Below are positions 1 to 64,000 of a DNA stretch of 64,000 nucleotides, piece after piece; within the stretch, counting starts at the first letter, position 1; every line of letters begins with the position of its first letter. Source of the DNA: Phyllobates terribilis (lineage: Eukaryota); assembly GCF_046119375.1 (NCBI RefSeq), contig NW_027362771.1, positions 599,292,001-599,356,000 on the forward strand, read 5' to 3'. The notes beneath the pieces are model-generated. The model did no database searches and was not told the origin of the DNA. It saw nothing but the letters and a program-made list of their open reading frames with translations. A program made the position numbers and the translations under genes.

Positions 1-285
1 CATTGCTGCTTCTTCTTAAATGCTCTACTTTCATGGTAAAATATCACTGCAGCATGAACGTTTTATGTTTTCCATAAATTTCACCCGAAAGCCGTGTGTG
101 TGTGTGTGTGTGTAGAAGGATCTGCACAAGTAAGATCCATAGAAGATCTGGGGTCAGTTCTCCAAGACCGTCTGTTGAGCGCCTTCAAAAATTGTGAGCG
201 AGTACAAGTACAGAGAAGACGTGACGCTGCTTTGAAGACAAAGTGTTATAGTTATTATAGTACTAGGCCTCAGGCCACCACCTAC

Positions 286-3200
286 CAGGATTTCATCGAG
301 CAACTCATAGATCAGAGCAAAGTTGAGTCGTACCACGTCCTCGCTGAGGTCTCCGCAGTAGTCACGGATCAGGGCGGCCAGTCTAGGACAAGGGTGCAGT
401 AAAATGTAGTCACAAATGTATTTATGAGGACAGTGAAAAAAGGGAGCGCCATGCCGCTATGATGACGTCGCGCCATGCTGCAACGATGACGTCGCGCCAC
501 GCCGCTATGATGACATCGTGCCACGCTGCAATGATGACGTCGCGCCACGCCGCTATGATGACGTCGCGCCATGCCGCTATGATGACGTCAAGTCATGCTG
601 CAATGCTGACGTCGCGCCATGCCTCTATGATGACGTCGCGCCATGCCGCTATGATGACGTCGCGCCATGCCACTATGATGACGTCAAGCCATGCTGCAAT
701 GCTGACGTCGCGCCATGCCGCTAAGATGACATCGCGCCATGCCGCTATGATGACGTCGCGCCATGTCGCAATGATGACGTCGCGCCATGCCGCTATGATG
801 ACGTCGCGCCATGCCGCTATGATGACGTCGCGCCATGCCGTTATGATGACGTCGCGCCATGCCGCAATGATGACGTCGCGCCATGCCACTATGATGACGT
901 TGTGCCACGCTGCAATGATGTCGCGCCACGCCGCTATGATGACGTCGCGCCATGCCACTATGATGACGTCAAGCCATGCTGCAATGCTGACGTCGCGCCA
1001 TGCCGCTATGATGACGTCGCGCCATGCCGCTATGATGACGTCAAGTCATGCTGCAATGCTGATGTCGCGCCATGCCGCTAAGATGACATCGCGCCATGCC
1101 GCTATGATGACGTCGCGCCATGCCGCAATGTCGCGCCATGCCGCTATGATGACGTCGTGCCACTCTGCAATGATGACGTCGCGCCTGCCCCGGCTAATCA
1201 AAAGCCGTGCATGGATCCCAGAAGGTAAGAGATTGGCGAGACTCCCGTCCAGAGACTACTGACATGGACCAGAGTTTCACGAATCAGTCCACCCATCTCT
1301 AGTTGTCTCTGATTGTGGCAGAACCATCCCGCCCTCTCTTGCCTCACACAGCTTCGATGGGTTTTCGGCCTCCAGGCTGTAAAGGTAATTTTTTATGTTT
1401 ATAATTGCTAAAAGCAAGCAGAGCTTGAAAAATGAAGTTGAAATATCCTTATTTACTGACAGCAAGCCAAGGTTCATTCACGTAATTAAAAGTTGCAGAA
1501 TTCTCCATTTTTTGGGGATTTCTTTTATACGAGAAGCCGCCGTGTGATCCTGCACTGACACTCACCGGTTCAGAAGATCCAGATACATGAACGGAGAATC
1601 ATCCGGGCGAATGCTGATGACAAAATACAGACCCCGGTGCCGGGTATGGAGGAAGTGACCGCCCTCGTGTTCCTGGAAGACAGCGCCACACGGTGGTAAG
1701 TGACAGGGACAGTAACTCTGGTAACATCGGCCATATTAGTTTTCACCCATAGTTCCCAGATGCAGATGGAGGACAAGGCTTCTCACCATGACCACAGGGG
1801 CTTGGTCTGATGGAAGAGACGACAGCTTCAGGTACAGGCCGTCAGTGGCAGCAGAGTTTGTAGAGAGACCGTGATCTGAGACGACTGTAAGGAAAATAAC
1901 AAGAAAAATGGAGACATCTGAGCTGCTGAGCCACAGGCTACTGATGTGGCTGCTGGGCCAGGAATGTCCGAATAGATGAGCTCATCCCTAATTATCACAT
2001 ATTTCCTTATATGACCTGGCAAAGAGACTAAAATTTACTAGGGATTATGCTTACAGCTGCTAGAGAGGTAAGGGGGCTGGGGACTACACTTGCAACTGCA
2101 TGAGGGGGAAGGAGACTGAAATGGAAGCTTAAAGGGATTGTCTTATCTCCCTAAATGTGTAAAATTACAATTTTACCTAACTGGGAACTATATTTTTATA
2201 TGAGAGAGATAAGTAGAATTACTTGGAACTTACTAGGCCTGGGAAGTATACTGACAGCTTCCAGAAGGTGAAGTAGACTGACTGAAGACTATATTTATAG
2301 CTGCCAGGGTGGAAAGGAGATTTACTGGAAATTATATATGGTATATTGCTTCGTGAGAGAGGGATAGATTTACCAGGACATTGCCTGAGAACTACACTTT
2401 CAACTGTCAAGAGGGGGAAGTAGACTGACTGGGAATTTACTAGGATTATACTTATTGCTGCCCGAAGAAGAAAGATTTAGTGGGAATCACATTTCTTTCT
2501 ATATAAGGGAGAAATAGAATTATTTGGAACTTTGCAGGACACTGACTGGGAACTATACATTTACATCTATTAGAGGAGGAAGTAGACTTACTAGGGACTA
2601 TATTTATAGCTGCCAGGGTACAAAAGAGATTTACTGGAAATGATATATATATATTGCTGCATGAAGTAAAAATAGATTTACTAGGATACTGCCTGGGAAC
2701 TATATTTACATGTGCCAGAGGGGGAAGTAGACTGACTTGGGACTATAGTTATAGTTGCCAGAATAGAATGGAGATTTACTGGAAATTATATATGATATAT
2801 TGCTGAGTGAGGAAGCAATAGATTTACCAGGACACTGTGAGAACTATACTTACGTCTGCCAGAGAGGGAAGTAGATTGACTGGATATTTACTGGGGATTA
2901 TATTTATTGCTGCCAGAAGAGTAAGGAGACTTACTGGGAACCATATTTATTTCTCTATGAGGAAGAAATAAAATTATTTAGAACTTACTAGGACACTGAC
3001 TGGGAAGTATACTTTGACATTTGCCAGAGGCGGAAGTAGACTTACTGGGGACTATATTTATAGCTGTCAGAGTGGAAAGAAGATTTAACGTAAATTACAT
3101 ATATTGCTGCGTAAGGGAGAAACAGATTTACTAGGATACTGACTGGGAACTATATTTACCACTGCCCTTGGGGAAAGAAGACTGACTGGAAACTTACTGG

Positions 3201-4675
3201 TAACTATATTTATAGCTGCCAGACTGGGAAGGACACAGACTTTGGATCTGTATACTACACTTATAGCTACCCGTGGGGAAAGTAGACTGACTGAGAAGTG
3301 CATTTCTGGCTTCCAGAGTGGGAAGGACATTGACAGAAGGCTTAATAAGCATGATTTGGAACATACTAGGACACTGACTAGGAAGTATACATTTACATCT
3401 ACCAGAATTGGAAGTAGACTGCTGGGGACTATAGTTATAGCTGCCAGAGTGGAGAGGAGATTTACTGGAAATCATATATATTACTGTTTGAAGGAGAAAT
3501 ACATTTATTAGGATACTGACTGGGAACTAGATTTACATCTGCCAGAGGGGGAAGTAGACTGACTTAAGATTATAGTTATATATGCCAGAGTGGAAAGAAG
3601 ATTTACTAGAAATTATATACGGTATATTGCTGCAGGAGGGAGAAATAGATTTAATAGATCACTGCCTGAGAACTATACTTACATCTGTAGAGGGGGAAGT
3701 AGACTGACTGGGAATATATGTATTGCTGCCAGAAGGAGACTTACTGTGAACCATATTTATTTCTCTATGAGGGAGTAGAATTATTTGAAACTTACTAGGA
3801 CACTGACAGGGATCTATACTTTAACATATGCCAGAGGGGGAAGTAGACTTATTGAGGACTATATTTATAGCTGCCAAAGTAGAAATGAGATTTACTGGAA
3901 ACTATACATATAGCTGCGTGAGGAAGAAATAGATTTACTAGGATACTGCCTGGCAACTATATTTGCAACTGCCCTATGGGAAAGTAGACTGACTGGGAGC
4001 TTACTTATAGCTGCCTGACTGGGAATCATACCGATTATAGATCTGGATACTACAATGATAGCTACCAGTGGGGAAAGTAGATTGACTGAGAAGTATATAG
4101 AAATTACATTTCTTGCTGCTAGAAGGGGAAGGACATTGATTTAAGTATTACTAAGAACGATACTTATTAATTGTCTTACTGAAAATTTACGGGGGAACTA
4201 TATTTATTACACCCAGAAGGGAATGAAGACTAACTTGGAAATCACTAGAGGTTATACTTACAGCTTCCAGAGGGGAAATAAAATTGACAAGGAACTTAAA
4301 GGAAACCCGTGATCAGATTCGTGCTGCCTGAACCAGGAACAGCATGAATAAGACACTGGCTGCACGATTGATACCAGATATGTTAAACTCTGAAAGCTAC
4401 AGCATCTCAGAGGAAACATACTTTACAGGGCCTTCTGGGGACTAGGTGTCTTGACTGACTAATCCGAGGCAGGTTCCTGACCCGACTTCTCCCCACCACG
4501 ATACTTCTGATTGACAGGTCTCTCCCAGTGTACACATAGGTGAATAATAACTTATTTGGACCCTTTTATCTGAAATGAATAGGACAACCCCTTTAATTTG
4601 CGAGGAACACAGGATACAATCCTTGTAGATGAGGAGGTCGCCTTTGGAGGAAAGAATGAAGAGCTGGGAGATCAT
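286..4675 (-). CDS. AP4M1: AP-4 complex subunit mu-1, first four coding exons; the gene continues off the left edge
   Basis: Exons 4675-4618 (MISQLFILSSKGDLLIYKD), 1884-1787 (..LYLKLSSLPSDQAPVVM), 1672-1566 (EHEGGHFLHTRHRGLYFV..SPFMYLDLLNR) and 382-286 (LAALIRDYCGDLSEDVVRLNFALIYELLDEIL). Boundaries are GT-AG with compatible phases. This is the N-terminal longin domain of a mu-adaptin, head-to-head with MCM7 as in mammals. Confidence 0.93.
448..1186. repeat. 24-bp CpG-rich minisatellite (ATGATGACGTCGCGCCATGCCGCT), about 30 units, in the AP4M1 intron between coding exons 3 and 4
   Basis: 24-bp periodicity is visible directly; the ORF track shows an 8-aa repeat (MMTSRHAA). Confidence 0.95.
2030..4290. 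repeat. Degenerate purine-rich satellite (about 43-bp subunits in about 140-165-bp higher-order units)
   Basis: GGGGAAGTAGACTGACTGGGAACTATATTTACATCTGCCAGA-like units recur; the GAAGTAGA core appears at about 2415, 2578, 2723, 2867, 3032, 3411, 3550, 3694 and 3839. Confidence 0.85.
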
Positions 4676-4789
4676 GATTCCACCTGAACCCTAAAAAAAA
4701 AACAATTAAGAATTATAGGAGAAGAAGCTCGGTGGACACCGCATCCTTTTCAAAGGAAAACACTTTCATAGAAATGCTGCCAATATTGG

Positions 4790-5345
4790 GGACTATATTT
4801 ATTGAGGGGCAAAGAGACTAGAAACCAACTAGGGATTATACTTCAAACTGCAGAAGAAGTAATGGAACTGGGGACTATAATTGCAAGTGCCAGAAGGGGG
4901 AGGGAGACTGGAATGGAAGCTTAACGGGGGGTTGTCTTACCTCCCTAAATGGGTAAAATTGCAGGGAAGTATATTTATTTCTGTATAAGAAATAGAATTA
5001 CTTGGAACTTACTAGGTCACTACCTGGGAACTATACTTACATCTGCCAGAGGGGGAAGTAGACTGACTGGTTATTCACTGGGGATTATATTTATTGCTGC
5101 CAGAAGAGGAAGGAGACTTACTAGGAACCATATTTATTTCTTTATGACGGAGAAATAGAATTATTTGGAATTTACTAGGACACTGACTGGGAAGTATACT
5201 TTGACATCTGCCAGAGGGGGAAGTAGACTTACTGGGGACTATATTTATAGCTGCCATAGTGGAAAGAAGATTTAATGTAAATTACATATATTGCAGGGCG
5301 AGGGAGAAATAGATTTATTAGGATACTGATTTGGGAACTATACTT
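4790..5345. repeat. Second block of the same degenerate satellite, on the other side of the first AP4M1 coding exon
   Basis: 4830-4960 closely resembles 2030-2165 (GGAAGCTTAA..GTTGTCTTA..CTCCCTAAAT..GTAAAATT). Confidence 0.85.
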
Positions 5346-5419
5346 GTAGAAAAAAAAAATGATATATATATATATATATATATAAATATATATATAAATA
5401 TAAAAATATATATAAATAT

Positions 5420-5523
5420 AGATCTGACTTTTTACTGATGCGACGGCAACAAATATTTTTATATATATATAAATATATATATAAAAATATTTGTTGCCGT
5501 CGCATCAGTAAAAAGTCAGATCT
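5420..5523. repeat. Perfect 104-bp palindrome with a (TA)n centre
   Basis: 5420-5470 is the exact reverse complement of 5473-5523, with a 2-nt AA spacer. The ORF track gives the same N-terminal peptide (MRRQQIFLYIY) on both strands. Confidence 0.95.
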
Positions 5524-6552
5524 CTGGAAATATACGGTAACTTTATTTAACCATATGGTAACCAGAGTCAAGACAAAAACTAATGAAATCGCCAAAATTA
5601 ACATTTTTTTAAAATTTTGTGCAATAAAAAGCGACCAAAATGTTGTATTTAACCCCCAAAACTGTTGAAATAAAAACATCTGTTAGCCGCAGGATGGAAA
5701 AATAAAAATGACACAGATCTGGGAAAATGAAGATACAAATTTCATTAAAGAAAAAAATATTTTTTTTTAATTTTTCTTAATTAGTAAAATATGAAAGGAA
5801 AAAAAAAAAAACTCCCCGTTTGGCATCGCCATAATCAGACCGATCTGTAGAATCGGATTATTTTTTACCTCAAAATGATCCGTCATACAGAAAAAAAAAA
5901 ATAATAAATCAGTGGCAGAATTTGTTTTTTCTTCCCCATTTTTTTGGAATATTATACGGGAAAGTGAACGGTGACGACAGAAAAGCACAACTTGTCCCCA
6001 ACAAAAAAAGACTCATAGTGCCGGGAAAAAATAATGCAGCCGCACAAACCAGACGGCGCTCCGCCACTAAACACAATGGGACGCGATTTTTATGAGGTAA
6101 TTTTTTTTTTTACATACATTGTTAGATTATTGTAGAAGTGACTAAACGGTTACAATGAGTGTAATATCGTGTTGCTATTGCCCAGCAGCCGATATAATCG
6201 CGATATAAGGCGACACAGCAGCAGTAGCTGCCTCATCACCTCATGAAAAAAAAAAAAAAAGTCACAAAAGCGCGGGAACATGTCCCTGCTTTTATCCCAG
6301 AGTCGCTCGCAACGTCATTGGCGCAGCCCGCTGTCACTCATCTGAAGGAGGCGGGACGATATCGCTCCTGTCAAGGCTTACTTCTCAGAGTTCATTGGCT
6401 GAGCGCTAGGCCGCTTTGTTGGTAAGCGGGCGGTGCTAAGTCTTACAGCCAATCAGGACGCTGCTAGGAGAGAAAGCCCGCGAAAAGAAAGCCCGCGAAA
6501 AAGAGAGCGAGTCAGTCACAACAGCGGAGCCTAGCGTAGCAGCACCGACATC

Positions 6553-14705
<8,153 letters not shown>

Positions 14706-14906
14706 TCTGACTCTGCCTACAACAGACTGTGTTTAATGAGAGTCCACGACTGACTGGTATATTATCTGGTGCATGTTTTTATCCCTCACGTTTCCAGGAG
14801 TGAGTGAGCTTTGTATGTTACAGAATTGCTTCTCATGTAGGCGCCATTTCTGTTCTGTAGTGGGGAGGCCGTATCTGATGGGAATCAAGGTCTCCGCAGG
14901 AAGTAC

Positions 14907-14912
14907 AATAAA
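14907..14912 (+). terminator. MCM7 polyadenylation signal AATAAA
   Basis: First AATAAA, about 200 nt after the stop codon, followed by T-rich sequence. Confidence 0.7.
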
Positions 14913-17589
14913 GACTTTTACTAGTAAAGTGGCTTTTCATTCTCTTTTGTAGTAAACAATGTAACGAGCCCAACACCCTGAATCATGCAACTTTTTTTTT
15001 TTTTTGTCGTCTACTGGAAGGACACTAACACAAGGAAATGGCGGTCCACAGTTCCAGTGTCACGGGTCATGGCTAGGAGAGGGTCTCCATCGAGATCTGC
15101 GGCTCTAAGCCTAATTGTAAGACTATTCAGTACTTGCCACGTACAAAATGGACTGGTCCGACTTGGGGGGGAACAAATATTAATTGAAAGGATGCCTCCT
15201 CTGTGTACCAACCTATTTATCCAGATTATCAGATATCCTAGGGTGTCATCCTTTGTAAAGAACCAGTCCTCTCATTCTCGGTTCCGGCCACTAACACAGA
15301 TATTCTGTTTTTGAATCGACAAGTACCGAACAAACTGTTGCTCAGTCAAGGGAAAGATGCCTCTTCTCAAACAAATCAATATCCTTTCTTCCTTTTTAAT
15401 GTGGTGAAGAGAAAAGTCAAAGATCTGCCCAGCTCTGGCAGCAGATTCTGGAAATAATCTTGGTCCCGGAAATGTTTGTCAGGAGGAAATTGCTTTCCTT
15501 TATCGTGCGTCCCGAGGGTTGTATCACGGACCTTACAAAGTAATGTCCGATCTACATTCCCTAATCTAGTCTTGTGGTTCAGTTAGCGTTGTCAGCTGCA
15601 GCTGGAGAGCTTGTCCAAGCTGAGTCAGGAGACTTTGGTTAGGTCTGGATAACCATTTTATTTCGCGGAAGACTTGTCTAACTTTATGATAGACATTTCT
15701 TTTTTACCAAGTGTTTATCAAACGGAGGGGCGGGGGGGGTATAGCTAAATAAGCATATAATGCTGTCTGCAGGGCAAGCGTTAAGAGAGCCAAAGCCAGT
15801 AATGAAGTGAAGCTTGCAAGGGAGACCACAAGCAATAAAGGATTTTGTGGTATGTCAAAAGAAAAACCAAAGACGCTATAGGATTTTTACAGGATGAAAA
15901 GGGTGAAGTGGTCAAAAATGATGTTGAAGGCTGAACTTTTAAATTCCTATCTTGACCCTGTGTCTAAGTATGCAAATGTAATATCAACTGATCTTCACGA
16001 TGCTATTGAAGCAATAAAATCCACACGATCTATAACCAGAGAGATGGTGAGGGAACACTTAGCTAATTTACATGAGTTTATATCTCCTGATCCAGATAAA
16101 TTATATCCTAGGGTACTGAAGATGACAGAGGAAAATTTAGAACCACTAGCCATAATGTTTGAAAAAAGATTAGAACAGGAAGTCCCCGAAGATTGGAGAA
16201 GGGCAAATGTCCCTATCAAAAAAAGGAAAGACTGAGTTGGGAAAATTACAGGCTTTACTTCTATACCAGGAAAAAAGCTGTTTAACATTTATTAAACAGC
16301 TTGCATGTAAGTACTTGGATAAGAATACAGTAATTAACCGGAGCCAGCATGGGTTTGTAGCAAGCAAGTCATGTAGACTCATCTAATTCCCTTCTATGAT
16401 GGAATCACTGACTGGGTGGATCAGGGAAATGCGGTAGATATACTGTATCTCAACTTCATTAAAGCATTTGATAAAGTATCTCATTATTGAAAAAAATGAA
16501 TGACCAACTATGGGATTGACAAGGCTACGGTTAGGTGGATTCATAACTGGCTCTGTGATCATATGCAAAGAGTGGTAATAAATGGTTGCACATCCAATTG
16601 GAAGAGTGTTTCAAGTGGGGTACCACAAGCCTCTGACCTGTTGCCGGTGTTCAACATTTTTATAAATTATATAGATAAGGGAACTGAAGGTGACCTAATC
16701 AAATTTGCAGATGATGCAAAGCTAGGAGTGATCGGTAACACGAGAGAAGACAGAGGATTCAGAAGGATCTAGGTAAGGTTGAACAATGGTCAGCGACTAA
16801 TAGAATGGTATTTAACGGAAAAATACAAGATTCTACATCTGGGCAAGAAAAACTAAAATGACATCTACAGAATGGGAGGAATAGAACTAAGCAACAGGAG
16901 GCGTGAAAAAGACTTGGGTATACTAATAGATCAGACTGCACATGAGTCAACAGTGTGATGCAGCAGCAAAAAAGGACAAACAGTTCTGGTATGTATTAAG
17001 AGAAGAGAAGCATAGTGTAGATCACGTGAAGTAACTATTAGTAATGAGCGGCGTACTCTGATAATGCGTTGTCCTAGTATCCCGGGGGTGCTCTGTTAAT
17101 GTCTGAGTCCATGAGGCTGCATGTTTTGCGGCAGTAGACATCGGCATCACATGCGGGGTTTGCATGTTTTTTAGGCAATCCCCAGATGTGATTCGGCTAT
17201 CTACCTGCAATCTATGTCCTACGAGGAATGGTTAACCCCTTTACCCCCCGAGGGTGGTTTGCACGTTAAGAACGAGGCCAATTTTTACAACTCTGACCAC
17301 TCACTTTGAGGGAAGAACGCTTCAACGGATCCCCCTGATTCTGAGATTCTTTTTTTTCGTGACGATAGTGGTAACATTTATTCGATATCACTTGTGTTAA
17401 CTTGTGAAAAAAAAATTGAAATTTGGCAAAAATTTGGAAAATTTCACAATTTTCAAACTTTGAATTTTCATGCCCTTAAATCAGAGAGAGATGTCACACA
17501 AAATAGTTAATGAATAACATTTCCCACATGTCTACTTTACATCAGCTCAATTTTGGAACCAATTTTTTTTTTTTGTTAGGGAGCTATAA

Positions 17590-18461
17590 GGGTATGTGCA
17601 CACGATGCAGAAATGAAGCAGAAAATTTCTGCATCATTTCTGCATCTCCCTGGCAGAAAAAACGCATGCAGATTGTACATGCGTTTTCCTGCCAGGGACA
17701 TGCGGATGTGGAGCGTTATTCACTGACATTTCCGCATGTGGATTGACAAGCGCTTTCCAGGCGATTTTTGCATCACCTGGAAAGTGCTTGACAACTAGGT
17801 CACACTGTATAAATCCATGCAGCCGACATGGATTTATATAGTGTGACCCGAGAGAGTGGTAAAAATAAAAAATATATACTTACCTTCTGATGGCCCCCGG
17901 TGTCCCGCTCAATCCGTTCTCCCTCGCCGGCAACTTTGAATTGAAAGACCTGCCGACGTCAGCGTCACGTGACCCGTCACATGACTCTGACGTCAGCGCA
18001 GGTCCTTCAACTCACTAACAAGTGCCGGGAACCAAGCAGGAGCGGTGCGCGGGCCGACAGATGGTAAGTATATATATATATTTTTTATTTTATTCTTTTT
18101 TTTTTACAGCTTTTTTAATGGTACCTGGGTGTGGATGAGACTCTCCTCTCCTCCACACTCTGGTACCATCCGCACATTAGAACGCGCCAATAGCGCAAGT
18201 ACAAATGCAGTCTTGCGGAATTGGCGCGTTCTAATGCAAGTCAATGGCGGCGAAAACGCCGCGTTTACGCAAAATTAATTGACATGCTGCGGATTTTTGA
18301 GCGCAGCGTTTACGCTGCGGAAAAATCCGCATCATGGGCACAGCACATGCGGATTTCAATTGGGGAACATTGCTTCCCTTCTACCATGCGTTTCTAATGC
18401 GTTTCCGCAACTGCAAAAACGCAGCGGAAACGCATTCAAAACGCATCGTGTGAACTCAGCC
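17590..18461. mobile_element. Harbinger MITE family A nested in the piggyBac
   Basis: TAA|GGGTATGTGCACAC ... GTGTGAACTCAGCC|TAA. Confidence 0.85.
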
Positions 18462-19545
18462 TAAGGGTTAAAAGCTGACCAGCGATTTCTCATTTTTAAA
18501 ACAAAATATACAAAACTTTTTTTTTTTTTGGGGTCCACATCACACTTGAAGTCATTTGGAGGGGTCTATGTGACAGAAAATGCCCAAAAGTGACACCATT
18601 CTAAAAACTACACCCCTCAAGGTGCTCAAAACCACATTGAAGAAGTTTATTAACCCTTCACGTGCTTCACAGCAATTAAATGAATGTGAAAGGAAAAAAT
18701 AAACATTTTAACTTTTTTCACAAAATTTTACTTTAGACCCCAATTTTTTATTTTTTTTTTCACAAGGGTACCAGGAGAAATGGGACCCCAAAAGTTGTTG
18801 TGCAATTTCTCCTGAGCACGCTGATACCCCATATGTGTGGGGGAAAACCATTGTTTGGGCGCCTGTCAGGGCTCAGAAAGGAAGGAGTGATTCTTTTGGA
18901 ATGCAGACTTTGATGGAATGGTCTGCGGGCGTCATGTCACTTTTGCAGAGTCCCTGATGTGCCTAAACAATGGAAATGCCCAACAAGTTCCCTTTTTGGT
19001 GGAAACTAGACCCTCAATGAATTTATCTAGATGTGTGGTGAGCCCATTGAACCCCCAGGTACTTCACAGAAAATTATAACGTTCACTTGTGAAAAAAAAA
19101 CAAAAAAAACATTTTTTTTCCACAAAAATGTTAAAAAAATATATATATATTTTCACAAGGGTAACAGGAGAAAGTGGACCTCAAAATCTGTTGTACAATT
19201 TCTCCTGAGTACGCTGATACCCCATGTGTTGGCAGAAAACTACGGTTTGGGCGCACGGCAGGGCTCGGAAGGGAAGGAGTGACGCTTTTAAATGCAGACT
19301 TTGATGGAATGGTCTGCGGGCGTCATGTCACATTCTCAGTGCTCCTGATGTGCCTAAACAGTGGAAATGCCCAACAAGTGCCCTCTTTTTGGAAGTGATA
19401 GCTGATTTGTGAATTTTATAATTTAGCGTCATTCGTCAGTTGTGTAGGACAACCTGATGAACACTACACAACTGAGGTATGACAACCTGACGAACACTAC
19501 ATCAGTTGTGTAGTGTTCGTCAGGTTGTCATACATCAGAAATATT

Positions 19546-21166
19546 TTAGTAGTCCATGGAAGTATGGTACCTTCTGAAGCATTCTGTCATGCACAGGCCA
19601 GGTGTCACATTGATAAATGGTGTCCTTGCGTATTCCTCTTCGGTAGCACACTCGGTACCTCTTTTATGACTTTCCTTTTTTTCCGCTGTGAGGGATCTGC
19701 CCCGGGAAATGCTGGCCTGGTACAATTCGAGGTCCTTCAGTTCCGGAAGTACTGGGGCCTGCTCCATCACCACTGCCAAATATCAGGGCCTTGATCACTA
19801 CCTACTGGAAGTGAAGATACGACGCAGAAGTCTGGCCTGCACATCGTGACAGAATGAAAGCGTTGTGCATTGCCATCTGTACAATGTGCTCGGCCAGCTC
19901 CTTGTACCACACCTTGGCCTTTCTCAAAGCACTTTACGACTGGAGGACTTGATCAGATAGATCAACTCCCCCCATGTACTTGTTGTACCCCACTACACAG
20001 TCTGGTTTGACGACCTGTGTAGTGGAACCTCGTACAGTGCTGAGGGTGCTGCCATCACCATTTATGGTGGTCAAGAGAAGGACATCCCTCTTGTACTTGA
20101 CCACCAGTAGGTGGTTGCTACATTAGGCTCTGCTCTCACCCCTTCTGAGCAGCTGCCCAATTAGTGTCTTTGGGAGGCCTCTCTGATTTTTGCAGACCGT
20201 AACACAGGCTGCGGTACGTGACGCAGAGAGGGACTTGAAGAGAGGGACACTGGTATAAAAGTTATCCACGTACAGGTGATAACCTTTATCCAGCAGTGGG
20301 TGCACCAAGTACCACACAATTTTCTCACTCACTCCCAGAACAGGGGGGCATTCAGGGGGTTCAATCCAGGAGTCCTTCCCTTTGTAAACTCTAAACTTGT
20401 GAGTGTACCCTGAGGTACTCTCACAAAGTTTATACAGCTTGATCCTGTACCTGGCCCTCTTACTGGGCAGGTACTGCCGGAATCCAAGCCACCCCTTAAA
20501 AGCAATTAAGGACTCATCCACGCAGATGTCCCTTTGGGGCACGTACACTTCACCAAACTTGCTGAAGTGCTCGATGACCGGCCGAACTTTGAAGACAATC
20601 AAAGTTCGGGTCATCGCGTGCAGGACACCTTGCATTATCGTTGTAATGCAAGAACTTGTGGATGGCCTCAAAACGTGTCCAGGTCATGACCATTCGGAAC
20701 ACTGGAGTGTTATACAAAACGTCAACACTCCAGTATTGCCGAACCTTTGCCTTCTTCAGGATCCCCATATGAAGGACCAGGCCCCAAAACTTCATAATTT
20801 CTACTGCGTCTACAGGAGACCAGTTAGAAAATGATGAAGAGGGGTTTTATTCCAAAAATTGATGAGCGTTTACATTAGTTTGGCCCACCATGAGGTTTAT
20901 AAAATCCTCAGAGAAAAAGACTTTGAAAAAGTCTATTTCTGTGAGGCCGGTGGTGTCAAACTTGATTCCTGATTCAGCCACGAAATCAGGAATCAGGGGC
21001 TCATAATTTTCGGGGGGCGAGGTCCATATGGGGTCAGTAGTGGGGGGCGCTGGTGGCGATCCAGCAGCAACTGAGGAGGAGGAAGATGACGAGGAGTCGG
21101 AAAAATAAAGAAATGTGGGATCCTTTCCCTCGCTGACAATGTCAGAGTTTGGGATGACCGAGACAT
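19546..21166 (-). pseudogene. Frameshifted piggyBac transposase
   Basis: KFWGLVLHMGILKKAKVRQYWS, ICVDESLIAFKG, QYLPSKRARYRIKLYKLCES, YHLYVDNFYTSVPLF and the C-terminal PGLCMTECFRRYH are spread over several frames. Confidence 0.88.
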
Positions 21167-21758
21167 TTTTTTTTTTATGTATGTGGTGCGTATCATTACT
21201 TTATTTAGAGTGTGTCCGTGCGTGTGCGTGTGTGCTCGGTTTTTTCTGAGAAAAAAAAAGAACAAACGTAAGTGGTGCAAACAGCGAGCACGAGTGCGGA
21301 TGAGTGATCTGTGGTCACTGATACAGCGCTTGGCCGCTGCACGAAGCACGAAAAAAGAACGGACAAAAGTCGAGCTATCAAGTACTGATCAAGCGGTTAT
21401 CAGCACTTGGTGGCAGAAAGGGATCAAAAAATCCTACTTACAGTTGTCTTCTGTAAGACGTCTTCTGGAGCAGGAGCAGCGATTGTGGTGTCACAGGCTT
21501 CTGTGGCACCACAAGGCCCAGCACGGCGCACAATCAGACAGCGCGACCGCCCTCTAGAAAAGAAAAAAAGGGTAAAGTAGCGAGCGCGAGTCCTGATCGG
21601 TGATTTGCGTCACCGATCAACTTTCGGCGACTGCTGGATGGATGCACGCACGGAAAGTGGGAGGGGGAAGGGGGAATTGACAGGGACAAAATAAAGTCCT
21701 GAAAAGCAGCGAGTATGGACGTTGATCAGTGCAGGATGCACGAAAAAAACAAACGGGG

Positions 21759-21980
21759 AGGGGGATTGGGGTGGGAAGGGGGCTAAAAAGAGGGAGGAGA
21801 GGGGGATTGGGGTGGGAAGGGGGCTAAAAAGAGGGAGGAGAGGGGGATTGGGGTGGGAAGGGGGCTAAAAAGAGGGATGAGAGGGGGATTGGGGTGGGAA
21901 GGGGGCTAAAAAGAGGGAGGAGAGGGGGATTGGGGTGGGAAGGGGCTAAAAAGAGGGAGGAGAGGGGGATTGGGGTGGAT
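21759..21980 (+). repeat. 41-bp G-rich tandem repeat, about 5 copies
   Basis: Unit AGGGGGATTGGGGTGGGAAGGGGGCTAAAAAGAGGGAGGAG; starts at 21800 and 21841. Confidence 0.9.
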
Positions 21981-23161
21981 GAGGAGAGATCAGAGATGGA
22001 CTTACTAAAGTCTTCTCTGTTCTTCTTTCAGCAGCAGCAGGCTCTGGAGCAGGAACAGCTTACCGCAGCAGCAGGAGACCGGAGCAGGACACCAGCGACT
22101 GGTGTAGGTGAGAGGAAGGTCTTGTGGTGTCACAGGTGCTTCTGCGGCACCACAAAGCCCAACCCAGCGCAGATCAGTGTGTGACTGCTCTGTAGAAATT
22201 CTCACCAAGTGTGAAGAGCTGCAGGGCGGTCACAGGGGGGTGATAGGGTGGTGACAGGCCTGTCACCTCCCGGTCTGGCACTATGTCATCGATCGCTGCA
22301 ATCAGAGCTGGCTGGGGCCTGTGCCAACATCACAGGGGGTCATGGGGCGGTGACAGGCAGGTCACAAGCCAGTCACGTCCCCGTGACATTGCTTTCTCCA
22401 AGCGGTAGCGCTCTGATCAGTGCGATCAATGTGATCGGCGATCGCACCGATCAGAGCGGGTTGGGGCCAGGGCTGGGGTTTCTAGCTAGGATCGGTGCTC
22501 TTAGAAGCACTGATCCTAGGCTGCACATCACTGTTTCCGGCAATAACCGTTTCCTTCCAATCTGATTGCGGGAAACAGTGAGAAATGCTGTGATTAGCTG
22601 TTCAAAATTGAACAGCGAATCACAGCGATCGTGTTTGCGGGGGGGGCGACACCCCCCGGGATGCCGATGCCATCTACCCTGAGGTAAGATGGCGCCGGAA
22701 ATTTAATGCGATCACCGCGACCGAAGTCACGGTGCCGCATTAAAGCTAGGGCGTACTAATACGTATCAGACCCATAAGGCCCAGGGTGCAGATACGTATT
22801 AGTACGCCTAAGGCCGGAAAGGGGTTAAAGGATCTGGGAATGTTTAGGTTGCTAAATAGGAGGTTAAGAGGAGACTTAATAGCTGTCTACAAATATCTCA
22901 AGGGCTGTCACATTGTAGAAGGATCATCTTTATTCTCATTTGCACAAGGAAAGACTAGAAGCAATGGGATGAAACTAAATGGGAGGAGACACAGATTAGA
23001 TATTAGAAAAAACTTTTTGACATTGAGGGTGATTAATGAGTGGAACAGGCTGCCACGAGAGGTGGTGAGTTCCCCTTCAATGGACGTCTTCAAACAGAGG
23101 CTGGACAGACATCTGTCTGAGATGATCTAGTGAATCCTGCATTGAGCAGGGGGTTGGACTC

Positions 23162-23468
23162 CAGGGCTGTGGAGTCGGTAAGCCAAACCTACGACTCCTC
23201 AATTTCCACGACACCAACTCCCTCATACATGGCTCATGTTTAAGTGATAAATTTACTGTAGCACAGATTCATCTCAGCTAAAAGTCTAGACCCTTAGATC
23301 AGGAATAGGACAGACATTTATAGGACATTACATAACTTTACCAAATTTTTATGAAAAAATATTCCCCACAAACTGCATTGAATTACTGTACCCAATTTAT
23401 TATATATTTTAGAAGTCGGTCCATTTGATACCGACTTCACCAAAATGGGCTCCGACTCCACAGCCCTG
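23162..23468. mobile_element. hAT-type MITE in the CR1 3' UTR
   Basis: Perfect 17-bp TIR CAGGGCTGTGGAGTCGG; 8-bp TSD TTGGACTC/TTGGACAC (7 of 8 match). Confidence 0.88.
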
Positions 23469-24666
23469 TTGGACACGATGACCCTGGAGGTCCCCTCCAA
23501 CTCTAACATGCTATGATTGCAGCTCCATCCATGGAAGTTATTTTGGAAGGTAAGGGATTGGTTAAGTTATGTGCACACAGGGTTATTTTGTGTTTTTCTC
23601 AAAAGCTAGATCTCTTCTCTACGAGGCTGGTCAAGAGATTTTTATATCATAGTTTTGAAGGCTCAGCTTCTAGTTTTCTGTCCTGGAGTCAACGTTGTCT
23701 TTATGCTTGGTGGCCATAATAATCTTTTTGCCCAGATGCCCTGGCTTACCTGGCTCGGGATTCTGTCTGCGCCAGATCCTTTCAGAGGTAGAGGGTCGCC
23801 TTCGCAGGATCCCTGTGTTTTAATCTCAATCCAGGGTCTACAATTTACGGCCTAGAATTTCTGAGTAAGGGTCTCTGCAGATTTTATAGAATCCTTTATA
23901 AAAAAAAATTAGGGAAAACCTATAATAGTCATGCCACGACCTGGAAAGCTTTTGTCTACTTTACACTTCTTCTTCTCCTGTACCAGTCAATACAATTCTG
24001 TTTTGATGGTGGTGCTTCTAAAGTCCAGGTCTTTGCACTTATCATCCAACCCTCCCTTTTTAAATATCCTAAGGGCTCATTCACGCATCAGGGTTCAATG
24101 TTGATCCAAGTGTCGGATCAAACTCTCCAATGAAAGTCTATGGGTCCATGAAAAAAAAAATAATTGGACAGCACTCTGATGCCATCTGGGATCTGTTGAG
24201 TTGCAGGTCTCCAAGGCTTGTCCTGCTAGAAGGATTATGGCTACTTGGATTGAACATACAACCGAAGAGTTTTGCTTTTTTATATTTCTTTGTTAACCAT
24301 TACTGGTGCCGTCATGGGTTTAGGAGGAAAAAATTGATAATTACTTGGCGGTAATTTGATTTTCCGGAGCCCATGACTGCGTGCTTCATATTCCCTTCCT
24401 TTTTATTCTGGAAGAAGTGATGTTTCCTTCACTTGGTAATATGTATTAGTTGCTTTCTGTCATCGCAGTCCGTATTGAAGGTTTTTCTTTACAAACCTTT
24501 TTAGGTTTCCTGTCCTGGATGGGTGATCCTCTCTCCTGTTGCTGGTATGGGATATGGAAAAATCAAATTACCAGCAAAATTTTTTTTTTACAGTATTCAT
24601 TTTATTTTAAAAATGACCTGGAAATTTGAGTTTCCAGGTCAGTACAATTATGCAGATACCAAACAT

Positions 24667-24705
24667 CGCCTCTTGAAAAAGAACGCCGAAACGCGCGTCG
24701 GGGCG
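24667..24705 (+). ncRNA. Minimal type I hammerhead ribozyme variant (Penelope-type)
   Basis: Stem I CGCCTC(24667-72)/GGGGCG(24700-05). Core UUGAAAA, which is CUGANGA with the compensatory C3U/G8A change. One-bp stem II G(24681)-C(24687). GAAA at 24688-91. Palindromic stem III CGCGCG. GUC cleavage triplet ending at 24699. Confidence 0.7.
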
Positions 24706-25315
24706 CGCTTTCCCCAGTTGCACTGCTGGATACTCCCTGTTGGGGTCGTGGGCCCTTCTTATTCCGTTTATCTGTGGTGAGTCACTGTACCGATGCGCCA
24801 TATGGATTACAGGCCTTACTAATACCCCCTTCATTTGATATGGGGGAATTTATATATAGGCAATGAATAAGGTTAAGGTCTCCCTGTATGCTAAACTATA
24901 TCAACTGTGATTTTTATTTTATGTTACCCGCTTGGTGTGGGATGGATATTATGATATAGGGGGCCACCTCTTCCTTGGCGCTATAGATTCTATTATCTTG
25001 TATATATCAACATTGACTTACCTATGTCTGTATTGATTGTGTATACAAATTGACTACTTTATACTGCCCGCTCCCCCTCGGTACTCCCCAGCCTCTGGCA
25101 CTTTGCACCTTACCCCTCTGACACTGTAACTTTTATATGCTTTTTATAACTTGGAATTTTGTATTTAAATAAAATTATACTCATTGTTTGCCACAGTACT
25201 CAAGTGTCCTCCTATTTTATATGCATTTATTGGAGTAGGCAATACGGACCTGGTGCCTGACACTAGGTTTTGGTACTATGGTCTGTCCAGTATTGAACAT
25301 TTGGCCTTTTTTCTT
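24668..25315 (+). mobile_element. Hammerhead-headed non-autonomous retroelement (Penelope pseudo-LTR or retrozyme-like), 648 bp
   Basis: Flanked by the exact 15-bp direct repeat CAGATACCAAACATC (24653-24667 and 25316-25330); internal AATAAA at 25168; no long ORF. Confidence 0.7.
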
Positions 25316-25700
25316 CAGATACCAAACATCTATAGTTTTTGGTTTAAGTTGGCAAACAAAAAAATTCACTAGTGACGCCACTTCCCAAGATTTTGAACTT
25401 TAGGTGGATGGAGCTGTGTGAAGACTTGTTTTTGTGCCCTGAGCTTAGGATTTTATTGATATCAATTTGGGGAACATATTATGTTTGATTGCCTTTCATT
25501 ACATTATTATTGTGTTGTGGTGTCCAAAAAAAACTGCAATTTTGCAGTTTCGATTTTTTTTTTTTTTTCTCGCGTCATTTACCGTTGTGATTAATTTTAT
25601 ATTTTGATAGACTGGACTTTTACGAAAGTGATACCAAATGTGCGTTTACTTTATTTTAATGGGAGTGATTTGAACTTTTATATATTTTTTTAAAGTTTAA

Positions 25701-26045
25701 AGGGGTATTCATATCTCCAAGATGCGATCCCAATATGTAGTAGGTGTAATAATAATAGCAAATACCTCCAATTAGAAATGTAGTATAGTTCTTCTGATAA
25801 GCTATGTCGCTACTCCATGTTAAGGGCATTGCAGGACCTTTAGGTATCCATGGTTATGACCACTAACAACTAGCTAACTGCAACTATGAGTTGTTGTAAC
25901 CATGGATACTTAAGCTACTGCAATGTCCTGCACATGGGGTAAGCCCCATAGCGAACCAGAATAGCTATACTACATTTCTAATGGGAGGTATTTGCTAATA
26001 TTATTATTACTACATATTGGGATCAGAGTGCTGGAAATATCCCTT
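25701..26045. mobile_element. T2/Kolobok-type MITE
   Basis: TTAA flanks; AGGGGTATT start; about 90-bp imperfect TIRs (GATCCCAATATGTAGTA..TAATAATAGCAAATACCTCC..TTAGAAATGTAGTATAG and its reverse complement). Confidence 0.75.
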
Positions 26046-26646
26046 TTAACTTTTCACTGTATTTATTAATCCCTTTAGGGGACTTTGAACCACCTGTGAT
26101 TGCCTGATCACTTGTGCTACACATACCATATAAGTGGGGATGGGCAGTACAGCAGAGCTGACAATGCTGTGAGGAGGCGAGCAGAGAAGGGTTTGTAATG
26201 TGACACAGCTAAACTCAGATGTGCTGCCTTCCTTGCCACAAAGACATTATCCGGAAGGGGGGAGTTATCTTTGCTCTATACCCAGCACTGTCTAATCATG
26301 CAGGAGGTGAGACCAGGAGATCAGCTCTGTGTCCTTACATCTCACACACTAAACCTAAGCTGTGGTGATGGGCACGTTCATCTTTCTCCAGGTGCTTTTG
26401 ATTGTGAGGAAGTACATGTTTTCACATCTGTTCACTTGGGATGGGGGGGGGGAAACCCAGCGCTGTTGGAACCACATTTGCACAAATAGGGGAAATGATA
26501 GAACAGAAAATCAATTCAAGGAGCCTGGCCTGTAGCTTGTTTGCAGGGCTCCCATCTTCACACTCCTGGTGCCTCTTCTTACTTGGAAGCCTGAGGCAAC
26601 ATCATGTGTGCATCACATCGGGTATATGAATAGTACAAAAAATATA

Positions 26647-28795
26647 CACTGCTCAAAAAAATAAAGGGAACACTTAAACAACAGAATATAACTCCAAGTA
26701 AATCAAACTTCTGTGAAATCAAACTGTCCAGTTAGGAAGCAACACTGATTGACAATCAATTTCACATGCTGTTGTGCAAATGGAATAGACAATAGATCGA
26801 AATTATCGGCAATTATCAAGACACCCTCAATAAAGGAGTGGTTCTGCAGGTGGGGACCACAGACCACATAGCAGCGCCAATGCTTTCTGGCTGTTTTGGT
26901 CACTTTTGAATGTTGGTTGTGCTTTCACACTCGTGGTAGCATGAGAAAGACTCTACAACCCACAGAAGTTGCTCAGGTAGTGCAGCTCATCCAGGATAGC
27001 ACATCAATGCGAGCTGTGGCAAGAAGGTTTGCTGTGTCTGTCAGTGTAGTGTCCAGAGGCTGGAGGAGTTACCAGGAGACAGGCCAGTACATCTGGAGAC
27101 GTGGAGGGGGCCGTAGGAGAGCAACAATCCAGCAGCAGGACCATTACCTCCTCCTTTGTGCAAGGAGGAACAGGAGGAGCACTGCCAGAGCCCTGCAAAA
27201 TGACCTCCAGCAGGCCACAAATGTGCATGTGTCTGCACAAACGGTTAGAAACCGACTTCATGAGAGTGGTATGAGGGCCCGACGTCCACAGATGGGGGTT
27301 GTGCTCACAGCCCAACACCGTGCAGGACGCTTGCAGTTTGCCACAGAACACCAGGATTGGCAAAGTCCCCACTGGCGCCCTGTGCTCTTCACAGATGAAA
27401 GCAGGTTCACACTGAGCACATGTGACAGACGTGACAGAGTCTGGAGACGCCGTGGAGAGCGATCTGATGCCTGCAACATCCTTCAGCATGACCGGTTTGG
27501 CAGTGGGTTAGTAATGGTGTGGGGTGGCATTTCTTTGGAGGGCCGCACAGCCCTCCATGTGCTTGCCAGAGGTAGCCTGACTGCCATTAGGTACCGAGAT
27601 GAGATCCTCAGACCCCTTGTGAGACCATATGCTGGTGCGGTTAACCCTGGGTTCCTCCCAATGCAGGACAATGCCAGACCTCATGTGGCTGGAGTGTGTC
27701 AGCAGTTCCTGCAAGATGAAGGCATTGAAGCTATGGACTGGCCGCCCGTTCCCCAGACCTGAATCCGATTGAGCACATCTGGGACATCATGTCTCGCTCC
27801 ATCCACCAACGTCACGTTGCACCACAGACTGTCCAGGAGTTGGCGGATGCTTTAGTCCAGGTCTGGGAGGAGATCCCACAGGAGACCATCCACACCCTCA
27901 TCAGGAGCATGCCCAGGCGTTGTAGGGAGGTCATACAGGCACGTGGAGGCCACACACAATACTCAGCCTCATCAGGAGCATGCCCAGGCGTTGTAGGGAG
28001 GTCATACAGGCACATGGAGGCCACACACAATACTCAGCCTCATCAGGAGCATGCCCAGGCATTGCAGGGAGGTCATACAGGCACATGGAGGCCACACACA
28101 ATACTCAGCCTCATCAGGAGCATGCCCAGGCATTGTAGGGAGGTCATACAGGCACGTGGAGGCCACACACAATACTCAGCCTCATCAGGAGCATGCCCAG
28201 GCATTGCAGGGAGGTCATACAGGCACGTGGAGGCCACACACACAATACTCAGCCTCATCAAGAGCATGCCCAGGCGTTGTAGGGAGGTCATACAGGCACG
28301 TGGAGGCCACACACACAATACTCAGCCTCATCAGGAGCATGCCCAGGCGTTATAGGGAGGTCATACAGGCACGTGGAGGCCACACACAATACTCAGCCTC
28401 ATCAGGAGCATGCCCAGGCGTTGTAGGGAGGTCATACAGGCACGTGGAGGCCACACACAATACTCAGCCTCATCAGGAGCATGCCCAGGCGTTGTAGGGA
28501 GGTCATACAGGCATGTGGAGGCCACACACAATACTGAGCCTCATTGTGACTTGTTTTAAGGACATTACATCACAGTTGGATCAGCCTGTAGTGTGTTTTT
28601 CCACTTTAATTTTGGGGGTGACTCCACATCCAGGCCTCCATTGGTTAATAAATGTGATTTCCATTGATGATTTTTGTGTGATTTTGTTGTCAGCACACTC
28701 AACTTTGCACAGAACAAAATATTCAATGAGAAGATTTCATTCATTCAGATCTAGGATGGGTTATTTCAGTGTTCCCTTTATTTTTTTGAGCAGTG
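26647..28795 (+). mobile_element. Near full-length Tc1 transposon
   Basis: TA TSD; perfect TIR CACTGCTCAAAAAAATAAAGGGAACAC. Transposase from ATG 26941 with TDESRF, QDNARPH and, after a 1-nt frameshift near 27742, [10 protein letters not shown]. Confidence 0.95.
27895..28545 (+). repeat. 71-bp tandem array (about 9 copies) of the Tc1 transposase 3' end
   Basis: TCAGGAGCATGCCCAGGC recurs at 27901, 27972, 28043, 28114, 28185 and onward. Confidence 0.93.
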
Positions 28796-28942
28796 TATAT
28801 ACGCCAGGGATTCCTGCAGGAGGGAGGCAGTTTTGTGGGGCTCCCATGGACTCCGGATGCAGCTGCTATAGACCAGGCTCCTGTGGATCGATTTGCTCAG
28901 CTTAAAAAAATGTTACAAAATCCAAACTTACGGCTTGTGTTA

Positions 28943-31900
28943 GGCCCCCTTCACACATGCTGAGGTTTCCAGTACCGCTGTCCGTGTGACACACGTACCG
29001 GAATAGAAATTACAGATGTTTAGGTGTTAGAGATGTACAAAGATAGATATCTGTGGGATATATAATTACCGCCTTGTGTGTGTTGCTTACTGTAAATGTA
29101 TTAACCTAGTAAATGAAAAACAAAAAAGATGTATTATCCCCCCCCCCACCACCCATTTTTGATTACCTTTTGCTGGTTAAGTAGACAGCTGCAGGCTGAT
29201 ATTATCAGGCTGGGAAGAAGCCTGGTTATTGGGCCCTTCCCAGCCTAAAACTACCAGCCCGCAGCCGCCCCGGAAGTGCCCCATCACATACGATGCTCCA
29301 ATTCTGGCACCTCGCCTTTGCTCTTCCCAATTGCCCTGGTGCGATGGCAATTAGGGTAATGGTATTTTGGCTTGATGACAGCTATGATTTGTCAAAAATC
29401 ACAGCTGCCATCAACCCCTGGTGTTAGTAATAGACCCCCTCCATCAGACACCACCATTACTAACCCAGCAATCAAAGAAAACAAAAACACAAATTCTTCA
29501 TTTCAATAAACAAACACCTTCCCATTACTAACCCCAGGGATTGATGTCAGCTGTGTTTTTTTGACAATTCACAGCTGACATCAACCCCAACTACCATTAC
29601 CCCGATTCCCACCGCACCAGGAAGCGCAAAGGCGGGGCGCCAGAATTGGAGCATCTCACGTGATGGGGAACCTGCGGCTGATATTTTTAGGCTGGGAAGG
29701 GCCCAATAACCAGGGACCTTCCCAGCCTGATAAGGTTAATACTAGTGATGGGTGAGCACTAAAATGCTCGGGTGCTCAAAGCTCGGGTCGAGCACATTGG
29801 AATACTCCAGTGCTCGACCCGAGCAACAAGCCCAATGTAAGTCTATGGGAAACTCGAGCATTTTTCTGGTGGTCCCCCCCCGGCGGTCTGCAGAAGGTCA
29901 AAAATTGCCCAAATCAATGGGAACGGTGCTCAATTAAACGTCAGGCAGGCAGAATATATAGGCAGGCAGGGTATATAGGAGGGTGCATGAAAAACATAGC
30001 AGGGCACTTGGAACACACTAGTGCCCTCCGATTTTCATGCACCCGTCTCTTTAAAAAAGCCGGCCGGCAATTCATCAGCGGCATACACCGGTACCCGACA
30101 ATTTAGAACAGAAAGAATAGAGCATCACACATAGATTAGATAGATAGAAACATGTCAGTCACATATATAAGAAGTACAGTGATAGTGTTGATTACTGTAC
30201 TTGTCATTTAGTGTTAAAATAAAGGATTTATTAAAAAAAAAATTGGCGTGGGGTTCCCCGTAATTTTAGTCTCTAGCGGAGGTTAAACAGACGGCTGGGG
30301 CAGATGTTTGAAGACTGGGAAGGGGGTAATACCCACGGAGCTTCCCAGACTACTAATATCAGCCCCCAGCTGAATACCTAGCCTTTACCAGCTATTAAAA
30401 TGGGGTCCCCCCTATTTTAAAAGCTAGCAAAGGCTAGGCAGACAGCTGGGGGCTGATATTAATAGCCCAGGAAGGGTGCCATGAATATTGGCCCCCTCCC
30501 AGGCTAGAAACACCAGCCGTCAGCCGCCCCAGAAATGGCGCATCCATAGGATTCTGGCACTTAGCCTTGCTCTTCCCACTGCCCTGTAGCAGTGGCAGGG
30601 GGTAATAGGGTTGGGGTTGATGTCAGCTTATAATGCCAGCTGACATCAAGCCCAGGTTAGTAATGGAGAGGCGTCTATAAGACACCCCCATTACTAACCC
30701 CATAGTCAAAGTTACAAAAAAACACAAACACCCAGAATAAAGTCCTTTAATTGAAATAAAGACACAATTCTTTATTGTTCTAAATTAAACCATATTTACC
30801 ATCACGCCCATTCCAGCTGAAGCCAACGATCTCCTGCAATAAAAGAAAAATAATAAAGCAACCTCATCCTTACCTTTCCATGGTTCCCAGGATGGCTCCA
30901 GCTCTGCTACATCGAGATGACAGGCTGGATCGCAGCAGAACGCTGCCATCCAGCCTGTCATCCCGCAGACACTGAGAAGCGCAGGCATGCTTGCGCTCCT
31001 CAGTGTCTGGCTGTGACGGCATCCAGATGAGCCGAGTTCATATCCAATGAACTCAGCTCACCTCATGCACGTCACTGACAGTGTGGGAAAATTCTCCTGC
31101 GCTTGCGGTGAGAGAATTCTCCTGCGCTTACGGCAAGCGCAGGAGAATTCTCCCACGCTGTCAGTGACGTGCATGAGGTGAGCTGAGTTCATTGGACATG
31201 ACCTTGGCTCATCTGGATGCCGTCACAGCCAGACACTGAGGAGCGCAAGCATGCCTGCGCTTCTCAGTGTCTGCGGGATGACAGGCTGGATGGCAGCGTT
31301 CTGCTGCGATCCAGCCTGTCATCTGAATGCAGCAGAGCTGGAGCTGTCCTGGGAACCATGGAACGGTAAGGATGAGGTTGGTTTATTATTTTACTTTTAT
31401 TGCAGGAGATTGTTGGCTTCAGCTGGAATGGGCGTGATGGTAAGTATGGTTTAATTTAGAACAATAAAGAAATGTGTGTTTATTTCAATTAAAGGACTTT
31501 ATTCTGGGTGTTTGTGTTTTTTTGTAACTTTGACTATGGGGTTAGTAATGGGGGTGTCTTATAGACGCCTCTCCATTACTAACCTCGGCTTGATGTCAGC
31601 TGGCATTATAAGCTGACATCAACCCTAGCCCTATTACCCCACTGCCACCGCTACAGGGCAGTGGGAAGAGCGAGGCTAAGTGCCAGAATTGGCGCATCCT
31701 ATGGATGCGCCATTTCTGGGGCGGCTGATGGCTGGTGTTTCTAGCCTGGGAGGGGGCCAATATTCATGGCACCCTTCCTGGGCTATTAATATCAGCCTCT
31801 CAGCTGTCTGCCTAGCCTTTGCTAGCTATTAAAATAGGTAGGACCCGAGCGCCAAACATGAAGGACGGGGACCCGAGCTCCCGCCCGAGCATGTCAAAAG

Positions 31901-32270
31901 TACTCGGCGAGCTCCGAGCATGTCGAGTACTGAGATGCTCGGGCGAGTACCGAGCAGTGGCGAGCATGCTCGCTCATCACTAGTTAATACACATACAGTA
32001 AGCTACACACACAAGGCACTAATTATATATCTCACGGATATCTATCTCTACACATCTATAACACCTAAACGGTACATGGCACACGGACAGCGCACGGTCA
32101 CCCGTGTGCACATTTGCAGTAGCTATGATCATCCGTGCTGCCGGAACAAGACAGACATGTCTACGTGTGGGTCAAACGGTCCGTGTGAAAATTTAGATTG
32201 TAATGGGTGCACGTGTATTGGGTGTGTGAAAAAATGACACCACACGTACTGGAGCCGTGTGAAGGGGGTC
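28943..32270. mobile_element. Harbinger-like foldback non-autonomous element hosting a hAT insertion
   Basis: Ends GGCCCCCTTCACAC / GTGTGAAGGGGGTC with TTA/TAA flanks. Subterminal IR 29020-29105 vs 31983-32080. Internal IR 29200-29270 vs 29665-29742. Confidence 0.7.
29743..31982. mobile_element. hAT non-autonomous element carrying a ~1.4-kb internal palindrome
   Basis: TIR TAGTGATGGGTGAGCA / TGCTCGCTCATCACTA; perfect 8-bp TSD GTTAATAC (29735-42 and 31983-90). Confidence 0.9.
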
Positions 32271-33955
32271 TAAGACTATTGCAAGGGCAGGTCCACTTCT
32301 CAAGGTGAGACGATACTGGAGCACAATCAGTTCACCCCACAAGTCTGTGCCACACATTTTATACCCACACACAAAGACGGTGTGAGAAAACCAGCCAGGA
32401 CGTGCCAAAACTTTACCACATTACATGCTCAAGTGTCTATAAGTATATCATGGAGTCCAAAGTGTCACCGTTGGTGGCTCTTGCCCAATTCTGAGCCCAC
32501 AGTCCTGTTTCCACCACGGTCTGCAGCACCCGACGTCTTCACTTAAGAATTACAGACGCCGATTCCCCCCCCCCCCCCTCAGTCTCAGGTCCGGACACGG
32601 ACCCCTGGAGACCATCAGCACCCGTCCCCTGTAGGCACAGCTTATCCACTAGCAATGGCAGCTCCATAATATTATCAGGGGTCCCAGAGTCATCACTGCA
32701 GAAAACAGACCTAAAACTTGTAGTAAATATTTTTTTTGGGGGGGGGGGGTACAACACCTAGGTGTGCAAAAGCTGCGCCATCTGTGGCCCTGATTCATCA
32801 TTTGGTTTTTTTTGTTGTTCGCATGCAGCGGATCAATTCTATACAACATGACAGAGATTTTATTTTTTTTAAGCAAAAAAGTTGCATGATCCATTATAAC
32901 TTTTAATATAGAAAAAAAAAAAAAAGTGCAAAATGATGAATCGGGGCCCATGTACCTAGTACACGGCCTGTGAAAGATTTACAGCCTGTCACTACAAGGG
33001 AATCAAGAAATGACTTCCATCAAATTAAAAAGAAAAATAATAATTATATAAACTATTAACCTGATTAATACCAATCCTGATATAGGGAAAAAAAAATAGA
33101 AAATCTTGCAAATTTCACAACATTCTCCACTGTGACTTTTTTTTTCCCCCCTCATTCTAACATAAAATCATGGTATAGAAAAAAAATTGTTAATTAACAA
33201 AAAACCTAGTCGTTTTCCGATGATCGTTTCCCTTTCGAGGGGTTGTCCACCTTTTGAGGCCATTTTTTCCCTTGCGTATGCTCACATATTTGGAGTGGAG
33301 ATACATCTTTTTTTTTTTTTTCAATTCGGTCTTGTTAAAGTTTTCTTGCACAGTTTGCACCATTTCTGGTGAGTTCAGTCTGACAGGAGAGTTTTGTAAC
33401 TTTCAAGTCGCAGTCAGACGGCCATATTACTCGCATGAGGATTGCATTGCACAGACTGGCCGGCGGCTCTCCTGACTCGAGTGCTACAGCTGCATAGAAA
33501 TACATGCCGACACGGTCAGGGAGGGGGGGGGGGGGCGATGGCCAGTCCGAGAATTGTAATCGATCTTTTCTTCATCATTACTGGCAGGACAAGTCATACC
33601 GATAGTCCGGCACCACAGGTATACTCCTTACCATGAGGTCAGGGCAGACTCTACATGGTGTGGAGCTACTGCTGTAGTCCATACCAAGCAGGTGTCTTCC
33701 CCTGCAGCTCCATCTCCCCTCTCACAGCATGCAGTCTCCCAGACAGCTGCATCTCCCTCCCTCCAGCCATCTTTTTACTGTACCACCCCAGCTCTGTCCC
33801 AGTTATAGGATAGATGGTAACTGACTCCAATAATGTGGGGGTTCTTGTCGATTTACTCTACTGTATGCCGGGCAGGTGAGAGAACAACATGCAGCAACTC
33901 AGCCTCCATTGCTGGGGGTATAACGTGGGACAGGTCACACGACCGATGGAGAATC

Positions 33956-33961
33956 TTTATT
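33956..33961 (-). terminator. COPS6 polyadenylation signal AATAAA
   Basis: AATAAA on the minus strand about 50 nt after the stop codon. Confidence 0.7.
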
Positions 33962-34012
33962 TGCAATGACATAACACACAGAGCTCCGCGCACAGTCCTC
34001 ATCACCACAGTC

Positions 34013-48186
<14,174 letters not shown>

Positions 48187-48420
48187 CTTGCTGCACCCCG
48201 CTGGCTGCGTCCCTCAGTGCGGTTGTGATGGACGAGAGCGGCAGTATGCGCACGCGCGATATGAAAGCATATTGCGCCTGCGTGCTGGCTTTATGTAAAT
48301 GCTGCCTGTAGGGGCGCTGCAGTACACGCAGTTATAATAGCTGAGACAGACGTGAAGAGTAGGAATCGCAACCACACAACCTGGACGCCGCCTAGTGGCC
48401 ACTCTCGCTACTGCAGCTCA
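48187..48420 (-). promoter_or_regulatory. COPS6 proximal promoter (CpG-rich)
   Basis: YY1-type AAGATGGCG overlaps the start codon; NRF1-like TGCGCACGCGC at about 48247 and TGCGCCTGCG at about 48273. Confidence 0.55.
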
Positions 48421-48524
48421 GATCACATTAATTTAAAGGGGCTGAGCTGCATTACTGAGAATGGACACTACACCATGTGCGGTGCTGCACATGGATCCCC
48501 CACCAGCCTTATATTGATGACCTA

Positions 48525-48900
48525 CAGTACAGACCAAAAGTTTGGACACACCTTCTCATTTAAAGATTTTTCTGTATTTTCATGACTATGAAAATTGTAC
48601 ATTCACACTGAAGGCATCAAAACTATGAATTACCACATGTGGAATTATATACTTAACAAAAAAGTGTGAAACAACTGGAAATATGTCTTATATTCTAGGT
48701 TCTTCAAAGTAGCCACCTTTTGCTTTGATGACTGCTTTGCACACTCTTGGCATTCTCTTGATGAGCTTCAAGAGGTAGTCACCGGAAATGGTCTTCACTT
48801 CACAGGTGTGCCCTGTCAGGTTTAATAAGTGGGATTTCTTGCCTTATAAATGGGGTTGGGACCATCAGTTGTGTTGTGCAGAAGTCAGGTGGATACACAG
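48525..48900 (+). mobile_element. Tc1 left-end fragment, joined to a Harbinger MITE right-end fragment ending about 48998
   Basis: TA|CAGTACAGACCAAAAGTTTGGACACACC terminus, then an abrupt switch to ..CGTGGGCACATACCCT. Confidence 0.75.
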
Positions 48901-50395
48901 CGGATTTACCTGTGTTCAATAGAGCGCAGCCTATTAGATGCAGCAAAAATATGCTGCGTCCAAAGCACTTCTACGTCCGGATCGTGGGCACATACCCTCT
49001 GTGTCCAGTTTGCCTGTTCATCAATACTGCCTGCAGTTAGCCAATTGTTTGCTGATTGCATACACTTCTGCCATTGACCATGCTGCTGATGGCAGGCAAC
49101 TACAATTAATAATTTGATTGCCGCAAGTCCTGGACAACCATACATGTGCAGTTCCTGAGTATATCCACACTCATGGCTCTTTGTCTTCTGGTGTTCCTGC
49201 TCCGCTTGTTTGCCTGCTGTCCTGGTCCTCGGTGATCTATGTGCTGTTCAGCAAGTTTTGCCCACTGTGCCTTCACCTTTGTTCAGAGTTGCTCACCCTG
49301 ACCCATGACTCGGAGAATCCACCTCATCAGGTGAGCCCATAATAGTCTCCTTCTACATTGTTGGCTGCACAGGCTGGAGCTTCCTGCTTTGTTCTGAGAC
49401 AGCGAGTGCTGCTCACCCCTACTTGCTCACTAGCTATGATTCAGACACTTCTGCTGGTCCTTATTTTTTGTAAGTGGGTGTCGGATTAATTTTCCACGTT
49501 TTTACATAAACCTCTTAGTGGCTGTATTTCTACAGATCCTGTATAGAGGGGCATAAATAATGAACTATTAAACTTCTTAAGATCTCTGGAAATAGAAGTT
49601 GTAGACGTCCTCTGCTAGAGAGCCTTTCCTGTCTATATCTAATGGTGACTCCAATCTTACATATCACTCTCCTCGATCTATCAGAAGTCTGTAGAAGCCT
49701 TTCTTGCTCTCCTGCCATCAGAACGAGCCTCACCCTGAGGTCAAAGTGTTGACATTTTATTTAACTAGCAATCATGGAGAGAAACATGCCAACCTGAAAC
49801 TTCATTTTGAGAACTATGTTAGTCCTTTATTTAGACCCTTGAACTTCGTCATTGGCAACTTCACTCTTCATCGCGTCAGACTGTATGATTACTTTTGAAT
49901 CTCCTTCGGTCACTGAAGATTCCACTAAATGATGGAGTGTTTTGAAAGTAATATTGGTCCAAGCCGACAGCATAGCTTCCTGCAAAGAAGCTAAAGAAGG
50001 AGGTGCAGACATGCTCTAAACAACCCGTTCTACCATCCAACAGATTCCTGATAGGACTAGGATTAGGGGATCACGAAGGCCAATGAAGCAAACGCGTTGG
50101 AGCCGATCCATCACTTTACGACCTTCATTGCATTATACTTCTGCTTACGTAGCAGCAATGCTAGGGATAAACTTGTTCAGTCAACCTTACTGTCCAGACG
50201 GCCATCCACAGGTATCAGAGGAACCAGGGTTTGCCAGGAAAGCATTCCCCACATCATTATTCAACCTCTACTGAGAAGGGTTCATCCATCAACAGCTATT
50301 AGAGGAGCTAAGAAAACATCCACCTAGAGCACAGATTTGAAACTCTGGCCAAATCTGGCTGCATAGTGATTATATTTGGCCCGCAATGCTGACAC

Positions 50396-51511
50396 TGCCC
50401 CCACATTATATTGTATGGAGGACTATTTGGGTCCATTACACTGTGGAGGACTATGTGGGGCCATTATACTGTATGGAGGACTATGTGGGTCCATTATACT
50501 GTATGGAGGACTATGTGGGTCCATTATACTGTATGGAGGACTATTTGGGTCCATTACACTGTATGGAGGACTATGTGGGGCCATTATACTGTATGGAGGA
50601 CTATGTGGGGCCATTATTCTGTATGGAGGACTATGTGGGGCCATTATACTGTATGGAGGACTATTTGGGTCCATTATACTGTATGTAGGACTATGTGGGG
50701 CCATTATACTGTGTGGAGGACTACTTGGGGTCATTATACTGTATGGAGGACTATGTGGGGCCATTATACTGTATGGAGGACTATGTGGGGCCCATTATTC
50801 TGTATGGAGGACTATGTGGTGCCATTATACTGTATGGAGGACTATGTGGGGCCCATTATACTGTATGGAGGACTATGTGGTGCCATTATACTGTATGGAG
50901 GACTATGTGGGGCCCATTATACTGTATGGAGGACTATGTGGGGCCCATTATACTGTGTGGAGCACTATGTGGGACCGATTATTCTGTATGGAGGACTATG
51001 TGGGCCCCATTATACTGTATGGAGGACTATTTGGGGCCCATTATACTGTATGGAGCACTATATGGGCCCCATTATTCTTTACGGAGGACTATGTGAGGCC
51101 CATTATTCTATATGGAAAACTGTGTGGGGCCCATTATTCTGTATGGAGGACTGTGTGGGGCCCATTATTCTGTATGGAGGACTATGTGGGGGTATTATTC
51201 TGTATGGAGGACTATGTGGGACTCATTATACTGTATGGAGGACTATGGGGCTCATTGTACTGTATGGAGGACTATGTGGGGCTCATTGTACTGTATGAAG
51301 GACTATGTGGGGCTCATTATACTGTATGGAGGACTATGTGGGGCTCATTATACTGTATGGAGGACTATGTGGGACTCATTATACTGTATGGAGCACTATG
51401 TGGGGCCCATTATACTGTTATACTGTATGGAGGACTATGTGGGGCTCATTATACTGTATGGATCACTATGTGGGGCCCATTATTCTGTATGGAGGACTAT
51501 GTGGAGCCCAT
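50396..51511. repeat. 30/31-bp minisatellite (GGGGCCATTATACTGTATGGAGGACTATGT), about 36 units
   Basis: 30-bp period at 50460-50780, then 31-bp units; periodic ORFs. Confidence 0.95.
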
Positions 51512-52009
51512 TATCCTTTTTGTAGGGCTGTTAATTTCAAGGTTGTTCAGCGACTTTGTCCAAGTTTTTTATCTTGTCCCTCTCATTATTTAAGTTTGAC
51601 ATTCCTGATATAGTGGTAACGGATGAGCCGGAGTGTGCCAAGAACAGTATAATGCCTCTGATACCTCTTGCTTCACAACCACCTATCCACAGGTATCAGA
51701 GGAGTTGGAGTGTGCCAAGAATACTGTGACCCGTCTGATACCTGTTTGTCCACCAGGAAGAGGTCATCCATCCACAGGTATCAGAGTAGTACAGCCTTAT
51801 CAGAAAAAAAGGGTTTTTATAGCTTTAGGCTGGATAACAATCCATACAAAATGTATCTGGAGCAGATATTGAGAAATTGCCGCCCACACGCCACTTCTGA
51901 CCTTTTGGTTGTCCTCTCCAGAAAGATGACAGGGACAGTTAAATTGACGGAAATCAAATGTGTACACCTGATCAGAGTAGACGCGTACAGATGCAAGTGA
52001 ACTACACGC

Positions 52010-53244
52010 TGTAACGGGTCTGGGAGACGGAACCTCTGAGCTACTATACAAGGGGGCAGTCCTTGTAAGGGAGCGGGTGGCGACCAGGGAAGACGGGCAG
52101 GAGGTCACAGCAGGTGACCGGGACAGTCTCTGAGTGAACGGGCTGGAGGTCACGGCAAGTGACCGGGGCAGTCTCTGAATGTACGGGCAGATGGTCACGG
52201 CAAGTGACCGGGGCAGTCTCTGGATGAACGGGCAGATGGTCACGGCAAGTGACCGGGGCAGTCTCTGGATGAACGGGCAGATGGTCACGGCAAGTGACCG
52301 GGGCAGTCTCTGGATGAACGGGCAGATGGTCACGGCAAGTGACCGGGGCAGTCTCTAGGTAAAGGGTTGGTACGACCTGTGGCGGCTGATGGTAGACGTG
52401 AGCTCCCAGGTGAGCAGGCGAGAGTCTCTGGATGAACGGGTGGTCACAGCTTGTGACGGCGGAGCCTCCAGGAAGACCAACAGACAGGCGGCAGATGAGC
52501 GCTCCCAGGTGAGCGGGCAGAAGTCTCTGGACAGGAGGGTGGTCACAGCACGTGACGGCAGAGCCTCCAGGTAGGCTAGCAGACTGGCAACAGATGAGCG
52601 CTCCCAGGTGAGCGAGCAGGAGTCACTGGACAGGCAGGTGGTCACAGCACGTGACGGCGGAGCCTCCAGGTAGACTAGCAGGCAGGTAGCTGGTGTGTGC
52701 TCCCAGGTGAGCGGGCAAGCTGGTCCATAGACAGACTGACAGGAGATGGAAGGCAGACCGTCGGACCTCAGGCAAGCAGGCAGGTGGCTGATGTGCGCTC
52801 CCAGGTGAGCGGGCAGGCTGGTCCTTAGACAGACTGACAGGAGTAGTAAGGCAGACCGTCGGACCTCAGACTAGCAGGCAGGTAGCAGATAATCAGGCAG
52901 GAATCTGGCAGGTAACTGGCAGGTAACTGGCAGGTAACTGGCAACGGGACCTGAGGGCTGAAGCAGAGTAGTGAACAGTGCAACAACATTGCTCGGGCAC
53001 CTCCATTTTGGAGGAGGTGCCTTAAATATGGTGAAGTCCTCCGGCCATTGGCCGGGGACTCCTTAGGACGGCGCGCGCGGCCCCTTTAAGAGGGAGGGAG
53101 AGCGCGCGCGCGCGCGCCCTAAGCACAGTGGACGGGAAGGAGCGCGCGCTGCCAGCAGAGCGGGAGGAGGACGCCGGGCACGGAGCAGGGAGGTGAGGGG
53201 AACAGCGTCCCTGCCTAGCAGAGGGCAGGGACGCCGGCGCTACA
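52010..53244 (-). mobile_element. Solo LTR with internal 45-bp and larger tandem repeats
   Basis: TGTAAC...GCTACA termini; 5-bp TSD CACGC (52005-52009 and 53245-53249). Orientation is inferred from minus-strand CCAAT and TTTAA motifs. Confidence 0.85.
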
Positions 53245-53271
53245 CACGCACTGCATTGCCCAATGCACATG

Positions 53272-56200
53272 TCTGTTTGTATGAGCTCCTCTCAGTCTGT
53301 GCACCTGTCTGTAAGTGCTCCTCTCAGTCTGTGTGCCTGTCTGTAAGTGCTCCTCTCAGTCTGTGCACCTGTCTGTAAGCTCTCCTCTCAGTCTGTGCAC
53401 CTGTCTGTAAGCTCTCCTCTCAGTCTGTGTTCCTGTCTGTAAGCGCTCCTCTCAGTCTGTGCACCTGTCTGTAAGCTCTCCTCTCAGTCTGTGCACCTGT
53501 CTGTAAGCTCTCCTCTCAGTCTGTGTTCCTGTCTGTAAGCGCTCCTCTCAGTCTATGCACCTGTCTGTAAGCGCTCCTCTCAGTCTGTGCACCTGTCTGT
53601 AAGCTCTCCTCTCAGTCTGTGTTCCTGTCTGTAAGCGCTCCTCTCAGTCTGTGCTCCTGTCTGTAAGTGCTCCTCTCAGTCTGTGCTCCTGTCTGTAAGT
53701 GCTCCTCTCAGTCTGTGCTCCTGTCTGTAAGTGCTCCTCTCAGTCTGTGTTCCTGTCTGTAAGCACTCCTCTCAGTCTGTGCACCTGTCTGTAAGTGCTC
53801 CTCTCAGTCTGTGTGCCTGTCTGTAAGTGCTCCTCTCAGTCTGTGCACCTGTCTGTAAGCTCTCCTCTCAGTCTGTGCACCTGTCTGTAAGCTCTCCTCT
53901 CAGTCTGTGTTCCTGTCTGTAAGCGCTCCTCTCAGTCTGTGCACCTGTCTGTAAGCTCTCCTCTCAGTCTGTGCACCTGTCTGTAAGCTCTCCTCTCAGT
54001 CTGTGTTCCTGTCTGTAAGCGCTCCTCTCAGTCTATGCACCTGTCTGTAAGCGCTCCTCTCAGTCTGTGCACCTGTCTGTAAGCTCTCCTCTCAGTCTGT
54101 GTTCCTGTCTGTAAGCGCTCCTCTCAGTCTGTGCTCCTGTCTGTAAGTGCTCCTCTCAGTCTGTGCTCCTGTCTGTAAGTGCTCCTCTCAGTCTGTGCTC
54201 CTGTCTGTAAGTGCTCCTCTCAGTCTGTGTTCCTGTCTGTAAGCACTCCTCTCAGTCTGTGCTCCTGTCTGTAAGCGCTCCTCTCAGTCTGTGCTCCTGT
54301 CTGTAAGCGCTCCTCTCAGTCTGTGCACCTGTCTGTAAGCGCTCCTCTCAGTCTGTGCTCCTGTCTGTAGGCGCTCCTCTCAGTCTGTGTTCCTGTCTGT
54401 AAGCGCTCCTCTCAGTCTGTGCACCTGTCTGTAAGCGCTCCTCTCAGTCTGTGCACCTGTCTGTAAGCGCTCCTCTCAGTCTGTGTGCCTGTCTGTAAGC
54501 GCTCCTCTCAGTCTGTGCACCTGTCTGTAAGCGCTCCTCTCAGTCTGTGCACCTGTCTGTAAGTGCTCCTCTCAGTCTGTGTGCCTGTCTGTAAGCGCAC
54601 CTCTCAGTCTGTGCACCTGTCTGTAAGTGCTCCTCTCAATCTGTGCTCCTGTCTGTAAGCGCTCCTCTCAGTCTGTGTTCCTGTCTGTAAGCGCTCCTCT
54701 CAGTCTGTGTTCCTGTCTGTAAGCGCTCCTCTCAGTCTGTGTTCCTGTCTGTAAGCGCTCCTCTCAGTCTGTGTTCCTGTCTGTAAGCGCTCCTCTCAGT
54801 CTGTGCGCCTGTCTGTAAGTGCTCCTCTCAGTCTGTGCACCTGTCTGTAAGCGCTCCTCTCAGTCTGTGCTCCTGTCTGTAGGTGCTCCTCTCAGTCTGT
54901 GTTCCCGTCTGTACACGCTCCTCTTAGTCTGTGTTCCTGTCTGTAAGCGCTCCTCTCAGTCTGTGCTCCTGTCTGTAAGCGCTCCTCTCAGTCTGTGTTC
55001 CTGTCTGTAGTCTGTAAGCGCTCCTCTCAGTCTGTGCTCCTGTCTGTAAGCGCTCCTCTCAGTCTGTGCTCCTGTCTGTAAGTGCTCCTCTCAGTCTGTG
55101 CACCTGTCTGTAAGCGCTGCTCTCAGTCTGTGCTCCTGTCTGTAGTCTGTAAGCGCTCCTTTCAGTCTGTGCTCCTGTCTGTAAGCGCTCCTCTCAGTCT
55201 GTGCTCCTGTCTGTAAGCGCTCCTCTCAGTCTGTGCTCCTGTCTGTAAGCGCTCCTCTCAGTCTGTGCACCTGTCTGTAAGCGCTCCTCTCAGTCTGTGC
55301 ACCTGTCTGTAAGCGCTCCTCTCAGTCTGTGCTCCTGTCTGTAGTCTGTAAGCGCTCCTCTCAGTCTGTGCTCCTGCCTGTAAGCGCTCCTCTCAGTCGG
55401 TGCTCCTGTCTGTAAGCGCTCCTCTCAGTCTGTGCACCTGTCTGTAAGCGCTCTTCTCAGTCTGTGCTCCTGTCTGTAATCTGTAAGCGCTCCTCTCAGT
55501 CTGTGCTCCTGTCTGTAAGCGCTCCTCTCAGTCTGTGCTCCTGTCTGCACGTGCTCCTCTCAGTCGGTGCGCCTGTCTGTAAGTGCTCGTCTCAGTCTGT
55601 GCGCCTGTCTGTAAGCGCTCCTCTCAGGCTATGCACCTGTCTGTAAGCGCTCCTCTCAGTCTGTGTGCCTGTCTGTAAGCGCTCCTCTCAGTCTGTGCTC
55701 CTGTCTGTACGTGCTCCTCTCAGTCTGTGTTCCTGTCTGTAAGCGCTCCTCTTAGTCTGTGTTCCTGTCTGTAAGCGCTCCTCTCAGTCTGTGTTCCCGT
55801 CTGTACGTGCTCCTCTTAGTCTGTGTTCCTGTCTGTAAGCGCTCCTCTCAGTCTGTGCGCCTCTCTGTAGGCGCTCCTCTCAGTCTGTGCACCTGTCTGT
55901 AAGCACTCCTCTCAGTCTGTGTTCCTGTCTGTAGTCTGTAAGCGCTCCTCTCAGTCTGTGCTCCTGTCTGTAAGCGCTCCTCTCAGTCTGTGCTCCTGTC
56001 TGTAAGCGCTCCTCTCAGTCTGTGCACCTGTCTGTAAGCGCTCCTCTCAGTCTGTGCTCCTGTCTGTAGTCTGTAAGCGCTCCTCTCAGTCTGTGCTCCT
56101 GTCTGTAAGCGCTCCTCTCAGTCTGTGCTCCTGTCTGTAAGCGCTCCTCTCAGTCTGTGCACCTGTCTGTAGGCGCTCCTTTCAGTCTGTGCGCCTGTCT

Positions 56201-59200
56201 GTAAGCGCTCCTCTCAGTCTGTGTTCCTGTCTGTAGGCGCTCCTTTCAGTCTGTGCGCCTGTCTGCCTGTAGGCGCTCCTCTCAGTCTGTGTTCCCGTCT
56301 GTAAGCGCTCCTCTCAGTCTGTGTTCCTGTCTGTAAGTGCTCCTCTCAGTCTGTGTTCCTGTCTGTATGCACTCCTCTCAGTCTGTGTTCCCGTCTGTAA
56401 GCGCTCCTCTCAGTCTGTGCTCCTGTCTGTAAGCGCTCCTCTCAGTCTGTGTTCCCGTCTGTAAGCACTCCTCTCAGTCTGTGTTCCTGTCTGTAAGCGC
56501 TCCTCTCAGTCTGTGCACCTGTCTGTAAGCACTCCTCTCAGTCTGTGTTCCCGTCTGCAAGCTCTCCTCTCAGTCTGTGCACCTGTCTGTAAGCGCTCCT
56601 CTCAGTCTGTGCGCCTGTCTGTAAGCGCTCCTCTCAGTCTGTGCACCTGTCTGTAAGCGCTCCTCTCAGTCTGTGTTTCTGTCTGTAAGCGCTCCTCTCA
56701 GTGTGTGTTCCTGTCTGTAGTCTGTAAGCGCTCCTCTCAGTCTGTGCGCCTCTCTGTAGGCGCTTCTCTCAGTCTGTGCTCCTGTCTGTAAGCGCTCCTG
56801 TCAGTCTGTGCGCCTGTCTGTAAGCGCTCCTCTCAGTCTGTGCGCCTGTCTGTAAGCGCTCCTCTCAGTCTGTGCTCCTGTCTGTAAGCGCTCCTCTCAG
56901 TCTGTGCTCCTGTCTGTAAGCGCTCCTCTCAGTTTGTGCGCCTGTCTGTAAGCGCTCCTCTCAGTCTGTGCTCCTGTCTGTAAGGGCTCCTCTCAGTCTG
57001 TGCTCCTGTCTGTAAGCTCTCCTCTCAGTCTGTGCTCCTGTCTGTAAGCGCTCCTCTCAGTCTGTGCACCTGTCTGTAAGCACTCCTCTCAGTCTGTGTT
57101 CCTGTCTGTAGTCTGTAAGTGCTCCTCTCAGTCTGTGCGCTTCTCTGTAGGCGCTCCTCTCAGTCTGTGCTCCTGTCTGTAGTCTGTAAGCGCTCCTCTC
57201 AGTCTGTGCTCCTGCCTGTAAGCGCTCCTCTCAGTCTGTGCTCCTGTCTGTAAGCGCTCCTCTCAGTCTGTGCACCTGTCTGTAAGCGCTCCTCTCAGTC
57301 TGTGCTCCTGTCTGTAGTCTGTAAGCGCTCCTCTCAGTCTGTTCTCCTGTCTGTAAGCGCTCCTCTCAGTCTGTGTTCCTGTCTGTAGGCGCTCCTTTCA
57401 GTCTGTGCGCCTGTCTGCCTGTAGGCGCTCCTCTCAGTCTGTGTTCCCGTCTGTAAGCGCTCCTCTCAGTCTGTGTTCCTGTCTGTAAGTGCTCCTCTCA
57501 GTCTGTGTTCCTGTCTGTATGCACTCCTCTCAGTCTGTGTTCCCGTCTGTAAGCGCTCCTCTCAGTCTGTGCTCCTGTCTGTAAGCGCTCCTCTCAGTCT
57601 GTGTTCCCGTCTGTAAGCACTCCTCTCAGTCTGTGTTCCTGTCTGTAAGCGCTCCTCTCAGTCTGTGCACCTGTCTGTAAGCACTCCTCTCAGTCTGTGT
57701 TCCCGTCTGCAAGCTCTCCTCTCAGTCTGTGCACCTGTCTGTAAGCGCTCCTCTCAGTCTGTGCGCCTGTCTGTAAGCGCTCCTTTCAGTCTGTGCACCT
57801 GTCTGTAAGCGCTCCTCTCAGTCTGTGTTTCTGTCTATAAGCGCTCCTCTCAGTGTGTGTTCCTGTCTGTAGTCTGTAAGCGCTCCTCTCAGTCTGTGCG
57901 CCTCTCTGTAGGCGCTTCTCTCAGTCTGTGCTCCTGTCTGTAAGCGCTCCTGTCAGTCTGTGCGCCTGTCTGTAAGCGCTCCTCTCAGTCTGTGCGCCTG
58001 TCTGTAAGCGCTCCTCTCAGTCTGTGCTCCTGTCTGTAAGGGCTCCTCTCAGTCTGTGCTCCTGTCTGTAAGGGCTCCTCTCAGTCTGTGTTCCTGTCTG
58101 TAAGCTCTCCTCTCAGTCTGTGCTCCTGTCTGTAAGCGCTCCTCTCAGTCTGTGCACCTGTCTGTAAGCACTCCTCTCAGTCTGTGCTCCTGTCTGTAAG
58201 GGCTCCTCTCAGTCTGTGCTCCTGTCTGTAAGCTCTCCTCTCAGTCTGTGCTCCTGTCTGTAAGCGCTCCTCTCAGTCTGTGCACCTGTCTGTAAGCACT
58301 CCTCTCAGTCTGTGCACCTGTCTGTAAGCACTCCTCTCAGTCTGTGTTCCTGTCTGTAGTCTGTAAGCACTCCTCTCAGTCTGTGCGCCTCTCTGTGGGC
58401 GCTTCTCTCAGTCTGTGCTCCTGTCTGTAAGCGCTCCTCTCAGTCTGTGCGCCTGTCTGTAAGCGCTCCTCTCAGTCTGTGCGCCTGTCTGTAAGCGCTC
58501 CTCTCAGTCTGTGCGCCTGTCTGTAAGCGCTCCTCTCAGTCTGTGCTCCTGTCTGTAAGGGCTCCTCTCAGTCTGTGCTCCTGTCTGTAAGCTCTCCTCT
58601 CAGTCTGTGCTCCTGTCTGTAAGCGCTCCTCTCAGTCTGTGCACCTGTCTGTAAGCACTCCTCTCAGTCTGTGTTCCTGTCTGTAGTCTGTAAGCGCTCC
58701 TCTCAGTCTGTGCGCTTCTCTGTAGGCGCTCCTCTCAGTCTGTGCTCCTGTCTGTAAGCGCTCCTCTCAGTCTGTGCTCTTGTCTGTAAGGGCTCCTCTC
58801 AGTCTGTGCTCCTGTCTGTAAGCTCTCCTCTCAGTCTGTGCTCCTGTCTGTAAGCGCTCCTCTCAGTCTGTGCTCCTGTCTGTAAGCGCTCCTCTCAGTC
58901 TGTGCTCCTGTCTGTAAGCACTCCTCTCAGTCTGTGTTCCTGTCTGTAGTCTGTAAGCTCTCCTCTCAGTCTGTGTTCCTGTCTGTAGGCGCTCCTCTCA
59001 GTCTGTGCGCCTGTGTGTAAGCGCTCCTTTCAGTCTGTGTTCCTGTCTGTAGTCTGTAAGCGCTCCTCTCAGTCTGTGCACCTGTCTGTAAGCGCTCCTC
59101 TCAGTCTGTGTTCCCGTCTGTAAGCTCTCCTCTCAGTCTGTGTTCCTGTCTGTAGTCTGTAAGCGCTCCTCTCAGTCTGTGCACCTGTCTGTATGCACTC

Positions 59201-60037
59201 CTCTCAGTCTGTGCGCCTGTGTGTAAGCGCTCCTCTCAGTCTGTGCTCCTGTCTGTAAGCACTCCTCTCAGTCTGTGTTCCTGTCTGTAGTCTGTAAGCG
59301 CTCCTCTCAGTCTGTGCTCCTGTCTGTAAGCGCTCCTCTCAGTCTGTGCTCCTGTCTGTAAGCTCTCCTCTCAGTCTGTGCTCCTGTCTGTAAGCACTCC
59401 TCTCAGTCTGTGTTCCTGTCTGTAGTCTGTAAGCGCTCCTCTCAGTCTGTGCTCTTGTCTGTAAGCGCTCCTCTCAGTCTGTGTTCCTGTCTGTAAGCGC
59501 TCCTCTCAGTCTGTGCTCCTGTCTGTAAGTGCTCCTCTTAGTCTGTGCACCTGTCTGTAAGCGCTCCTCTCAGTCTGTGCTCCTGTCTGTAAGCGCTCCT
59601 CTCAGTCTGTGCACCTGTCTGTAAGCGCTCCTCTCAGTCTGTGCTCCTGTCTGTAAGCGCTCCTCTCAGTCTGTGCTCCTGTCTGTAAGCGCTCCTCTCA
59701 GTCTGTGCTCCTGTCTGTAAGCGCTCCTCTCAGTCTGTGTTCCTGTCTGTAAGCGCTGCTCTCAGTCTGTGTTCCTGTCTGTAAGCGCTCCTTTCAGTCT
59801 GTGTTCCTGTCTGTAAGCGCTGCTCTCAGTCTATGTTCCTGTCTGTAAGCGCTGCTCTCAGTCTATGTTCCTGTCTGTAAGCGCTCCTTTCAGTCTGTGT
59901 TCCTGTCTGTAAGCGCTGCTCTCAGTCTATGTTCCTGTCTGTAAGCGCTGCTCTCAGTCTATGTTCCTGTCTGTAAGCGCTCCTTTCAGTCTGTGTTCCT
60001 GTCTGTAAGCGCTCCTTTCAGTCTGTGCGCCTGTCTG
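53272..60037. repeat. 32-bp satellite, about 6.8 kb (about 200 units), with 39-bp variants and higher-order duplications
   Basis: Unit CCTGTCTGTAAGCGCTCCTCTCAGTCTGTGCT. Confidence 0.97.
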
Positions 60038-60136
60038 CAATTTTGTAATTTTTGTCATTGTAACTATATGAGGTTTTGCTGTTTTCAGGATGAATTGTGT
60101 TTATCAGTGGCAACATTTTGGTTCTCAGATACATTA

Positions 60137-61219
60137 CAACCCCTGGCAAAAATTATGGAATCACCGGGCTCGCAGGATGTTCACATTTTTAATCTTGATT
60201 TCTTTTAGTGTTTCTTAAAGCCCTAAAGTTGCCATTTGAAATGACTTTAGTTTTGTGCCATGTCTGTGATCTGCTTTTTTTCAACAACATTAAGGGTATG
60301 TGCACACGATGCAGAAATGCTCAGGATTTTTTCCTGAGCGTTTCTGCATCTCTCTGGCAGGAAAAAACGCATGCGGATTGTACATGCGGTTTCCTGCCAG
60401 GGACATGCGGATGTGAAGCGTTCTTCACTTGCATTTCCGCATGCGGGTTGACAAGCGCTTCCCAAGCGATTTTAGCATCACTTGGAAAGTGCTTGTCAAC
60501 TTCACACTATATAAATCCATGCAACCGGCATGGATTTATATAGTGTGTGAATGTCAAAAAATAAAAAATAAATATATTCTTTACCCTCTGATGGCCCCCG
60601 GTGTCCTGCTTCGCTCGGTCCCGGCTGCCGGCTGTGAAGACTTTAGGACCTTCCGACGTCAGCGTCACGTGACCCGTCACATGACTCTGACGTCAGCGAA
60701 GGTCCTTCTTCATTCAACCCCGAAGTGCCGGGAACCAAGCAGGAGCGCTGCGCGGGCCGTCAGAAGGTGAGAATATATATATTTTTTATTTTATTCTTTT
60801 TTTTTTAATGGTACCTGGGTCTGGATGCGAGTCCTCTCATCCACACCCGGGTACCATCCGCACATTAGACCGCATGAAAAGCGCATCAACATATACAGTG
60901 ATGCGGATTCCATGCGGTCTAATGCAAGTCAATGGCGGCAAAAGAGCAGCGTTTCCGCAAAATTAATTGACATGCTGCGGACTTTTGACCGCAGCGTTTA
61001 CGCTGCGGAAAAATCCGCATCATGGGCACAGCACATGCAGATTTCAATTGGGGAACATTGCTGCCCTTCTACCATGCGTTTTTCATGCGTTTCCGCGGCT
61101 TTTACGCAACTGCAAAAACGCCGCGGAAACGCATTAAATAGGCATCGTGTGAACTCAGCCTAAACAACTGAATGAACATCCTCCAAGCCCGGTGATTCCA
61201 TAATTTTTGCCAGGGGTTG
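60137..61219. mobile_element. Tc1-type non-autonomous element carrying a nested MITE
   Basis: TA TSD; perfect TIR CAACCCCTGGCAAAAATTATGGAATCACCGGGC. Confidence 0.88.
60294..61160. mobile_element. Harbinger MITE family A
   Basis: TAA|GGGTATGTGCACAC ... GTGTGAACTCAGCC|TAA; close to the copy at 17590. Confidence 0.88.
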
Positions 61220-61599
61220 TATTACTTAACTTTTATTAACTCTTTATGGGGAGCAATAGAAAAAAAATAGCCGTTCAGCTGTTGTTTTTTGATGTTTTTT
61301 ATTTTCTGCTATTCACATGCTGCACAAATAAAATGTTACCTTTATTCTGTGGTCAGCCCGATTGCAAAAATGCCAAATTTATGGAGTTTTTAATTTGTGT
61401 TTTACTACTCAGTACACACTCTGTTTGAATAATAATCTTTTATTTTTATGTCGCCATATTCTGAGAGCCATACGTTTTACAATCTTCTGTCAATGGCGCT
61501 GTGGGAGGGCTAATTTTTTGTGTGGCAAGATGTGGGTTTCAGTGGCATTATTTTATGCTACATATAATATTTGGATCACTTCAGATCACAACAGATAGC

Positions 61600-62135
61600 A
61601 GGCAGGTGCTTCCAGGTAAGCAGGCAGGCGGGCACAGCAGGTAACAGGCAGGTGCTTCCAGGAAATGCAGGCTGGCGGGCACGGCAGGTAACAGGCGGGT
61701 GCTTCCAGGTAAGGTAGGCTGGCGGGCACGGCAGGTAACAGGCGGGTGCTTCCAGGTAAGCAGGCGGGCAGAGCCCATAGACAGACTGGCAGACTGGACT
61801 GTAGACAGACTGTCGAGCTGGAGAGTAGTCAGATTGGCGGACTGGACTGACTTGCAGAGGAACTGAGGGCTGAAGCAAAGTAACTATCACAGAGCAACAA
61901 CCTTGCACGGGTACCTCTATTTTGGAGGAGGTGTCTTTTATAGGGAAAGTCCTCTGGCCATTGGCCAGGGACTTTTTAGGACGGCGCGCGCGGCCCTTTA
62001 AGAGGGAGGGAGCGTGCGTGCGCCCTAAGCACAAAGCCAGGGAAGCTGCGTGCACCAGAAGCAGCTGCAAGGAGGCTGGAAGACGCCGGAGCAGGACCGC
62101 GGTGGTAAGGGGGACGACCTCTCTGCCTGGCAGAT
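61600..62135 (-). mobile_element. Truncated LTR related to 52010-53244
   Basis: Shares ATTTTGGAGGAGGTG..GGCCATTGGCC..TAGGACGGCGCGCGCGGCCC.TTTAAGAGGGAGGGAG..GCCCTAAGCAC; has its own ~41-bp repeat. Confidence 0.7.
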
Positions 62136-62845
62136 GTAGTCATGTTGTCACTGCTGCAGCCAGTTAAAAGAAACCTGAGCAGCAGCAGAGATGAAGCGCT
62201 GGACTCAGGGAAAAAGAGGGTAATGAACATCTGATATTATTATTAGAGGCCAGAAAACACCTGTGCAGAAATCTTAAGGCAATAATAGGGGTTCTCTAAC
62301 AGTGGACAACCCCTTTTAAAAGGGTTTTCCACTAATTATTTTTGTATATCCACTGGATTGTGCTGCATGAAAATAACAAATAGAGCAGTTACTCACCTTC
62401 CCCTGCTCCAGTGACGCTTCTCTGCACCTATCCGGTGTTTGCTTACCAGCTGCAGCGTTGTTGTTGTGACTACAACTAATCGTTCAGCCTATTGGCTAAG
62501 GCCACCACAGTCCAAGTTTCTTATGTAGCTCCTTGGAAAAGTTAATTTCCCACCCTTGATCTAGGGGTTCACAGCCAGCTCTTCGATGAGTGAGCACATG
62601 GATATAGACCTCAGCTCTTTCTCTCTTTGTCTCAGTTGGATAAGGTGGGCTAGGATGATAAGTTCTTATATTTTGTTATCATGCGTTTCTCTTTGCAGGC
62701 AAATACCAAAACTTTATCAATAAAGAAACTTTAGTGCAGAGCAAAATGTTGGAATTAATAATTGCTCTTAGAGAAGCAGCGGTAGATTGCCAGTCCAGAT
62801 ACCAGGGTTTATTGTAAAAATGTATAAAATTCAAAGGGCATCTCA

Positions 62846-63339
62846 TCATTTTGGACATATGTGAGACAACATGAGGTCCACCTCGTTCTTGATGACTGGG
62901 GGTCCCGGGTGCATGTCGTCAGGAAGATAGTGGCAGGATGTCATGTCCCAGACATCCAGGATTATCACCCCCATTCCCTTGAAGGCCGCCCTCAATAAAA
63001 TGTCCAGCTGAAGAGTTAACCAGTCACTGATATATAACTTCTTAAAACCAGTATTAGCAGATTTAATTATCACAGTCGTCTCAGGGCTCCGAAAAAGCAA
63101 AGATGCAACTGCCTGTCGGACCTTTTCCAATCTTTCTAAGTAAAACCTCACTGGAAAAGATGCAAAATGAGGGCATAGAGTCATCACGACAACGGTGTGA
63201 GGGCCACCATCAATCCCGGCCAAGTGAGCTGCTTCATACTGAAGATGAGCAACTAATGTCTTTGAGGTCTTTAAGGGCAGTCCATGGGACCTATATCTCA
63301 TGACCAGGCCAGCATCAGTATCTACTGCCAAGAGAGGCC
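62846..63339 (-). CDS. NXPE family (neurexophilin and PC-esterase domain) protein, last coding exon; paralogue not resolved
   Basis: Acceptor CCCCACAG| at 63340. Peptide GPLLAVD..RYRSHGLPL..GGPHTVVV..HF..FP..Y..RL..VR.AV..LL.RSPETTVIIKSANT..SDW..QLDILLR..DVWDMT..HP..VIKNEVDLMLSHICPK*, typical of NXPE C-termini. Confidence 0.85.
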
Positions 63340-63447
63340 CTGTGGGGTAATGAACATGTAGGTCTATCTTCTTGAGACCTAAAATTGGAAATGACTTGTA
63401 TTACTTCACACATGTACTACTACAATTGTCCTGTCATGCATGATCTA

Positions 63448-63752
63448 CAGTGGGTATGGAAAGTATTCAGACCCCTTTACATTTTTCACTCTTTGTTTCA
63501 TTGCAGCCATTTGGTAAATTCTAAAAAGTTAATTTTTTTTTCTCATTAAAGTACACTCTGCACCCCATCTTGACTGATAAAAAACAGAAATGTAGAAATT
63601 TTTACAAATTTATTAAAACTGAAATATCACATGGTCATAAGTATTCAGACCCTTTGCTCAGACACTCATATTTTAGTAACATGCTGTCCATTTCCTTGTG
63701 ATCCTCCTTGATATGGTTGTACTCCTTCATTGGAGTCCAACTGTGTTTAATT
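63448..63752 (+). mobile_element. Tc1 left end (IR/DR type)
   Basis: TA|CAGTGGGTATGGAAAGTATTCAGACCCCTTT; inner direct repeat AAGTATTCAGACCCTTTG at about 63639. Confidence 0.7.
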
Positions 63753-64000
63753 TGTCGCAGAGTGCATCTTCTTACAGTCACCACTGTACTTACAAGAGCT
63801 TCAATCCGCAAGATATCTTGAGTAAACAGTATTTACTTCATACTGGTTAAACATGAGATACAATTCAATGTCACACAGTCCGTGTGCTGCTTACATAACA
63901 CATTCAGGAAAGAAAGAAAAACACAGGAAGTAAAAACAACCAACAATTGAGAGCTTTTCTCCCACATTTACAGCAAGCATATAACTATACACACTATCGC
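63753..64000 (-). mobile_element. Probable LTR end interrupting the Tc1 and running off the window
   Basis: Abrupt junction at TGTCGCAG; the minus strand ends ..TGCGACA. The other end is not visible. Confidence 0.4.

What the first reader, a model, noticed from the sequence alone, without database searches (positions are those of the whole stretch)
24653..25330. Hammerhead-ribozyme-headed 648-bp insertion with an exact 15-bp target-site duplication
Seen: 24668-25315 is flanked by identical CAGATACCAAACATC repeats. Its first ~38 nt fold as a type I hammerhead: stem I CGCCUC/GGGGCG, core UUGAAAA, A, a one-bp stem II (G-AACGC-C), GAAA, palindromic stem III CGCGCG and GUC at 24697-24699. The rest is non-coding, with AATAAA at 25168. 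Established: Penelope-like elements and non-autonomous retrozymes carry minimal hammerheads with palindromic stem III that cleave as dimers, and U3-A8 is a compensatory form of the C3-G8 core pair. Inference: this is a mobile, self-cleaving, protein-free retro-element copy, possibly from an uncatalogued frog family with a circular or multimeric RNA intermediate. It lies between the converging MCM7 and COPS6 3' ends.
Basis: partly seen in the sequence, partly recalled or inferred. Interest (0 to 1): 0.82.

Follow-up and report, generated by a model that had tools for sequence, protein, structure and literature searches.

The report
Frog retroposon copy with hammerhead-like head
This is one old, inserted copy of a moderately repeated, non-coding frog retroposon whose first 39 bases look like the stripped-down hammerhead ribozyme of Penelope-like elements; it is a good example of a known kind, and nothing here shows that it cuts itself.

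Summary
A 648/649-bp block (24667/8-25315) lies between two exact copies of a 15-mer. Other copies of the interrupted high-copy host repeat run straight through the site, so this is a true insertion with a 14-15-bp target-site duplication. Contigs from public runs of the same species show diverged copies (about 8-18% different) that start at the same base, 24667. They also show more depth over the 3' part, as a 5'-truncating retroposon family would give.

The first 39 nt meet a relaxed minimal type I hammerhead descriptor: 6-bp helix I, U3-A8 core, bulged A, G10.1-C11.1, GAAA, palindromic CGCGCG and GUC. This is the only hit in the window, with about 4e-4 expected by chance. Summed DNA contig depth over this 39-40-nt block is far above that of the body.

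Against an active ribozyme:
- Helix II is a single base pair.
- Rfam scores 14.7 bits against a threshold of 34.
- In its genomic context the hammerhead fold loses to a competing hairpin.

No paralogue sequences could be fetched, so no covariation test was possible. No tandem partner, RT/GIY-YIG ORF or evidence of circular RNA was found.

Best reading: a decayed non-autonomous, probably Penelope-dependent retroposon copy. Other first readers noted U3-A8 hammerheads elsewhere in this genome; those notes are untested.

The parts
24653..24667 (.). Left copy of the target-site duplication (14 bp certain; C24667 may be the first base of the element)
   Evidence: Exact 15-mer found only twice in the window. 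It is part of a high-copy host repeat whose other copies carry it once (loose ends at 24666).
24667..24705 (+). Minimal type I hammerhead-like head. Helix I is 24667-72 with 24700-05. The core UUGAAAA (U3...A8) is at 24673-79, with bulged A24680. G24681-C24687 is the only helix II pair. GAAA is at 24688-91, the palindrome CGCGCG at 24692-97 and U-C at 24698-99. The predicted cut is after C24699.
   Evidence: Sequence. Full-length but sub-threshold Rfam RF00163 match, 14.7 bits. Only descriptor hit in the window, about 4e-4 expected. From the bin mean and the depths listed at 24708-24731, I estimate summed DNA contig depth of about 5,800 over 24670-24707, against about 10 for unique flank and 245-374 for the body. 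Contig breaks at 24697 and 24678 in X1, and a contig starting at 24678 in X5, fit exact sharing of 24668-24707 among copies.
24668..25315 (+). Body of the inserted non-coding retroposon copy (648 bp; 649 bp if C24667 is included)
   Evidence: Bounded by the duplication. Paralogous contigs of 82-92% identity, two of them starting at 24667 (records 26 and 18). No ORF above 65 aa inside, no protein relative, no tRNA and no other Rfam family.
25072..25272 (+). 3' part with 4-6 times more summed depth than the middle. This fits 5'-truncated copies or a 3' module shared with a partner element. It contains AATAAA at 25168-73 and the 5' part of the predicted long hairpin at about 25244-25286.
   Evidence: Depth 1371-1908 against 245-374 in X9. 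The 3' 126 nt fold at -35.5 kcal/mol, z = -2.05, 8 of 200 shuffles as good. At 25250 most copies read T, which would keep the pair as G-U in the fold.
25316..25330 (.). Right copy of the target-site duplication
   Evidence: It is followed by TATAGTTTTT, the same letters that follow position 24666 in uninterrupted paralogues of the host repeat.
24609..24666 (.). Interrupted host repeat, a very high-copy family that resumes at 25331
   Evidence: Summed depth 28,866 in X9 against about 10 for unique flank. Loose ends at 24608 and 24666 in 181-223 contigs.

Best explanation
The block 24667/8-25315 is one old, immobile copy of a moderately repeated, non-coding retroposon family. It was copied from RNA into a staggered nick inside a copy of another repeat (target-primed reverse transcription), which left a 14-15-bp duplication. 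Its RNA sense strand is the + strand. Its first 39 nt are a Penelope-type minimal hammerhead module with the compensated U3-A8 core and a palindromic helix III that can only be completed by pairing two copies. This module carries far more depth than the body, which suggests other families share it. The element most likely depends on the RT/GIY-YIG protein of Penelope-like elements of this frog, as animal non-LTR retrozymes are thought to. In this family helix II is reduced to one G-C pair. The head is therefore at best a weak ribozyme that needs a dimer or a protein, and may only be a relic kept for another role in the element's RNA. This single copy has no second hammerhead, so it cannot release a unit-length RNA or form a circle.

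Shown: the insertion, the duplication, the family, the shared 5' end, the motif and its depth. Inferred: the retrotransposition route, dependence on a Penelope-like element and hammerhead ancestry. Not shown: any cleavage.
For: The exact 15-mer occurs twice only.

Empty-site evidence: 181 contigs of the host repeat in X9 continue after 24666 with G+TATAGTTTTT. In the window the letters after the right repeat are C+TATAGTTTTT.

Family: summed contig depth over the body is 245-374 in X9, against 9-13 on unique flanks. Listed paralogous contigs differ by about 8-18% (records 12, 13, 15, 18, 26, 28). Records 26 (X9) and 18 (X5) begin at 24667, record 26 with 95 unrelated letters before it.

Depth rises to 1371-1908 over 25072-25272, the 5'-truncation pattern of TPRT elements.

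Motif: it is the only hit of a relaxed min-hammerhead descriptor on both strands of the window. In 40 Mb of random sequence there were 42 core-only hits, and none had helix I of 5 bp or more. The 3' half, GAAACGCGCGUC, equals the Rfam type I consensus. The ACGCGCGU self-duplex is worth -13.3 kcal/mol.

The bulged nucleotide after A9, G10.1-C11.1, the palindromic helix III and the U3-A8 variant are all features reported for Penelope-element min-hammerheads, of which about 9,000 occur in Xenopus tropicalis (PMC4209133). Retrozymes of Xenopus are reported as relatives of Penelope pLTRs, with dispersed monomers (bioRxiv 10.64898/2026.07.22.740005).

Untested scan notes place U3-A8 hammerheads in a Penelope leader and a pseudo-LTR, and a Penelope ORF, in this same genome.
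Against: Helix II is one base pair, whereas reported Penelope min-hammerheads have 6-8 bp. Hammerheads that lack stem-loop II are weaker than their parents (PMC10766806).

Rfam scores 14.7 bits against a gathering score of 34.

In context, the helix I pair probabilities are 0 and a hairpin 24688-96/24703-12 competes.

In the one Penelope-like element studied in vitro, the hammerhead sits at the pLTR-ORF junction, roughly 90 nt upstream of the RT start sites (cut site 26 nt, RT start sites 111-118 nt into the ORF). It would therefore lie near the 3' end of insertions, not at the 5' end (PMC11167929).

No RT/GIY-YIG ORF, pLTR or tandem partner is in the window.

No paralogue sequence could be fetched, so there is no covariation test. 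The depth over the head may partly come from other hammerhead-bearing families that share only its 3' half, and summed contig depth is not a copy number.
Confidence: 0.6

Rival explanations
1. It is a LINE-dependent, SINE-like retroposon (for example mobilised by CR1/L2-type elements, fragments of which may lie in the window). It happens to carry a hammerhead-derived head, as the Schistosoma SINE-like elements do.
For: A 14-15-bp duplication and 5'-truncation-like depth are equally typical of LINE-type TPRT. Possible LINE RT-like open frames lie at 15882-16769, judged by eye only. The hammerhead position does not match the studied Penelope element.
Against: There is no tRNA, 5S or 7SL head. 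There is no A-tail or microsatellite tail at 25315. The head has the specific traits of Penelope min-hammerheads.
Confidence: 0.2
2. The resemblance to a hammerhead is historical or coincidental only. The conserved GC-rich head works as something else, such as the start of the transcript, a protein-binding hairpin or the end point of reverse transcription, and never cleaves.
For: Helix II is 1 bp. The score is below threshold. A competing hairpin is favoured in context, with its bulge at the variable site 24708. The insertion retains the 32 nt upstream of the predicted cut, so its template RNA was not cut there. Hammerhead mutants did not affect insertion by the anole Penelope element in vitro.
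Against: All invariant core positions are present, with the one known compensated pair. Helix I is 6 bp and there is an 8-nt self-complementary helix III. Chance expectation is about 4e-4 per window. By my estimate, the high-depth block ends at about 24707, close to the hammerhead's end (24705) rather than the hairpin's (24712).
Confidence: 0.2
3. One reading: an active, self-cleaving retrozyme-type element that spreads through multimeric or circular RNA.
For: The family shares a fixed 5' end exactly at the start of the motif. A unit-length copy of a circle with a fixed RT start would give this. The palindromic helix III fits dimeric cleavage. Amphibian retrozymes make circles (PMC7229834).
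Against: It is a single unit with no tandem copy. The listed paralogues are 8-18% diverged, and no near-identical one was among them. Helix II is vestigial. No run on record as RNA holds the element.
Confidence: 0.1
4. It is not an insertion: the 15-mers are chance repeats, part of a segmental duplication, or ends of a DNA transposon.
For: By rough arithmetic, an exact 15-mer pair within 1 kb is expected about 0.06 times per window.
Against: The repeat boundaries coincide with the 5' end defined independently by paralogues and with the break in the host repeat. There is no similarity beyond the repeats and no terminal inverted repeats.
Confidence: 0.02

Closest known systems
Minimal hammerheads (min-HHR) of Penelope-like elements (Cervera & De la Pena 2014, PMC4209133)
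   Same: Type I topology, short helix I, an unpaired base after A9, G10.1-C11.1, a palindromic helix III that needs a dimer, the U3-A8 core variant, many dispersed single motifs per genome, and presence in frogs.
   Different: Helix II is 1 bp instead of 6-8 bp. The motif sits at the extreme 5' end of a 648-bp non-coding unit rather than in a pLTR next to an RT/GIY-YIG ORF. The link to a Penelope-like element is not shown here.
Animal non-LTR retrozymes / amphibian satellite-2 repeats (PMC7229834; bioRxiv 10.64898/2026.07.22.740005)
   Same: Non-coding, AT-rich body, type I hammerhead, duplications longer than 4 bp, dispersed monomers reported in Xenopus, and a proposed dependence on Penelope-like elements.
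   Different: Those are tandem units of about 150-450 bp with canonical hammerheads (4-bp helix II, loop-loop contacts). This is a single 648-bp unit with a stripped-down motif, and the unit boundary is at the start of the motif, not at the cleavage site.
Poseidon element of Anolis (PAc; Frangieh et al. 2024, PMC11167929)
   Same: A hammerhead that shows no cleavage without the element's protein and is not needed for insertion in vitro.
   Different: In PAc the motif lies at the pLTR-ORF junction upstream of the internal RT start sites, so it ends up near the 3' end of insertions.
Engineered minizymes/maxizymes (PMC10766806)
   Same: A hammerhead without stem-loop II, whose activity can depend on dimer formation.
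   Different: Those dimerise through the helix II region. Here the self-complementary part is helix III. They are artificial constructs.

Membership tests
Hammerhead ribozyme type I (Rfam RF00163) | Score at or above the curated gathering score | tested here: not met
   14.7 bits against 34. The match covers the whole model, 1-45. No hit at gathering threshold in the window.
Hammerhead ribozyme type I (Rfam RF00163) | Conserved core: N3-U4-G5-A6-N7-N8-A9, G12-A13-A14, with 3 and 8 able to pair | tested here: met
   UUGAAAA and GAAA are present. The 3-8 pair is U-A, a natural variant reported in Schistosoma Penelope-like elements.
Hammerhead ribozyme type I (Rfam RF00163) | Helix II of several base pairs closed by a loop | tested here: not met
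   Only G24681-C24687 can pair. The next position is an A/C mismatch.
Hammerhead ribozyme type I (Rfam RF00163) | Helix I, and cleavage triplet NUH followed by the 3' strand of helix I | tested here: met
   Six pairs, one of them G-U, between 24667-72 and 24700-05. GUC is at 24697-99.
Hammerhead ribozyme type I (Rfam RF00163) | Mg2+-dependent self-cleavage | not testable with these tools
   Needs a transcription and cleavage assay. The in-context fold does not favour the active shape.
Penelope-like-element minimal hammerhead | Unpaired base between 9 and 10.1, G10.1-C11.1, palindromic 15.2-16.2 / loop 3 | tested here: met
   A24680, G24681-C24687, and CGCGCG within the self-complementary ACGCGCGU.
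Penelope-like-element minimal hammerhead | Long helix II (6-8 bp) | tested here: not met
   1 bp.
Penelope-like-element minimal hammerhead | Large families of the motif in one genome, with compensatory changes | tested here: inconclusive
   Summed depth over the head is roughly 500 times unique depth by my estimate. No copy sequences could be fetched, so compensatory changes were not assessed.
Penelope-like element | RT plus GIY-YIG ORF flanked by pseudo-LTRs | tested here: not met
   No ORF above 65 aa in the block. No repeat of the block and no second motif in the window. The copy could only be a non-autonomous derivative.
Animal non-LTR retrozyme | Two or more tandem units, each with a hammerhead, so that a unit RNA can be released | tested here: not met
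   A single unit with one motif.
Animal non-LTR retrozyme | Linear and circular unit-length RNA | not testable with these tools
   No listed holder is on record as RNA. Contigs give no ends or strand.
SINE | tRNA-, 5S- or 7SL-derived Pol III head and an A-rich or microsatellite tail | tested here: not met
   ARAGORN found nothing. There is no such Rfam match. The 3' end reads ...GGCCTTTTTTCTT.

The most novel reading that the evidence does not exclude
The family is a so far undescribed frog class of unit-length, hammerhead-headed, Penelope-dependent retroposons. Both of its ends are set by one fixed reverse-transcription start on a circular RNA. Its hammerhead has dispensed with helix II and works only as a dimer or with the element's protein, a natural 'minizyme'.
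Probability: 0.1. Interest if true: 0.6.

Novelty: new member of a known kind. Interest (0 to 1): 0.28.

Why it matters
It adds a clean, well-bounded example, with an exact duplication and an empty site supported by paralogues, of a non-coding frog retroposon that carries a Penelope-type minimal hammerhead with the U3-A8 core. If the one-base-pair helix II proved to be the family's normal state and still allowed cleavage, it would mark the lower limit of a natural hammerhead. It would also bear on the open question of what these motifs do for Penelope-like elements. As it stands, the copy is ordinary genomic debris in a 19-kb intergenic stretch, with no sign of an effect on MCM7 or COPS6.

Tried and rejected
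1. Other copies in the window: blastn of the block against the rest of the window found nothing. The host repeat also has no second copy there.
2. Fetching paralogues through translated frames: the 65-aa frame 24669-24863 found no protein in the 5.8-billion collection. Even the locus's own frame is absent, so further searches of this kind were dropped.
3. Pattern scan of public collections for the U3-A8 head: three metagenome hits, all GC-rich sequence with no hammerhead context that looks like bacterial coding DNA, so chance matches. None in viral contigs.
4. RNA evidence: no listed holder is on record as RNA, and a filter on 'RNA-Seq' listed none. X1 and X5 are of unknown library type, so their depth step cannot be read as transcription.
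5. A contig start at 24678 in X1 and X5 looked like an RNA end near the hammerhead. It is better explained by assembly-graph branching where copies share 24668-24707 exactly and differ at 24708.
6. COPS6 or MCM7 3'-UTR membership: rejected, because the stops are 8.7 and 9.9 kb away.
7. SINE head: no tRNA or Rfam support.
8. Terminal inverted repeats or a larger duplication: none.

Full report
**1. The observation**

CAGATACCAAACATC stands at 24653-24667 and again at 25316-25330. With up to two mismatches allowed these are the only two matches in 64 kb, and none of 100 shuffles reached two. Similarity stops at the repeat: three of the five bases before it agree, and nothing after it does. It is therefore not the edge of a larger duplication.

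Between the repeats lie 648 bp with no open frame longer than 65 codons. There is no tRNA and no Rfam family above noise apart from a weak hammerhead match. AATAAA is at 25168-25173. It lies 148 nt from the 3' end and no A-run follows, so I give it no weight.

**2. Is it an insertion?**

The window holds no second copy of the block or of its flanks. The evidence comes from laying Logan contigs of four public runs of the same species on 24000-26000.

Three results matter:
- **The host site is itself a repeat.** 24609-24666 belongs to a very high-copy repeat, with summed depth 28,866 in DNA run X9 against 9-13 on unique flank. In 181 contigs of X9 and 17 of X1, that repeat continues after 24666 with G then TATAGTTTTT. 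In the window the same ten letters follow the right-hand 15-mer (C25330, then TATAGTTTTT). Uninterrupted paralogues thus carry the 15-mer once and read straight through, which is the signature of an insertion with a target-site duplication.
- **The block is itself repeated.** Summed depth over its middle is 245-374 in X9 and 124-247 in X13. The listed paralogous contigs each have about single-copy depth and differ from this copy by roughly 8-18% (records 12, 13, 15, 18, 26, 28).
- **Copies share the 5' end.** Two paralogous contigs, X9 record 26 (with 95 unrelated letters in front) and X5 record 18, begin to match at 24667. The 5' end set by the duplication is therefore the family's own 5' end. 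It also suggests that C24667 belongs to the element, making the duplication 14 bp plus one ambiguous base.

Depth rises to 1371-1908 over 25072-25272. This is the pattern left by 5'-truncated copies of an element reverse-transcribed from its 3' end, or by a 3' module shared with a partner element. Either way it fixes the + strand as the RNA sense strand. The tool warns that summed contig depth is not a copy number, so I use it only for order of magnitude.

**3. The hammerhead-like head**

*The motif.* On paper, 24667-24705 has:
- a six-pair helix I, with one G-U;
- the core U3-U4-G5-A6-A7-A8-A9;
- an extra A;
- G10.1 and C11.1 around five unpaired bases;
- G12-A13-A14-A15.1;
- CGCGCG;
- U16.1-C17;
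- the 3' strand of helix I.

*Rfam.* The type I model aligns over its full length but gives 14.7 bits against a gathering score of 34. The 3' half, GAAACGCGCGUC, is identical to the model consensus.

*Chance.* I wrote a relaxed descriptor that allows either C3-G8 or U3-A8, an optional bulge, any 3-30 nt between G10.1 and C11.1, and any even palindrome of 0-8 nt. It hits the window once on both strands, at this place, with helix I of 6 bp. In 40 Mb of random sequence with the window's dinucleotide make-up there were 42 hits without any helix I requirement, and none had helix I of 5 bp or more. That gives about 0.13 core-only hits and about 4e-4 full hits expected per window. Chance is therefore a poor explanation, all the more so at the first base of a mobile element.

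*Depth.* The bin 24670-24736 averages 3558 in X9, yet total depth is only 385 at 24708 and 843 at 24730. The excess must therefore sit in 24670-24707, at about 5,800 by my arithmetic.

*Contig breaks.* In X1 one contig ends at 24697 and the next starts at 24678. X5, from a separate study, also has a contig starting at 24678. With 31-letter words, this is what exact sharing of 24668-24707 among copies with different flanks and a C/T difference at 24708 would give.

So a discrete block of about 40 nt, coextensive with the motif, carries much more depth than the rest of the element and appears to be kept exactly in copies whose bodies have drifted 8-18%. Part of that depth may come from other hammerhead-bearing repeats that share only its 3' half.

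**4. Reasons to doubt a working ribozyme**

- Helix II is one base pair. The Penelope min-hammerheads described so far have 6-8 bp. Engineered hammerheads without stem-loop II are weaker than their parents unless they dimerise.
- The isolated 39-mer keeps helix I (pair probabilities 0.81-0.99). With 30-230 nt of context those probabilities fall to 0, and a hairpin 24688-96/24703-12 takes over (0.2-0.75). Its bulge is the variable site 24708.
- The 56-nt stretch around the motif is no more stable than shuffles (z = -0.5).
- In favour of the dimer idea, ACGCGCGU is self-complementary and worth -13.3 kcal/mol.
- The insertion retains the 32 nt upstream of the predicted cut, so the RNA that was copied had not been cut at this motif.

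**5. What it most likely is**

The literature gives the frame:
- Cervera and De la Pena (PMC4209133) described minimal type I hammerheads in the pseudo-LTRs of Penelope-like elements. These have the unpaired base after A9, the conserved G10.1-C11.1 and a palindromic helix III. A U3-A8 variant occurs in Schistosoma, and about 9,000 mostly solitary motifs occur in Xenopus tropicalis. In vitro activity is low and only as dimers.
- Cervera and De la Pena 2020 (PMC7229834) defined animal non-LTR retrozymes as tandem units of about 150-450 bp with canonical hammerheads that give circular RNA.
- A 2026 preprint (10.64898/2026.07.22.740005) relates Xenopus retrozymes to Penelope pLTRs and finds dispersed monomers.
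- Frangieh et al. (PMC11167929) showed that an anole Penelope element starts reverse transcription internally, that its hammerhead needs the protein, and that cleavage is not needed for insertion.

The copy here fits as a non-autonomous derivative of that world: a duplication of TPRT size, 5'-truncation-like depth, no coding capacity and a Penelope-type head. It fails the defining tests of a retrozyme (no tandem partner, no canonical hammerhead) and of a Penelope-like element proper (no ORF, no pLTR). The position of the motif at the extreme 5' end differs from the anole element.

Notes of other first readers in this scan report U3-A8 hammerheads in a 'Penelope leader' and a 'Penelope pseudo-LTR', and a Penelope ORF, elsewhere in this genome. 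I could not read those stretches and count them only as leads.

**6. Surroundings**

- The open frame ending at 14702 matches the last 70 residues of Xenopus MCM7 (E 7e-39). Its stop is at 14703-14705.
- The minus-strand frame 34016-34114 matches the last 33 residues of COP9 subunit 6 (E 1.7e-17). Its stop is at 34013-34015.
- The genes do converge, but the element lies about 9.9 and 8.7 kb beyond their stops, in a repeat-rich spacer. It is not in a plausible 3' UTR.
- The mir-17-family and mir-25 hairpins at 13958-14157 are the usual MCM7 intron cluster.

**7. Unexplained**

In X1 and X5 the contig covering 24678-25740 is 8-10 times deeper than the contigs just upstream (104.9 against 13.4; 9.6 against about 0-1). 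These are small assemblies of unknown library type from two studies. The step could mean a transcript or an open-chromatin peak that starts at the element's head. Contigs give neither strand nor ends, and no run is on record as RNA. I leave it open.

**8. Verdict**

This is a real, well-bounded insertion of a known kind of element with a degenerate or minimal hammerhead head. It is a new member rather than a new kind. Self-cleavage and circular intermediates remain untested and, for this copy, unlikely. Other first readers found the same class of motif elsewhere in this genome.

Noticed in passing
window 24678-25740: In the small assemblies X1 and X5 (library type unknown, two studies) the contig over the element and 425 bp downstream is 8-10 times deeper than the contigs just upstream (104.9 against 13.4; 9.6 against about 0-1). 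This could be a transcript or an open-chromatin peak that begins at the element's head.
   Followed up: partly
window 24609-24666 and 25331 onward: The insertion sits in a very high-copy repeat (summed depth about 28,900 in X9 against about 10 for unique flank) that contains the hairpin at 24612-24643. Its family was not identified.
   Followed up: partly
window 25675-26024: A fold-back element with 72-nt inverted arms (25740-25811 / 25942-26013, 83% complementary). It has the highest depth seen here, up to 1.1 million summed in X9, so it is an extremely abundant MITE-like repeat of this genome.
   Followed up: no
window 13958-14157: mir-17-family and mir-25 precursors pass the Rfam thresholds (52.9 and 62.5 bits) on the MCM7 strand, upstream of the last MCM7 coding exon (which ends at 14702). 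Only two hairpins passed; mammals have a three-member cluster here (from memory).
   Followed up: no
window 27896-28544 and 21758-21978: Two young minisatellites in the MCM7-COPS6 spacer: 71 bp x 9.1 copies (96% matches) and 41 bp x 5.4 copies (98% matches).
   Followed up: no
window 15882-16769: Open frames on the + strand that look like fragments of a LINE reverse transcriptase just downstream of MCM7. Judged by eye only, not searched.
   Followed up: no
window 25244-25286: A long imperfect hairpin in the element's 3' region. The 3' 126 nt fold with z = -2.05. At 25250 most copies read T, which would keep the predicted pair as G-U. It may be a recognition structure for reverse transcription.
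   Followed up: partly
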